From positions 1,168-65,167 of the forward strand of contig CAZHMU010000009.1 in NCBI GenBank assembly GCA_964533825.1: DNA of 64,000 nt, read 5' to 3'. The position numbers and the translations under genes are program-made. Numbering within the stretch: position 1 is the stretch's first letter; every line of letters begins with the position of its first letter. The notes under the pieces are model-generated. The model had not been told where the DNA came from and did no database searches. It worked only from the letters and a program-made list of their open reading frames with translations. Below, one piece after another: positions 1 to 64,000 of this stretch. This DNA comes from an uncultured Oscillospiraceae bacterium (GTDB taxonomy: Bacteria > Bacillota > Clostridia > Christensenellales > CAG-314).

Positions 1-1134
1 CCTGATGGCGACCCCAAACCCAACAAAAAGGGCGAACTGGTACAAAAAATGCGCAAGTACACCAAGGCGGAAATTGAACAAAAGGTCAATGCCGCACTCA
101 AAATGGTAGACCTGGAAGACTACGGTCACAGACAAGTATCCTCCCTTTCCGGTGGACAACAACAACGTGTTGCCATCGCGCGCGCTCTTGTAAACGAGCC
201 AGAAGTGCTTCTTTTGGACGAGCCACTTGGTGCATTGGACCTCAAAATGCGCAAGGATATGCAACTGGAACTGATGCAAATGCACAAAAAGTTGGGTATC
301 ACTTTTGTATACGTAACCCACGACCAAGAAGAAGCTCTTACAATGTCCGACAAAATTGTCGTAATGAAAGACGGTGTCATCCAACAAATTGGCACAGCGC
401 AAAAAATCTACGACGAGCCAGCCAACGCTTTTGTTGCCGACTTCATTGGCGAGTCCAACATCCTTTCCGGCACGATGGTTGCCGATTGTTGCGTGGATAT
501 CTCCGGTCACAAGTACGAGTGCGTAGACAAAGGCTTCAAACGCAACGAGCCTGTTGACGTAATCATCCGCCCAGAAGACATCAAAATTGTTGATTTGGAT
601 GACAAGCATTGTCTTGTTGAAGCGGAAGTATTGACCTGTGTTTTCAAGGGCGATCACTACCAAGTAACAGCGCTCACATTTGGCGACGAGCGTAACGAAA
701 TCATCATCCACGACAACGTGGAAGTAAAAGTTGGCGACAAAATCGGCCTGTACATCAAACCATTTGATTTCCACATCATGCACAAAGCGCGCCTTATCAA
801 CAAGGTAGAAGGGGAAATGTACGACAAGGGCATCGTTGAGTTTTGCAATGGACGCTTTGAGTGTACAAGTCAACTTGACGAAGGTACACCCGTTACTGTT
901 TCCATCGACTTTGACGACGTGGAACTCACCGATGACGAAGAAGACGGCATCATTGGCGCAACAATCATTTCCGCAATCTACAAAGGTAGCTACTGGCAAT
1001 ACATTGTTCGCACCGAAGACTACTACGACTTTTTTGTAGACAACGACTACGAGTGGTCCATCGGCGACCGCGTGGGTATCAAGATTGCCCCAGACAAACT
1101 GATAGTGGAGGCGCGCAATGAAACTCAAGAGTAA
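1..1134 (+). CDS. potA: Spermidine/putrescine-type ABC transporter ATP-binding protein (5' end outside window)
   Basis: Frame 1 is open from base 1. ABC signature LSGGQQQRVAIARAL, Walker B LLLDEPLGALD and H-loop VTHDQEEA are present. Walker A would lie upstream of the window. The gene overlaps the downstream permease gene. Confidence 0.85.
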   Translation, partial: PDGDPKPNKKGELVQKMRKYTKAEIEQKVNAALKMVDLEDYGHRQVSSLSGGQQQRVAIARALVNEPEVLLLDEPLGALDLKMRKDMQLELMQMHKKLGITFVYVTHDQEEALTMSDKIVVMKDGVIQQIGTAQKIYDEPANAFVADFIGESNILSGTMVADCCVDISGHKYECVDKGFKRNEPVDVIIRPEDIKIVDLDDKHCLVEAEVLTCVFKGDHYQVTALTFGDERNEIIIHDNVEVKVGDKIGLYIKPFDFHIMHKARLINKVEGEMYDKGIVEFCNGRFECTSQLDEGTPVTVSIDFDDVELTDDEEDGIIGATIISAIYKGSYWQYIVRTEDYYDFFVDNDYEWSIGDRVGIKIAPDKLIVEARNETQE

Positions 1135-1918
1135 GTTCCGTTTCACTCGCAAAGCACTTGCCTACCCATATATGTTGTTTTTGCTAATTTTTGTTGTGAT
1201 TCCTTTGGTAATCATCTTGATCAACGCATTTTTGGCAGATGACAACAGCTTTACGTTAGGCAACTTTGTAGAGTTTTTCAGCGACAATGGTGGTGGATTG
1301 ACCGTACTTGGCAACTCACTGCTCATTGGCATTGTTACCACAGTGATTTGTCTTGCGATTGGCTACCCTGTGGCATACTTTTTGGCAAAGTATCATGCAT
1401 CAAACAAGGTACTTGTGCTGTTTTTCATCATGCCTATGTGGGTGAATTTTTTGATGAGAACATTGTCCACCAAGGCCATCTTTCTTGCTTTGGATATCGA
1501 ACTTGGTATGGGTACAGTGCTCTTTGGTATGGTGTACAACTACCTGCCCTACATGATTTTGCCACTGCACACAACACTTGTTTCCATCGACCACAGTTAC
1601 ATCGAAGCTGCGGAAGACTTGGGCGCAGACAAGTTTACAGTGATGACAAAAACAATCATACCACTTTCGCTCCCTGGCATTATGAGTGGTATCACAATGA
1701 CGTTTATTCCTGCAATTTCCACCTTTGCCATTTCCGAAGTGTTGTCCAGCAGCAAAATCTTTTTGTTTGGCGATGCAATCAATATGCACTTCTCCAAGAC
1801 CACCAACAGCTTTGGTGTGGGCAGTGTGATGAGCTTGGTAATGTTGGTATTGGTAGTAATTTGTAATGCCGTAACAAATGCGGCAAGTAAGGACGAGGGG
1901 GTAAAAAGCGCGCTATGA
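1118..1918 (+). CDS. potB: ABC transporter permease (PotB-like)
   Basis: 266-aa multi-TM protein with an EAA-type loop (SYIEAAEDLGADKFTVMTKTIIPLSLPG). Translationally coupled to potA and potC. Confidence 0.8.
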   Translation: MKLKSKFRFTRKALAYPYMLFLLIFVVIPLVIILINAFLADDNSFTLGNFVEFFSDNGGGLTVLGNSLLIGIVTTVICLAIGYPVAYFLAKYHASNKVLVLFFIMPMWVNFLMRTLSTKAIFLALDIELGMGTVLFGMVYNYLPYMILPLHTTLVSIDHSYIEAAEDLGADKFTVMTKTIIPLSLPGIMSGITMTFIPAISTFAISEVLSSSKIFLFGDAINMHFSKTTNSFGVGSVMSLVMLVLVVICNAVTNAASKDEGVKSAL

Positions 1919-2730
1919 AAAACTTCAAGCTCAAAAAACTCTGCGCCGATGGTTACCTTGGCCTTGTCTTGGCATTTCTGTATTTGCCAATCTTGCTCAT
2001 CATCATTTTCAGTTTTTCCGGTACAAGCAACTTTTCCTTCAAAGATGGTTTCACGTTGGACTCCTACAAGGCGTTGTTTAGCAGTGACGTACAAACACAA
2101 AACCTTTTGGAGGCGTTGAAAAACACCTTTATTATCGCCATCATTGCAAGCGTTGTTTCCACAATCTTGGGTACAATTTCCACTATTGGTATCTACTGCC
2201 TTGGCTCTCGCACCAAAAAGTTTGTGCTGACAGTAAACCAACTGCCAATGATCAACAGCGAAATTGTCATGGCGGTATCCTTTATGGTGTTCTTTGCGGC
2301 ATTTAGCTGGTTGTTCCCACAAGGTATGGTGCGCCTAATTATCATACACGTTGCATTTTGTACACCTTACGTGGTATTGTCCATTTTGCCAAGATTGCAA
2401 AAAATGGACCCCAATATGTACGAGGCAGCTCTCGACTTGGGCGCAAACCCCTTCAAAGCGATGATTCAAGTAATGTTCCCATATTTGATGCCAGGTATTG
2501 TTTCTGGTTTTAGTATGGCGTTCACACTCTCTTTGGACGACTTCATTTTGACGCAATTCAACAAGGGCGACACAGGCATCGAAACCTTGTCTACCTACAT
2601 CTACGAAGACGCTCGTGTAAAAAGCCTCGAACCATTTTGGTTTGCAGTGTTTTCTATCTTCTTTGTAGTGATTGTGACACTTTTGCTTGTCACAAACATC
2701 AAACGTAACGTCAAAAAGGAGGCAAAGTAG
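1915..2730 (+). CDS. potC: ABC transporter permease (PotC-like)
   Basis: 271-aa multi-TM protein with motif MYEAALDLGANPFKAMIQVMFPYLMPG. ATGA overlap with potB. Confidence 0.8.
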   Translation: MKNFKLKKLCADGYLGLVLAFLYLPILLIIIFSFSGTSNFSFKDGFTLDSYKALFSSDVQTQNLLEALKNTFIIAIIASVVSTILGTISTIGIYCLGSRTKKFVLTVNQLPMINSEIVMAVSFMVFFAAFSWLFPQGMVRLIIIHVAFCTPYVVLSILPRLQKMDPNMYEAALDLGANPFKAMIQVMFPYLMPGIVSGFSMAFTLSLDDFILTQFNKGDTGIETLSTYIYEDARVKSLEPFWFAVFSIFFVVIVTLLLVTNIKRNVKKEAK

Positions 2731-2731
2731 T

Positions 2732-4309
2732 ATGAAAAAACTTTCCTTAATTTTGTGCGTTTTGATGGTTGCCGTTTCTCTTTTGGCATTTGTTGGTTGC
2801 GACAACACCAAGGACAAAACTGACTCCCTGGTAGTGTACAACTGGGCGGACTACATCTACGACTACGAAGCGGACTTCAAAGCCTACTACAAAGGCATCA
2901 CAGGTAAGGATATTAAAATAACCTACGTAACCTTTGATACCAACGAAACAATGCTCACAAAAATCACCAAGGGCGACTCCAACGTTGATGTTGTGTGCCC
3001 AAGTGAGTATGCCATCCAAAAACTCATCGAAATGGACTACCTTGTACCACTCAACTACTTTGACGAAGGCAAGTACACTCAAGGTATGACAACCGATGGC
3101 TACGTCCATTACTCCGACAACGTAGACGAAAATGTGGTGGAAAAAATTCGCGAAACCTTTGGCGACATCAACGGAAAAAATATGCTGGACTATATGGTGC
3201 CCTATATGTACGGCACACTGGGCATTTTGTACAACAAGTATCAGTTTATGGAACTTGGTATCTACGACTTTGACGTGATGAACCAAGCCAACTGGGGCAT
3301 TTTGTTCAACGACGACGGCAATGGCAACATTCTCCACGAAGATCTCGCTGGACAAATCTTGATGAAAGACAGTATCCGTGATACCTACGCTGTAACAATC
3401 TTCTACTTATTGGAAAGTGGCAAATTGGATGGTCTCAAGGATGCCAACGGCGACTTGTACACCGATATGAGCGCAAACCAACTCATCAACTGTGTTGACG
3501 ACCAACTGCTGGAGATTATCAAAGAAACTTTGACGGCACAAAAACAACAACTTTTCGGCTACGAAGTAGATTTTGGCAAGGACGACCTCTTGAAAGGTAA
3601 CGCAATGGTGGACCTTGCTTGGAGTGGCGATGCATTGTATGCAGTGGAAGAAAGTTGGAACGACAACCTTGGCACCGACGGCGACTACGAGCTTTCCTAC
3701 TACGTACCCCACAGTGCAGGCAACATTTGGTTTGATGGTTGGGTAATCCCCAAGACCTACAATCCCGAGCATACCGAGGCAATCAAGCTGTTTATCAATT
3801 TCTTGAATAGCCCCACATCAGCTGCCGCAAACATGATGGAAATCGGCTACTCATCTGCTGTTGCTCCTGACAAAATCTTGGCAAGCGACGATGCAAAGAG
3901 TATCCTTGCGGAAGTTTATTGTGTAAATGCTCCCGAATATTTGGACAAAGAAACACTTTCCGCCATTGAAGGTGGCGATGGTTTTAACTACGACAGTTGG
4001 GAGGAATTTGCTGACGAATTCTTCTACTACTGCGACGAAATTGATGGCACAAACTGGCGTTATCCACTGGAAAGCGACTTTGCAAACGCGCACAAGCGCA
4101 ACTCCACAACTTTTGGCATAATGCGTGACTTTGGTGACAAAAACAAAGCTGTTGTCACAATGTGGAACTATGTCCGTTCGGCAGGTTTCAGTGCCGTCCC
4201 AATGTTTTTGTGGATGCTTTTGGCAGTGGCAGTGGTAGTTGGCGGAGCGTATTTTGTTCACTTCCTTGTGGAGCGCACTCGTCACACTGTCAAGGTACAA
4301 AAGAAATAG
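2732..4309 (+). CDS. potD: Polyamine-type substrate-binding lipoprotein with an extra C-terminal TM helix
   Basis: Internal ATG at 2732 follows AAGGAGG. Lipoprotein signal MKKLSLILCVLMVAVSLLAFVGC. PotD-like VVYNWADYI motif. C-terminal hydrophobic stretch AVPMFLWMLLAVAVVVGGAYFVHFLV. The track start at 2687 was rejected. Confidence 0.7.
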   Translation: MKKLSLILCVLMVAVSLLAFVGCDNTKDKTDSLVVYNWADYIYDYEADFKAYYKGITGKDIKITYVTFDTNETMLTKITKGDSNVDVVCPSEYAIQKLIEMDYLVPLNYFDEGKYTQGMTTDGYVHYSDNVDENVVEKIRETFGDINGKNMLDYMVPYMYGTLGILYNKYQFMELGIYDFDVMNQANWGILFNDDGNGNILHEDLAGQILMKDSIRDTYAVTIFYLLESGKLDGLKDANGDLYTDMSANQLINCVDDQLLEIIKETLTAQKQQLFGYEVDFGKDDLLKGNAMVDLAWSGDALYAVEESWNDNLGTDGDYELSYYVPHSAGNIWFDGWVIPKTYNPEHTEAIKLFINFLNSPTSAAANMMEIGYSSAVAPDKILASDDAKSILAEVYCVNAPEYLDKETLSAIEGGDGFNYDSWEEFADEFFYYCDEIDGTNWRYPLESDFANAHKRNSTTFGIMRDFGDKNKAVVTMWNYVRSAGFSAVPMFLWMLLAVAVVVGGAYFVHFLVERTRHTVKVQKK

Positions 4310-4362
4310 TAGTGCACACAATTCGCCAGGCATAAAACAAGCCAATATTTTTCCTTTCAAAA

Positions 4363-4397
4363 AGACCTTTTCGCACGAACGAAAAAGGTCTTTTTTT
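4363..4397 (+). terminator. Rho-independent terminator after the pot operon
   Basis: Perfect 11-bp stem AGACCTTTTCG/CGAAAAGGTCT followed by a T-run. Confidence 0.8.
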
Positions 4398-4538
4398 GAA
4401 TAAGTAATGGGCTTTTTCTCGTAAAAACAGTGGTGAGCTTGTGGCAAACCTAATTTTTCTTTGATAAGCCTTTTTTACCCAAGTGTTTGCCCTTATATAT
4501 AAAATATACTAATAACTGCATTTTTGTATCAAAAACCC

Positions 4539-4567
4539 TTGCCAAAAATGCAAAAGTAATGTAAAAT
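4539..4567 (+). promoter_or_regulatory. Sigma-A type promoter upstream of ppdK
   Basis: TTGCCA, 17-nt spacer, TAAAAT. Confidence 0.5.
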
Positions 4568-4636
4568 GTTGTAGTTAAAATGTCCCACTATGGGCATTAT
4601 AGTAATGATAATAATTTATTCAGGAGGAATAACACA

Positions 4637-7279
4637 GTGGCAACAAAGTATACTTATTTGTTTAGTGAAGGCGATGCTTCCATGCGTGAACTTCTTGGTG
4701 GTAAGGGTGCAAACCTTGCTGAAATGACCAAAATTGGTCTTCCAGTTCCACAAGGTTTCACGATTTCTACAGAAGCTTGCACAAAGTACTACGAAGACGG
4801 TAGACAAATCAATGACGAAATCAAGGCGCAAATCATGGTCGCTATCGAAAGAATGGAAGAAGTTACCGGCAAAAAGTTCGGCGACAAGGAAAATCCACTT
4901 CTTGTATCCGTTCGTTCTGGTGCACGTGCATCCATGCCAGGTATGATGGACACAATTTTGAACCTTGGTCTTAACGAAGAAGTAGTAGAAGTTCTTTCTG
5001 CTAAATCCGGCAACCCACGTTGGGCTTGGGACTGCTACCGCAGATTCATCCAAATGTTCTCCGACGTTGTTATGGAAGTTGGTAAAAAATATTTCGAAGA
5101 ACTCATCGACAAGATGAAGGAAGAAAAGGGTGTTACATCCGATATTGAACTTACAGCAGACGACCTCAAGGAACTTGCTAACCAATTCAAAGCAGAGTAC
5201 AAAGGAAAGTTGGGAACAGACTTCCCATCCGACCCAAAAGAACAACTCTTTGCAGCTGTTGAAGCCGTTTTCCGTTCTTGGGACAACCCACGTGCTAACA
5301 TCTACCGTATGGACCACGACATCCCATACTCTTGGGGTACAGCAGTAAACGTACAAGCAATGGCATTTGGTAACATGGGTGACGATTGCGGTACAGGTGT
5401 AGCCTTTACACGTAACCCTGCAACAGGCGAAAAGGGTCTTATGGGCGAATTCTTGATGAACGCTCAAGGCGAAGACGTAGTTGCCGGTGTTCGTACACCA
5501 ATGCCTATTTCTCAAATGGCAGAAATTTTGCCAGACGTTTACAAACAATTCTTGGACGTTTGCAACATCTTGGAAAATCACTACCGTGATATGCAAGATA
5601 TGGAATTCACAATCGAAAAGGGCAAGCTTTACATGCTCCAAACTCGTAATGGTAAGCGTACAGCTGCTGCAGCTATCAAAATTGCTTGCGACCTTATCGA
5701 CGAAGGCATGATCACCGAACAAGAAGCTCTTCTCCAAATCGACGCTAAATCTTTGGATATGCTCCTTCACCCAACATTTGATACAGCTGCTTTGAAGGCT
5801 GCTGACAAAAACAACGTTGTTGGTAAGGGTATCGCTGCAAGCCCAGGCGCTGCTGCTGGTACAATCGTATTTACACCAGAAGATGCAGTTGTTCTTGGTA
5901 AGCAAAAGAAAAAGGTTATCCTTGTTCGTCTTGAAACTTCTCCAGAAGACATCGAAGGTATGAAGTACTCTCAAGGTATCTTGACAGTACGTGGCGGTCA
6001 AACATCTCACGCTGCAGTAGTTGCTCGTGGTATGGGTACTTGCTGTGTATCTGGTTGTGGCGACATCAAGATGGACGAAGCTAACAAGTGCTTTACACTT
6101 GGTGGCAAAGTGTTCCACGAAGGTGACGAACTCTCCTTGGACGGCTCCACAGGTAAGATCTACGACATCGCTATCAAGACTGTTCCTGCAGATCCTAACA
6201 GCGGTTACTTTGGACGTATCATGAAGCTTGCCGACAAGTACAAGCAACTTGGCGTACGTACAAACGCTGATACACCAACTGATGCTCAACGCGCTACAGA
6301 ACTTGGCGCACAAGGTATTGGTCTTTGCCGTACAGAACACATGTTCTTTGGCGAAGGTCGTATCGACAAGATTCGTGAAATGATCTGTGCTGAAACAGTT
6401 GCAGAACGCGAAGCAGCTCTTGCAAAGATCGAACCACTTCAACAAGGCGACTTCGAAGGCATGATGGAAGCAATGCAAGGACAACCTATCACAATCCGTT
6501 TCATTGACCCACCACTCCACGAGTTTGTTCCAACCGAAGCAAAGGATATTGAACTTCTTGCTAACACAACAGGCAAAACTGTTGACGAAATCAAACAAAT
6601 TTGCGATTCTCTCCACGAATTCAACCCAATGATGGGTCACCGTGGTTGCCGTCTTGCAGTAACCTACCCAGAAATTGCAGTAATGCAAACAAAGGCTGTT
6701 ATCAAGGCTGCATTGGCAGTACAAGCACGTCATGCTGATTGGAACGTTGTTCCTGAAATCATGATCCCACTTGTAGGCGAAATCAAAGAGTTGCAATACG
6801 TTAAGAACGTTGTTGTCAAGACAGCTAACGAACTCATCGCTGCTGCTGGTTCCGACATGCACTACAAAGTTGGTACAATGATCGAAATCCCACGTGCTGC
6901 ATTGACAGCTGACGAAATCGCTCAAGAAGCAGAATTTTTCAGCTTTGGTACAAACGACCTTACACAAATGACTTTCGGTTTCTCTCGTGACGACGCAAGC
7001 AAATTCTTGCCAAGCTACTACTCCACAAAGATTTACGAAAGCGATCCATTTGCTCGTTTGGACCAAAAGGGTGTTGGCAAACTTGTTAAGATGGCTGCTG
7101 AACTTGGTCGTTCCACACGTCCTGATATCAAACTTGGTATCTGCGGCGAACACGGTGGTGACCCAAGCACAATCGAATTCTGCCACAAAGTTGGTCTCAC
7201 ATACGTTTCCTGCTCACCATTCCGTGTGCCCATTGCTCGTCTTGCTGCTGCTCAAGCTGCAATCAAATTCCCTCGCTAA
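4637..7279 (+). CDS. ppdK: Pyruvate, phosphate dikinase
   Basis: GTG start 7 nt after CAGGAGG. N-terminus KYTYLFSEG..GGKGANLAEM, phospho-histidine loop GGQTSHAAVVARGMG, C-terminal PEP-utilising TIM domain (GICGEHGGDP). Confidence 0.95.
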   Translation: MATKYTYLFSEGDASMRELLGGKGANLAEMTKIGLPVPQGFTISTEACTKYYEDGRQINDEIKAQIMVAIERMEEVTGKKFGDKENPLLVSVRSGARASMPGMMDTILNLGLNEEVVEVLSAKSGNPRWAWDCYRRFIQMFSDVVMEVGKKYFEELIDKMKEEKGVTSDIELTADDLKELANQFKAEYKGKLGTDFPSDPKEQLFAAVEAVFRSWDNPRANIYRMDHDIPYSWGTAVNVQAMAFGNMGDDCGTGVAFTRNPATGEKGLMGEFLMNAQGEDVVAGVRTPMPISQMAEILPDVYKQFLDVCNILENHYRDMQDMEFTIEKGKLYMLQTRNGKRTAAAAIKIACDLIDEGMITEQEALLQIDAKSLDMLLHPTFDTAALKAADKNNVVGKGIAASPGAAAGTIVFTPEDAVVLGKQKKKVILVRLETSPEDIEGMKYSQGILTVRGGQTSHAAVVARGMGTCCVSGCGDIKMDEANKCFTLGGKVFHEGDELSLDGSTGKIYDIAIKTVPADPNSGYFGRIMKLADKYKQLGVRTNADTPTDAQRATELGAQGIGLCRTEHMFFGEGRIDKIREMICAETVAEREAALAKIEPLQQGDFEGMMEAMQGQPITIRFIDPPLHEFVPTEAKDIELLANTTGKTVDEIKQICDSLHEFNPMMGHRGCRLAVTYPEIAVMQTKAVIKAALAVQARHADWNVVPEIMIPLVGEIKELQYVKNVVVKTANELIAAAGSDMHYKVGTMIEIPRAALTADEIAQEAEFFSFGTNDLTQMTFGFSRDDASKFLPSYYSTKIYESDPFARLDQKGVGKLVKMAAELGRSTRPDIKLGICGEHGGDPSTIEFCHKVGLTYVSCSPFRVPIARLAAAQAAIKFPR

Positions 7280-7336
7280 TAGAGTGATTTTTGCAAAAAG
7301 ACTGCAACTATATTAGGAAACTAAATCGTAAAACTA

Positions 7337-7369
7337 CAACCCTGCAAAGAAATTTGCAGGGTTGTTTTT
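7337..7369 (+). terminator. Rho-independent terminator after ppdK
   Basis: Stem CAACCCTGCAAA/TTTGCAGGGTTG followed by TTTTT. Confidence 0.8.
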
Positions 7370-7503
7370 GTTTGTTAACAGAGTCGACATCACTTGACAA
7401 TAAGCATTTAATTTAATACAATATATACATTAGATACGCTCTATTATTTGTAATAGGGGCGTTTTTGTCAGTTTAACATTATACTTATAAGGTTGTGCGT
7501 AGA

Positions 7504-8313
7504 ATGAAAAAACTTTCAGTAGCCATTGTGTTACTTTTGCTCATAACAAATATGTTTTTGTTTTCCGCTTGCAATATGGAAAATACCATCGTGGTTTACA
7601 CCGAAGCGGGATTTGCTCCATTTGAATACATACAAGCAGGCCAAGTTGTCGGTGTTGACGTTGACATTATGAAGCTTGTCGGCGAAAAACTTGGTAAAAA
7701 GGTGGTATTTGAGTGCGTTGGATTTGATATGATTATTCCCACCGTATCCGCAGGAAAGTTGTGCAATGTTGGCGCTGCCGGCATTTCTATCACCGAAGAA
7801 AGACTCAGTAAGGTGGATTTTTCCAATCCATATTACAAGGCAAGTCTTTATGTAATTTTCCCCACCGAGATGCTCTCTTACTATAAAAGTGTCACCACAG
7901 ATAACACCAATGGCGTCTATTGGGATACTCTTGCAGGCAAAAACATTGCAATACAGGGCGGAACGACTGCCGACATTTTTCTACGTGACGAGCTGGAGTT
8001 TGGCGTGCTTGCAAACAGTGGCGCAAAACGTACCGCATACGACAAGTATTCCACAGCAGTTGCCGATGTAGGACTAAACGTTGATTGCATCATTATGGAC
8101 AAGCTTCCTGCCGAGCAACTTATTGCAAGCAATGAGGATTTAACTCTTTTGCCCCTTTATTACAAAGGCGAAGTGGATACACTTGCATTTGACGAGTATG
8201 CAATTTGCGTAACCAAAGGTCAAGATGAATTGTTGCTTGCTATTAATCAGGTTTTGGAAGAATTAGGTGAAGAGGGCATCAATGCTTTGATAAGCCGTCA
8301 TTTAGGGCTGTAG
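7504..8313 (+). CDS. Polar amino-acid ABC transporter substrate-binding lipoprotein
   Basis: Signal MKKLSVAIVLLLLITNMFLFSAC. Family-3 SBP motifs (GFAPFEY, VGVDVDIMKLVGEKLG). Confidence 0.8.
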   Translation: MKKLSVAIVLLLLITNMFLFSACNMENTIVVYTEAGFAPFEYIQAGQVVGVDVDIMKLVGEKLGKKVVFECVGFDMIIPTVSAGKLCNVGAAGISITEERLSKVDFSNPYYKASLYVIFPTEMLSYYKSVTTDNTNGVYWDTLAGKNIAIQGGTTADIFLRDELEFGVLANSGAKRTAYDKYSTAVADVGLNVDCIIMDKLPAEQLIASNEDLTLLPLYYKGEVDTLAFDEYAICVTKGQDELLLAINQVLEELGEEGINALISRHLGL

Positions 8314-8382
8314 TTTGATGGTGGTAGTGTTGTTACTGCAAAGCAACCTGCTCAACTAAAAGATTCTTATTGAAGTAATAAA

Positions 8383-8503
8383 CTCTGTCACAAACTTTGG
8401 TTGCTTTTTTGACGGTAAAGCCTTGTCTGATAGGCTCCCACTTTGGGGGAGCTGTCGGCGCAAGACGACTGAGAACAGCTAATCAACCATTTTTTGCGAC
8501 ATA
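8383..8503 (+). repeat. MITE-like intergenic repeat, short copy, between the SBP and permease genes
   Basis: Both ends match those of the 10021-10301 copy. Imperfect 18-bp terminal inverted repeat TGTCACAAACTTTGGTTG / CAACCATTTTTTGCGACA. An internal GCTCCC-ACTTTG-GGGAGC hairpin is present. Confidence 0.6.
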
Positions 8504-8536
8504 GATAATTGATAAACTTACAAAAGAGGAAAAACA

Positions 8537-9238
8537 ATGTTATTTGAAGATATAGGTAAAATATTAGCGGACAAATCAATGGTGGGGTACATTTTTGAGG
8601 GGCTGTTTCACACGTTAGTGGTAACGGCAGCAGCAGCGTTGATTGGTCTTGTGTTGGGGTTTGTGGTAGCTATTGTCAAAATATCTGCAGAAACCAACAA
8701 ACATATGAAAATCCCTGCGATAATTTGTGACATCTACACAACTATTTTTAGGGGAACTCCCATCGCATTGCAGTTGTTTATTATGGTGTTTGCAGTGTTT
8801 GCAATACCTGGATTCAAGCCTTTTGCGGCAATCATCACCTTTGGCATTAACTCTGGAGCGTACGTGTCTGAAAGCATCCGAGCTGGTATCAAATCGGTGG
8901 ACAAAGGACAGTTAGAGGCAGGTAGAGCCTTGGGATTGTCTTGGTACAAGTCGATGAAGTTGGTAGTTTTGCCACAAGCAACAAAAAATGTCATTCCCGC
9001 AATAGGCAACGAAATGATTGCCTTATTGAAGGAAACGGCTATTTTGGGCTGGGTGGGAGCTACTCCCGGAACGCTCACCTTTGATCTCAATGCAGCGGCT
9101 AACACCATTTACCATATCGTACCAAACTACCTTGCAAGCGGTTTGATTGTAAGTGTTTGCTACTTAGTCATTGTAAACTTGATGATTTTGTTGGTTAAGT
9201 ATATCGAAAGGAGATTGAGAGCCAATGATAAGCGTTAA
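8537..9238 (+). CDS. Amino-acid ABC transporter permease (His/Glu/Gln/Arg family)
   Basis: RBS AAGAGGAAAAACA before the ATG. 233-aa TM protein with an EAA loop (DKGQLEAGRALGLSWYKSMKLVVLPQA). Confidence 0.85.
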   Translation: MLFEDIGKILADKSMVGYIFEGLFHTLVVTAAAALIGLVLGFVVAIVKISAETNKHMKIPAIICDIYTTIFRGTPIALQLFIMVFAVFAIPGFKPFAAIITFGINSGAYVSESIRAGIKSVDKGQLEAGRALGLSWYKSMKLVVLPQATKNVIPAIGNEMIALLKETAILGWVGATPGTLTFDLNAAANTIYHIVPNYLASGLIVSVCYLVIVNLMILLVKYIERRLRANDKR

Positions 9239-10049
9239 AAATTTGTACAAGAGTTTTGATGGCACTCCCGTTTTGAAGGGTGTATCGTGCGATATTTCAC
9301 AAGGGGAAAAGGTTGTTATCATTGGACCGTCCGGTTCTGGAAAAAGCACTCTGTTGCGCTGTATGAACCTTATGGAAATCCCCGACAAAGGGGAAGTGTG
9401 GTTGCAAGATAAATTGCTCACAAATGCAGATGTTTCTTTGCACCCAGAGCTTGTCAACGAAAACAAACGTTTGCAAAAAAAGGCAGTAAAACTTTTTGAA
9501 AAGCAAAATCAAATGCCCATTGACAGTGCAAGATGCAAGATGGGTATGGTTTTTCAACATTTCAATTTGTTCAACAATCTAACGGTTTTGCAAAACTTGA
9601 CGTTAGCTCCAACAACACTAAAACTTAAAACGCAACAAGAGGCGGATGCCTATGCAATGCAACTACTCAAACGTATCGGTTTGGCAGACAAGGCAAATGC
9701 ATACCCATCCACACTTTCCGGCGGACAAAAGCAACGTATTGCCATTGTTCGCGCACTTGCAATGCAACCAAGTGTTTTGCTCTTTGACGAACCTACAAGC
9801 GCATTGGATATCGAAATGGTACAGGAAGTTCTCGCGTTAATTGGCGACCTTGCTAAAGAAAACATTACAATGGTAATTGTTACGCACGAACTCAAATTTG
9901 CCAAACAAATCGCCAGTCGTGTCGTTTTTATGGCCGATGGACAAATTGTTGAAAGTGGCACTCCTGACGAAATTTTTGATAACCCGCAAGCACCACGTTT
10001 GCAAGAGTTTTTGAATAAGGCTCTGCCACAAACTCTGGTTGCTTTTTGA
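9225..10049 (+). CDS. Amino-acid ABC transporter ATP-binding protein (GlnQ-like, with an insertion before the Q-loop)
   Basis: Walker A GPSGSGKST, signature LSGGQKQRIAIVRAL, Walker B LLFDEPTSALD. About 30 extra residues lie between Walker A and MVFQHFNLF. The last ~9 codons and the stop lie inside a repeat element. Confidence 0.85.
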   Translation: MISVKNLYKSFDGTPVLKGVSCDISQGEKVVIIGPSGSGKSTLLRCMNLMEIPDKGEVWLQDKLLTNADVSLHPELVNENKRLQKKAVKLFEKQNQMPIDSARCKMGMVFQHFNLFNNLTVLQNLTLAPTTLKLKTQQEADAYAMQLLKRIGLADKANAYPSTLSGGQKQRIAIVRALAMQPSVLLFDEPTSALDIEMVQEVLALIGDLAKENITMVIVTHELKFAKQIASRVVFMADGQIVESGTPDEIFDNPQAPRLQEFLNKALPQTLVAF

Positions 10050-10301
10050 CGGCAAAACGACTGTGCAATCTCCCACATTGCTCGGTCACAGACTTTGCAA
10101 GTATGCTCCGCGTCGCAACTAACGCTACATTGTTCGCAATGATGCAAAAAAAGCATCATTGCTCACTTTTAGCGTTGTTGCTCCTTTCCCGACAAACCAG
10201 GATTTGATTTTTTTGGGGGATCCCATTAGTTGCAATGTGGTTCTTGCTTGCGTTTTATCCGCCAAACCGCCTAACGGCAATCAACCATTTCTTGTGACAT
10301 A
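10021..10301 (+). repeat. MITE-like repeat, long copy, overlapping the 3' end of the ABC ATPase gene
   Basis: Left end CTCTGCCACAAACTCTGGTTGCTTTTTGACGG and right end AATCAACCATTTCTTGTGACATA match the 8383-8503 copy. The interior holds a long imperfect hairpin centred on CAATGATGC-A7-GCATCATTG. Confidence 0.55.
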
Positions 10302-10537
10302 ACCTTGGATGTCCTTTGATAGTACAACACATTGGATAGCGGACTTTACAAGCAAAACGCAAATAACTAAATGCATCAACAGCCCTTGGATTTTTTCCAG
10401 GGGCTTTTTGTACTCTTTTATTCAATTTTGGGTATTTACTTTTGTGTTTCACTGTTGTATAATAAAATACAAGGATGGTCGCACACACATCCACAAACAC
10501 AGTAAAAATTTCTGCTGCAGTACAATGGGGTAATATT

Positions 10538-11566
10538 ATGAGCGAACAAATCATTTTGACAGCTGGCAAACTGCTTAACGAAAAGGGCGACCTTTGCCAA
10601 GCAGGTTACGCAACAAGTTTGGTAAAAGAGTACAACCGAAAGGACATCAAAGCAAGCGGTTGGCGCATCAAGGAGTGGGACTACTACTACATCGGCAACG
10701 ACGAGTGTGGTGTGGCTCTTACCATTGCCGACAACTCCTATATGTCACTTGTTTCCGCAAGCTACTTGGACTTTGTAGGCAAACACTATGTAACCGAGTC
10801 GGAAATGAAGTTCTTTACTTTTGGTAAACTCAATTTGCCAAGCACTTCAGCAGAAGGCGACCTTGTGTACAGCACCGACCGCGTCAAAATGAGTTTTTGC
10901 TTTGAAGATGGCAAACGTGTTTTGAAATGTTCCTTCAATAGGTGGGGTCCCAAAAAGCAGCTGTTTGAAGTGTATGCAGAGTTGACCGATGAGCCACGTG
11001 ACTCAATGGTTATTGCAACTCCATTTGACAAGCCTAAACATTTCTACTACAACCAAAAAATCAACTGCATGACGGCAAAGTGCACATTTGCCATTGGCGG
11101 TGAACAACAAACATTTGACGGCCACGCCGTTTTGGACTGGGGACGCGGTGTTTGGACATACAAAAACACCTGGTACTGGGGCAGTTTGAACACAACAGTT
11201 GATGGTCGCAAGGTTGGTTTCAACATCGGCTACGGCTTTGGCAATACCGATGCAGCAAGCGAAAATATGATTTTTGTGGATGGCATCTGCCACAAGGTTG
11301 ACCGCCTAACATTTGACATCCCAGTGGACGAAAAGGGCAAGGACGACTTTATGTCCCCTTGGAAAATTGTATCCAACGATGGCAAAATCAACCTGACCTT
11401 TGAACCCATCATTGACCGCGCAGACAACACCGACTTTGGCGTTTTGGCATCAAAACAACACCAAGTTTTCGGTCATTTCTTTGGCGACCTTGTGTTGGAT
11501 GACGGCAGTGTAATTACGCTTACAGGCCAAGTTGGCTTTGCGGAAAAGGTTGCCAACAAGTGGTAA
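10538..11566 (+). CDS. DUF2804-family protein
   Basis: 343-aa ORF from the internal ATG (MSEQIIL). The motif KEWDYYYIG and overall pattern are remembered from DUF2804. The upstream extension runs into repeat DNA. Confidence 0.55.
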   Translation: MSEQIILTAGKLLNEKGDLCQAGYATSLVKEYNRKDIKASGWRIKEWDYYYIGNDECGVALTIADNSYMSLVSASYLDFVGKHYVTESEMKFFTFGKLNLPSTSAEGDLVYSTDRVKMSFCFEDGKRVLKCSFNRWGPKKQLFEVYAELTDEPRDSMVIATPFDKPKHFYYNQKINCMTAKCTFAIGGEQQTFDGHAVLDWGRGVWTYKNTWYWGSLNTTVDGRKVGFNIGYGFGNTDAASENMIFVDGICHKVDRLTFDIPVDEKGKDDFMSPWKIVSNDGKINLTFEPIIDRADNTDFGVLASKQHQVFGHFFGDLVLDDGSVITLTGQVGFAEKVANKW

Positions 11567-11612
11567 TTTGCAACAATATTTTGCAAAACCTAACTAACTA
11601 TACAAGCAAAAA

Positions 11613-11650
11613 ATAAAGCATAGTGTAATTTCTATGCTTTATTTTTTTTG
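11613..11650. terminator. Bidirectional rho-independent terminator
   Basis: Stem ATAAAGCATAG/CTATGCTTTAT flanked by an A-run and a T-run. It lies between convergent genes. Confidence 0.75.
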
Positions 11651-11693
11651 CAAATAGTTTTTGTGCATATTTTGCAACATGTGGAGCTTTTTT

Positions 11694-12053
11694 CTAAAAT
11701 ACTCTTTGTATGATGAGCGTAACAACTGCACCAATGGCAGCAAACAGAACGCGCCAAATGGTGGTGTTTATAAGCTCTCGCCTACGTTGTACAAGTTCTC
11801 GATTGAAAGCTTTGCCCTTTTGTTTTAGGTTGATAACATTTACTGTTGTGCCATCTCGGTTGGATTTTGTACACTCAAAGTAGCCATCATACTCCAGTTG
11901 CTTGAGGATGGTGTCCAACTTTACGTTGTCCAATTTGTGCTTTTCTGGGATGCTTTGCAATACAAAAGAATTGGCAACAATACAAGTGCCGTTGTTGCCT
12001 TTGCAGGTATCAAAAATGACGCGCATTACAGATACTTCCTTTTGATTGAGCAT
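11694..12053 (-). CDS. Small membrane-anchored protein, possible N-terminal winged-helix domain plus C-terminal TM helix
   Basis: RBS AGGAGG 5 nt before the ATG. 119 aa. C-terminal hydrophobic helix IWRVLFAAIGAVVTLIIQRVF. No family recognised. Confidence 0.5.
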   Translation of the reverse strand: MLNQKEVSVMRVIFDTCKGNNGTCIVANSFVLQSIPEKHKLDNVKLDTILKQLEYDGYFECTKSNRDGTTVNVINLKQKGKAFNRELVQRRRELINTTIWRVLFAAIGAVVTLIIQRVF

Positions 12054-12062
12054 ATTTGCCTC

Positions 12063-12428
12063 CTAAAATATCAACTGGAACAAAACCATTGCTAAAAAAG
12101 CCCCCACAAAGGCGCACATTCCAACGCACACAAGCAACAAACCAAACTGCTTGCCCACAAGCTTGGTGCCTGTTGTTTCCTTCAATCCACCAAAGTGATT
12201 TTGCGTCTTGACAGTTACGCACAGGCAGACAGTTTCCTTGTCGTGATACTTGACATCAATGTATCCTTGCTCCTTCAAAAAGCTCATAATGGAGCAAAAG
12301 ACTTGCATATCAAACCCCATCTTTGGGGGAAGTAGGTCCAACAATGATTGTTTTTGTAATACTGTGTAGCCATTTCCTGCTTGCTCGTTCAAAACTTGCA
12401 AAACGGCATCTGTTTTTTTGTCCAACAT
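12063..12428 (-). CDS. Small membrane-anchored protein, similar architecture to the adjacent gene
   Basis: RBS GGGGAGTG before the internal ATG (MLDKKTDAVL). 121 aa. C-terminal TM FGLLLVCVGMCAFVGAFLAMVLFQLIF. Same length and layout as 11694-12053. Confidence 0.5.
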   Translation of the reverse strand: MLDKKTDAVLQVLNEQAGNGYTVLQKQSLLDLLPPKMGFDMQVFCSIMSFLKEQGYIDVKYHDKETVCLCVTVKTQNHFGGLKETTGTKLVGKQFGLLLVCVGMCAFVGAFLAMVLFQLIF

Positions 12429-12543
12429 TTTCACTCCCCAAGTAGCTAACAAAAATTTTGCGCTTGCTACGTTTTCCTTTGATTATTGGTTATTATTGCC
12501 CATTTTGTAGCAGATTATGTTTTTTACAAATATTGCCAAAGGC

Positions 12544-12572
12544 TTGAAAATTATCAAAAGATATGTTATGAT
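12544..12572 (+). promoter_or_regulatory. Sigma-A type promoter for the tmk-holB operon
   Basis: TTGAAA, 17-nt spacer, TATGAT, with a TGT extended -10. Confidence 0.5.
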
Positions 12573-12723
12573 AAAATGTAGAAAAATTTAGGCTATTTTT
12601 CAAGTTGTGGCTATGTTTTGTTTGTCAAGCAAAGCCTTGCTATGTATGTACGCACAGCGTTACGCACAAGGGCAACCAGCCAGTAACTTTTTACAATACG
12701 GCCAAGCCAAAGGAAGGACGACA

Positions 12724-13350
12724 ATGAAAAACTTTATCACAATCGAAGGTTGCGACGGTGTAGGTAAAACCTATCAAACTAAATTGTTGCGTGAATTTTG
12801 CCAACAAAATGGCTACAATAACATTGTGTTTACTCGTGAGCCAGGTGGCTCGGATATTGCCGAGCAAATCCGCGGAATAATCCTCGATGCAAAAAACAGT
12901 GGTATGGATGACCTTTGCGAAGCATTTTTGTACGCAGCAAGTCGTATCCAACACCTAAAGGACATTGTCAAACCTGCTCTCGAACAAGGCAAGGTAGTTT
13001 TTTGCGACCGCTTTGTTCACTCATCCTACGTTTACCAAGGTTTGGGACGTGGTCTTGGACTTGATCGTATCATCAATTTGAACGATCTTGCCGTTGGTGA
13101 GTATATGCCAGAGTTTACCATCTTTTTGGATTTGTCTCCTGCAAAGGCTTTCGAGCGCAAGGGCGGTGCGGACCAAAACGACCGCATGGAAGCAGTTGAC
13201 TACTCCTTCCACCAAAAGGTGTACGATGGCTACCGCGCTTTGATTGAAAAAGACCCCGACAAGTTTGTTGTTATTGATGCATCTGGCACAATCGAGCAAA
13301 CTCAACAAGCACTACGAAAGGTGCTTTTCGACAAAGGTATTTTGAAATGA
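12724..13350 (+). CDS. tmk: Thymidylate kinase
   Basis: RBS AAAGGAAGG before the ATG. P-loop IEGCDGVGKT, DRF motif (CDRFVHSSYVYQG). Confidence 0.9.
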   Translation: MKNFITIEGCDGVGKTYQTKLLREFCQQNGYNNIVFTREPGGSDIAEQIRGIILDAKNSGMDDLCEAFLYAASRIQHLKDIVKPALEQGKVVFCDRFVHSSYVYQGLGRGLGLDRIINLNDLAVGEYMPEFTIFLDLSPAKAFERKGGADQNDRMEAVDYSFHQKVYDGYRALIEKDPDKFVVIDASGTIEQTQQALRKVLFDKGILK

Positions 13351-14324
13351 TAACTTTGGATCCAAACGTTGTCGGCTATCTGTTTCGCGCATTTACCGAA
13401 GGACACGCCGTCCATGCTTACATAGTGGAAGGGGACAAGGCCTACATTCCATCATTGCTACGTCAATGTGCCGCTGTAACTCTTTGCCCAACACACAGTG
13501 CCTGCGGTTGCGACGTTTGTCAAAAGGTGCACGATGGCGTTCATCAGGACGTAATTTGTCTACCTCGTGACGGACGCGTTCGCCTCAAGGTGGAAGACAT
13601 TGCCTACTTGGTGGAGGAAAGTTCCCTTCGCCCAGTGGACAATTCCATCGCGCGCGTTTTTTTGATTGATGCAACCAGCTCCACCAGTGGCATTGGTAAC
13701 GATTTGTGGCAAAACAAACTGCTTAAAACCATCGAAGAACCAACAAAAGACACCTACATCTTTATCGGTGTAACGGACGCTGATGGTCTGCTTGCAACAA
13801 TTCGCTCTCGTTGCCAAGTTCTAAAACAAACAAGACTCAACAGCAAGGTTATTTGCAACGAGCTCATCTGCCGTGGCTACGACCTAAAAACTTGCCAAAT
13901 TGCCAGCATCATGGCAAACGGCAGTGTGCAAATGGCGGAAAAATTCATTGCCGACAACGGCGTTTTTGAAGCGTACAACTGCGCCATCGACACCTTGGAA
14001 AATATGCTTTCCACAAAGGTGGCTTTGCCGTATGTTAGCCGTATTGTCAACAATCGCGCAAACATCGCCCATTGTTTGGCATTTATGACTGTGTTGTTGG
14101 GCCAAAGCTTGCATTATCGCATTGCCCCACAACTTTTTGAGCTAACCGCTCTCAAAAAAACTATTGACAAAATTTGTGCAAACTACTCAATTCAAGCGGC
14201 CAGAGTTTGCATAGAAAAGATAAATTTGGCCAAAAAAAGTTTAGACGATGGATGCAACTTGAACGTTGTCATTGACAGCCTGGCAAGTGGCATTTTGGAG
14301 GTAAGATATAGATGTCAACTGTAA
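13347..14324 (+). CDS. holB: DNA polymerase III delta' subunit
   Basis: Position after tmk. HAYIVEG motif, zinc-module cysteines, Walker-B-like VFLIDA, sensor motif TIRSRCQ. Confidence 0.8.
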   Translation: MITLDPNVVGYLFRAFTEGHAVHAYIVEGDKAYIPSLLRQCAAVTLCPTHSACGCDVCQKVHDGVHQDVICLPRDGRVRLKVEDIAYLVEESSLRPVDNSIARVFLIDATSSTSGIGNDLWQNKLLKTIEEPTKDTYIFIGVTDADGLLATIRSRCQVLKQTRLNSKVICNELICRGYDLKTCQIASIMANGSVQMAEKFIADNGVFEAYNCAIDTLENMLSTKVALPYVSRIVNNRANIAHCLAFMTVLLGQSLHYRIAPQLFELTALKKTIDKICANYSIQAARVCIEKINLAKKSLDDGCNLNVVIDSLASGILEVRYRCQL

Positions 14325-15184
14325 TAGTAGGAGTTCAATACAAACCAAAGGGAAAGGTTTACTACTTTGACCCAAAGGGCCTCACTTTTGAGAAAGGTGA
14401 CGGTGTAATTGTAGAAACGGCTCAAGGACAAGAATATGGTGTTGTTGCCATTGCCAACAAGGAGATTGACGACTCCCTTTTGAAGGGGGAACTAAAACCT
14501 ATTGTTCGCAAAGCGACAGAAAAGGATATCAAACAACATCAAAATCTTATGGAAAAACGCACCAAGTATATGGCTGATGCGCAAAAACTCATTGCAAAGC
14601 ATAACTTGGATATGAAGATTGTCGATGCCGACATTATGTTTGATGGCTCAAAAATCATTGTGTATTTCACATCGGAGAACCGCGTGGACTTCCGCGATTT
14701 AGTCAAGGAAATGGCATCGCAATTCCGTATGCGTATTGAACTCAGGCAAATCGGCATCCGTGACGAGTGTAAAATGAAGGGCGGTCTTGGCCCTTGCGGA
14801 CGTGTTTGCTGTTGCAATGCACATCTTGACGAGTTTGCTCGCGTATCCATCAAAATGGCCAAAAACCAAGGCCTTTCCATCAACCCAACAAAAATTTCCG
14901 GTCTGTGTGGACGACTTATGTGTTGTTTGAAGTACGAAGACGACTACTACGCTCAAACACTCAAGTTTATGCCCAAGGTACACTCGGATATTGAGACCCC
15001 CGACGGCAAGGGCAAGGTGGAAAGTGTGGACATCTTACACCAAACTGTTCGCGTGCGTATCACTCGCGCTGACGACAGTGTAGAAGTTGCTGACTACACA
15101 TTGCCACAGCTTGGTATTGTTCCCGTGTACAAGGACACAACAACACAAACGCCAGCTGATGACGACGATTTGTCTGAGGACTAA
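14312..15184 (+). CDS. yaaT: PSP1-domain protein / stage 0 sporulation protein YaaT (RicT)
   Basis: Conserved YaaT pattern, Cys cluster GPCGRVCCC...LCGRLMCCLKYE, and synteny after holB. Confidence 0.85.
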   Translation: MSTVIVGVQYKPKGKVYYFDPKGLTFEKGDGVIVETAQGQEYGVVAIANKEIDDSLLKGELKPIVRKATEKDIKQHQNLMEKRTKYMADAQKLIAKHNLDMKIVDADIMFDGSKIIVYFTSENRVDFRDLVKEMASQFRMRIELRQIGIRDECKMKGGLGPCGRVCCCNAHLDEFARVSIKMAKNQGLSINPTKISGLCGRLMCCLKYEDDYYAQTLKFMPKVHSDIETPDGKGKVESVDILHQTVRVRITRADDSVEVADYTLPQLGIVPVYKDTTTQTPADDDDLSED

Positions 15185-15187
15185 TCC

Positions 15188-16186
15188 ATGGCAATACAAA
15201 CCAAACTACTAAATTTTACCGATGAGCATTTGGCCCTTGCTGGGCAGCTAATTCGTCAAGGGCAACTTGTAGCTTTTCCCACCGAAACGGTGTACGGTCT
15301 TGGTGCAAATGCCTTGGACGAAGGGGCAGTTTTGTCCACTTTTACAGCCAAAGGTCGCCCCAACGACAATCCGCTGATTGTCCATATCTACGATAAAAAG
15401 CAAATTTGGGATATCGCGCGTGAGGTTAGTGACGATGCGCAAAAGATAATTGAGCAAATCATGCCCGCAAGCATAACGATAGTGCTCCCCAAAAAGGCAA
15501 CCATTTCCAATGCCATCACTGCAGGGTTGGACACAGTGGCAATCCGTATGCCAAAGTCGCTTGAAGCGCGCAAGTTTCTTGCAGCTTGTCAAGTGCCAGT
15601 CACAGCTCCAAGTGCCAACACAAGCAGTCGCCCAAGCCCCACAACATGGCAACGTGTGGAAGAGGATATGCAAGGCAAGATTTCCGCAATTTTGTGTGGA
15701 GAGCCCTGCCAAGTGGGCATTGAGTCCACAGTTTTGGATCTCTCTCACGATGAGCCACTAATTTTGCGCCCGGGTGTAGTTACTCCAGAGCAAATCTCCC
15801 AAGTGTTGGGCAAACAGGTGCGTATGCTCACAAACCCCACCGAAAAGGTCAACTCCCCCGGTGTCAAGTACAAGCATTATGCACCAAAAGTGCCAATGGC
15901 GTTGGACTTGACAGGCAATGTTGACAAACTGTGCGCTCACTACGACACTCTTGTAAGCCAAGGCCACAACCCAGTATTGCTTGTGGAAGACGTAACTGCT
16001 TTTGGAAACCGCAATGTGCATCCAATAGGCTCAACGGACGAGCAAGTTGCACAAAACCTATTCGAAAACTTGCGCATTTTGGAAAAGTCCTACACACACA
16101 TCATCGCAAGCTACACATCAACAACGTCTTTTGCAAAAAGCATTTTGAACCGACTTACACGTTCGGCATCAAACAATATCATTTAG
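15188..16186 (+). CDS. tsaC: L-threonylcarbamoyladenylate synthase (Sua5/YwlC/TsaC type, long form)
   Basis: YrdC-domain motifs FPTETVYGLGANA, KGRPNDNPLIVH, SANTSSRPSP, plus a C-terminal Sua5 domain. Confidence 0.85.
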   Translation: MAIQTKLLNFTDEHLALAGQLIRQGQLVAFPTETVYGLGANALDEGAVLSTFTAKGRPNDNPLIVHIYDKKQIWDIAREVSDDAQKIIEQIMPASITIVLPKKATISNAITAGLDTVAIRMPKSLEARKFLAACQVPVTAPSANTSSRPSPTTWQRVEEDMQGKISAILCGEPCQVGIESTVLDLSHDEPLILRPGVVTPEQISQVLGKQVRMLTNPTEKVNSPGVKYKHYAPKVPMALDLTGNVDKLCAHYDTLVSQGHNPVLLVEDVTAFGNRNVHPIGSTDEQVAQNLFENLRILEKSYTHIIASYTSTTSFAKSILNRLTRSASNNII

Positions 16187-16201
16187 CGGAAGGGCATACC
16201 T

Positions 16202-16630
16202 ATGAAAATTTCTCTCGCCTGCGACCACGGCGGACTACAACTCAAAAACCACGTTGCAGATTTTTTGAAAGAGCACGGCTACCAAGTGGTGGACTTTGGC
16301 ACTTTCACTACCGACAGATGCGACTATCCAGACTTTGCCAAACAAGCAGCTCAAGCTGTTAGCAGTGGTGCGTGCAAGCGTGGTATTGTCATCTGCACAA
16401 CAGGTATTGGCGTATCTATGGTGGCAAACAAGGTCAAAGGTGTGCGTTGCGCACTTTGTACAAATGCCGACATGGCCACACGCACTCGCGCTCACAACGA
16501 TGCCAACATGATTGCTATGGGCCAAATTTACGTTGACTTTGAAACGGCCGACGAAATTGTCACAGCATTTTTGACAACCGATTTTATGGGTGGACGTCAC
16601 CAAGAGCGCGTGGACAAAATTGAAGACTAA
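16202..16630 (+). CDS. rpiB: Ribose-5-phosphate isomerase B
   Basis: MKISLACDHGG..., CTTGIGVSMVANK, HNDANM motifs. Confidence 0.9.
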   Translation: MKISLACDHGGLQLKNHVADFLKEHGYQVVDFGTFTTDRCDYPDFAKQAAQAVSSGACKRGIVICTTGIGVSMVANKVKGVRCALCTNADMATRTRAHNDANMIAMGQIYVDFETADEIVTAFLTTDFMGGRHQERVDKIED

Positions 16631-16704
16631 CGCAAAACGCAGTAAAACAAAACCTTGATGTTGTGCAAAATCACTTACAATTTTAGATACAATTACATCA
16701 AAAA

Positions 16705-16734
16705 AGGACTTGCAGTAGTGCAAGTCCTTTTTTT
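16705..16734. terminator. Bidirectional terminator between rpiB and the GNAT gene
   Basis: Stem AGGACTTGCA/TGCAAGTCCT flanked by A6 and T6. Confidence 0.8.
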
Positions 16735-16755
16735 ATGTGCTACAGTGCTGTTTGC

Positions 16756-17190
16756 CTAAATACGTTTTGTAAAGCAGATGATGCGATTTGCTTCATTAAA
16801 GCCCATTGCCATGTGAAAGCGCAAACTGTCGGTATTGGTCAGTTCGCAATCACTTGCAAACTCGCAGCAGCCCTTGTCCTTCGCCCAACTTTCGCAAGCA
16901 AGTAGTAGCTGCTTTGCGTAACCTTTGTTTCGGTGGTCTGCTCGGACAAAAATACCTTCCAAGTAGCCCACAGGACTACTTTCTGTGCCTTCGACGTAGT
17001 CTGTTCGCAAGCTACATTGAGCAAAACCCACAGGTGTATTGTCCACATATTTGACGAAAAATGCTACCTTTCCGCTGTTTAGCGATTGCTCAAACTCTCT
17101 TTTAAGTTCGTCAACAGTGTGGGCGCCCCACATTTGAATTGCCATTTCCGCCAAAATACTGCTGTCATGATTAGTTGCTTTACATACCAT
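16756..17190 (-). CDS. GNAT acetyltransferase resembling aminoglycoside 6'-N-acetyltransferase AAC(6')-I
   Basis: RBS AGGAGG. 144 aa. The block DYVEGTESSPVGYLEGIFV...KGYAKQLL...KGCCEFASDCELTNTDSLRFHMAMGFNEANRIICFTKRI aligns by eye with AAC(6')-Iy-type enzymes. Confidence 0.65.
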   Translation of the reverse strand: MVCKATNHDSSILAEMAIQMWGAHTVDELKREFEQSLNSGKVAFFVKYVDNTPVGFAQCSLRTDYVEGTESSPVGYLEGIFVRADHRNKGYAKQLLLACESWAKDKGCCEFASDCELTNTDSLRFHMAMGFNEANRIICFTKRI

Positions 17191-17233
17191 AAAACACCTC
17201 CTGTAATTTTATCCTTTTGTTATATCGTCAAAC

Positions 17234-18766
17234 TCACTTGCGAGAGTTTTCGACAGTGGCGCGTTTGGTGTTGATGTAATTTTGTACTGTTGTGCCGTCA
17301 AATTGTGCAAGCTTGTTGCAGTCAACTTGTGTCAGCGTGCTTTGTAGTGCGCTGGATGGCTCAATCAAGCTTTGGTAGTTGCGCCAAAATGCGTTCATCA
17401 GCGTTTGGTAGTATTCGTAGGTAAACCAATCGCCCTCCAAAATTTCTTCAATGCGCATATTCAACAACTCGTTGTAGTAGGCGCTACCGCCCTTCAAAAA
17501 GGTCTTGCGGTACAATGGGTTTTGACATTTACCAAGAGCGCCTTGCACGTCATTTGGCGCAATGTACTCCGTCTTGACATCGTTGTTGTTCCAAGTGTTA
17601 CCCAAACTCCAGTCGTAGTCGTACACGCCAAAAATTGCCAAGCCACTTGGTGCAAAGTAGGTGTAGTAGTTGTTGTAGTTGTTACGGATACAGTCGGGGT
17701 TGCCCAACAGATAGTTGACAGCTTCAAGTTGCGCAAAGTAGTTCATTGGCACAATCTTTTCCAAGTCCTCCACAAAACCCTCTTTGTGTGGATCAAGGGC
17801 GTTGATAGCGCTAATAAACTCACGCAAACGGCTGTGGTCGGAGTAGCCGTCCTCGTCCTCGTCGTTGTTTGTTTTGAGGTCGTATGTTGGCGTCCACGAT
17901 GGCGTTTCGATGCCGTAGTTTTCAAACTTGGTCATGTCGGCTGGTGCTCCTTGGTACAAGCATTTGTACAAGTCGCCACCTTGCTCGGCGGTATCAAAAT
18001 ATCTTTCGATAAATTGCTCGTCAATGGTTTCGTACAGCGTGCCAACGCCAACATTTTCCATACTTCCATTTTGTGTGATGGCAAAGTTGGTCCAAGTTAC
18101 GTGCGGATTCATTATGCCGTAGTTCCACAACATACGAGATGCAAACACTTCGCGAGTGTAGCTTGTGTCGTAGCTTTTGTTCCACTTGACGTACAACTTC
18201 TCCATTGTAGCAAAGGTTCTTGCCTTGCGTTCCTTGCGCAGAGCCTTGCCTTCGGGGGTGTCTTTGTGCCAATCGTGGTAGATACTTGTGCCTTCGTATT
18301 CGTCACCGTCAAAGGTCTCCGTAAACTTAAAGCGGAAGTTCACAAGAGCGTACATGATGCCATCTGTGTCGCAAAAGGCACGTTTGGAGGTGTTGCCGTG
18401 CAAACGTATGCCAACTTCTTCAAAGTAGTAGCTTGTGTCGTTCACAACAATGGTAAGGTTGCACTTGCGATACGTTTCCAACAGTTGAGGATCTTCCTGT
18501 TTGTGCTCAAAAGCGTACGTCATTGCGTACAATTCGCTTGGCTCAATGTCAATTTGGAAGGAAATAACTGTGTCATTTTGCCACAATGTTTGGTACAAGG
18601 CTGTTTCTTCGGTGGAAAAGTCGTCGTAAAAGTCGTTGTTTGCACTAAACTCTTGCAAAAACACGTTGTCGGTGGGCTGACGTGACATATCTGGTTCGGT
18701 TGGTTGACAGCAGCAAAACGTTGCAAGCATCACCAAGCACAGTGCCACAAGCAGTAGCTTTTTCAT
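17234..18766 (-). CDS. cotH: CotH-family protein (spore-coat kinase-like), secreted or lipoprotein
   Basis: N-terminal signal MKKLLLVALCLVMLATFCCC. CotH-like C-terminal pattern NNYNNYYTYF...YDYDWSLG. Confidence 0.6.
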   Translation of the reverse strand: MKKLLLVALCLVMLATFCCCQPTEPDMSRQPTDNVFLQEFSANNDFYDDFSTEETALYQTLWQNDTVISFQIDIEPSELYAMTYAFEHKQEDPQLLETYRKCNLTIVVNDTSYYFEEVGIRLHGNTSKRAFCDTDGIMYALVNFRFKFTETFDGDEYEGTSIYHDWHKDTPEGKALRKERKARTFATMEKLYVKWNKSYDTSYTREVFASRMLWNYGIMNPHVTWTNFAITQNGSMENVGVGTLYETIDEQFIERYFDTAEQGGDLYKCLYQGAPADMTKFENYGIETPSWTPTYDLKTNNDEDEDGYSDHSRLREFISAINALDPHKEGFVEDLEKIVPMNYFAQLEAVNYLLGNPDCIRNNYNNYYTYFAPSGLAIFGVYDYDWSLGNTWNNNDVKTEYIAPNDVQGALGKCQNPLYRKTFLKGGSAYYNELLNMRIEEILEGDWFTYEYYQTLMNAFWRNYQSLIEPSSALQSTLTQVDCNKLAQFDGTTVQNYINTKRATVENSRK

Positions 18767-18882
18767 TGATGGATCTCCTATCTAATTTTTGTCGCAGGTC
18801 CATTATACCAAAGATGATTGTCAAAATCAAGCGGTGGTAAAAACTTGATGACCAAAACAAAGCTATGCATTTGTTCTTCCGC

Positions 18883-18907
18883 ACTCTTCACTCTTCACTC
18901 TTCACTA
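18883..18907. repeat. Short tandem repeat, (ACTCTTC) about 3.5 copies
   Basis: ACTCTTCACTCTTCACTCTTCACTA read directly in the intergenic region. Confidence 0.8.
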
Positions 18908-19212
18908 TTACTTAACACTCGTAAGAGCAAACTTTGTTTTTCCGCAGAGAAAATAGTTTGCTTTGGATAACAAAGTGTGCTAATTTCACACGATGTATAT
19001 ATAATATAAAATATTATAAAAAAGTTCATTTTTTATAGGGGAGTTTTTTTGTCATTGTCGAAATTGTTATTGGAAAAGGAAAAATGCAACTTTTTTGAGT
19101 AATTTTGCCTACTTTTTGGGCAAATTTCCCCAATTTTGTGGTTTGTCCCTTTTTGCAAAGGGCAGGCCGATTTTTCTTTTACAAAGGATTTGAAACTACA
19201 ACAGGAGGAAAT

Positions 19213-20982
19213 ATGGCTGATTACAAAGCATTTATACAGCAGGTGAAACAGGCTAACGATATTGTCGACGTTATCGGCTCATATATCGAACTGCGACAAC
19301 GTGGCGCAAACTTTTTGGCGCGATGTCCTTTCCACGGTGAAAAGACCCCCAGTTTCAACGTCAACCGTAATATGCAAATTTTCAAGTGCTTTGGTTGTGG
19401 CGAAAGTGGCGACGTTATCACCTTTGTGGAAAAGTTCGAGTCCTGTTCCACGTGGGAAGCGGTGGAGATTTTGGCAAAGCGTGCCAATATACCCATGCCG
19501 GAAACGCGTGAGCAACGCGAAGACAGACAGTTTGGCGAGCGCAAAAAGCAACGCGAACTGCACTTGGAAATTTGTCGAGAAACGGCCGTATTCTACTTCA
19601 AGGCCTACCGCTCGGACAAAGGCAAGCACGCTCGTGACTACTTTGAAAGTCGCGGATTTACCCCTGATACAGCCAAAAAGTTTGGCATTGGCTACTCGCC
19701 AGACAGCTTTTCCTTGCCAAAGCACCTGCTTTCTTTGGGTTTTAGCGAAGATGAGTGTATCAAAGCAGGCGTAATCCAACGCACGTCCAAAGGTAACGTC
19801 ATCGATGCGCTTTCTCGCAGGTTGATTGTACCCATCTTCAATATGCAAGGCAAGGTTATCGCCTTTGGTGGACGAGCTCTTGACGAGCAAAATCTCAACT
19901 ACGGCAAGTACAAAAACACAGGCGACACACCTTTGTTTACCAAAAAGAACAACCTGTTTGCGCTTAACATTGCCAAGGAGCAAAAGCAACTGTCCGCTTT
20001 GAAACACCTTGTCGTTGTGGAAGGCTACATGGACGTAATTGCTATGTATCAAGCCGGCTTTACAACAACCGTTGCCAGTATGGGCACAAGCTTGACAGTG
20101 GAGCAAGCACGTTGGTTGTCAAGGCTTGCGGACACTGTGTATATCTGCTACGATGGCGACGCTGCCGGTCAAAAGGCAACTGTACGTGGTCTGGACATCT
20201 TGGACCAAGCCGGACTGGAAGTCAAAGTTATGTCAGTGCCAAACAACCAAGACCCGGACGAGTACATCAAGGCGTACGGCCGTGATGCTTTCGAAAAACT
20301 CATCGAGCAAGCAATGCCATTGCCTGACTACAAAATTCAAATTTTGGACAAGACCTTTGATATTGCCAGCTCCGACCCAGTAGTGCGCAACAACGCATTA
20401 CCCAAGTACGTCAAGGGCGCAATTTCAATGCTCAAACAACTGGACGAAACTCGTCAACGCCAGTATATATCGGTACTTTCCGCAAAAACTGGCTACTCGC
20501 AAGACTACTTTTTGCGCAAGATTGCCGAAAAAGGCAACACGCAAAAGGACGAGCCAGCCCCAACGGACTCGGCAACAAGCCCCGAAACGAAGGCAAAGTT
20601 CTTTGTGGCAAGTTGTTTGTTGCACGGCCAAGACTACGCAGTCTTGGAGGAAAAACCACGTTGCGACACGCTGTTTTTGTCCAACTTGTACAACTACCTG
20701 TTCGATTGCAAACTCAAAGGGGAAAGCCCCACAGTGGATATGCTCTACACGGTTTGTCCCAACGGCACCCCAGATGAGTACGCTCAAATCATCAACGTTG
20801 ATTTCTCCCCCAAACGCTACGCTAAAAACGCTCAATACTTTGCCGAGTGCAAGCACGTAATAGTGGTGGAAGAACTACAACGACAAAAAAATCAAATTTT
20901 GGCACAAATGAAAAAGGACCCAACAAATACGGAACTTTTGCACAAACTGGCGGAAATTTCCGCAAAAATTACTTCAAAGTAA
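19213..20982 (+). CDS. dnaG: DNA primase
   Basis: RBS AGGAGGAAAT before the ATG. Zinc-ribbon [11 protein letters not shown]...[27 protein letters not shown]...[11 protein letters not shown]. Confidence 0.95.
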
Positions 20983-20996
20983 AAAGGAAGGGAAAA

Positions 20997-22046
20997 ATGG
21001 AACTCACACAAGATTTTTTGAAAGGTATTCTTGAAGAAATCAAAGGCACAGGCGCAACAAAAATCACTTTTGACGAGCTGGAAACCAAGTTGGAAAAACT
21101 TGATCTCACAGCTGACCAAAACGCCGAAATCTACAAGTTTTTGGAAACAAACGGAATTGCAGTTACCGACACTTTGGACAAGGACAACTCCGCTTTGTAC
21201 AAGTCCATTGGCGACGTATCTGTGGATGACCCTGTAAAAATGTATCTTCGCGACATCGGTAAAGTGCCCCTTTTGACCAGCGAAGAAGAAATCGAAATTG
21301 CCAAACTCATCTTGGAAGGTGACGAAGAGGCAAAACGCAAGCTTTGCGAAACAAACCTTCGTTTGGTTGTAAGCATTGCAAAGCGCTACATCGGCCGTGG
21401 CATGCTGTTTTTGGACTTGATCCAAGAAGGTAACGTAGGCTTGATGAAAGCGGTAGAAAAGTTCGACTACACCAAGGGTTTCAAATTCTCTACATACGCA
21501 ACTTGGTGGATTCGTCAAGCAATCACACGTGCCATTGCCGACCAAGCGCGCACAATTCGTATTCCTGTACATATGGTGGAAACAATCAACCGCCAAGTTC
21601 GCGCACAACGTGCACTGTTGCAAGAGCTGGGACGTGAACCCACTCCAGAAGAAATTGCCGAGTATATGGGTATCACCCCCGAAAAGGTAATTGAAATTCA
21701 AAAGATTGCCCAAGACCCAGTTTCACTGGAAACCCCCATTGGCGAAGAGGAGGACTCTCACCTTGTGGACTTTATTGAAGATACAAAAACCATCGCTCCT
21801 GGCGATATGGCAGCGCAATCTATGCTCCACGAACAACTTGTTGCAACCTTGCACAAGCTTACCCCTCGTGAAGAAAAGGTCATTCGCTTGCGTTATGGTC
21901 TTGATGACGGCAAACAACGCACTTTGGAAGAAGTAGGCAAAGTGTTCAACGTTACTCGTGAACGTATCCGCCAAATCGAAGCAAAAGCGCTCCGCAAGCT
22001 CCGCAACCCAACTCGTAGCAAAAAGTTGCGTGACTACCTTGACTAA
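20997..22046 (+). CDS. sigA: Primary RNA polymerase sigma factor
   Basis: RBS AAAGGAAGGGAAAA before the ATG. Regions 2-4 present ([34 protein letters not shown]). dnaG-sigA synteny. Confidence 0.95.
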
Positions 22047-22047
22047 G

Positions 22048-22692
22048 ATGACACTCCGATTGGACACAATAGTGCAAGCAATACCAAACGTTATAACCCT
22101 TTGTGACGTTGGTTGTGACCACGGCTACATTGGTCTTGGTGCGTACAGCCTTGGTAAAGCGCAAAAGGTCATCTTTGTGGACGTATCGGCACCCAGCCTT
22201 GCCAAAGCAATGCAAAACTGTACAAATGCACAAATGAGCAACTGTCAGTTCGTGCATCAAGACGGTTTGCAAAATATACTTTGCGACTGCGCAGTGATTG
22301 CTGGCATGGGTGGCTTGGAAACAATCTCCATCTTGCAAAATGCAAAGGCATTGCCACAGCATTTGGTGCTTCAACCAATGCGAAACCAAGTAGACGTTCG
22401 CAAATATCTGCTTGCCAACAACTACAAAATTACCCTTGATGTCAAGTTTTGTGACATCAAGTACTACGACCTAATTTGTGCCGAACAAAGTTGCGACAAG
22501 ATGTCCTTGGACGACTTGCAACTGTACTTTGGCATGACAAATCTTGTAAACCCAACGCAAGACTTTGTTCAATTTCTTTTGGATGAAAAACAAAAGTACA
22601 CTCAAATACTAACTCAATGCAGGGATCAAGACGTTGCAGACAAATTGTCACGCGTGTGTCTTGCCCTTGAACATATAGGAGGCCAACAATGA
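22048..22692 (+). CDS. trmK: tRNA (adenine22-N1)-methyltransferase TrmK-like
   Basis: Motif LCDVGCDHGYIG, AGMGG, and position after sigA as in Bacillus yqfN. Confidence 0.7.
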   Translation: MTLRLDTIVQAIPNVITLCDVGCDHGYIGLGAYSLGKAQKVIFVDVSAPSLAKAMQNCTNAQMSNCQFVHQDGLQNILCDCAVIAGMGGLETISILQNAKALPQHLVLQPMRNQVDVRKYLLANNYKITLDVKFCDIKYYDLICAEQSCDKMSLDDLQLYFGMTNLVNPTQDFVQFLLDEKQKYTQILTQCRDQDVADKLSRVCLALEHIGGQQ

Positions 22693-23399
22693 TTCAACAA
22701 CAAATGTTAGAGTATCAAAAAATCGACGGCGAACTCAACCGTATCGAACGTGATTTGCGCAAGAGCGAAGCGTACCAAAATCTCAAAAAGTACAAGGCAC
22801 TTCGCGCCGAGTACGAAGATACTTTGAACAAGCTTGATGCAAAAGCCAGCGACCTCAAAAATCGCCTTGCTCAAGCTAAGCAATCCATTGCAAAAATCAA
22901 CGCTGTAATTGACGAACACACCAACGAAATGACTCACGTGGAAAGCAGTGACGAACTCAAGTACATGAGCAAAAAGTTGGACGAACAACTCAAATTGCTT
23001 GCTCAAGTAGAGGCAGACATCCGCGAAATTCTCCGCGAAGGTGAGGAAATTGCCAAAAAGTTTGAGGAAATCAACGCAAAACTTCCAGCTATCGCCAAGG
23101 CTTACAAAACTGCAAGCGAAGAGTTCGAAAACCAAAAGGAACAAATCAAGCCACGCGTAAAGGAACTCCGCGACAAGCTTGACGCTTTGAAACCACAACT
23201 GGACAAAAATTTGTTTGCAACTTACGAGCGTATTTCCGCAGGCAAGGTGTTCCCAGTGTTTGTACCACTTCACGACGGAAATCGCTGTGGTGGTTGCCGT
23301 ATGGATATGCCGCTTGGCGTGGTTGAAACGGAAATGCAAAAGCACGGCGGCATCATGCGTTGCGAACACTGCGGTCGCATTATCTACAAGGCTGACTAA
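22689..23399 (+). CDS. Coiled-coil zinc-ribbon protein (COG1579 / DUF164-like)
   Basis: Long coiled coil followed by CGGC...CEHCGRI zinc ribbon. Confidence 0.7.
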   Translation: MIQQQMLEYQKIDGELNRIERDLRKSEAYQNLKKYKALRAEYEDTLNKLDAKASDLKNRLAQAKQSIAKINAVIDEHTNEMTHVESSDELKYMSKKLDEQLKLLAQVEADIREILREGEEIAKKFEEINAKLPAIAKAYKTASEEFENQKEQIKPRVKELRDKLDALKPQLDKNLFATYERISAGKVFPVFVPLHDGNRCGGCRMDMPLGVVETEMQKHGGIMRCEHCGRIIYKAD

Positions 23400-23440
23400 T
23401 TTTGTGCAATAAGATTTTAACAAAACACAAATAACAAGAA

Positions 23441-23471
23441 ATACTAACGATCGCCTCGTTAGTATTTTTTA
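23441..23471 (+). terminator. Rho-independent terminator; left edge of AT-rich islet 1
   Basis: Stem ATACTAACG/CGTTAGTAT followed by T6. Confidence 0.8.
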
Positions 23472-23493
23472 TTAGAAAAAAATCAAAAAAATC

Positions 23494-23543
23494 TTGCCAA
23501 TTTGGCAATTTTTATTGACAGATTTATTTTGATGTGTTATTAT
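23494..23543 (+). promoter_or_regulatory. Perfect 7-1-7 palindrome (operator candidate) plus consensus promoter for the XRE gene
   Basis: TTGCCAA-T-TTGGCAA at 23494-23508. TTGACA (23515-23520), 17-nt spacer, TATTAT (23538-23543). Confidence 0.6.
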
Positions 23544-23575
23544 AGTATTGCCGAACAGGCCAAGGGGAAAAGCAG

Positions 23576-23884
23576 ATGAAAACATTAGGAGAAAGAATAA
23601 CCATATTATTAAACGAAAAACACATATTGCAAAAAGATCTTGCCATTATGATTGGTGTGACTGAATCTGCATTGTCAAGATATATTAACAACGAACGAGA
23701 ACCCAAAATAGAAGTTTTGGCAAATCTTGCAACTGCGTTGGAAACAACCGTTGACTACTTGACTACTGGTAAAAAACCAGAAACAGATTTTGATGAAATC
23801 TATCGTTTGGTTGCAAGAAGCTCCTACAGCTTGACAGAATCACAAAAAATGCAAATTATTGAGGCGGTAATGCGTAACAAATGA
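23576..23884 (+). CDS. XRE-family helix-turn-helix transcriptional regulator
   Basis: RBS AAGGGGAAAAGCAG before the ATG. HTH_3 pattern LGERITILLNEKHILQKDLAIMIGVTESALSRYINNEREP. Confidence 0.9.
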   Translation: MKTLGERITILLNEKHILQKDLAIMIGVTESALSRYINNEREPKIEVLANLATALETTVDYLTTGKKPETDFDEIYRLVARSSYSLTESQKMQIIEAVMRNK

Positions 23885-24447
23885 TAGATACAGCTCGTGT
23901 AAACCCATCAAAAATACCATCGTGGATGTATGATGAAATCGAAAGAAAAGTGGTTGACTTATACAAAGAACAAGGAATAACGGAAGTACCAATAAACCCT
24001 TTCGAAATTATCAAAAAAAGAGGATACATATTGGTTCCATTTTCAAAGCTTCAAAATACTTTTTTATCTGGAAAGGATGGCGATAAACACGATGCCTTAT
24101 CCTTTTTCGTTCCAGAGCTTCAAAGATATGTAATAGCTTATAACGATGAAAAGCCATTACCACGTCTTCGTTTTACACTTATGCATGAAATTGCTCACAT
24201 TGATTTGGGTCACAGGGGGGAAAGTGACTTGGCAAGACGTATGGCAGACTATTACGCAGGGTATGCTTTGGCGCCATCCCCATTGATAGGCCTTTTTACA
24301 AGCGGAAGCAAAACGGAAATTCAAACTAAATTTGAGGTATCCAATGAGTGTGCTGAAGTTTCTCAAAATAGGTACTACAAATGGTCCGTCTATGGCGGTA
24401 ATAATTACAAGGATTATGAACTTGTTTTACTAAATTTATTTAATTAA
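23881..24447 (+). CDS. ImmA/IrrE-family zinc metallopeptidase
   Basis: ATGA overlap with the XRE gene. HEXXH motif in TLMHEIAHIDLGH. Classic XRE+ImmA pairing. Confidence 0.85.
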   Translation: MIDTARVNPSKIPSWMYDEIERKVVDLYKEQGITEVPINPFEIIKKRGYILVPFSKLQNTFLSGKDGDKHDALSFFVPELQRYVIAYNDEKPLPRLRFTLMHEIAHIDLGHRGESDLARRMADYYAGYALAPSPLIGLFTSGSKTEIQTKFEVSNECAEVSQNRYYKWSVYGGNNYKDYELVLLNLFN

Positions 24448-24518
24448 ATAACAAAATTCTTTAACAAAAAAGAAAAGCACCTAACAGTTGCTACCAACAA
24501 CTGTTAAGTGCCTATCAG

Positions 24519-24537
24519 GAAATGTGTTACACATTTC
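24519..24537. promoter_or_regulatory. Inverted repeat upstream of the DUF4417 gene
   Basis: GAAATGTG-TTA-CACATTTC. It follows a second hairpin GCACCTAACAGTTG...CAACTGTTAAGTGC at about 24477-24511. Confidence 0.35.
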
Positions 24538-24633
24538 ACAGGACACAAATAGTATAACACTTCCTGTCTTTTTTGTCAAATCTATTTTTGACGCCAACCA
24601 AAGGTTGAGATTACATTTTACAGGAGGTGTTAT

Positions 24634-25302
24634 ATGGACACTCTTTTTACCATACCCAAAATGGCACAAAAAGACGTTTTTAACTCGTTTTTAGTTACAA
24701 ACGCGACGTATGACGGTGAAGACGAAATTCCCGTTATCAAAACAAGTAACCTTATTCCCGAAAAGGTTATTTCCTTTTCAAAAGCCAAAAGTAAACAAGA
24801 CTACAATGCTTGGGTTCATTTTTACCAGTGTGATAGTGAAATTGAGCGCTTTTGGAGAAATCCACAGAAGTATTTGCCAATGCTAAAAAGGCACAAAGGA
24901 GTTATTTCTCCAGATTATAGTTTGTACTATGATATGCCTTTATGTATGCAAAAGTACAATACATATCGTGGTAAAGCACTTGCGCATTGGCTAATAGAAA
25001 ATGGTGTAGAAGTAATACCCAACGTTCGGTGGGGAGATGAGCGTACCTTTGATACTGCCTGTCTTGGTGTTGAACCTAACAAGACCATTGCCGTAGGTAC
25101 CCATGGTTGTATCAAGACAGTCGAAGGAAAAAGGATGTTTATTGCTGGCTTTGACTATGTAGTAAACAAACTTACTCCCCAAAGGATAGTAGTTTACGGA
25201 CGTATGCCGGACAAAATCTTTTGCTTGGCAAGGATGTATGGCGTAGAACTAATTCCATTTGAAAGCGAATTTGGCTTAACCCACAAAAAGGGGGTGAGCT
25301 GA
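24634..25302 (+). CDS. DUF4417-domain protein
   Basis: RBS CAGGAGGTGTTAT before the ATG. 222 aa. Pattern WVHFYQCDSEIERFW...ISPDYSLYYDMP...NTYRGKALAHWL..GVEVIPNVRWGDERTF is remembered as DUF4417. Confidence 0.65.
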   Translation: MDTLFTIPKMAQKDVFNSFLVTNATYDGEDEIPVIKTSNLIPEKVISFSKAKSKQDYNAWVHFYQCDSEIERFWRNPQKYLPMLKRHKGVISPDYSLYYDMPLCMQKYNTYRGKALAHWLIENGVEVIPNVRWGDERTFDTACLGVEPNKTIAVGTHGCIKTVEGKRMFIAGFDYVVNKLTPQRIVVYGRMPDKIFCLARMYGVELIPFESEFGLTHKKGVS

Positions 25303-25332
25303 TATGGGAGCTGGATATCATGGCGGATTTGG
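25230..25332 (+). repeat. Direct repeat copy A (DUF4417 3' end + stop + first 10 codons of the next ORF)
   Basis: Aligns with 26304-26405 with about 7 differences by eye, including one 1-nt indel in an A5G5/A5G4 tract. Confidence 0.9.
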
Positions 25333-25735
25333 TAATACTGCTGGAGAAAATAAACATAAAAATAATGTTGACACTATTAAAAAGAGTAAAGGTAAATATT
25401 TAGCAAATTTTGGAACTATAGATAGCAATGCAAAAGCAATGAGTTCTATATATCCCATGAAAAATGGATATTTTGGGGTAAAGGGAAAAAACCATAGAGT
25501 TATATATAGTAAAGATCAATATAAAACGGCTTCTGATTTTTATTTGAGAATTTCTCGTGGTGGCAGCGAAAAATCTTTGCCTAATAATAAGGGTAAAATT
25601 AGTTATTTGGAAGATGGCACTAAAATTGTTTACAGACCTAAAACCTCTACTCCAGATAGTCCAGCTGTTGAAATAACTATATATTATCCCAATAGTGTTC
25701 GCGGTCAAAAAATACATTTCTTAAAGGAGGATTAG
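25304..25735 (+). CDS. Variable cassette 1, small basic protein (putative effector/toxin), shared MGAGYHGGFG N-terminus
   Basis: The ATG lies 1 nt after the DUF4417 stop. 143 aa, Lys-rich. The C-terminal region (..IVYRPKTSTPDSPAVEITIYYPNSVRGQKIHF) matches no family I can name. Confidence 0.45.
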   Translation: MGAGYHGGFGNTAGENKHKNNVDTIKKSKGKYLANFGTIDSNAKAMSSIYPMKNGYFGVKGKNHRVIYSKDQYKTASDFYLRISRGGSEKSLPNNKGKISYLEDGTKIVYRPKTSTPDSPAVEITIYYPNSVRGQKIHFLKED

Positions 25736-25737
25736 AG

Positions 25738-26304
25738 GTGATAGAAGCTAAATTTTCAAATGAAATGCTACAGTATTTGGGAAAATTAAATAACTCGTGG
25801 TTTATTAAATACATCACTGATGATGAAACAAGTGGCAATTCAACATATTGCAAGTTAGGGATTGATTCCGATAATGTTTGTTTGGATATATTTAATGAAG
25901 AAACAAATGTTGATTGGTTTGTATCTGGAAATAAGATTCAACAAGAAGACATCTCAGTTTTTTCTTGTGCAATCAGGAATGATGGCGAAAAATTTCAACC
26001 ATATTTGGGCGAATCCCAAATTATTGCTATTGATGTTAATGAAAAAATAGGTAAAGTAGAAATTGTTTCCGATTTGATTGATGTAAATAATGGCGAATAT
26101 ACAATTGACTACGATATGGCAATAATTATAGAAACCGAAAAGCACAAATATATATTCTCTCGCGGATGGTATTTTGATGAAGAAATATATATCAATGTTG
26201 ATAAGAGCATAGATGAAATATATCCAATTCGAGAAGTTCAGGAATCGTGGAGTAATGATGGAGAATTTGTCGTCAAAGTAAGCAGAGTAGTAAAGACAAT
26301 CTAA
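25738..26304 (+). CDS. Variable cassette 1 partner, acidic protein (putative immunity/antidote)
   Basis: GTG start 2 nt after the upstream stop, with AAGGAGG upstream. 188 aa, Asp/Glu-rich, no recognised family. Confidence 0.4.
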   Translation: MIEAKFSNEMLQYLGKLNNSWFIKYITDDETSGNSTYCKLGIDSDNVCLDIFNEETNVDWFVSGNKIQQEDISVFSCAIRNDGEKFQPYLGESQIIAIDVNEKIGKVEIVSDLIDVNNGEYTIDYDMAIIIETEKHKYIFSRGWYFDEEIYINVDKSIDEIYPIREVQESWSNDGEFVVKVSRVVKTI

Positions 26305-26405
26305 AGGATGTATGGCATAGAACTAATTCCGTTTGAAAGCGAATTTGGCTTGACCCACAAAAAGGGGTGAGTTGATATGGGGGCTGGATATCATGGTGGA
26401 TTTGG
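26304..26405 (+). repeat. Direct repeat copy B (orphan DUF4417 3' fragment + start of the cassette 2 ORF)
   Basis: It would encode ..RMYGIELIPFESEFGLTHKKG* against ..RMYGVELIPFESEFGLTHKKGVS* in the intact gene. The substitutions are mostly synonymous. Confidence 0.9.
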
Positions 26406-26799
26406 CAAGACATATGGGGAAAAAAGCAGGCTGAATAATATCAAAAAACCCATTACAAGAGTTGGCGATGTTAGGTATAGCTCAAGAAAGACTGAAGGGT
26501 ACTTGTTGAACATAAATCATCCATATGGTAGTTCTAAGGCAAAATTTATGAGAGATGTTTTGGGCTATTCTGTAGATGATTCAAAACTATTTCACAAAAA
26601 TGTTGTAAAATCGATAATTAACGAGGAACCATACAAGACTATTGAAACGATGTATGGACTAAAACACACATACCATACAGTATTAATTGGTAAAAATGGT
26701 GATAAAGTTACTGCAAATGTGGTAGTGGTAGTGCAGAAAGATAAAAAAAGGGTTACATATAAGATTGTAACTGTATATCCTAACAAAAAGGGGGATTAG
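26377..26799 (+). CDS. Variable cassette 2, DUF6883-like protein with the shared MGAGYHGGFG N-terminus
   Basis: 140 aa. Pattern TEGYLLNINHPYGSSKAKFMRDVLGY...YG.KH...L.G.NG.......VVVQKD....YKIVTVYP is remembered as DUF6883. Confidence 0.5.
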   Translation: MGAGYHGGFGKTYGEKSRLNNIKKPITRVGDVRYSSRKTEGYLLNINHPYGSSKAKFMRDVLGYSVDDSKLFHKNVVKSIINEEPYKTIETMYGLKHTYHTVLIGKNGDKVTANVVVVVQKDKKRVTYKIVTVYPNKKGD

Positions 26800-26801
26800 G
26801 T

Positions 26802-26993
26802 ATGAAAGAATTAGACGTAGTAATGTTAACAGAAAACTTTGAGAATATTCTTGCAGGAACAAAAGGCACTGTCGTTTGCGAATACGATAGAACCGCTTTT
26901 GAAGTTGAGTTCTTCGATAATGATGGGGATACTATTGATGTTGTTACAATTCCAGCTAATTTACTGGTTTTAGTTGAAGAATATAAAATGTAA
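26802..26993 (+). CDS. Variable cassette 2 partner, DUF4926-like small protein
   Basis: RBS AAAGGGGGATTAGGT before the ATG. 63 aa. Pattern D.V.L......L..G..GTVV.......FEVEF.D..G.T..V..IP...L matches my memory of DUF4926. Confidence 0.5.
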   Translation: MKELDVVMLTENFENILAGTKGTVVCEYDRTAFEVEFFDNDGDTIDVVTIPANLLVLVEEYKM

Positions 26994-27064
26994 TTGACGG
27001 TAAATTGTCAAAGTGAGTATAACATTCTTTGTAATTTTCATTAAATAAATTAATGCACAACAAC

Positions 27065-27094
27065 AAAAGGACGAGAAAATTTTCTCGTCCTTTT
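27065..27094. terminator. Bidirectional terminator; right edge of islet 1 and terminator of upp
   Basis: Perfect 30-nt palindrome AAAAGGACGAGAAAA/TTTTCTCGTCCTTTT. Confidence 0.85.
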
Positions 27095-27149
27095 GTCTTT
27101 AGCATCAATTCAGTTATTTGCAAATCGGTCAATATTTTTGATACAAACC

Positions 27150-27779
27150 CTATTTTGTACCAAACAATCTGTCGCCAGCATCGCCAAGACCGGGCAAAAT
27201 GTAGCTTGCTTCGTTGAGCTGTCTGTCTTGTGTTGCGCAGTAGATTTGTACGTCAGGGTGAGCTTCGTGCAAAGCTTTGATTCCCTCTGGTGCAGCAATG
27301 ATGTGCATGCATTTGATGTTCTTTACGCCTTTTGCCTTCAAAAGGTCAACTGCAGCAATGGCGCTACCGCCAGTTGCAAGCATTGGGTCAAGTACGATGC
27401 AAATCTTTTCTTCAATGTGAAGTGGCAACTTGCAGTAGTACTCTTGTGGTTGGCAAGTTTCTTCGTCACGGTACATACCAATGTGACCAACCTTTGCAGT
27501 GGGGAACAATGTGTGTACGCCGTTTACCATACCAAGACCAGCGCGCAAAATGGGGATGATTGCAACGGAGTTGTCGATGATAACTTGTTGTGGTGTTACT
27601 TCCAATGGTGTTTCCACCATGATTTCTTCAGTCGGGATATCTTTGAAAGCTTCGTATGTCAACAGTGTAGCAATTTCTTCAACAAGTTCTCTAAATTGCT
27701 TTGTGTTTGTGTTTTTGTCGCGAAGCAATGCAACTTTGTGTGACATGAGTGGATGGTTGATGATTGTAACGTTTTCCAT
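27150..27779 (-). CDS. upp: Uracil phosphoribosyltransferase
   Basis: RBS AAAGGAGAG before the internal ATG ([11 protein letters not shown]). PRPP motif [11 protein letters not shown]. 209 aa. The track start at 27920 was rejected. Confidence 0.95.
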
Positions 27780-27989
27780 AGTTATCTCTCCTTTATGTAT
27801 GATATATTTTTTGTTGATTTGTATTGTTTGTGTAGCGCAAGTATTGCGATTGAGATGTTGATGTTTATCCAAGCCCAGTACATTGATTTCAACAAAAACT
27901 GTGGTAAATGTCATTTCCAATGCCCTTGTGATGGTGCAATCACACGAACAGCATTTTTACTTTCCACCAAGCTGTGCAACACCGCAAAC

Positions 27990-28028
27990 TAAAAAAATAA
28001 CGCTCGATTGAACAAACAATCAAAGCGT
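27990..28028 (-). terminator. Intrinsic terminator/attenuator inside the upp leader
   Basis: On the minus strand, an imperfect stem ACGCTTTGATTG...CAATCGAGCGT is followed by TTATTTTTTT. It starts right after the stop of the small ORF. Confidence 0.5.
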
Positions 28029-28109
28029 CTAAAAAATAGGGGCAAAAAGGGAACAAGATGCCATTGCACTGATGTTTTGGAATTGACTTGTGCAAACGAT
28101 TCTCTTCAT
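28029..28109 (-). CDS. Candidate 26-aa leader peptide upstream of upp (MKRIVCTSQFQNISAMASCSLFAPIF)
   Basis: AAAAGGAG lies 7 nt before the ATG. The ORF sits between a promoter (28134-28162) and the terminator. It is absent from the ORF track because it is under 60 aa. Confidence 0.3.
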   Translation of the reverse strand: MKRIVCTSQFQNISAMASCSLFAPIF

Positions 28110-28133
28110 GGCTGTGCTCCTTTTCTCTGCAAT

Positions 28134-28162
28134 ATTGTACTACAATTTGATTTTGCAATCAA
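28134..28162 (-). promoter_or_regulatory. Sigma-A type promoter for the upp leader
   Basis: Minus strand: TTGATT, 17-nt spacer, TACAAT. Confidence 0.5.
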
Positions 28163-28230
28163 GCGTTTTGGGGTTTGTGTTTTAATATTTTTTTTGTAGG
28201 TATTATAAGATGGTATTTACATAACAAAAT

Positions 28231-28259
28231 ATGCTCTATAAGTTTGACCTATAGAGCAT
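28231..28259 (-). terminator. Hairpin downstream of the methyltransferase gene
   Basis: 10-bp stem ATGCTCTATA/TATAGAGCAT. The T-tract on the minus strand is weak. Confidence 0.45.
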
Positions 28260-28278
28260 TGTTAGTTATATAAGCATA

Positions 28279-28833
28279 TTAAATTTTCTTAAACACAAAC
28301 AGGTATTCGTGGGCGAGTAGCAAAAAGTTGTATTTTACGCTATTTGTTTTCCAAAAACCTGTTGCTTTGCAATTGTGTTGTTCTTTTATGATTATTTCTT
28401 TTGCTTTGAATCCTGCAAGTTCAAAAATGCGCATTGTTTCAAATGCAAGAGGTTGTACCATGCCATTTTTACGAGTATCGCCCATCAATACAGCACAATA
28501 CTTGCCCTTTTTTAAAACTCTATAGCTTTCCTCGGCAACCTTGCCAATTTCCATCAAAAATGGCTTGATGGATAGTTGTGACAAGTCGCCATCGATACCA
28601 TCGCTGTATTGAATAATATCTGCATAGGGTGGATGTGTGCAAATGAGGTCAACGCTTTCGTCAGGCAAGTCCAATTTGCGAGCATCGCCAAGACGGATGG
28701 AAATATCCACGTTTGAGTCAAACTCAAAATCGCATTTTCTTTGAGAAAGTTCTACAGCGTTAGGATTGATGTCAATGCCAATAAAGTTTCTGCCTGTTAG
28801 CTTTGCTTCAACTGCGGTTGTGCCACCGCCCAC
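28279..28833 (-). CDS. SAM-dependent DNA (N6-A/N4-C) methyltransferase, apparently 5'-truncated
   Basis: Motif I (ILDQF)VGGGTTAVEA..GRNFIGIDINP sits at the very N-terminus and motif IV is CTHPPY. In-frame TAA and TAG lie 6-7 codons upstream of the GTG. No RBS is visible. Related enzymes, as I recall them, carry about 40-60 residues before motif I. Confidence 0.6.
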   Translation of the reverse strand: MGGGTTAVEAKLTGRNFIGIDINPNAVELSQRKCDFEFDSNVDISIRLGDARKLDLPDESVDLICTHPPYADIIQYSDGIDGDLSQLSIKPFLMEIGKVAEESYRVLKKGKYCAVLMGDTRKNGMVQPLAFETMRIFELAGFKAKEIIIKEQHNCKATGFWKTNSVKYNFLLLAHEYLFVFKKI

Positions 28834-28863
28834 AAATTGGTCTAAAATAATCTATTATGATAT

Positions 28864-29193
28864 TTAACTAATCATCTGTTTTAGTTGTTTTAATATTAGA
28901 AAGATGTGATTGCTACATTGGTTTTCTTCGTAATGTTTTTCTTCTTCTGTCCACAAATATTCTACAATCTTTTTAATGTTATTCTTTAGAGACTCATCCA
29001 ATAGTTGCTCTCCTATAATGCAGTTTTCATTAAAGCCGTTTTTTGTTATCCATTGATTATTTTTTAATAGTGAATTAAGCGCATCACCCATATTATGCCC
29101 AGATGCTTGACCTAAAACCTGAAGGTTTTCTACTGGTTGATTAGTTGGACTTTCGGTATAGCCATCTGGTGTGTAAAATATATATCGTTTCAT
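28864..29193 (-). CDS. Hypothetical 109-aa protein in the DpnI-like operon
   Basis: TAATG overlap with the upstream endonuclease gene. No recognised motif. Confidence 0.45.
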   Translation of the reverse strand: MKRYIFYTPDGYTESPTNQPVENLQVLGQASGHNMGDALNSLLKNNQWITKNGFNENCIIGEQLLDESLKNNIKKIVEYLWTEEEKHYEENQCSNHIFLILKQLKQMIS

Positions 29194-29960
29194 TACTTTT
29201 TTCTATAAACCCCGTTTCCTAAGAATTCTATATATCCCTTATCTCGAAGTATTTGAAGCTGTTGGCGTATTTTTGCTTCAACATTTTTATTTTGCGGATG
29301 CAATGTTGATAAAAAATGAGCAAACTTGTATACATCTCCTAATGTGAATAAATCTTGTGGGATTTGATTGATGCAGTTTAGCACATCAATTAACCAACTT
29401 CTTTTATCAATGCTTTCAATATATAATGAATTGCTTCTATTTACGCATCGAACAACATCCAGCGCGCTATTTACTAAGCCGTCCTTTACTATGTCAATTC
29501 GACCTTGTAGCGGTATCTTGTCAATTAAAATATTACACCCTATCCAACCTGCACGGCGAGCAGACTGGGATAAAGGGGCACGAGCTTCAATAACCGATGG
29601 TGTAAAAAAGTGTCTGGGGATTATTATTAAATCCTTTACACGATATTCTATTTTTGAATAGCTCATAAACAAAAAATCAGGGTTTTGATTGCTTGTTATT
29701 CTTGAAATCATAGTTGAGTATGCGCCATCATTAATTTTGTTTCTTATTGGGCCAACTTTGCTTTTTAATTCAAATTGATTATTGCAAGATGGGCAATAAA
29801 AATCAGCTACTGGTCGATTGTTTTCAAAATGCAAAATATGGGTATTTCCACATCTTGGGCAGTACAAATTGTCTAACACCCATTGTTCAGTTAAAACACG
29901 TGCCTTTTGTGTATTGCTATGATATTGATTTGTAATATTAGTATTAAAATCCAAGTTCAT
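29193..29960 (-). CDS. DpnI-family methyl-directed type IIM restriction endonuclease
   Basis: 255 aa. Blocks QKARVLTEQWV..YCPRCG...HFENNRPVADFYCPSC..QFELKS, NDGAYSTM, ARRAGWIGCNI and C-terminal KIRQQLQILRDKGYIEF match my memory of S. pneumoniae DpnI end to end. Confidence 0.8.
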   Translation of the reverse strand: MNLDFNTNITNQYHSNTQKARVLTEQWVLDNLYCPRCGNTHILHFENNRPVADFYCPSCNNQFELKSKVGPIRNKINDGAYSTMISRITSNQNPDFLFMSYSKIEYRVKDLIIIPRHFFTPSVIEARAPLSQSARRAGWIGCNILIDKIPLQGRIDIVKDGLVNSALDVVRCVNRSNSLYIESIDKRSWLIDVLNCINQIPQDLFTLGDVYKFAHFLSTLHPQNKNVEAKIRQQLQILRDKGYIEFLGNGVYRKK

Positions 29961-29961
29961 A

Positions 29962-30159
29962 TTATTGCAGTTTGTCCTTATTTTCTTTTTTTCGTTTATC
30001 TATGGGCTTTTCGGCTGTGCTTGGAATAATCCACATATTGCCAACCATCATTGCACCTTTGATGCGTTCTTCTGAACACAGGATAGCAACTCTTCTTTGA
30101 GAAATATTCCATTTTTGAGCAGCTTCTTTTGCTGACATATAACTAAGCATAGCAATCAC
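29962..30159 (-). CDS. Small helix-turn-helix DNA-binding protein (possible controller)
   Basis: 65 aa. SAKEAAQKWNISQRRVAILCSEERIKGAMMVGNMWIIP is typical of the excisionase/MerR-like HTH_17 type. First gene of the operon. Confidence 0.65.
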   Translation of the reverse strand: MIAMLSYMSAKEAAQKWNISQRRVAILCSEERIKGAMMVGNMWIIPSTAEKPIDKRKKENKDKLQ

Positions 30160-30177
30160 CTCAATTATGATGACTAT

Positions 30178-30206
30178 ATTATATTCTAAATCGCGAATAA
30201 TAGCAA
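30178..30206 (-). promoter_or_regulatory. Promoter of the HTH-DpnI-like operon
   Basis: Minus strand: TTGCTA, 17-nt spacer, TATAAT. Confidence 0.6.
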
Positions 30207-30230
30207 GGGGTTTTCTTATTGAAATAAAAA

Positions 30231-30264
30231 ATAACCTAACTTATTTTTAGCAAAGTTAGGTTAT
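30231..30264 (-). terminator. Terminator of fba
   Basis: Stem ATAACCTAACT/AGTTAGGTTAT with a T-run on the minus strand. Confidence 0.7.
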
Positions 30265-30292
30265 TTGATGGAATAAAATAATTTACTAAGTT

Positions 30293-31228
30293 TTATGCCT
30301 TGTTTGCAGAACCAAGTACGTTGATGATCTTGTGTTTTACCATTTCTTTCATCATTGCACGTGCATCGCCCAAGTATTGACGTGGGTCAAAGTGGTCTGG
30401 GTGTTCAGCAAAGTGCTTGCGGATTGCAGCCGTGAAAGCAACGCGAAGGTCACTGTCGATGTTGATTTTGCAAACAGCCATTGCTGCTGCCTTTTTGAGT
30501 TCGCTCTCGGGGATACCGATAGCGTCAGGCATATGTCCGCCAAATTGGTTAACGATTGCAACCTTGTCTTGTGGAACGGAGCTTGCGCCGTGCAGTACGA
30601 TTGGGAACTCTGGTAAACGCTTGCCGATTTCCTCCAAAATGTCCAAACGGAGCTTTGGATCTTGACCTGGCTTGAACTTGTATGCGCCGTGGCTTGTGCC
30701 GATAGCAATAGCAAGGCTGTCAACACCAGTTTTAGCAACAAACTCTTGTACTTCGTCTGGGTTTGTGAACATTGCATCATCTGCGGAAACGTTTACGTCA
30801 TCCTCGATACCAGCAAGTTTGCCAAGCTCTGCTTCTACAACGCAACCGTGAGCGTGAGCGTACTCAACAACTTGGCGAGTAATTGCGATGTTTTCTTCCC
30901 AAGGTTTACTTGATGCGTCAATCATTACGGATGTAAATCCGCCGTCGATACTTGCTTTACAAATTTCAAAGTCAGCACCGTGGTCAAGGTGAAGTGCAAT
31001 GGGCACTTCGCTTGTTTCTACTGCGGCTTTCACAAGATGGATGAGGTATGTTGGATTAGCATACTTTCTTGCACCTGCGGATACTTGCAAAATCACAGGG
31101 GATTTGCACTCGTTTGCAGCTTCGACAATAGCTTGGATCATCTCCATGTTGTTTACGTTAAAAGCACCAATGGCGTAACCGCCTTCGTAAGCCTTTTTGA
31201 ACATCTCTTTTGTTGTTACAAGTGGCAT
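30293..31228 (-). CDS. fba: Class II fructose-1,6-bisphosphate aldolase
   Basis: MPLVTTKEMFKKAYEGGYAIGAFNVNNME..., LHLDHG, GTSHGAYKF motifs. Confidence 0.95.
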   Translation of the reverse strand: MPLVTTKEMFKKAYEGGYAIGAFNVNNMEMIQAIVEAANECKSPVILQVSAGARKYANPTYLIHLVKAAVETSEVPIALHLDHGADFEICKASIDGGFTSVMIDASSKPWEENIAITRQVVEYAHAHGCVVEAELGKLAGIEDDVNVSADDAMFTNPDEVQEFVAKTGVDSLAIAIGTSHGAYKFKPGQDPKLRLDILEEIGKRLPEFPIVLHGASSVPQDKVAIVNQFGGHMPDAIGIPESELKKAAAMAVCKINIDSDLRVAFTAAIRKHFAEHPDHFDPRQYLGDARAMMKEMVKHKIINVLGSANKA

Positions 31229-31311
31229 AGTTTACCTCCAAAAAATGTTGATATAAATAGATTTTATATAGGGCAAAATGGAATTTTATAAATAAATCCT
31301 AACGATTTTGT

Positions 31312-31340
31312 TGCAAATAACCTGCCCTTATGATATAATA
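31312..31340 (+). promoter_or_regulatory. Promoter of gap
   Basis: TTGCAA, 17-nt spacer, TATAAT with a TGA extended -10. Confidence 0.6.
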
Positions 31341-31426
31341 ACAAAGGTATTGTACCACACCCCTTTGTTTTAGTAAAGCAAAGAGTCAAATTTAAGATAA
31401 AAATTATTTTTTGGAGGATTACTCAA

Positions 31427-32497
31427 ATGGCACAAAAAAATGTTAGAGTTGCAATCAACGGTTTTGGACGTATCGGTCGTCTTGCTTTCCGTCAAATGTT
31501 TGGCGCAAAGGGATACCAAATTGTTGCTATCAACGACCTTACAAGCCCAAAAATGCTTGCACACCTCTTGAAGTACGACACAGCACAAGGTAACTACGTT
31601 GCTATGGGTCACACAGTTGACTACCGCGATGCAGTACTTTCCGAAGATGGCAAAAAGGTTCTTCAACCTGGCGTTATCATCGTAGACGGCAAAGAAATCA
31701 AAGTTTACGCAGAAAAAGACGCAGCTAAACTTCCTTGGAAAAAGCACAAGGTAGACGTAGTTTTGGAATGCACAGGTTTCTACTGCTCCAAGGACAAGAG
31801 CCAAGCTCACATCAACGCTGGCGCAAAGAAAGTTGTTATCTCCGCTCCTGCTGGCAAAGACCTTCCTACAATTGTTTACGGCGTTAACGAAAACGTTTTG
31901 ACAGCTGATGACACAATCATCTCCGCTGCAAGCTGCACAACAAACTGCCTTGCTCCAATGGCTAAGGCTCTCAACGACTACGCACCAATCGTTTCCGGTA
32001 TCATGACAACTGTTCACGCTTACACAGGCGACCAAATGGTACTTGACGGTCCACACCGCAAGGGTGACCTTCGTCGTGCTCGCGCAGCTGCTCAAAACAT
32101 CGTTCCTAACACAACAGGCGCTGCTAAAGCTATCGGTCTTGTTATTCCAGAACTTGACAAAAAACTCATTGGTTCCGCACAACGCGTTCCTGTATGCACA
32201 GGTTCTTCCACAATCTTGGTTGCAGTTGTAAAGGCTGACGAACTCACAGCAGAAGGCATCAACGCTCACATGGCATCCGTTGCTACCGAATCTTACGGTT
32301 ACAACTCCGACATGATCGTTTCCAGCGACGTTATCGGTATGCGTTATGGTTCTTTGTTTGACTCCACTCAAACAATGGTAAGTAGCCTTGGCAATGGTTT
32401 GTGGCAAGTTCAAGTTGTTGCTTGGTACGACAACGAAAACAGCTACACCACACAAATGGTTCGCACAATCAAGTACTTTGCTGAACTTAGCAAATAA
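31427..32497 (+). CDS. gap: Glyceraldehyde-3-phosphate dehydrogenase (type I)
   Basis: INGFGRIGR, active site [27 protein letters not shown]. Confidence 0.95.
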
Positions 32498-32598
32498 TTG
32501 AATTGTAATTCTCAACAAAAATTAACATAAAAGTCCTTGTGGTCTCCACAAGGGCTTTTTTTATTGACAAACTGCGCAATTTTTTGTACCATTAAACT

Positions 32599-33126
32599 AT
32601 GATTTACTTTATTCGACATGGACAAACAGATTGGAACGTTGCCGAACTTATGCAAGGCCAAACGGACGTCCCATTGAACGACACAGGGCGCTCACAAGCC
32701 CAACAAATGGCAAAAACTCTCAAAGGTGTAACCTTCGACAAGGTGTTTTGTTCACCTCTCACAAGAGCCGTTGAAACCTGCAAAGCAGTGGTGGACGAAA
32801 GTCAAATCACCCTTGATAGTCGTCTTGCCGAGCGTTGCTTTGGCGAGTTCGAAGGGGAGTCCATCTATGTTATGCGTTCTCGCCAATTTTGGAATACCAA
32901 CGGCTACCAAACATTTGAGCGTGCGGAAAGCTTGCAACAGTTCATCGACCGCGTGTACGACTTTTTGGATGAAATAACTCAAAAGTACGCAGGTCAAAAT
33001 GTGTTGCTTGCCGCTCACGGTGGTGTAGGTATGGTGGTGCAAAGTTATTTTCTCGGCAAACCTGCCGACGGCGACTACCTACATTACCTTGTTGCAAATT
33101 GCCAAGTGTTGCAATTTTCCAACTAA
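32599..33126 (+). CDS. Histidine phosphatase (phosphoglycerate mutase family)
   Basis: RHGQTDWN catalytic motif and later AAHGG. Confidence 0.8.
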   Translation: MIYFIRHGQTDWNVAELMQGQTDVPLNDTGRSQAQQMAKTLKGVTFDKVFCSPLTRAVETCKAVVDESQITLDSRLAERCFGEFEGESIYVMRSRQFWNTNGYQTFERAESLQQFIDRVYDFLDEITQKYAGQNVLLAAHGGVGMVVQSYFLGKPADGDYLHYLVANCQVLQFSN

Positions 33127-33330
33127 CAGTTGCGCACATTTGCATATGTGCATTTTGTGTAAGTGTTAGCCTTTGCTCTACAACTTGAGCTACAACAAGC
33201 TGCCAACAGCGCAATTTGCATTGTAAGCCGTCTGCAAAAGCATTGCATTTTCATTTGCATCCACGCAAAACAACAAATGTATCAATTAACAACATTCGAA
33301 TATAAAATATTTTAATTGTCACACAGCAAG

Positions 33331-33345
33331 TGATAAATATTATCA
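33331..33345. promoter_or_regulatory. Fur-box-like 7-1-7 palindrome
   Basis: TGATAAATATTATCA matches 14 of 15 positions of the Bacillus Fur box TGATAATNATTATCA. It lies 20 nt upstream of the -35 at 33365. Confidence 0.45.
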
Positions 33346-33364
33346 CTTATTATACTAAATTTGG

Positions 33365-33393
33365 TTGACAATTCTTTCCTTATTGCGTATAAT
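33365..33393 (+). promoter_or_regulatory. Consensus sigma-A promoter
   Basis: TTGACA, exactly 17-nt spacer, TATAAT. Confidence 0.7.
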
Positions 33394-33399
33394 GTAACT

Positions 33400-33634
33400 A
33401 CAAACAAAATCTTTCTCAATGAATTCGGCGAGACGGATTGCAAAAACTCGTGAAACTCTCAACTTGTTTATGCGTAAACAAATTGACAGCAAACGTTTGT
33501 AAGGCAGACTTTGCCTTTGCGCAACTTGACAACCAAAGTTGTATCGCACGCTTTGAGCAAATTATTGGCGCACACAAACATTTCACATCATATTTGCAAC
33601 CGCTACCCTTTTCATCGAGAAAAGGGTATTTTTT
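33400..33634 (+). ncRNA. Candidate structured leader RNA or small RNA (unclassified), terminator-ended
   Basis: It starts after the consensus promoter. Local hairpins include TTGTTTA-TGCG-TAAACAA, AAGGCA-GACTT-TGCCTT and CAACTT-N8-AAGTTG. A possible closing helix is GGATTGCAAA/TTTGCAACC. It ends in an intrinsic terminator. No SD-preceded ORF is present. Confidence 0.3.
33604..33634 (+). terminator. Rho-independent terminator ending the leader/sRNA
   Basis: Stem TACCCTTTTC/GAAAAGGGTA followed by T6. Confidence 0.8.
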
Positions 33635-33713
33635 GTTGAAAATTCGATATTGAATCATACCCTTACATACATCAATCTTGTTGCTCGTTGTTGCGCAATT
33701 TGGTTTGCCATAA

Positions 33714-33738
33714 CGTAGGAGCGAGCTGTGCTCGTCCG
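33714..33738 (+). repeat. REP-like hairpin repeat, family A, copy 1
   Basis: CGTAGGAGCGAGCTGTGCTCGTCCG. The stem is G(A/G)GCGAGC / GCTCGTCC. Confidence 0.8.
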
Positions 33739-33817
33739 AATATTCAAACAAGTTACTACAAAAATATGGGCAATAGTTTATTACTAAAATTCGATAAACA
33801 TTCCCAAAGGAGAAATT

Positions 33818-34060
33818 ATGAACAGAACAGGAGTTGTGGCAGTTGTCGTAAGTGACGCTCAATCGGTGCCACAAGTACAAACAGTGCTAACCAACCACAG
33901 TAGTGTTATTTGCGGACGTATGGGGATTCCCGATCATGACAGTGGCAAAAACGTCATCGCATTGATTGTCAAGGGCAGTGTTGAGCAAATTTCTGCATTG
34001 ACAGGCGCGCTTGGTCGCATTGCCAACGTTCAAGCAAAAAGTATGCTAACAAAGGATTAA
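33818..34060 (+). CDS. TM1266-family ACT-like small regulator (putative iron-only hydrogenase system regulator family)
   Basis: RBS AAAGGAGAAATT before the ATG. 80 aa. Pattern GVVAVVVSD...V..VL..H...I.GRMGIP.....NVIALIV.G....I.ALTG.LG......KS.L matches my memory of the family. Confidence 0.7.
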   Translation: MNRTGVVAVVVSDAQSVPQVQTVLTNHSSVICGRMGIPDHDSGKNVIALIVKGSVEQISALTGALGRIANVQAKSMLTKD

Positions 34061-34099
34061 AGTTCTTACGCAAACCCAAGGTTCGCTCCCAAGTTCTGC

Positions 34100-34126
34100 T
34101 TGACTTTTGACGTCAAATTCTATAAT
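34100..34126 (+). promoter_or_regulatory. Possible internal promoter with the 12-bp palindrome TTTGACGTCAAA
   Basis: TTGACT, 15-nt spacer, TATAAT. The short spacer consists mostly of the perfect palindrome at 34106-34117. Confidence 0.35.
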
Positions 34127-34133
34127 GGCGAAT

Positions 34134-34158
34134 CGTAGGGGCGAGCTGTGCTCGTCCG
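34134..34158 (+). repeat. REP-like hairpin repeat, family A, copy 2
   Basis: CGTAGGGGCGAGCTGTGCTCGTCCG, identical to the copy at 43219. Confidence 0.85.
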
Positions 34159-34204
34159 CAAACAAACCAATATTACAAAAAATAATTTCAAGAGGAGACT
34201 AACT

Positions 34205-35224
34205 ATGAAAAAACTTATTTCAATTTTACTTGTACTCTTTGTGCTTTGCACGGTTCTTGTTGCTTGCACACCAAACAACCCCGATCCACAATCCTACACA
34301 ATGGTTGCTCCAGATGGCGCACCAGCATTGGCAATAAGTGAGCTTATGGCGAAAAATATGCAATTTGACAACAACTTTACCTACAAGGTTGTTGGCGCAA
34401 ACGACATCAAAACCCACGTTGTGGGCAATGTAAACGCTCATGCCGACTTTGCGTTGTTGCCCATCAACCTTGCATCTTTGTTGCTTGGTGATGGCGACGA
34501 GTACAAAATGGTTGCCGTTGTAACGCACGGAAACCTGTACTTTTTGAGCAAAAACGACACACAAATCACTTTGGACAATGCAAGCACACAACTCAAGGGT
34601 AAGTCTATTGCCGTTGTTAATCTTGCTGCAGTGCCAGGGCTTACCACCAAGGCGCTTCTCACAAAGGTGGGACTTGCTTACACCGAAGACGAGTCTCAAA
34701 GAACGGATGACAATGTGTTCTTGAAGGGCATCAACGGCACAGAAATTGCTACATCCTTGAATGGCGAAAACGCTGTTGACTACGTTGTTGCTCCAGAGCC
34801 AGCCGTATCCACCATCACAGGCAAAGCGCCTGTAATCAAAAAGGTAGGCGCATTGCACGACGTTTATGGCCGTTATCCACAAGCAGTGCTTGTTGTAAAA
34901 AGTAGCATTATCGAAACAAACGTTCAACTTGTCAAAGACGTTGTCAACGCCATCAAGGGCGCAACCGACTACGTCAAGGCAAACACTCAAGATGCAGTTG
35001 ATGCCGTTGCAAGCCACCTTCCCGAAGGCACAACGCCATCCTTCAACGCAAACAACACAACTGCATCATCTGTTGACGGATGTGGCATCAACATCAAAAC
35101 TCTGGATGACACAACATTGCTCACACAAATTGAAACATACATCAACGATATCATCGCGGTAAATGCAACCAGCGCAAATGTATTGCCGGAAACATTTTTG
35201 GTGAACATCAACAAAGTTAAGTAA
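34205..35224 (+). CDS. ABC transporter substrate-binding lipoprotein (NMT1/THI5-like, NitT/TauT family)
   Basis: RBS AGAGGAG. Signal MKKLISILLVLFVLCTVLVAC. Operon with a NitT/TauT-type permease and ATPase. Confidence 0.65.
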   Translation: MKKLISILLVLFVLCTVLVACTPNNPDPQSYTMVAPDGAPALAISELMAKNMQFDNNFTYKVVGANDIKTHVVGNVNAHADFALLPINLASLLLGDGDEYKMVAVVTHGNLYFLSKNDTQITLDNASTQLKGKSIAVVNLAAVPGLTTKALLTKVGLAYTEDESQRTDDNVFLKGINGTEIATSLNGENAVDYVVAPEPAVSTITGKAPVIKKVGALHDVYGRYPQAVLVVKSSIIETNVQLVKDVVNAIKGATDYVKANTQDAVDAVASHLPEGTTPSFNANNTTASSVDGCGINIKTLDDTTLLTQIETYINDIIAVNATSANVLPETFLVNINKVK

Positions 35225-35312
35225 TTGGGCTTTTGATGAAACTATCCGTATTTTGATTGCTAAATTTAAGCCTCGCCCAGTGGCGATAGCGCAATTCATA
35301 CAGTCAGACGAA

Positions 35313-35355
35313 GGCTCCCACTTTGGGGGAGCTGGCAGCGATAGCTGACTGAGAG
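35313..35355 (+). repeat. Hairpin repeat, family B copy (GGCTCCCACTTTGGGGGAGCTG...CTGACTGAGAG)
   Basis: The first 25 nt are identical to 8433-8457 and both copies end in GACTGAGA. Confidence 0.8.
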
Positions 35356-35421
35356 GGTCTTTTTACATCCTTTTCAACTTAATATACAAATTGCAAACAA
35401 TCCCATTTTTACACTATAATA

Positions 35422-36183
35422 ATGAAAAACCTTTTCAAAAAAATATCTCCCATATTTTACCCAATCCTGTCGATAGCGGTGATGCTACTGGTGTGGCACC
35501 TGATTTTTGTGTGGGCTGGTAGCGAGTACGTATTCCCTTCCATTGGCGCAACACTGTCAAAAATGTGGCAGTATTTTACCGATGGTAACTTTTGGCTCGC
35601 CCTTTTATCCACGCTTGGTAGGGTAATGTTGTGTTTTGCGCTTTCCCTTGTGATGGCGCTTGCCGTTGGCGTTTTGTCCAAGTTTGTGCCAGCCGTTGGC
35701 AAGGTGCTTGCGCCCGTTATTGCCCTGTTCCGCTCGGCACCAACCGTCGCTGTGATGGTAATCTTGACCTTGCTTGTCAAGTCTGCCACCGCCCCCATAG
35801 TAGTGGGCTTGTTGGTGGTGTTTCCAATGCTGTACGCAAGTGTCACTTCCGCCATCGACCAAGTGGACAAAGGCCTTGTGGAGATGTGTAGCTTGTACAA
35901 CGTTCCCAAAACACACCAGCTAAAGTATGTTTATTTGCCAACTGTTGCCCCTTACCTTTTGGGCGAATTGCCAGCAACGCTATCCTTTACCGTCAAACTA
36001 ATTATATCTGCGGAAATTTTGTCCTACTCTTACCAAAGCATTGGCGGACTTATCCAATCGGCAAACGTGTATGTAGATATGGCATCACTATTTGCACTTA
36101 CATTGCTGTCGGTGCTGGTTGCCACATTGCTTGACGTCGCATTGCGACTTGTAGCAAAGGCTGTCAAAGGGGGTGCAAGATGA
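35422..36183 (+). CDS. ABC transporter permease (NitT/TauT family)
   Basis: 253-aa six-TM protein in operon context. Confidence 0.75.
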   Translation: MKNLFKKISPIFYPILSIAVMLLVWHLIFVWAGSEYVFPSIGATLSKMWQYFTDGNFWLALLSTLGRVMLCFALSLVMALAVGVLSKFVPAVGKVLAPVIALFRSAPTVAVMVILTLLVKSATAPIVVGLLVVFPMLYASVTSAIDQVDKGLVEMCSLYNVPKTHQLKYVYLPTVAPYLLGELPATLSFTVKLIISAEILSYSYQSIGGLIQSANVYVDMASLFALTLLSVLVATLLDVALRLVAKAVKGGAR

Positions 36184-36911
36184 CAAAACAAACAAATGCA
36201 AATATGCACACCTGTGCAAGTGACGTAAAAGTGCATAACTTGACACTAACCTATGGCACCAACGTCATCTACAACGACTTTTCTCACACTTTCGAAGGGA
36301 GCAAAGTACACGTAATTTTGGGCAAATCTGGCTGTGGCAAAACATCACTCTTGAACGCCATCGCAAGCCTTGTTCCATTTGATGGTCAAATTGAGTGTGG
36401 CAAACTGTCTTACGTTTTCCAACAACCACGACTTGCCCACACAACAGTTTTCAACAACGTAGAAATGGTCTTGCTTGCCGAAATTGCCGACAAACAAGAG
36501 CGCGTCCAAACTGTGCAAACTTACCTTGACTTTGCGGAAATAAGCCACCTTGCGGAAAAACAAGTTGCAAAACTCTCTGGCGGCGAGCAACAACGCGTCT
36601 CCCTTGCGCGAGCGTTTGCTTTTCCATCGCAAGTGCTGTTGATGGATGAGCCTTTCAAGTCGTTGGACCTTGGCATCCGCAAAACACTGTACAAAACTTT
36701 GGACAATCTTCTTTGCCAACACCAACGTACAACAATTTTGGTTACCCACGATGTGGACGAAGCACTTGCCCTTGCTGACACAATCTACGTTTTACAAGAC
36801 AAACCCTGCAATCTTGCAGAAGTGTGCCAAATTGACACTCCACGCAACTCGCGCGACTTGTACAGCCAAGATATGCTCACACTCCGCAAACAGCTTGAAA
36901 GCTTGTTATGA
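36180..36911 (+). CDS. ABC transporter ATP-binding protein (NitT/TauT family)
   Basis: Walker A GKSGCGKTS, signature LSGGEQQRVSLARAF, Walker B LLMDEPF. Confidence 0.85.
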   Translation: MTKQTNANMHTCASDVKVHNLTLTYGTNVIYNDFSHTFEGSKVHVILGKSGCGKTSLLNAIASLVPFDGQIECGKLSYVFQQPRLAHTTVFNNVEMVLLAEIADKQERVQTVQTYLDFAEISHLAEKQVAKLSGGEQQRVSLARAFAFPSQVLLMDEPFKSLDLGIRKTLYKTLDNLLCQHQRTTILVTHDVDEALALADTIYVLQDKPCNLAEVCQIDTPRNSRDLYSQDMLTLRKQLESLL

Positions 36912-37078
36912 CATAAGCTATTACGATTAAATAGTAAACTACACAAAAAGCATCCCCAATGCGCCAATTTGGGGATGCTTTTTGCCGTTTGCAACCAATT
37001 CTCGACCGATGGCGCAATCAATATTGCAAAAAAAATTACTTGTGCTATAATGCCATCAAGGAGGTAGGAAAAACAACT

Positions 37079-37519
37079 ATGAAATTCCAACTTACAATTT
37101 CTCCCACGCAGGAGGAATCGGTGCACGTCACCGTCAAGAAACACAATGACTTTTGTGCGGAAATAGAAAAACTGTGCCTTGCCTACAATGGTGCGGACAA
37201 CATCCCAGTGTACACTGATGACGAAGTGCAGTTGTTGTCCTTTGAAAATATCACTTGCTTGACTGTTGCCGATGGCAAGACATACGCAGTGGATTTGCAG
37301 GGCAAACGCCACCTTGTCAAAATGCGCCTGTACGAAATTGAGCAAATTTTGCCCACCTACTTTGTGCGCATCAACAAGTCTGCCATTGCAAACGAAACTC
37401 AAATTGCAAAGTTCAAAGCATCTTTTTCTGGTGCGGTGGATGTAATCTTCAAATGTGGCCACGTGGATTACGTTTCTCGCAGATGCTTTAGCGAAATCAA
37501 AAGGAGGTATCAATTATGA
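37079..37519 (+). CDS. LytTR-domain DNA-binding protein
   Basis: RBS AAGGAGGTAGG. C-terminal LytTR pattern FVRINKSAIAN...VSRRCFSEIKRR. Confidence 0.75.
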   Translation: MKFQLTISPTQEESVHVTVKKHNDFCAEIEKLCLAYNGADNIPVYTDDEVQLLSFENITCLTVADGKTYAVDLQGKRHLVKMRLYEIEQILPTYFVRINKSAIANETQIAKFKASFSGAVDVIFKCGHVDYVSRRCFSEIKRRYQL

Positions 37520-37941
37520 AACAATTTTGGAAAAACTTTTTTATGCGTGGATTGGTTGCCGCTTGGGGCGGTCCAATCATCTTGGCTATTGTCTACTTTA
37601 TCTTGGGGCTTACGGGTGTTGTAACGACGCTGGACGTGTATCAAGTAGTGCTTGGTGTGGTGTCCTCTGCGGTGATGGCATTTATCGCAGGGGGCATAAC
37701 AGCAGTGTACCAAGTGGAAAAATTGCCACTTATGCACGCTAGTGTGCTACACGGAGTGGTGCTGTACATCGACTACCTTGCCATCTATCTTTTGAACGGC
37801 TGGCTGGCTGACGGCATTGTGCCACTGTTGGTGTTTACCGCAATCTTTGTTGTGGGCTACGCCATTGTTTGGTTGATTGTCTCATCCATCATCAAACACC
37901 ATGCCAACAAGCTCAACCAAAAGTTTAGCGCACAAAACTAA
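37516..37941 (+). CDS. DUF3021-family membrane protein
   Basis: ATGA overlap with the LytTR gene. 141 aa with four TM helices. The LytTR+DUF3021 pairing is common. Confidence 0.6.
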   Translation: MKQFWKNFFMRGLVAAWGGPIILAIVYFILGLTGVVTTLDVYQVVLGVVSSAVMAFIAGGITAVYQVEKLPLMHASVLHGVVLYIDYLAIYLLNGWLADGIVPLLVFTAIFVVGYAIVWLIVSSIIKHHANKLNQKFSAQN

Positions 37942-38007
37942 AAACAAGTAGTGCCCAAACAAAAAAAGCGACCACGTGGTCGCTTTTTCTATTATTAATT
38001 CATGTTG

Positions 38008-38832
38008 TTATTCTTCAACTGATAGTTCAATGGATGGCTCAACTGATGGCTCCAACTTTTTGCTTTTGTTTTTGTTTATCCTTTTGACAATGGCGTGGTA
38101 TACAGCGTAGAACACCACAATGTACACAAGGAAGGTGCCAATTACCAACATCGGGTACAATACAGGGTTACCATTTACCAAGTTGTAGTAAAGTACGTAT
38201 GGTGTGCCGTCATCGCGTTTTAAGAACATATAGTTGTAGTTACCTGTCGCGTTGATAACTAACGCAATCGCGCAAACAGCAAGCAAAATACCCATTACCC
38301 AAAACATTGTCTTTTTCTTCATGGATTGCATGCCGGAAATAACAATATACAATGCAGCAAAGCCCGCTGCGGTGTGCGTGATGTTTGAGCAAATGTTGTA
38401 GTAGGAAAGTACTGGGTAGGTATTGTAGAAGTGCACAGCTGCAAATGTGCCAAATGTACAACTCAAAAAGCCGAAAACAAACACGTAGTCCAATGCTGCT
38501 TCCTTAAGTTTTCCTTTACCAAGTGCTGCAAGGGGCACTGTAATAAACTGCATACTGCACAAAAAGAAAGGCAACTCCCACAACCAGGACATACCATCAC
38601 TGGATGCGCCAATACCAACTGCAATGCGGAAAGTTTCCACAGTGTGCATCAGTAGTGCTGTCCAAATGAGCACTTTGTTCTTTTCTTGTAGGCTTTTGTT
38701 GCGATTCTTTTTACCCAAAACAATTGCCAAAACTATGGCTATTGCCAAAGATATGCTAACGTGCAAAAGGTGTTGCCAAGAGTAAGCCCCCTCTGGAGTT
38801 CCAAACTCTGGCTTACCGAAAAATTCTCCCAT
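38008..38832 (-). CDS. Integral membrane protein (YwaF/TIGR02206-like)
   Basis: RBS GAGGGAGGAAAT before the internal ATG (MGEFFGKPEF). About 7 TM helices. Confidence 0.45.
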   Translation of the reverse strand: MGEFFGKPEFGTPEGAYSWQHLLHVSISLAIAIVLAIVLGKKNRNKSLQEKNKVLIWTALLMHTVETFRIAVGIGASSDGMSWLWELPFFLCSMQFITVPLAALGKGKLKEAALDYVFVFGFLSCTFGTFAAVHFYNTYPVLSYYNICSNITHTAAGFAALYIVISGMQSMKKKTMFWVMGILLAVCAIALVINATGNYNYMFLKRDDGTPYVLYYNLVNGNPVLYPMLVIGTFLVYIVVFYAVYHAIVKRINKNKSKKLEPSVEPSIELSVEE

Positions 38833-39080
38833 ATTGAGATTTCCTCCCTCGTTACTTTGTGTGGAGTCTCTCACTTCCAAACAAACCACACATCGGCACA
38901 ATTTTACCAATGCTATTGATTCACATTCTATACCGTTGGGCTTAATTTGTCAATTATTTTGCATCGCTATACCTTTTTGATGAAAGACAAAGCAATCAAA
39001 GGCTCGCAAAAGTGCGCAAAAAGAAAAAAGAGCAATCAATTTGATTGCCCTTTTGCATAAAACTACAAATATTTTTTCAA

Positions 39081-40313
39081 TTAGATAACCCATTCGCCAT
39101 CGCGGAAGAGTGGCACAACTGTGCCGTCAAAGCCGATACCATCAATATTGATGTCCTTTGTGCCTACCATAAAGTCAACGTGCTTGATACTGCTGTTCAT
39201 ACCACGTTCAGCAAGTTGTTCATCGGTAAGACTGTTGCCGTTTTTGACTGTTGTTGGGTAGCTTTGACCAAATGCCAAGTGGCAACTTGCATTTTCGTCA
39301 AACAATGTGTTGAAGAACAAAATCCCGCTTTCCGCAATGGGGGAGTTTTTGCCAATCAACGCAATTTCGCCCAAGGACAAAACGCCTTCGTCAGCTGTCA
39401 ACAAGCCCTTCAATGCATCGTAGCCAACTTCTGCGCTGTAGTCAACAACGCGACCGTCCTTGAAAGTGATGCTGAAGTTATCAATGATGTTGCCGTTGTT
39501 TACAAGTGGAAGTGCGCTAACAACTGTACCATTGATCTTTTTGTTGTGTGGTGCAGTAAAGATTTCTTCTGTGGGCATATTTGCTGTAAAAGGAATACCA
39601 TCTTGGCCTTCTTCACGAGCGGCAATCCACAAGTGGTCAATAGCAAGACCAACGTGAAGGTCTGTGCCGTGTGCGTTGTACATATGGATTGTTTCAAAGT
39701 TGTGGCTTGTCAAAAATGCCGCACGACGAGTGAGCACGTCAATGTGCTTGAACCACGCCTCTGTTGGGTCCTCTTGATCAAGGCGCATGATGTGTCCAAT
39801 AGCATCCCACATCTTGTCAACAGCTTCGTCCACTGGCAACTCTGGGAAAACTTGCTTTGCCCAAGCTGGTGTTGGGATGGAAACAAGTGTCCAACGTAGA
39901 AGGTTGGACATTGTAGCCTTGCGGAAGTTGATCATTGCTTTGCCACTTGCAAGAGCAGACTCTTTGAGTTTTACTGGGTCGCATCCCTTGTAGATGTTGG
40001 GGTCGCCTGCCTTGATGGAAATGAGGCACACGTCGTTGTCGATGAAGTATTGAGATTGGTCAATTGCCCATTGTGGCACTTCGCACAAACTTTCCAAAGA
40101 TTGGTTGAGCATACCCATGCGAGCAACAATTTCGTCACTCCATTGCATGATTACTTTTTTTGCGCCAAATTCGTACGCCTTTGCAACGATGAGATGTGCA
40201 AACTCTTGGCAGGCAACGTCACAACGAACAACCACGATTTGTTCCTTTTGCATATTTGCACCCACGCGTACAGTAAGTTCGGCAAATTGTTCCATTTGTT
40301 TTTGATTCAACAT
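39081..40313 (-). CDS. Aminopeptidase, M29 family (AmpS/PepS-like)
   Basis: RBS AAAGGAG before the internal ATG (MLNQKQMEQFAELTVRVGANMQ). M29-like motifs through to the C-terminus. Confidence 0.8.
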   Translation of the reverse strand: MLNQKQMEQFAELTVRVGANMQKEQIVVVRCDVACQEFAHLIVAKAYEFGAKKVIMQWSDEIVARMGMLNQSLESLCEVPQWAIDQSQYFIDNDVCLISIKAGDPNIYKGCDPVKLKESALASGKAMINFRKATMSNLLRWTLVSIPTPAWAKQVFPELPVDEAVDKMWDAIGHIMRLDQEDPTEAWFKHIDVLTRRAAFLTSHNFETIHMYNAHGTDLHVGLAIDHLWIAAREEGQDGIPFTANMPTEEIFTAPHNKKINGTVVSALPLVNNGNIIDNFSITFKDGRVVDYSAEVGYDALKGLLTADEGVLSLGEIALIGKNSPIAESGILFFNTLFDENASCHLAFGQSYPTTVKNGNSLTDEQLAERGMNSSIKHVDFMVGTKDINIDGIGFDGTVVPLFRDGEWVI

Positions 40314-40615
40314 AATTTTGCTCCTTTTGTGTGATAGCAACAAAGTTTTCCATCAAACATTTTCCATCTGGATATATTTTATTTAGAAAAAACTGTCATC
40401 TATCGTATATTTATGAAAATATTATATAAAAATTAAGTGAATAAGTCAAGAAATACATCTATAGCAAAATTATTTTTCCAAACAGTATTGAATATTGCCT
40501 TTGTTTGTGGTAAAATGTATCACACGCTTGAGTAACACAGGCAAATATCACGAAAAACAATCCCTTTGCTCACATCAAAATTGTGCACAAAGGATACAAT
40601 TTGGAGGACACAACA

Positions 40616-41134
40616 ATGCAAAACCCTATCGTTACGATAACCATGCAAAATGGCAAACAAATCAAAATTGAGTTGTACCCAACAGTTGCACCAAACACAG
40701 TCAACAACTTTGTTTCCCTTGTCAAAAAAGGCTTCTACAACGGACTTATCTTCCACCGCGTAATCCGTGGCTTTATGATTCAAGGCGGTTGCCCACTTGG
40801 TCGTGGCACAGGCGGACCGGGCTACGGCATCCGTGGCGAGTTTGCACAAAATGGTTTCAAAAACGACCTTTGTCACCACCGCGGAGTAATCTCTATGGCC
40901 CGCGCTCAAAACCCCAACAGCGCAGGAAGTCAATTTTTCATCATGCACGAAGATGCTCCCCATCTTGACGGTGCTTACGCAGCATTTGGCAAGGTAATCG
41001 AAGGCATCCAAGTAGTGGACGAAATTGCCGACGAGTACACCGACTACAACGACCGTCCTTACGAAAAACAAGTAATGGAAACTGTAACGGTAGATACTTT
41101 TGGCGTAACCTACCCAGAGCCTACAAAAGTTTAG
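40616..41134 (+). CDS. ppiB: Peptidyl-prolyl cis-trans isomerase (cyclophilin type)
   Basis: RBS GGAGGA. Motifs FHRVIRGFMIQGG, SAGSQFFI. Confidence 0.9.
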   Translation: MQNPIVTITMQNGKQIKIELYPTVAPNTVNNFVSLVKKGFYNGLIFHRVIRGFMIQGGCPLGRGTGGPGYGIRGEFAQNGFKNDLCHHRGVISMARAQNPNSAGSQFFIMHEDAPHLDGAYAAFGKVIEGIQVVDEIADEYTDYNDRPYEKQVMETVTVDTFGVTYPEPTKV

Positions 41135-41188
41135 TAGTGCAGGGCAAGTTGGCCATCAAAATTGACTTAGAAATTGACAAAAACAAAA

Positions 41189-41219
41189 AGGGGGTATTGC
41201 TGTTGTAATACCCTTTTTT
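41189..41219 (+). terminator. Terminator after ppiB
   Basis: Stem GGGTATT/AATACCC followed by T6. Confidence 0.65.
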
Positions 41220-41396
41220 AACCCAAATTAGCTGAGATTTATCAGTAAAATTGCATATCTTTGGCACGAATTTGCCAAAAAGATGCTCCTGTTTCTCCAC
41301 AAAGCAGCTTTGAACAGAAGTCGCTTTAGCAATTCACGCAAAAATTTACGACAAGTTTTTGCGACAGTTAGAACATTTGTCGCACAAGGAGTAAAA

Positions 41397-43040
41397 ATGC
41401 TAAACATAACAATAGACAACAAAACAATTCAAGTGCCCAAAGGCACAAAACTTATCGACATCATCAACGACACCAACAAGCAAGTGCTTGTGGCAAAGGT
41501 TAACAACCGCTTGCGTGAGCTGACCTACGCGCTCAGTTTTGATGCGGAAGTGGAACCACTTTCCTACACAAGCAGTGATGCAATCAAGGTGTACGAAACA
41601 AGCTTGAGATACCTGCTCACTTTGGCCTTCCGCAATCTTTATCCAGACTTGCACATCAAGATTTCCTATGGCGTATCTCGTTCTATTTTTATATCGTTAC
41701 CCAGTCCACAAAGCATCGACAGCAAAATGGTGCAAGCAGTGCGTGCAGAAATGCTCCGCTTGGTAGAGCTTGATCTACCATTTGAACGCTTGACAATGAC
41801 CAAGGAAGAGGCACACGACTACTTTGTTGCCAACAACTACCCCGACAAAGCGGAAATCTTGCAATATCGCCCAGACAAAATTTGCCACTTTTACAAGTGT
41901 GGCGATTTTATCAACTATATGTACGGCTACATGGTGCCATCCACTGGCTACCTAAAACTGTTCAATCTCTTCCCCTATGATGGCGGTATGACAGCGCAAT
42001 ACCCACGTTACGAGGCCGGAGGCACAATCCCTGTGTTCGATGACGAGCCAACCTTTGCGCGCGTTATCAAACGCTCTTATCTTTGGGCAAAGCGTTGCAA
42101 ATCTCACTTTGTTTTCGACATCAACAAGCATTTGGAAAACGACACCTACGTTGATTGCATCAATATGAATGAAACTCTGCACAACGATATGTTGCACGAA
42201 CTGGGTAGCAAAATTGCCGAAGACATCGAAAACATCCGCCTTATTTGCATTGCTGGCCCCAGTAGCTCTGGCAAAACAACCTTTTCCAACCGCCTTCGTA
42301 TCGAACTGATGGCGCGTGGCATCAACCCACTGCGTATTTCGCTGGATATGTACTACAAAAATCGTGATGACATCCCACTTGACGAATTTGGCGAAAAGGA
42401 CTTTGAACACATTGACGCATTGGATGTGGAACTGTTCAACGAGCATATGACGGCACTTATCAATGGCGAAGAGGTGGAATTGCCCGTTTACCAGTTTGGT
42501 GCAGGTCGTGCGGCACAAGGTCAAAAAATTCGTATTTCCAAGGATACCCCAATCATCATTGAAGGCATCCACGCACTAAACGACCAACTTTCCCACGCCA
42601 TCCCCAAGCACCAAAAGTTCAAAATTTACATTGCGCCACAGTTCCAAATCAACATTGATATGCACAACCCAATCAGCTTTACAGATATTCGCTTGCTCCG
42701 CCGTATCGTTCGCGACCGCAAGTACCGCAACTCATCTGCCGAGCGTACTTTGGAGATGTGGCCGAGCGTTCGACGTGGCGAGTTCAAGTGGATCTACCCC
42801 TATCAAGAGGGTTGCAACTTTGTGTTTAACTCTGCTTTGACCTACGAGCTTTGCGTAATGAAAAAGTACGCCCTGCCCGCCTTGAAAGAAGTGCACAGCG
42901 ACAGCCCCCACTTTATCACAGCCAACCGCTTGATCAAATTCTTGAAGTACTTTTCCGATATGGACGACAAATGGGTACCCTGCAACTCCCTTTTGAGAGA
43001 ATTCATTGGTGGCAGTTGCTTTGCCGAAGTGGATGAGTAA
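41397..43040 (+). CDS. TGS-domain / uridine-kinase-family nucleoside kinase-like protein
   Basis: RBS AAGGAG. N-terminal TGS-like ITIDNKTIQVPKGTKLIDI. P-loop IAGPSSSGKTTF and PRK/uridine kinase-like core. Confidence 0.7.
   Translation: MLNITIDNKTIQVPKGTKLIDIINDTNKQVLVAKVNNRLRELTYALSFDAEVEPLSYTSSDAIKVYETSLRYLLTLAFRNLYPDLHIKISYGVSRSIFISLPSPQSIDSKMVQAVRAEMLRLVELDLPFERLTMTKEEAHDYFVANNYPDKAEILQYRPDKICHFYKCGDFINYMYGYMVPSTGYLKLFNLFPYDGGMTAQYPRYEAGGTIPVFDDEPTFARVIKRSYLWAKRCKSHFVFDINKHLENDTYVDCINMNETLHNDMLHELGSKIAEDIENIRLICIAGPSSSGKTTFSNRLRIELMARGINPLRISLDMYYKNRDDIPLDEFGEKDFEHIDALDVELFNEHMTALINGEEVELPVYQFGAGRAAQGQKIRISKDTPIIIEGIHALNDQLSHAIPKHQKFKIYIAPQFQINIDMHNPISFTDIRLLRRIVRDRKYRNSSAERTLEMWPSVRRGEFKWIYPYQEGCNFVFNSALTYELCVMKKYALPALKEVHSDSPHFITANRLIKFLKYFSDMDDKWVPCNSLLREFIGGSCFAEVDE
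43014..43039 (+). repeat. 26-nt direct repeat, copy 1 (last codons of the kinase-like gene)
   Basis: AGTTGCTTTGCCGAAGTGGATGAGTA against AGTTACTTTGCCGAAGTGGATGAGTA at 43138-43163. Confidence 0.9.
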
Positions 43041-43137
43041 CATCCGTCGGCAAACACAAAACCCACCCAACACAACATTACCGATGAACCAAAAAGTGAT
43101 GTCACAAAAGACATCACTTTTTATTTCTGCCGCAAAA

Positions 43138-43163
43138 AGTTACTTTGCCGAAGTGGATGAGTA
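43138..43163 (+). repeat. 26-nt direct repeat, copy 2 (intergenic)
   Basis: One mismatch to 43014-43039. The intervening ~100 nt contains the hairpin GTGATGTC-ACAAAA-GACATCAC followed by a T-run. Confidence 0.9.
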
Positions 43164-43218
43164 GTGTAAAATATTACCATCGACTTGAATCCAAAACCAA
43201 GTCAAATGGTTGCTATAC

Positions 43219-43243
43219 CGTAGGGGCGAGCTGTGCTCGTCCG
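43219..43243 (+). repeat. REP-like hairpin repeat, family A, copy 3
   Basis: CGTAGGGGCGAGCTGTGCTCGTCCG. Confidence 0.85.
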
Positions 43244-43300
43244 CACAAAAAAAGAGTGACGTCTTTACCGATGTCACTCTTTCTATTTGTATTTATTTGG

Positions 43301-44053
43301 TTACCCCAACAAAACGTCCATCACAAGCATAAAGCAAAAGCCAAACAGTAGCGAGTAGGTCACGCCACGATTGTTGCCGTCAGAGTGCGTTTCGGGGATC
43401 ATTTCGTCACTTACAACGTACAGCATTGTTCCGCCGGCAAACGCCAAAGCAAATGGCAGTATCACTTGGGCAATTTTGACAGCAAAGTAACCAACAAAAG
43501 TGCCAACCACTTCAATCAGCCCCGTAAGCGCTGCAATCAAAAATGCCTTTTTCTTGCTTACGCCAGAGCTAATCATTGGCGCGATGATAACCATACCTTC
43601 TGGGATGTTTTGCAATGCAATACCAACTGCAATCAAAATGCCTGCGTTTTGGTCGTCGGTACCAAAACCAACGCCAGCAGCAATGCCTTCGGGCAGGTTG
43701 TGGATGGCAATGGCAATCACAAACAGCAACACTTTATTCAGGCTGGATGTTTTGTGCTCTTCGATGTCGGCACCAATCATCTTGTGCAAGTGTGGTGTCA
43801 CTTTGTCAATCAAGTTCAAACAAAACGCCCCTGCAAAGATGCCCAGCACAGTGATTACCAACCCCCAATCGCCACCATATTCAAGCGATGGCACAATCAG
43901 CCCAAACACCGCCGCGGCAAGCATGATGCCCCCTGCAAACGCCAAAAAGATTTTGGAGTACCTTTGTGTTAAGTTTTTGAATATCAGCCCAAGCAGTGCG
44001 CCAATGACAGTAGCGCCACCAACGCCCAAGGCCGTCAATGCAACAATCAGCAT
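43301..44053 (-). CDS. zupT: ZIP-family zinc/metal transporter
   Basis: 250-aa eight-TM protein with motif AIAIHNLPEGIAAG and GIALQNIPEG. Confidence 0.85.
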   Translation of the reverse strand: MLIVALTALGVGGATVIGALLGLIFKNLTQRYSKIFLAFAGGIMLAAAVFGLIVPSLEYGGDWGLVITVLGIFAGAFCLNLIDKVTPHLHKMIGADIEEHKTSSLNKVLLFVIAIAIHNLPEGIAAGVGFGTDDQNAGILIAVGIALQNIPEGMVIIAPMISSGVSKKKAFLIAALTGLIEVVGTFVGYFAVKIAQVILPFALAFAGGTMLYVVSDEMIPETHSDGNNRGVTYSLLFGFCFMLVMDVLLG

Positions 44054-44099
44054 AGTTGTTTACCTTTATCGTTTTCTAAAATAGATTATCCCTGAAAAA

Positions 44100-44215
44100 G
44101 CCTCTCGCTTTGGGAGCGCGACGCGTTAAACAAACAACCCAGTGAGTTGTTGGTAGCCAAAGCGTCGAAGTGAGTTTGCTCGCGCGAAATGGCAGTCGTG
44201 AAACTGACGGAGAGG
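44100..44215 (+). repeat. Degenerate family-B-like repeat
   Basis: GCCTCTCGCTTTGGGAGCGCGACGCG ... AACTGACGGAGAGG resembles GGCTCCCACTTTGGGGGAGC...CTGACTGAGAG. Confidence 0.4.
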
Positions 44216-44307
44216 TTAATTTACAGGTCCTGTCTTTGAGTGTGCGCAATTTTTGCGATAACAACATCTTACAAAACCCAACAATATATGCACAAATGCA
44301 CATATCA

Positions 44308-46452
44308 TCAAATCTTCATTGTCAAAGAAATGCGTTTTTTGTCAAGATCAACGGAAAGTACCTTTACGTCTACAATGTCGCCAACTTTTACCACTTCAAG
44401 TGGGTGCTTGACAAACTTTTTGGAGTTGAGTTGCGAAATGTGCACCAAACCATCTTGGTGAACGCCAATGTCTACAAACACACCAAAGTCGATAACGTTG
44501 CGCACTGTGCCTTTCAAAATCATACCTTCTTTGAGGTCTTTCATTTCCAACACGTCACTGCGAAGTATTGGCTTGGGCATTTCGTCACGTGGGTCACGCG
44601 CAGGTTTTTCCAACTCGGCAACGATGTCGCGCAAAGTCAGTTCGCCAATGCCAAGTTCGCTTGCAAGTTTTGGGTAGTTCTTGATGATTTTGGATAGTCC
44701 CGCAAGCTTGCCGATGCTGTCCATCTTGATGCCTTGCTTTTTCATAAAGGCAATGGTTGCGCCGTAACTTTCGGGGTGCACGCTGGTTGCATCAAGTGGG
44801 TTTGTGCCGTCATTGATACGCAAAAAGCCTGCACATTGTTCGTACGCCTTTGCACCCAGTTTGTCAACCTTCAACAGTTGTGCGCGCTCGGTAAACTTGC
44901 CGTTTTTCTCGCGGTAGGCAACGATATTTTTTGCAATGCTTGCGTTGATGCCGGAAATGTATGTCAAAAGTGGCGCAGACGCAGTGTTCAAGTCAACACC
45001 AACTTTGTTTACGCAGTCCTCAACAACGCCGTTCAAGGTTTCGCCAAGCTTCTTTTGGTTCATATCGTGTTGATATTGTCCAACGCCGATAGATTTTGGG
45101 TCAATTTTTACAAGCTCCGCAAGTGGGTCTTGCAATCTGCGTGCAATGCTTGCCGCACTACGTTGTCCAACGTCAAAAGTTGGGAACTCTTGCGTTGCAA
45201 GCTTACTTGCCGAGTATACTGATGCGCCCGCCTCGCTGACGATAACGTACTGAACAGGCAGTCCTGTTTCCTTCAAAAGGTCAACAATGATTTGTTCGCT
45301 TTCTCTGCTTGCAGTACCGTTACCCAATGAGATGAGTTCAACCTTGTATTTGTTGATGAGTTTTACAAGCGTTGTCTTTGCTTGGGCAATCTTTTGTGGC
45401 GTGGTTGGAGCAGTAGGGTAGATAACTGTTGTATCAAGCACCTTGCCCGTGCCATCAACAACGGCCAGTTTGCAACCTGTACGGAAAGCTGGGTCCCAGC
45501 CCAAAACCACCTTGTTTGCAATGGGTGGTTGCATGAGTAGTTGTACCAAGTTTTTGCCGAAAACGGAAATTGCTCCGTCTTCTGCCTTTTCCGTCAACAT
45601 ATTGCGCACTTCTGTCTCGATGCTGGGTGCAATCAAGCGTGTGTAGCTGTCTTGTAGCGCCAAACGCACAAATGGCTCGGTATTGGGGTTGTTGCCCACA
45701 ATTACGTGACGCTCCAAGTAGCCGATGATCAAGTCTTCTGGTGCAACAACTTTGACAGTCAATACCTTTTCCGCTTCGCCACGGTTTACAGCAAGCACGC
45801 GGTGTCCAGCAATTTTGACGATGTCTTCTTCGTAGTTGTAGTAGTTGTCGTAAACAGTTTTTACATCTGGCTTTTTGGCAACAGCAGTGATTTTACCAAG
45901 ACGGAAAGTAAGGTCGCGGATGTCCTTGCGGTATTGCGCATTGTCGGAAATAACTTCTGCAATGATATCCAACGCCCCTTGAACAGCCTCTTTTGCCGTT
46001 TTTACGCCCTTTTCGGCGTCAATATATTGTTTTGCGATAACTTTGATGTCGGCAGTTTCTTGTTGCAACAAGATGATGTTTGCCAGTGGCTCCAAGCCCT
46101 TTTCCTTTGCAACGCTCGCGCGAGTTTTGCGCTTTGGACGGTATGGGCGGTACAAGTCGTCAACTGCCACTTGCGTTTCGGCAGCTTCAATTTCCGCACG
46201 CAGTTCCTCCGTCATTTTGCCTTGCTCCTCGATGCTGGAAATAACTTGTGCTTTCTTTTCTTCCAAGTTGCGCAGATATGTCAATCTTTCAAAGAGTTTG
46301 CGCAGTTGTTCGTCGTTGAGTGATCCTGTTGCCTCTTTGCGGTAACGAGAAATAAATGGGATTGTGTTGCCTTCGTCAATCAAATTGACGGCAGCTTCCA
46401 CCTGCCATTTGCCAACTTCAAGTTCTTCGGATAGTTTCAAAATAATGTCCAT
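44308..46452 (-). CDS. tex: Tex-like transcription accessory protein (YqgF + HhH + S1 domains)
   Basis: N-terminus WQVEAAVNLIDEGNTIPFISRYRKEATG. C-terminal S1 domain GTVRNVIDFGVFVDIG. Confidence 0.9.
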   Translation of the reverse strand: MDIILKLSEELEVGKWQVEAAVNLIDEGNTIPFISRYRKEATGSLNDEQLRKLFERLTYLRNLEEKKAQVISSIEEQGKMTEELRAEIEAAETQVAVDDLYRPYRPKRKTRASVAKEKGLEPLANIILLQQETADIKVIAKQYIDAEKGVKTAKEAVQGALDIIAEVISDNAQYRKDIRDLTFRLGKITAVAKKPDVKTVYDNYYNYEEDIVKIAGHRVLAVNRGEAEKVLTVKVVAPEDLIIGYLERHVIVGNNPNTEPFVRLALQDSYTRLIAPSIETEVRNMLTEKAEDGAISVFGKNLVQLLMQPPIANKVVLGWDPAFRTGCKLAVVDGTGKVLDTTVIYPTAPTTPQKIAQAKTTLVKLINKYKVELISLGNGTASRESEQIIVDLLKETGLPVQYVIVSEAGASVYSASKLATQEFPTFDVGQRSAASIARRLQDPLAELVKIDPKSIGVGQYQHDMNQKKLGETLNGVVEDCVNKVGVDLNTASAPLLTYISGINASIAKNIVAYREKNGKFTERAQLLKVDKLGAKAYEQCAGFLRINDGTNPLDATSVHPESYGATIAFMKKQGIKMDSIGKLAGLSKIIKNYPKLASELGIGELTLRDIVAELEKPARDPRDEMPKPILRSDVLEMKDLKEGMILKGTVRNVIDFGVFVDIGVHQDGLVHISQLNSKKFVKHPLEVVKVGDIVDVKVLSVDLDKKRISLTMKI

Positions 46453-46745
46453 TGTTTGTTCTCCTTTTTTTGTATCCCGTGACTTGTCACGGCCTAATTG
46501 GTTTTTGGCACTTTTGCAATGTTAGTCATTGATGTCACAACTTTGTTGATTGTTTGTGGCACTCAAACACGCTTTGCTTTTGCCAATTTTGTTTCTACAT
46601 AGTGGGTTGCGTATCCATTGAGATTTGCAACATCCACAATAGAATTATTATACAAAATTTTGCACATTTTTGCAATACACCAAAAGAAAAATTGCACAAA
46701 AATAATGTTTGTTTTTTTGCCAGCCATTACGTGCAACTTTTACAA

Positions 46746-46781
46746 TAAAAAAACTACCACCAACTGTAGGTTGATGGTAGT
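46746..46781 (-). terminator. Terminator of glyQS
   Basis: Minus strand: ACTACCATCAAC...GTTGGTGGTAGT followed by T8. Confidence 0.7.
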
Positions 46782-46802
46782 GCAAATTTGCCTACGTAAC
46801 TA

Positions 46803-48191
46803 TTAGTAAATAAAAATTCTCTTCTTGAGATACTCTTTCAAATCGGCAATAGCAACGCGTTCTTGTTGCATTGTGTCACGATCACGAACTGTAACGCATC
46901 CGTCCACTTCGGTGTCAAAGTCCACAGTGATGCAGAATGGTGTACCAATTTCGTCTTGACGGCGGTAACGCTTACCAATGCTACCTGCTTCGTCGTAGTC
47001 GCAAACAAAGTCCTTCAAAAGGTCGTGGTAAAGTGCAGTTGCGCTTTCACTAAGCTTTTTGGAAAGTGGCAACACGCAAGCCTTGATGGGGGCAATTTCT
47101 GGGTGCAGGTGAAGTACAACACGTGTGTCGTTTTCGCCGACAACTTCCTCTTCGTATGCGTTGGAAAGGAAAGCCAAAAATGCTCTGTCTGCGCCAAGAC
47201 TTGGTTCGATTACGTATGGGATGAACTTTTCGTTTGTGATAGGGTCGGTGTACTCCAAGCTTTCGCCACTAACTTCTTGGTGACGACCAAGGTCGTAGTC
47301 GGTGCGGTCAGCAATGCCCCAAAGTTCGCCCCAACCAAATGGGAACTTCACTTCAAAGTCGGTTGTAGCCTTGGAGTAGAAACACAATTCGTCCTTGTCG
47401 TGGTCGCGTAGACGAAGGTTTTCTTCCTTGATGCCAAGGTCCAAAAGCCATTGCTTGCAGAAGTTTTTCCAGTATTCAAACCACTCAAGGTCAGTGCCGG
47501 GCTTGCAGAAAAATTCCAACTCCATTTGTTCAAACTCACGAATACGGAAAATGAAGTTACCTGGTGTAATTTCGTTACGGAAGGACTTACCGATTTGACC
47601 GATACCAAATGGCAACTTTTTGCGCGTTGTACGGCAAACGTTTTTGAAGTTTACAAAGATACCTTGCGCTGTTTCTGGGCGAAGGTAAACTGTGGAAGTG
47701 GAGTTTTCCGTAACACCGATAAATGTCTTGAACATCAAGTTGAACTTACGGATAGGTGTAAAGTCGCACTTACCACAAACAGGGCAGTGGATTTGGTGCT
47801 CAACGATGTACTTTTCCATGTCTTCGTTGGACATTGTTGCAACTGCAACGTCCACACCATGCTTTGCTTGGTAGTCTTCGATGAGATTGTCCGCGCGATG
47901 ACGAGCGTGACAACCCTTGCAGTCCATCAATGGATCGCTAAATCCGCCCAAGTGACCGCTTGCTTCCCAAGTTTTCGGGTTCATCAAGATTGCCGAGTCC
48001 AAACCAACGTTAAGTGGGTGCTCTTTGATAAATTTGCGGTACCAAACTTGCTTGATGTTGTTTTTCATTTCCACACCAAGAGGACCGTAGTCCCAAGAGT
48101 TGGAAAGACCGCCATATATTTCACTTCCTGCGTAAACAAAGCCTCTGCCTTTTGCAAGATTTACCAGTTTGTCCATAGTAAGTTGTGCCAT
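46803..48191 (-). CDS. glyQS: Glycine--tRNA ligase (dimeric GlyQS type)
   Basis: 462 aa with class II aaRS motifs ([30 protein letters not shown]). Confidence 0.95.
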
Positions 48192-48221
48192 AGTTTTTCT
48201 CCTGAAAATTGTTGTGATAGT

Positions 48222-48250
48222 ATTCTAAACTTATCCAAGTCTTTTGTCAA
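48222..48250 (-). promoter_or_regulatory. Promoter of glyQS (short 5' UTR, no T-box)
   Basis: Minus strand: TTGACA, 17-nt spacer, TAGAAT, about 30 nt before the RBS CAGGAGAAAAACT and the ATG. Confidence 0.55.
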
Positions 48251-48465
48251 GCAAGTGCAAGCAGTGCACCAAAAATTGTTACAAATGCAGGATAATTCGC
48301 CTATTATTTGATGCATTTTTAACAAATCATTGGACATTATCTCTTGGCGGTGGTATACTATATAAGTAACAAAAGTATTGCAAACACAACAAAAGGCCAA
48401 CAAACACTTTTATCCGTTTGCAAAAAAACACATTATCGCGCAACTTGCGCAAAAGAGGTAAAACC

Positions 48466-49632
48466 ATGCTCAACAAACGCTTGAACCGCATTTTGATATC
48501 CCTTGTACTCACAATTGTATGCTTTGTGGGCTACTATTTGTTGGTAGACGTAGTGATAGAAGAAACTGACTCTAACACAGGCATACCTGCAGTATTTACT
48601 GCTTTGTTGGCTTTTGCTGTACTGGACTTTTTCTTTGTGCTGATTATGGACAAAGGAGAACGTACAAGTCGAAGCGGTGCTGACTTCAAAAATGGTTTGT
48701 ACCAAGTACTTACCAGTTTGGAGTTTGTTGTTGGTGCAATGGTGGTGCTTTGTGGCGCACTTGACTACACCGATATCACACACAGCGATATGCAAGCATC
48801 AACGTTGATGTTTGTTGCTGGTTTTGTTGGTATGATAATTGTGCACTGCACAGCCAAAATTGCAGTGTATCATAGCATCTGCCACGGCAAACTCCCCAAA
48901 GCATTGTTCCCATTTGTGCACCTTGGTTGCACCCTTGTTGGCTACGTTTTTGGTGTGATTGTTAATTGCTTGGGATTGCTTGCGCCATTTTTGTACGGCA
49001 TTGCAAACATAGTTGTGTTTATTGTTGCAGTAGTGGTATTTTGCAAGCGTGGCTACTTTGACGCTGGCATTACCGAAGGCTATAACACAACCACTTACTC
49101 GGATGATAGCCCATTTGGTGGATATCCCGCAAAACGCAAGCAAAAGGGCAACAACCCTCCAAAAGGTAACAACAACCACAAAAAGACCACACGCAAAACA
49201 CTCAATACCTTCGACAAACTACCTCTCACCTCGCAAAAAGCACGCAACAGCCTTGCCTACAACGAAATTGACAGAAAGTTGCGCTCTTACCTTGCAACCA
49301 TCAGCAAAACTTTGTCCGCAAGCTCTCCATTGAACAGTGCAACAATCAAGGTGACTCACCTTTGGGAGGACGTTGGCTACAACATTGTGCTACGTTTCCA
49401 CATTTCCTACAACACAACAAGCGCAACAATGAAGGGTCACAGTATGGAGTCATGGGGCGATCTTGTTAGCGAATCCATCCTTGCCTTTAGAAATTCCTAC
49501 GGGCCCATGGTAGATGGCTATTTGCAACACGTCTGCAACATGGTAGACTCCGTTGGTCAAAGGGACGATCCCTATTACTTGGGCGATTGGCAAATTGATG
49601 CCGACTTTGCCGAAGACCTTGTGATTGACTAA
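48466..49632 (+). CDS. Hypothetical polytopic membrane protein with a basic linker and a C-terminal soluble domain
   Basis: RBS AAGAGGTAAAACC before the ATG. About 6 TM helices in the first ~190 aa, then a Lys/Asn-rich linker, then an unrecognised domain of roughly 140 aa. Confidence 0.5.
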   Translation: MLNKRLNRILISLVLTIVCFVGYYLLVDVVIEETDSNTGIPAVFTALLAFAVLDFFFVLIMDKGERTSRSGADFKNGLYQVLTSLEFVVGAMVVLCGALDYTDITHSDMQASTLMFVAGFVGMIIVHCTAKIAVYHSICHGKLPKALFPFVHLGCTLVGYVFGVIVNCLGLLAPFLYGIANIVVFIVAVVVFCKRGYFDAGITEGYNTTTYSDDSPFGGYPAKRKQKGNNPPKGNNNHKKTTRKTLNTFDKLPLTSQKARNSLAYNEIDRKLRSYLATISKTLSASSPLNSATIKVTHLWEDVGYNIVLRFHISYNTTSATMKGHSMESWGDLVSESILAFRNSYGPMVDGYLQHVCNMVDSVGQRDDPYYLGDWQIDADFAEDLVID

Positions 49633-49717
49633 CTCAAAGATTTACATTTTTCTAATGATACTTACAACTTTTAACTAACAAAAAACAGCGAGAAACAAAC
49701 TCGCTGTTTTTTTAGTC

Positions 49718-49969
49718 TTACAAATTGCTCTTGTACTTCCGTTTGGTGCTTTCGCCACCACGGATGTACCTTTCTGCCCAGTTTTCTCCCAAAACTTTGG
49801 CTACCTCTCGGTATAAACTTGCGTCAAGCAGTGGCAAACGGCAACTCAAATCTTTGTGCGCTGTCGATTTGGATACGCAAAACACCTTTGCCACCTGTCG
49901 TACAGTACACTTTGTGTGCAACAAGTAGTGGGCAATTTCCAAAACTCTTTGTTTGATGTAACTTTTCAA
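49718..49969 (-). CDS. spoIIID: Sporulation transcription regulator SpoIIID
   Basis: YIKQRVLEIAHYLL..KCTVRQVAKVFCVSKSTAHKDL..RLP......VAKVL........IRGGESTKRKYK aligns with SpoIIID. The start is probably TTG at 49969 (GGGGA upstream), though ATT at 49972 is possible. The long track ORF to 50116 was rejected. Confidence 0.8.
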   Translation of the reverse strand: MKSYIKQRVLEIAHYLLHTKCTVRQVAKVFCVSKSTAHKDLSCRLPLLDASLYREVAKVLGENWAERYIRGGESTKRKYKSNL

Positions 49970-50142
49970 AATGCATCCCCATTTTGTATAGTAGATGCGT
50001 GCAAATAGCAAATTATGCGTAAAACTTGCAAAATCTAACGCAAAATTGCCCATTTGTGACAAATTTCTGTCGCTTTGCGCTTTGTCGCAACTAATTCCAG
50101 ACAAAATATTGCACAAAAAAAAGATGCAACAATAGCTGTATC

Positions 50143-50880
50143 TTAGTTATCATCCTTTTTGTCCCACAGGTGGTATCTCTCGGGGTGCATGATTGCATTG
50201 GCAAACTTTTGGCGGATGTTGGGGTACTTTTCCGCAAGGTCACGCAAAATTTGTTTCATACTCTCCCTTTCGGTATGTTCGTCAGCAGGGCAGGGGTTTT
50301 TGACAACGGGCATCTTTTCTGCAAAACCCACAATGTCGCGCTCCTCGATGTAAATCATTGGTCGGATCAACGTCACACCCATCCTTGACATAAAGGACTT
50401 TGGTTGAAATGTGTTTAAGCGTCCTTCGTGGAATAAACTCAGCATAAAGGTCTCCACAACGTCGTCTTGATGGTGCCCAAGCGCCAACTTTGTAAATCCG
50501 CGCTCCACAATGGCAGAGTTCAACGCACCACGACGCATCTTTGCGCATAAACTGCAAGGGTTACTTTCCTTCCTTACATCAAAGATGATTTCAGCAATGT
50601 CCGTTTTTACAATGTGGTACTCCACGCCAAGCTCTTTGCAGTACTCCGCAATGGGCGCAAAAGTATCTTCCGCAAAACCCATATCAATGGTGATGCCCAT
50701 CAGTTCAAACGGCTTATCTGCAAAGCGTTGGTAGGCTTTCAAAAGGGTCAACAGCACCAAGCTGTCCTTTCCGCCGGAAACTCCCACAGCAATTTTGTCG
50801 CCGTGCTCAATCATATCAAAATCTTGTATAGCTCTTCTCATTGGAGAGAGCAGCTGTTGCATTGTCATATTCTTACCCAT
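50143..50880 (-). CDS. ttcA: PP-loop ATPase, tRNA 2-thiocytidine synthase TtcA-like
   Basis: PP-loop VGVSGGKDS, CSLCAKMRRG, LALGHHQDD, C-terminal CP..E motif. The exact start is uncertain (ATG at 50880, 50868 or 50862). Confidence 0.6.
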   Translation of the reverse strand: MGKNMTMQQLLSPMRRAIQDFDMIEHGDKIAVGVSGGKDSLVLLTLLKAYQRFADKPFELMGITIDMGFAEDTFAPIAEYCKELGVEYHIVKTDIAEIIFDVRKESNPCSLCAKMRRGALNSAIVERGFTKLALGHHQDDVVETFMLSLFHEGRLNTFQPKSFMSRMGVTLIRPMIYIEERDIVGFAEKMPVVKNPCPADEHTERESMKQILRDLAEKYPNIRQKFANAIMHPERYHLWDKKDDN

Positions 50881-51143
50881 CTCAAATCTCTATTATTTTG
50901 TCGTAGTGTTGCAGTTTTTTTTGTTACAAAACGACCGCCAATCATTGGCAATTACTGCAGGGAGCGGCCTCCCGATTTTTCAGTCACTGCCAACCTTTGT
51001 GAGTTAATTTTATAGTGCTTGTGCCAATTTGTCAATTAGTTTGTAAAATCTCACAGAAAAGTAGTAAAAAGGATGCCAAAAAAGTGCAAAAAAATACTAC
51101 TTTTTGTAAATCAAAATTTTTTAGGAAAAATTACTAAAAACTC

Positions 51144-51172
51144 TTGACAAAATAAATAGTAAATGTTATCAT
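51144..51172 (+). promoter_or_regulatory. Promoter of the Fur-family gene
   Basis: TTGACA, 17-nt spacer, TATCAT. Confidence 0.55.
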
Positions 51173-51220
51173 TTAAGCACAAAAGATAAAATTGTTGTTT
51201 GTCAATTCAGAGAGGTAAAA

Positions 51221-51586
51221 ATGAGGTACTCACGTCAGCGCGAAGCAGTGTACAATGTGGTTGCATCCACAAAGTGTCATCCAGATGCATCCTACGTGTA
51301 CGAACAAGTTCGCAAAGTCATGCCCAATATTAGCCTTGGTACGGTGTACCGCAATCTTGCGGAACTATGTCAAGATGGTCGCCTTATCAAAGTTAGTGTC
51401 GAAGGCAGTGCCGAACGCTTTGATGCTTGTTGTGCGCCCCACGTTCATCATGTTTGCAGCAGTTGTGGTGCAGTTACCGATTTGTCAATGGACAAAATAA
51501 CCATCAGCCACGACTTTGAAAGCGTAGATCACTACCAAATCACTTTTTATGGCACTTGCGAAAGCTGCCGTAATAAAACTAAGTAA
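51221..51586 (+). CDS. Fur-family transcriptional repressor (PerR-like by context)
   Basis: RBS AGAGAGGTAAAA. HP..S..V......[23 protein letters not shown] zinc site. It precedes oxidative-stress genes. Confidence 0.8.
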
Positions 51587-51633
51587 TCAAACGGCAATGC
51601 CGTAAAAAAAATATTATCCAAGGAGAAACTACT

Positions 51634-51747
51634 ATGAAAAAATTTGTTTGCACAGTTTGCGGTTACATCCACGAAGGCGATACCCCACCAGAAGAGTGCC
51701 CACTTTGCGGTGTCGGTCCAGACCAATTTGAGGAAGTAGACGAGTAA
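51634..51747 (+). CDS. Mini-rubredoxin (37 aa), not in the ORF track
   Basis: RBS AAGGAGAAACTACT before the [40 protein letters not shown] carries CxxC...CxxC rubredoxin-type knuckles. Confidence 0.7.
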
Positions 51748-51915
51748 TATCACAACAAAAGCTGATCATGGTTGGTTTTGCAACTGTCAACAATATCACA
51801 CCAAAACAAAACTTGCTACAAAGCCAACCACATCCAATCACACAAAACTAATGACGTCTGTCGAAAAATCAAAAAAATACTATTAAAAGACTAATTATTT
51901 AAGGAGAAAGCTACT

Positions 51916-52458
51916 ATGAAATTTGTATGCTCCGTTTGCGGTTATGTTCACGAAGGCGACTCTGCACCTGAATTTTGCCCACAATGCAAAGTTCCTTCAT
52001 CAAAGTTTGTTGCTCAATCTGACGAAATGAGTTGGGCTGCAGAACACGTTATTGGCGTTGCTCAAGGCGCACCACAAGATATCATCGAAGACCTCAGAGC
52101 TAACTTTATGGGCGAGTGCACCGAAGTTGGTATGTACCTTGCTATGGCACGTGTTGCTCACCGCGAAGGTTACCCCGAAATTGGTCTCTACTGGGAAAAA
52201 GCTGCCTGGGAAGAAGCAGAACACGCAGCAAAATTTGCAGAACTTCTTGGCGAAGTTGTAACTGACAGCACAGCAAAGAACCTTCAAATGCGTATCGAAG
52301 CGGAAAATGGCGCAACAATGGGCAAAGCAGACCTTGCAAAACGCGCAAAACTCTTGAACTTGGACGCAATCCACGACACGGTTCACGAAATGGCTCGCGA
52401 CGAAGCTCGTCACGGCAAAGCATTCCTTGGCCTTTACAACCGTTATTTCAAGAAATAA
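51916..52458 (+). CDS. Reverse rubrerythrin (N-terminal rubredoxin-like + C-terminal diiron ferritin-like domain)
   Basis: RBS AAGGAGAAAGC. N-terminal CSVCGY...CPQC followed by diiron ligand motifs (E..G...[12 protein letters not shown]). Confidence 0.85.
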
Positions 52459-52554
52459 CAGTTTGTATATATCGTTGCCTTTTGTATGCTACAATCAATG
52501 TGACTGTAAGGGCAGTGCTATCATTGGTAGTCATTTGCAAGCAACCAAAGTGGT

Positions 52555-52584
52555 CGTAGGGGGGGCGACGTCCGCGACGCCCCG
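52555..52584 (+). repeat. REP-like hairpin repeat, family A variant
   Basis: CGTAGGGGGGGCGACGTCCGCGACGCCCCG shares the CGTAGGGG lead-in and a GC-rich hairpin (GGGGCG/CGCCCC). Confidence 0.6.
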
Positions 52585-52660
52585 CACGTCAATACAACAA
52601 TCGTTTTTATTCAGTGCTAATCAGCACATATATCAAGCATAAATTCCTTCCAATAAAAAA

Positions 52661-52692
52661 GAGATACCACAATTTTTGTGGTATCTTTTTTT
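52661..52692 (+). terminator. Terminator after the rubrerythrin gene
   Basis: Stem GATACCACAA/TTGTGGTATC followed by T7. Confidence 0.8.
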
Positions 52693-52862
52693 GTTTGTTG
52701 TGCCTAATTTTACGCAAGCACTTGCAATAGTGATTGCTTTTGTTGTATAATTATATATACTGGTAAATATAATGCAATCGCAATAATATCGCCAATTTTT
52801 TCATTAACTAAATGAACAAGTCGGCTACCCCCCCCATTACAATCAAATAGGAGCGCGCAACT

Positions 52863-55343
52863 ATGAAAAATTCACGCACACTAAAATCTATCTTTGCAAT
52901 AGTTATGCTTGTTGTCACACTTTTTACCTTTGGTGGCTGTGACATCATCATGGACTATCTTGGTATCAAAAATGAACTTACTATCACTGCGACCTACGTT
53001 GGTGACCCAATCGAAGTTGGTGGCACTCTCGACAAAAATGATATTGTTGTAGAAGCCACCTTTGTGGAAGGCATCGCTGGCACAGAAAACGTGTATCTCG
53101 TTACTAACTTTACAGTCAGTTCACTGGATACATCCACTGAAGGCGACAAAACTGTGCAAGTAACCTACACCGAAATGGGCATCGCTGCAAGTTGCCAGTT
53201 GACAATTTCCGTTGTCAAAAAAGCAGTTCCCGTAAGCATTTATGCAACCTACAATGGTGGTGACGTTGCCATTGGCGGAGCTGTCAACCAAAGCGACTTT
53301 TCCGTACTGGTGGTCTACGACGACAACACAACCAAAGTTGCCGACAGCTTTACTATCAGCAAAATTGACACAACGACCGCTGGCGACAAGATTGTCACAG
53401 TGACTTACATATATCTTGACGGCGCAGCCACAAAAACATTGCAAACAACAGTAAAAGTCACCGTTGTAGCAACGTTTGTACGCATCAGTGCAAGCTTTGT
53501 TGGCGAGCCACTTCAAGTGGGCGACACTCTAACAAAGGACAATTTGTTGGTGCAAGAACTCTACGATGACGGCACCAAAATTACAGTGGATAACTTTACT
53601 TTCGGCCAAGTGGATACGTCCACCGTAGGCACAAAACAAGTAACAATTTCCTACGACAAAAATGGCACAACATACAATGCAACAATCAACGTTACGGTGG
53701 TGGAAGTGCCAGTAACGCTCACAAGCATTTCCGCAACCTTTACCAATAGTAATTTCTATGTTGGTCAAACTCTCAGTCTTGCTGACTTTGTTGTTGTAGC
53801 ATCTTTTTCCGATCAGCACGACACAATCGTTACCGACTTTACAATTACAGGTACAACCACCTTTGCCACAAGCGGTAGCCACACAGTACAACTGTCCTAC
53901 ACACACGAAGGCGTAACCAAAACTTGCAACGTTACTGTAAACGTTTTGGCGTTGCCTTTAACCCTTGACAGTATCACTGCCACCGCAAGCAAAAGTGAGT
54001 TTTACGTTGGCAACACATTGCAACTGACAGATTTTGTTGTAACAGCACACTTCATCGACGGTAACTCATTGGCAGTAAGTGACTTTGCAATCGTTTCCCC
54101 AACTGGTGCACTGGAGTCAACGGGCGACGTGGAAGTTGAACTTTCTTACACCTTCAACAGTCAAACACGCTATGCAACGCTTTACATCACAGTTTTGGCA
54201 GTGGAAGAAGAAGTTGCCAACTACGGCAAGTACGGTATCTTGTCTGAGGATGGCAAGAGCGTTAAGGTTGTAGATACAGCAAAAGTTGTGGACACAACGG
54301 ATTTGCAAATCCACTTTCTTGAGCTTGGTAACCAATACACAGGCGATTGCATCTACATCAAGGCTGGCGACACCGACATTTTGATTGATGCTGGGTCAAG
54401 GTATGATAGTACTAACGCTATTGATAATTATATCAAACAATATATCACAGATGGCACATTAGAGTATGTAATCGCAACTCACGCAGACCAAGACCATATT
54501 TCTGGATTTGTTAGCGATTCTAAAAATAGTAACAAAGGTATATTTAAGAGATATGTTTGTGAAAACATTATAGACTTTCCACGTTCTAATAAATCAACAA
54601 ATGTGGCAACAAACTACAAGTCTGAACGTGATGCAGAGGTAGCCTTGGGGGCAAATCACTACACAGCACTCGAATGTTGGAACAACAACAATGAGTCCAC
54701 AAGATTTAGCCAATCGGTAGACGCAACAGGCGCGCGCAGATACATCAAACTTTCTTCCAATGTGGAAATGGAAATTTTGTACAACTATTACTACGAAAAC
54801 AAAACTTCCGACGAAAACGACTACTCCGTTTGTTTGATGATCAACCAATATGGCGCAAACTACGACTTTGCAAACGTCAACAACCCCGACAACGCAAAGA
54901 ACGTAAACCATTTCTTGTTTACTGGTGACTTGGAAGAGTCCGGCGAAGGCTATCTTGTACAATACAACGACCTACCTGAAGTGGTGCTTTTCAAGGGTGG
55001 TCACCACGGTAGTAAAACATCAACAACCGATATATTACTTAATGTAATTAAGCCAAAGGTTGTATGTATATGTTGTTGCACAGGTACTGGCGAATACAAC
55101 GCCAACCCCGAAAATACTTTCCCTGCCCAATCAATGATAAATCGTGTTGCGCCTTACACCGATCTGGTATTTGCGACATCTTTGTGGGTAAATAGCAGTA
55201 CTGTTGCATTGCCTCTCAACGGAAACATCACACTTACTTGTAACAATTTGGGCATTAACATCACAGCATCCAACAATGTGACTTTGCTCAAAGATACCGA
55301 GTGGTTCAAGGCTAACCGCACCTGCCCAACAGAGTGGCAATAG
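52863..55343 (+). CDS. Surface lipoprotein: five tandem Ig-like repeats + C-terminal ComEC-type metallo-beta-lactamase-fold domain
   Basis: Signal MKNSRTLKSIFAIVMLVVTLFTFGGC. About five repeats of ~85-90 aa (I[ST]A[TS][FY]..........L...D..V.......T..V..F......T...G...V...Y). MBL motifs LQIHFLELGNQYTGDCIYI, ATHADQDHISGF, FTGDLE, KGGHHGSKTS. Confidence 0.75.
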   Translation: MKNSRTLKSIFAIVMLVVTLFTFGGCDIIMDYLGIKNELTITATYVGDPIEVGGTLDKNDIVVEATFVEGIAGTENVYLVTNFTVSSLDTSTEGDKTVQVTYTEMGIAASCQLTISVVKKAVPVSIYATYNGGDVAIGGAVNQSDFSVLVVYDDNTTKVADSFTISKIDTTTAGDKIVTVTYIYLDGAATKTLQTTVKVTVVATFVRISASFVGEPLQVGDTLTKDNLLVQELYDDGTKITVDNFTFGQVDTSTVGTKQVTISYDKNGTTYNATINVTVVEVPVTLTSISATFTNSNFYVGQTLSLADFVVVASFSDQHDTIVTDFTITGTTTFATSGSHTVQLSYTHEGVTKTCNVTVNVLALPLTLDSITATASKSEFYVGNTLQLTDFVVTAHFIDGNSLAVSDFAIVSPTGALESTGDVEVELSYTFNSQTRYATLYITVLAVEEEVANYGKYGILSEDGKSVKVVDTAKVVDTTDLQIHFLELGNQYTGDCIYIKAGDTDILIDAGSRYDSTNAIDNYIKQYITDGTLEYVIATHADQDHISGFVSDSKNSNKGIFKRYVCENIIDFPRSNKSTNVATNYKSERDAEVALGANHYTALECWNNNNESTRFSQSVDATGARRYIKLSSNVEMEILYNYYYENKTSDENDYSVCLMINQYGANYDFANVNNPDNAKNVNHFLFTGDLEESGEGYLVQYNDLPEVVLFKGGHHGSKTSTTDILLNVIKPKVVCICCCTGTGEYNANPENTFPAQSMINRVAPYTDLVFATSLWVNSSTVALPLNGNITLTCNNLGINITASNNVTLLKDTEWFKANRTCPTEWQ

Positions 55344-55355
55344 GACATAAACACA

Positions 55356-56444
55356 ATGATAACTTTCAACTTTGACGGAACGTCCCATGGCGTTGGATAC
55401 CACGGCACAATTTGTGGCATCCCCAAGGGCGTTTGCGTCAACATCAACAACATCAATAGTGCCCTTGCCACACGCAAAAGCGGTTTTGGTCGCAGTTCTC
55501 GCCAAGTATTCACCGACAAAGTAGTGTTCACTGGTCACGAGATGGAAAACCAGTTTTTTACCGATGGGGGCGATTTGCAATTTTTTGTTGCAAACACTTC
55601 GGTAGAAACTCGACCAAACATCACTGCTGTGCGTACAGGTCATGCCGACTTGGTGGGCACAATTCGCCATCCCAATTTGACCGCACGCGACATTGCAGAA
55701 GTTGCATCTGCTCGCAGTTCCCTTTGCTATGTTGTTTTGGGGTGCATTTGCGAGCAAATTCTCAAAGACTGGAGTATTTGTACCAACTACTACGTTGAGC
55801 AAATTGGTAGCGTAACTGCAAAAACGCAGTACCCCAAGTGGCACGCGTTGCACCCAGGTGAGTTGGACGACGAGTCCTTCCCTTGTGGTGACAGAACTGC
55901 CAAACAGCAAATGCTCCAACAAATTGACATTGCCAAACAAAAGGGCGACAGCCTTGGCGGAATGGTGTGCGTGGTTGCAAAGGTTCCCGCTGGCATTGGC
56001 GAAATCTTCCCCTACGACAAACACCTTGATGCGCAACTGGCATCACATCTTGTGGGTATTCCGTCCGTCAAGGGAGTTTCCTTTGGTGTGGGCTGTGAGT
56101 TTGCAAGCTCCACTGGCACAACGTGTCACGACGATTTGCAAGTGGACAAAGACGGCACAATCTCCTACAAAACCAACTATTGTGGTGGCATTGTTGGCGG
56201 TGTAACTACTGGTCAAAATATAGTTATTAACTTGATTGTAAAGCCCATCCCAACAGTCAAGGGTGTTACCACCATCGACACAGTCACAAAGCAACCAGTT
56301 GCGCAACACTATGAGCGTGCAGATACCTGCATTGTACCCAACGTAGGATTTGTAGCAACACACATTGTCAACTACGTTTTGGCAAACCAAATACTCAAAC
56401 AATTTGAGCAAAACCCCAATCAACTACCCAAAAAGGCCAAATAA
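55356..56444 (+). CDS. aroC: Chorismate synthase
   Basis: Divergent N-terminus (GTSHG), RTGHADL, GDSLGGMVCVVAKVPAGIGE, SVKGVSFGVG, GGIVGGVTTG, KPIPTV. Confidence 0.8.
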   Translation: MITFNFDGTSHGVGYHGTICGIPKGVCVNINNINSALATRKSGFGRSSRQVFTDKVVFTGHEMENQFFTDGGDLQFFVANTSVETRPNITAVRTGHADLVGTIRHPNLTARDIAEVASARSSLCYVVLGCICEQILKDWSICTNYYVEQIGSVTAKTQYPKWHALHPGELDDESFPCGDRTAKQQMLQQIDIAKQKGDSLGGMVCVVAKVPAGIGEIFPYDKHLDAQLASHLVGIPSVKGVSFGVGCEFASSTGTTCHDDLQVDKDGTISYKTNYCGGIVGGVTTGQNIVINLIVKPIPTVKGVTTIDTVTKQPVAQHYERADTCIVPNVGFVATHIVNYVLANQILKQFEQNPNQLPKKAK

Positions 56445-56446
56445 CA

Positions 56447-57367
56447 ATGGATTTTAGAAAATTCGATTTACAAGATTTCAAAGACTGTCTTATTGTCACC
56501 GATGGCAAATTGCAAGAGCTGTACAATATCCGTGGCGACAACGTGTTTATCATCCCACGTGGCGAAGATGCAAAAAACTTTGGCACAGTACAAGAACTGT
56601 GCAGTTGGTTTTTACAAAAAAATCTCAAACGCAACCAAACTGTCGTTGCCATTGGCGGTGGCAGTGTGGGCGATACTGTCGGCTTTGCTTGCTCCATTTT
56701 TAAGCGTGGAGTGGGTCTTTTGCACGTGCCTACAACCTTGCTTGCCATGGTAGACTCCTGTGTGGGTGGCAAAACTGCAATCGACCACGATGGCATCAAA
56801 AACGCCGTTGGGTCCTTTTACCCAGCCGAAGCATTGGTTGACCCAGAGTTTTTGAACACGTTGGATGACGAGCAAATGACAAACGGCATGGGAGAAATCT
56901 TGAAGTACCGTATGCTAACAATTCAAGTGGACGATGCCTACAACGAGTGCGATTTGCTGGATGTCATCCGTAGCTGTTACCACTACAAACTGGCCGTTTG
57001 CGAACTGGACCCATTTGACGAAGGTATCCGTCGCCAGCTCAACTTTGGACACACAATCGGCCACGCAATGGAGCTTGCCCTTGGCATCCCACATGGCGTT
57101 GCCGTGTTGAATGGCATCTACTACGAAACATTGCTTGCCCACAAGCTTGGCCTTTGCGATCAAGATTACTGCCAAAAGTGGCAAAAGGAAGTACTCAAAC
57201 TTGTTAGCAATATTTCTCCTTTAACAAGCGCAATGTTAGACCTTACCCTGCAAGACAAAAAGAACGACGACGAACTTGTTGCATTTGTTTTGCCACGCAA
57301 GTTCTACGAACAGGTCAAACTTCCCCTTGACCAAGTAAAACGCTTGCTTTTGGACGAAAATAAATAA
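56447..57367 (+). CDS. aroB: 3-dehydroquinate synthase
   Basis: IGGGSVGDTVGFACSIFKRGVGLLHVPTTLLAMVDSCVGGKTAID, LNFGHTIGHAME. Confidence 0.85.
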   Translation: MDFRKFDLQDFKDCLIVTDGKLQELYNIRGDNVFIIPRGEDAKNFGTVQELCSWFLQKNLKRNQTVVAIGGGSVGDTVGFACSIFKRGVGLLHVPTTLLAMVDSCVGGKTAIDHDGIKNAVGSFYPAEALVDPEFLNTLDDEQMTNGMGEILKYRMLTIQVDDAYNECDLLDVIRSCYHYKLAVCELDPFDEGIRRQLNFGHTIGHAMELALGIPHGVAVLNGIYYETLLAHKLGLCDQDYCQKWQKEVLKLVSNISPLTSAMLDLTLQDKKNDDELVAFVLPRKFYEQVKLPLDQVKRLLLDENK

Positions 57368-57396
57368 AAACAACACACCCAAGGTCAACACCGCCT

Positions 57397-59373
57397 ATGC
57401 TAAACTTCAACTCACAATTTAATATAGATAGTTCCGTTTGCTATGGCGACAAATCGTTGACGCACCGCGCGCTGATTATTTCAGCAATCGCAAGTGGGCC
57501 AAGCAAAATAGGCAACATTTCACTGTGCGACGACGTGCTTGCAACAGTCGATTGCTTGCGCACTTTGGGCGCGCAAATTGCCATCGACGGCACCACAGCC
57601 ACAGTCACACCTATTGTCAAACCTAACAACAACGTTGTCTTGAACTGTCAAAACAGTGGCACAACGGCAAGATTGCTTGCTGGTGTTGTGTGCGGACTTG
57701 GCATCACTGCAACCTTTGTTGGCGACACAAGTTTGACATCTCGCCCGATGAAAAGGCTGATTGAACCACTAACACAGCTTGGCGCGCGCTTTACACAAAA
57801 TGATGGCGAGCTATTTACCATCCACCCATCAAAACTTGTCGGTAAGGTGCTACACGCACAGGTAAACTCTGCACAAGTCAAAAGCGCAGTTTTGCTCGCA
57901 GGCCTGTTTGCAGATGGTACAACGCAGTACGTAGAAACCATCCCTACACGCACTCATACGGAAAATATGCTTGCACACTGTGGCATTGACACAACCAACT
58001 GCGCAGTTACAAAGAGCATCCCCAAACCCCTTGACGTGACGTTGCCCAACGACATCTCTTCTGCAAGTTTTCTTGTGGCGTTGGCATTGCTCACAAACAA
58101 GCCTTTGAAACTACCCAATGTTTGCATAAATGACGGCCGAATTGGCTTTTTGACAGTGCTACAACGCGCTGGTGCGCAAATTTTTGCAGAAAACACTCGC
58201 ATTGTTGCTGGCGAAAAGGTTGCGGATATCCGCGTTGAACCCAGCACCCTTGCACAACTTACAGCAACTGCTGTGGACGTAGTAAACGCCATTGATGAAA
58301 TTCCCATTTTGGCAGTTTTGGCGCTTGCAACCAAGGGCACGCACACATTTGAAAGTGTTACCGAACTGCAACACAAGGAGTGCAACCGCATACAAGCCAT
58401 CATCGATATGGCACGTATTTGCGGACAAACAGCCACATTTGATGGCACAAATCTAACAATAGTATCCAACGGAGTTTTGCCTACAAAGGCGCACTTCCAC
58501 AGCTTTGACGACCACCGCATGGCAATGTGTGCAGCCGTAGTCGCTCTTGCAAGTGGCGGTGGCAGTGTGGACAGCTTCCCAGTGGATGTATCCTTCCCCA
58601 ACTTTTTGCAAGCAGTGGGCGTTACCCCAAAAAAGTTTTGCGTTATTGGTAGCAACGTTTCTCAAAGTATGTCCCCAATTTTGCATACATCCTTGGCTCA
58701 AAATGCCAACGTTTGTTGCAGTTACGATGCAGTAAGCATACCAACAGACGCAACCGACCAACAACTGCTCGACACACTTGCCCTTTATGACGGCGCAAAC
58801 ATCACGTTGCCTTTCAAAAACCGCGTAGCAACTTTGCTTGGCGCAAGCGAGCCATCCATCAATACCGTAGGCAAAAACATTGCTCCACGGTCTACCGATG
58901 GCTACGGGGTACAAATGGCACTGTTGCAAAATGGCATCGACATCACAAACAAGTCACTTTGGATAGTAGGCGCAGGTGGTGGTGCAGAGGCAACAATTCG
59001 CCAGCTCAACGGCAAGTGCAAAATGCAAGTTATCAACCGCACAGCCCAAAAGGCGCAAGCACTGACACAAAAATATCACCTTGCAACGGACATAACAGAG
59101 CCATTCGGTATATTGACGTTTGTTCCCGAGTGCGATTTTGAGCAAAGTTTGCAACTTCCACTAAGTTGTCAGTTTGTGTTTGTTTCCGCCTACAATGGCG
59201 CAAGCGGACTGCGTACCCAGGCGCAAAAACGTGGTATCACAGTGGTGGACGGACTACAAATGCTCTACCATCAAGGTGCAAAAGCTTTTGCATTGTGGAC
59301 AAACACTCCAGTTCAAAACAATTATCAAGATTTTGTACAATTCCTAAGGAAAAACGACCATCTCAAAAGATAG
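57397..59373 (+). CDS. aroA: Fusion protein: 3-phosphoshikimate 1-carboxyvinyltransferase (EPSP synthase) + shikimate dehydrogenase
   Basis: The N-terminal ~420 aa are EPSPS (GDKSLTHRALI, NSGTTARLLAG, LTSRPM, DDHRMAM). The C-terminal ~235 aa are AroE-like (VIGSNVSQSMSPILH, VGAGGGAEA). Confidence 0.8.
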   Translation: MLNFNSQFNIDSSVCYGDKSLTHRALIISAIASGPSKIGNISLCDDVLATVDCLRTLGAQIAIDGTTATVTPIVKPNNNVVLNCQNSGTTARLLAGVVCGLGITATFVGDTSLTSRPMKRLIEPLTQLGARFTQNDGELFTIHPSKLVGKVLHAQVNSAQVKSAVLLAGLFADGTTQYVETIPTRTHTENMLAHCGIDTTNCAVTKSIPKPLDVTLPNDISSASFLVALALLTNKPLKLPNVCINDGRIGFLTVLQRAGAQIFAENTRIVAGEKVADIRVEPSTLAQLTATAVDVVNAIDEIPILAVLALATKGTHTFESVTELQHKECNRIQAIIDMARICGQTATFDGTNLTIVSNGVLPTKAHFHSFDDHRMAMCAAVVALASGGGSVDSFPVDVSFPNFLQAVGVTPKKFCVIGSNVSQSMSPILHTSLAQNANVCCSYDAVSIPTDATDQQLLDTLALYDGANITLPFKNRVATLLGASEPSINTVGKNIAPRSTDGYGVQMALLQNGIDITNKSLWIVGAGGGAEATIRQLNGKCKMQVINRTAQKAQALTQKYHLATDITEPFGILTFVPECDFEQSLQLPLSCQFVFVSAYNGASGLRTQAQKRGITVVDGLQMLYHQGAKAFALWTNTPVQNNYQDFVQFLRKNDHLKR

Positions 59374-59450
59374 TCGCTCATCTAAAAAAAACAGTGGCCT
59401 AACTGCAAAAACGCAATTAGGCACAAATAAGCACTGAAAAGGTAATTCAA

Positions 59451-59903
59451 ATGAAAATTCTACTACTTAACGGCGTAAATATGAATATGCTCGGCAAACG
59501 CGACCACAGTTTGTACGGTGCAGACACTCTCCCCATGTTGGAGAAAAAAGTGCAAGACTTTGCCAAAACTCTTGGGGCAGAAGTGGTTTGCGCGCAAAGC
59601 AACATCGAAGGCGAACTTGTCAACATCTTGCAACAAACGGACTGTGATGCCGTTGTATTCAACGCTGGCGCGTATGCTCACTACAGCTACGCCCTGCGTG
59701 ATTGTATCGAGTGCATTGGTATCCCCGTTGCAGAGGTTCACATGAGCAACATCTATGCGCGTGAGTCTTTCCGCCACACCGATGTTTTGGCTGGTGTGTG
59801 CGTTGTAAACTTTGTTGGCAAGGGTATTCAAAGTTACTTTGATGCGGTAGATTTTCTCGTAAAAAACAACGGAACACTTAACCTTCTATTCGAAAAATTT
59901 TAG
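59451..59903 (+). CDS. aroQ: Type II 3-dehydroquinate dehydratase
   Basis: MKILLLNGVNMNMLGKRD...YG, QSNIEGELV, NAGAYAHYSYALRD, EVHMSNI. Confidence 0.9.
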   Translation: MKILLLNGVNMNMLGKRDHSLYGADTLPMLEKKVQDFAKTLGAEVVCAQSNIEGELVNILQQTDCDAVVFNAGAYAHYSYALRDCIECIGIPVAEVHMSNIYARESFRHTDVLAGVCVVNFVGKGIQSYFDAVDFLVKNNGTLNLLFEKF

Positions 59904-60071
59904 TCCACCAACATTTAGCCCATCAACATTGAGTAAATCAAATATCACACACGTACAATTTGTAAGAGTGGTGTTGATCGTCGCACAGCAAAGTGCACAA
60001 AAATCTCTGCCTTGTATTTTACGGACGCAAACAAAGGCGGTCAACTATTACAAATCAGCAAATCAATCGCT

Positions 60072-60569
60072 ATGAAACTTGTTATCATTGGTTTTGCAAC
60101 CAGCTACAAAAGCACCGTTGCAAAACACCTTTCTCAAAAACTAAATTTACCTTTGTTTGACGTGGACAAGCTTGCGGAGAGCAAATCTGGTATGACAGTT
60201 AGTCAAATTTTTGCCACGCAAGGGGAGCAGGCCTTTCGCCAAATTGAAAGTGAAGTGTTGAGAGACCTTGCCTTAAAGTCTGCAGGTATTGTATCTTGTG
60301 GCGGTGGCAGTGTGCTGTCTCACGCTTTTCCACAACTTGCTCAAAACGCAACAGTGGTGTGGCTACAAGTAGACGGCAAGACGGCTCATGCAAGGCTCAA
60401 TGGTCACACTCGCCCCTTGTTCGACAAGTTGAGTGTAAGTGAGCTTACCGCCAAAATTGACGAGCGCAACCCCCACTACGCCAAGTATGCAACACTCACA
60501 CTTGACACAAGCAGAAAAACGTCCAAGCAAGTGATTGACCAGCTGTGCGACCTTTTGCACATCAAGTAG
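60072..60569 (+). CDS. aroK: Shikimate kinase with a non-canonical P-loop
   Basis: IIGFATSYKSTVAK replaces the usual GFMGSGKST. The other AroK motifs are kept (FDVD, SQIF...GEQAFRQIE, SCGGGSV). No clear RBS, so the start is uncertain. Confidence 0.65.
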   Translation: MKLVIIGFATSYKSTVAKHLSQKLNLPLFDVDKLAESKSGMTVSQIFATQGEQAFRQIESEVLRDLALKSAGIVSCGGGSVLSHAFPQLAQNATVVWLQVDGKTAHARLNGHTRPLFDKLSVSELTAKIDERNPHYAKYATLTLDTSRKTSKQVIDQLCDLLHIK

Positions 60570-60628
60570 AGATACATATCAAATCCAATTATCAAATATA
60601 TAGTCTAATTAGCGCCTTACAACAATTA

Positions 60629-60669
60629 AAAGAGAGAACAAATCGTAAAACTGAAATGTTCTCTCTTTT
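60629..60669 (+). terminator. Terminator after the aro operon
   Basis: 12-bp stem AAGAGAGAACA/TGTTCTCTCTT with a trailing TTTT. Confidence 0.7.
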
Positions 60670-60674
60670 GTATT

Positions 60675-60845
60675 ATTCAAATGAAATCGTGGATATGCCA
60701 AGGCGAAATATTCATTTCACCCAGATGAAATCCAAGGCTCAACCTTTGATGAAATCAAATACGCCTAATCTCACCCCTGCTAAGCAGGATTTAATCGCGA
60801 AAGAAATTTTGTGAACCAAACGTGGATTTCGTCCGCCCAAGACAA
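60675..60845. repeat. Cluster of GAAATC/GATTTC-type short repeats
   Basis: ATGAAATC occurs at 60681, 60725 and 60749. Inverted GGATTT(C) units occur at about 60788 and 60825. A GAAAT-ATTC-ATTTC palindrome sits near 60706-60719. Confidence 0.6.
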
Positions 60846-60850
60846 ATGAA

Positions 60851-60889
60851 AATGCGTGATGCTCTGCAAAGAGTATCACGCATTTTTTT
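60851..60889. terminator. Bidirectional terminator (serves the 847-aa gene on the minus strand)
   Basis: Stem AATGCGTGAT/ATCACGCATT with an A-run and T7. Confidence 0.75.
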
Positions 60890-60933
60890 AGGGTTTGTTT
60901 TCAAGTATTTGGTTAAGTTACTTACTACTCAAA

Positions 60934-64000: not shown

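Follow-up and report, generated by a model that had tools for sequence, protein, structure and literature searches.

The locus considered here lies in a window (the whole 64,000-nt stretch of DNA that was analysed) of contig CAZHMU010000009.1 from an uncultured Oscillospiraceae bacterium, whose genome is 93% complete. Between fba and upp, four minus-strand ORFs are found (Table 1), at the places where a preliminary description, made from the sequence, had put them, and the consensus promoter noted there was likewise seen again. This promoter sits within the block cTTGCtaTTaTTCGaGATTTAGAATATAAT, which is conserved in 23 operons, intact as well as DpnI-bearing, and which also contains an imperfect inverted repeat that is a candidate operator; at the other end of the operon there is an intrinsic terminator, whose hairpin is followed by the T-run ATTTTGTTAT. 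The stop codon of the first ORF, encoding a helix-turn-helix (HTH) domain, is separated by 1 nt from the ATG of the DpnI-type gene, and the stop codon of the latter overlaps the start of the 109-aa ORF (TAATG), which is translationally coupled to it. The same allele was recovered from four independent assemblies, in three cases at 100% identity and in one (strain L184) at 99.1%, due to which an assembly artefact is excluded.

Table 1. Genes, signals and junctions at the fba-upp locus of the window
Feature	Position	Strand	Remarks
fba, class II fructose-bisphosphate aldolase	30293..31228	-	Upstream chromosomal flank, common to the intact-operon allele
Promoter of the resident R-M operon, sigma-70-type	30178..30206	-	TTGCTA-17-TATAAT, 10/12 consensus positions matched
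Imperfect inverted repeat, candidate operator	30182-30199		TATTC-N8-GAATA, within the conserved promoter block
HTH ORF (5' stub of M1)	29962..30150	-	62 aa from ATG at 30150, SD GAGGTG; 65 aa if from GTG (29962-30159)
Left junction	29993		Homology to intact M1 extends up to and including this base (codon 53); blastn and alignments
Replacing segment	28848..29992	-	1145 bp, DpnI and 109-aa genes, in place of M1 codon 54 through M2 codon 57
DpnI-family type IIM restriction endonuclease	29193..29960	-	255 aa; N-terminal Zn/PD-(D/E)XK domain, C-terminal winged helix
109-aa ORF	28864..29193	-	Family PF27350 (AF_1447), precomputed family label
Right junction	28847		Homology to intact M2 resumes at this base, within codon 58
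M2 3' stub, permuted N6_N4 amino-methyltransferase	28279..28847	-	Codons 58-246 of 246; 184 aa if from GTG (28279-28833)
Intrinsic terminator of the old operon	28231..28259	-	13-bp stem hairpin, then T-run
upp, uracil phosphoribosyltransferase	27150..27776	-	Downstream chromosomal flank, common to the intact-operon allele

The 255-aa protein matches both Pfam domains of the DpnI family along essentially their full lengths (DpnI, PF06044, 9.1e-76, residues 1-178 against positions 1-179 of the 183 in the profile; DpnI_C, PF17726, 6.4e-32, residues 185-254 against positions 1-70 of 70), and it aligns end to end with the R.DpnI structure 4ESJ (E 1.6e-80, residues 1-254 of 255), so that its earlier assignment to this family holds. 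About half of the residues differ between the two proteins. The catalytic D...E-x-K motif is kept, PVADF and FELKSK being identical in both, and the catalytic residues of R.DpnI are D53/E64/K66. The four Zn-binding cysteines are also retained, with CPRC and CPSC in the window's protein opposite CPNC and CNHC in 4ESJ. R.DpnI is a type IIM restriction endonuclease (PDB 4ESJ/4KYW; PMC3424567, PMC4117772), and the protein from the window has the same architecture, viz. a catalytic domain of the PD-(D/E)XK type that has a Zn site, followed by a winged helix. With an omega of about 0.09 against its relatives, which indicates purifying selection, the enzyme looks intact and under constraint, and by homology its activity would depend on G(m6A)TC.

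The family PF27350, to which the 109-aa ORF is assigned, is a small one that also adjoins restriction genes. The protein consists of two modules, an N-terminal part of about 65 aa, which is beta-rich and also includes a helix, and a hairpin of helices that makes up the C-terminal 40 aa or so; its AF2 model has a pLDDT of 92.9, and Foldseek searches with it gave no match below E 0.37 in the PDB and, in BFVD, a marginal one (8.9e-3) to a phage protein without a name. The ORF occupies the position of DpnD, and it had been suggested to be a DpnD-like accessory protein. However, there is no match to PF14207 in Pfam or NCBIfam, and comparison by hhalign with a set of 22 DpnD-like neighbours of DpnI gave a probability of 0.7%, so that the protein is not detectably a member of the DpnD/PcfM family.

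Resident operon and replaced segment

In a sister species, represented by the ENA metagenome contigs L001 and L037, the same chromosomal site is occupied by an intact operon, the order of genes being gapA, fba, M1 (355 aa), a 179-aa PD-(D/E)XK nuclease, M2 (246 aa) and upp, with flanks that are 78-90% identical in nucleotide sequence to those of the window; this arrangement is also seen in genome G024. The DpnI-type and DpnII-type gene sets are thereby alternatives at one fba-upp site, in a comparison that is between sister species only. The homology of the window to the L001/L037 operon stops at two breakpoints (Table 1), which hold against five independent intact alleles, and this bears out the earlier proposal that a DpnI-type cassette had displaced part of a resident restriction-modification (R-M) system. 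The GC content of the replacing segment is 32.4%, that of the stubs on its two sides 39-40% and that of fba, upp and gapA 45-47%.

The HTH-fused M1 is a Dam-type methylase (PF02086, 4.4e-69; TIGR00571 dam, 303 bits), in which the motifs NGLYRVN...FNVP...Y and DPPY are seen and whose best PDB match is DpnM (2DPM, 1.7e-56), while M2, the methylase that marks this operon, was found, mostly as a full-length gene, in 53 of the 400 Clostridia genomes sampled. The middle gene encodes a DpnII-family restriction enzyme (PF04556) in G007 (5.5e-108), G014, G026, G032 and G059 (4.1e-89), and tblastn matches indicate the same for 13 of 17 further Clostridia operons examined; in the nearest relatives (L001, G024 and G005) it encodes instead a 179-aa PDDEXK_11 protein. 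Because the central gene of many relatives encodes a nuclease of the DpnII family, the resident operon is interpreted as a system of the DpnII (GATC) type, and M1 and M2 are predicted from their homology to be specific for GATC. The intact allele was seen in sister species and in none of the conspecific genomes (L041, L042 and L184, each of which has the allele with DpnI), and how and in which direction the replacement took place is what we infer. Based on the breakpoints in homology, the assignments to families, the absence from the genome of other D12 or N6_N4 methylases and the recurrence of similar loci elsewhere, the latter two of which are described below, it is very probable that this locus is a DpnII-type GATC R-M operon, the centre of which was replaced by the genes for DpnI and the PF27350 protein, with both methylases being inactivated.

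The HTH ORF, which had been listed as the 65-aa first gene of the operon, is not a gene of the cassette. Its residues 1-53 are the N-terminal HTH domain of M1 (53/53 amino acids identical to M1 of L001), whereas residues 54-62 (KKENKDKLQ) form a short new tail derived from the replacing segment, and its real start is the ATG, giving 62 aa. As the HTH ORF is the 5' end of M1, the replacing segment therefore has methylase stubs at both of its ends. If this ORF were a mere scar of M1 devoid of function, then DpnI would be read constitutively from the old promoter, and in keeping with this the ORF derives from the 5' part of a gene that has been truncated, its HTH_17 score in Pfam is under the gathering cut-off (22.5 vs 27 bits), and class-B alleles retain a long piece of M1 in its stead, the HTH-only form not being universal. 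However, an intact HTH-only ORF, with M1 likewise cut at codon 53, is present in L050, L053/L054, L065 and L060 (67-83% identical), the changes in it are mostly synonymous (8 synonymous and 2 non-synonymous relative to L184; omega of 0.025 for L053 vs L050), and the promoter block with its inverted repeat is conserved in the 23 operons noted above. In view of these observations we consider a functionless scar to be rather unlikely; the pattern of substitutions indicates that the 62-aa ORF is under purifying selection as a free-standing ORF, and it is probably still an autoregulator acting on the candidate operator.

Recurrence of methylase stubs and mosaic alleles

Stubs of M1 and/or M2 are found at 38 of 80 DpnI loci from other (GTDB) genomes, where they are interleaved phylogenetically with intact genes, and AU tests reject a single clade both for the stubs of M2 that are linked to DpnI (p 1e-6) and for those of M1 (p 6e-4). 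Due to this interleaving, the replacement must be either recurrent, or spread by recombination, or both, and the frequency of such loci together with the interleaving suggests that replacement of DpnII-type operons is a main route by which DpnI genes spread. One example from the same genus is provided by G021, which has a second DpnI allele with other junctions (M1 is retained to residue 305, and M2 from residue 30 with a frameshift) and with a DpnD-like partner gene.

The different parts of these alleles also differ in their histories. Strain L184 shows 10 differences from the window in 105 bp of the HTH arm and 3 in 768 bp of DpnI, and the variants in its diverged HTH tract match none of the sampled intact alleles. 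In L185, which has the closest DpnI (78% identity), M1 is kept to about residue 308, which is a different left junction, and its M2 arm is 97% identical to that of the window while the M1 arm is 49% identical. The left junction of the window (M1 codon 53 plus the KKEN tail) is shared with loci in which DpnI is only 60-71% identical. In a quick tree the loci with the HTH-only junction grouped as one DpnI clade (with a value of 95), which was not upheld in a careful tree that included L185; because of this and of the differing left junction in L185, we claim mosaicism and not a single origin.

If the DpnI allele were instead of long standing and had been passed on vertically, as a trans-species polymorphism, then its stubs would look young by virtue of gene conversion from intact alleles. 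The sharing of the left junction among loci with such dissimilar DpnI proteins, and the separate histories of arms and core in L184 and L185, are in favour of this possibility. However, the locus with the closest DpnI, that of L185, has the other left junction, and the intact allele was found in no conspecific genome. As an account in its own right we regard it as doubtful, although it differs from a replacement of the operon's centre in timing only and the two should not be interpreted as mutually exclusive.

A tentative extension of the replacement, which we put forward as a possibility less probable than not, is that DpnI, its partner and the stubs together constitute a self-targeting, operon-replacing cassette, for which the stubs of M1 (or its HTH part) and M2 would serve as homology arms to DpnII-type operons across different lineages. 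If this were the case, then one double crossover would convert a GATC-methylating, GATC-restricting cell into one that restricts methylated GATC, destroying both methylases, and the retained unit of promoter, operator and HTH would throttle DpnI while the old methyl marks are being diluted. DpnI/DpnII switching would then be a polymorphism that is driven by recombination and widespread among gut anaerobes and in other phyla, and not a peculiarity of the pneumococcus.

State of the two methylases

None of the M1/M2-flanked DpnI loci that were inspected has both methylases in full, M1 always ends before its C-terminal conserved segment, and in the sampled Clostridia genomes truncation of M2 coincides with the presence of DpnI. 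If the DpnI homologue were inactive or of another specificity, then no conflict with GATC methylation would ever have arisen and the truncated methylases would represent unrelated decay; near-full-length D12 methylase genes do adjoin some DpnI-family genes in other phyla, but in view of the above pattern, the full-length alignment to R.DpnI with its Zn cysteines, catalytic D/E/K motif and winged-helix domain all kept, and the purifying selection on the gene, this is very improbable.

The M2 stub retains motif I (FVGGGTT) and motif IV (HPPY). Its frame opens right after TAA..TAG, at I-I-L-D-Q-F-V-G-G-G-T-T, and no ATG or purine-rich SD is present, the only start candidates being GTG (the V of FVGGG) and ATT, all as had been noted before. 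The M2 homologues are 245-246 aa in length, and in alignment with them the window is without the first 57 conserved codons (62 if from GTG), which falls within the 40-60 or so residues that the preliminary description had thought to be missing. Since intact M2 matches PF01555 from residue 13 and the window begins at residue 58 (or 63 from GTG), the segment before motif I is absent and the product would be lacking a complete catalytic domain. In L184 the GTG is GTT. At other DpnI loci the M2 stubs start at various points between residues 11 and 218 and frequently carry frameshifts or stops and have no start codon, and the terminal branches are longer for M2 stubs than for intact M2 (median 0.14 vs 0.054; Mann-Whitney p 0.004). 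The dN/dS ratio did not serve as a test of decay for the stub in the window, as its omega against L001 (0.044) equals that of comparisons between intact genes, with no relaxation of constraint; this value should be read as reflecting either a recent truncation, or a recent last gene conversion from an intact allele, or a stub that is still selected.

That the 184-aa ORF is a live and naturally short methyltransferase of non-GATC specificity or with some other substrate, a functional partner of DpnI and not a scar, is the least probable of the readings considered and in our view highly implausible: there are 190 codons of open frame with motifs I and IV and an omega as low as for intact pairs, but, apart from two short outliers and the cluster to which the window's own ORF belongs, the 120 listed homologues all measure 244-259 aa and have a conserved N-terminus that is missing here, the PF01555 match (residues 13-94) includes this N-terminal region, the frame is preceded directly by stop codons and has no ATG or SD, the sole canonical start is lost in a 99.1%-identical strain and would in any case remove strand beta-1 of motif I, and at DpnI loci elsewhere the position at which the stubs are cut varies widely and many of them are broken. 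We judge the M2 stub, from its sequence features, to be dead. It had been pointed out that a methylase next to a methyl-dependent endonuclease is paradoxical unless the methylase is dead or has a specificity other than GATC. The first of these alternatives stands and the second does not, and the paradox is resolved because the methylase appears to be dead, not because of another specificity.

No PF02086 (D12) methylase was found in the 93%-complete genome, and its sole match to PF01555 (N6_N4) is the M2 stub. The survey covered the D12 and N6_N4 classes, as distinct from types I, III and IIG, and a contig absent from the assembly could hold a further methylase. GATC is depleted in the genome (1657 observed vs 5051 expected, O/E 0.33). 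The GATC-free gap at 25517-30326, in which the cassette lies, is not a signal of its own, as its size is that expected of the longest of 62 gaps and a longer gap occurs at 34286-39534.

Proposed replacement and relation to known systems

In the original layout, the operon would have consisted of the promoter and operator, the HTH-fused M1, the restriction nuclease, M2 and the terminator. The AT-rich 1145-bp segment would then have been swapped in, presumably by homologous recombination through arms in the methylase genes, with the nuclease being lost and both methylases inactivated in one stroke, and the cell would have lost GATC methylation as a result. The old operon promoter would now transcribe the HTH stub, DpnI and the 109-aa ORF, with the 62-aa HTH stub probably binding the conserved operator and autoregulating the operon, while the 184-aa methylase ORF would be a remnant that is either untranslated or non-functional. 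DpnI would cut incoming DNA that carries G(m6A)TC on both strands, for example phage or plasmid DNA grown on the many related strains in which the DpnII-type operon is retained. If this scheme is correct, then G(m6A)TC should be absent in the genome of the window and present in the sister species, and for practical purposes the organism would be expected to restrict DNA from Dam+ E. coli, so that dam- donors would be needed for its genetics.

The locus provides a new case, from uncultured gut Clostridia, of a swap that is known from the pneumococcus and Neisseria, and the logic of complementary restriction, in which one population methylates and protects GATC and the other attacks methylated GATC, would thus extend to these bacteria. 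The molecular scar is a precise one, with both methylases truncated and the promoter and HTH of the operon reused. In the complementary DpnI and DpnII cassettes of Streptococcus pneumoniae (PMC3812788, citing Lacks et al. 1986; PMC3573125, PMC4471560), a DpnI-type nuclease with a small partner and a two-methylase DpnII-type GATC system are there, as here, alternative contents of one site, and the two types are mutually exclusive within a genome. The likeness extends to the proteins, with the window's DpnI aligning in full length to the pneumococcal R.DpnI and M1 being DpnM-like. Of the pneumococcal parallel drawn previously, the part concerning alternatives at the same site is thus upheld, whereas that concerning a DpnD partner is not, as the partner gene is PF27350 here and DpnD there. 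The two systems also differ in other respects. In the window the replacement is internal to the operon, stubs of both methylase genes remain, and the N-terminal HTH of M1 survives as a separate ORF. The order of genes is M1-R-M2 here but dpnM-dpnA-dpnB there, and M2, a permuted N6_N4 enzyme in which motif I precedes motif IV, is no orthologue of DpnA. Further, the alternative alleles are found here between sister species, whereas polymorphism within a species is the hallmark of the pneumococcus.

The second known system is the dam-replacing gene of Neisseria, drg / NmeBII (PMC516771, PMC4269198), from which the Pfam name 'Dam-replacing family' for PF06044 originates. In that case, too, a DpnI homologue has been inserted where a Dam-type methylase is otherwise encoded, dam+ and drg+ exclude each other, and the GC content of the inserted gene is below that of the genome. 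However, it is a solitary dam that was replaced in Neisseria, whereas here a complete R-M operon of three genes has been gutted and its promoter and HTH module reused.

Probable replacement within a resident operon

The closest full-length copies of the second methylase of the resident operon (M2) are carried by contigs of a sister species (viz. the ENA metagenome contigs L001, L037 and L038, and G024 of the genome set), in which the gene order is gapA, fba, an HTH-fused DpnM-like methylase (M1, 355 aa), a 179-aa PD-(D/E)XK protein, M2 (246 aa) and upp, and whose flanks share 78-90% DNA identity with the window. The homology of the window to all of these contigs ends at exactly 29993, within M1 past codon 53, and at 28847, within M2 codon 58. 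What replaces the intervening part is thus the 1145-bp segment 28848-29992, which contains nothing but DpnI, the 109-aa gene and short spacers. This segment has a GC content of 32%; the two stubs are at 39-40%, and fba, upp and gapA at 45-47%. The preliminary description had proposed that a DpnI-type cassette displaced part of a resident restriction-modification system, and the intact operon found between the same genes in the sister species bears this out; its explanation was right in outline. The feature is real, and all of the elements described for the compact minus-strand operon that fills 28231-30206 were recovered from the ORF listing and by inspection of the sequence.

Elements of the minus-strand operon, in order of transcription
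Element	Position	Strand	Details
Promoter	30206..30178	-	TTGCTA-17-TATAAT
HTH ORF	ATG at 30150	-	62 aa, SD GAGGTG upstream; ORF listing gave 65 aa from GTG
255-aa ORF		-	begins 1 nt past HTH stop
109-aa ORF		-	ATG overlaps preceding stop (TAATG)
184-aa ORF		-	from GTG; last ORF of operon
Terminator	28259..28231	-	hairpin and T-run

The resident operon is best described as a putative DpnII-type system, whose GATC specificity we infer from the homologies of M1 and of the middle gene. M1 is an HTH-fused D12 methylase (PF02086, 4.4e-69; TIGR00571 dam, 303 bits), the best match of which in the PDB is DpnM (2DPM, 1.7e-56), followed by E. coli Dam. The gene between M1 and M2 differs among relatives, being the 179-aa PDDEXK_11 protein in L001 and four genomes (G024, G005, G009 and G054) and a DpnII-family endonuclease (matches to PF04556 of 5.5e-108 and 4.1e-89) in five others (G007, G014, G026, G032 and G059), where an additional gene is at times present. 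Of the 400 Clostridia genomes sampled, 53 have M2, most of them in full-length form, and the set of HTH-M1 (M1 alone in one case), DpnII endonuclease and M2 was present in 13 of 17 further operons that were fetched.

The 179-aa gene (L001:7460-7999, at the same fba-upp site as the operon of the window) gives a weak match to PF20472 (PDDEXK_11, 1.9e-5) and no match in NCBIfam, and its product is presumably a non-homologous nuclease for GATC that took over the place between the same methylase genes. The extra genes between M1 and the DpnII-family nuclease in some intact operons (L027:9455-10309, L028:10455-11339 and L032:2680-3297) encode an Mrr_cat protein (PF04471, 4.2e-21), a protein with DUF4357 and one of 205 aa lacking a match. 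The middle of the M1-M2 operon is a general swap site. Further, in two other species of the genus, remnants of the operon occur without DpnI: in G013 (L031:8486-9048) M1 residues 1-99 are joined to M2 residues 139-226 with stop codons within, and in G003 (L024:8397-8662) only pieces of M2 are left. These decayed fragments indicate that the DpnII-type operon has also been lost by plain deletion.

Genes of the cassette and the HTH stub

The 255-aa protein, previously assigned to DpnI, matches PF06044 (9.1e-76) and PF17726 (6.4e-32) in profile searches, and the R.DpnI structure 4ESJ aligns to its residues 1-254 (E 1.6e-80). The PVADF...FELKSK catalytic segment is kept, as are the two CxxC pairs. 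Judged by its sequence it is a DpnI-family enzyme, in agreement with that assignment, and its omega of about 0.09 denotes purifying selection.

The 109-aa gene had been suggested to encode a DpnD-like accessory protein. However, comparison of alignments detected no relation to DpnD, and the gene is a positional analogue of it. The protein carries the precomputed family PF27350 (AF_1447), and its predicted model, although confident (pLDDT 92.9), gave no informative neighbour in a structure search. Its homologues are found 3' of DpnI in several phyla, 3' of a Sau3AI-like MutH-domain nuclease with a C5 methylase (L043) and 3' of an NmeDI-like nuclease (L046). It consists of an N-terminal module of about 65 aa, which also occurs as a stand-alone gene after DpnI, and a C-terminal module of about 40 aa, which in two loci is fused to a DpnD-like N-terminus. 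Due to these 101-aa fusion proteins (L120:1926-2231 and L127:4767-5072), the two families of DpnI partners are seen to share a module.

The HTH ORF corresponds to M1 residues 1-53, all 53 of which are the same in L001, plus a new tail of nine residues, KKENKDKLQ. An HTH-only ORF with the same codon cut is unbroken in L050, L053/L054, L060 and L065; omega between L053 and L050 is 0.025, and the window differs in this ORF from L184, a DpnI-bearing strain of 99.1% identity, by 8 synonymous and 2 non-synonymous changes. The promoter block cTTGCtaTTaTTCGaGATTTAGAATATAAT, which holds an imperfect inverted repeat (TATTC-N8-GAATA) over the spacer and the -10 element, is kept in 23 operons, intact and DpnI-bearing alike. 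The HTH stub probably still acts as autorepressor of an operon that would now express DpnI.

The M2 stub

The frame of the 184-aa ORF opens immediately past TAA..TAG, reading I-I-L-D-Q-F-V-G-G-G-T-T, and inspection of the sequence around the frame start revealed neither an ATG nor an SD. A start at the GTG would also cost strand beta-1 of motif I, and in L184, which comes from a separate run, this GTG is GTT. Nearly all of its best 120 homologues are 245-246 aa long and share a conserved N-terminus, MAKQIPLQPENFELETNTVWSFP.RGKWATHDAKYRGNWSPYIPRN.ILRYSNEGDTV, that is absent from the window. The reading of this ORF as a decapitated methylase is thus upheld, 57 conserved residues being missing. 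The match of full-length M2 to PF01555 is split into two pieces in permuted order, motif I standing ahead of motif IV (HPPY), and the alignment of M2 to the beta-class methylase 2ZIE is permuted likewise; as the PF01555 match starts at residue 13, the missing residues are part of the catalytic domain.

In other DpnI loci the M2 stubs start anywhere from residue 11 to 218. In most of them a start codon is missing, and many have frameshifts, stop codons or a mutated motif I. The end branches of stubs in the M2 tree have a median of 0.14 versus 0.054 for intact genes (p 0.004), a comparison that is sensitive to sampling density. For the stub of the window, omega versus L001 is 0.044, the same as for intact pairs, i.e. 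there is no relaxation. We read this stub as a recent truncation, or a recent conversion from an intact allele; that it retains a function is very improbable.

Recurrence, history and host genome

DpnI is present in only 2 of 37 species of the genus, viz. that of the window and G021, whose allele is a different one, with M1 kept to residue 305, a DpnI of 62% identity, a DpnD/PcfM gene (PF14207, 2.3e-8) as partner and a frameshifted M2 from residue 30. Stubs of M1 and/or M2 are present at 38 of the 80 best DpnI loci in GTDB genomes, a common form being M1 cut directly past G-A-K-[IV]-[IV]-V (about residue 305-311), and DpnD follows DpnI in some loci and precedes it in others. In the Bacteroidota form the D12 gene is near-full-length. 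DpnI directly follows such a gene in L102, L114, L120, L125, L126, L127 and L129 (Bacteroidota, Flavobacterium, Saprospiraceae and similar); these D12 genes have no HTH, reach residue 340-348 of 355 and continue into a conserved tail, ...GRAFRSNLFVRSSQKGFPLQSLTQLAA*, with the appearance of a conserved non-coding element.

In AU tests, a single clade is rejected for the M2 stubs linked to DpnI (delta lnL 290, p 1e-6) and likewise for the M1 stubs (delta lnL 378, p 6e-4), and the stub of the window is sister to the intact L001 gene in the M2 tree (98*). The locus with the nearest DpnI (L185, 78% identity) has a left junction that differs from that of the window, and its M2 arm is 97% identical to that of L001, its M1 arm only 49%. 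Between L184 and the window, a 105-bp stretch of the HTH arm has 10 differences, compared with only 3 over the 768 bp of DpnI. The history of the arms is not that of the core. Taken with the interleaved stubs, these mosaics suggest that replacement by DpnI alleles recurred and/or that these alleles spread, by way of homologous recombination in the methylase-gene arms. For this lineage, the replacement may be recent, or the polymorphism may be an old one that gene conversion keeps renewing. That the stubs serve as homology arms of a self-targeting cassette is a doubtful further reading. The 10 substitutions (8 synonymous) between L184 and the window are clustered at 30001-30106, in what looks like a tract of recombination; no source allele for it turned up among the intact operons sampled.

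The closest known systems are the pneumococcal DpnI/DpnII cassettes (Lacks 1986, cited in PMC3812788; PMC3573125; PMC4471560), and the neisserial dam-replacing gene (PMC516771, PMC4269198). The locus follows the same logic and adds a new case to the known DpnI-replacement systems. However, it differs from both in that the replacement is within the operon, leaving stubs of both methylases, and in that the HTH module is reused as a separate ORF. In comparison with the pneumococcal cassettes, the second methylase of its resident operon is the permuted M2 instead of DpnA and the partner of DpnI belongs to PF27350 instead of DpnD. Further, its alternative alleles were observed in different species, not in a single one.

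In the 93%-complete assembly of the host no D12 methylase was found, and the M2 stub is the only match to PF01555. GATC is observed 1657 times genome-wide versus 5051 expected (O/E 0.33), a depletion second only to that of CTAG and in keeping with long exposure of the lineage to GATC restriction. The O/E values of other depleted palindromes are 0.11 for CTAG, 0.39 for CATG, 0.46 for GGCC and 0.53 for CCGG. Lastly, at 26377-26993, downstream of upp, the plus strand holds two adjacent short ORFs of 140 and 63 aa, which seem to resemble a toxin-antitoxin-like pair of the DUF6883/DUF4926 type.
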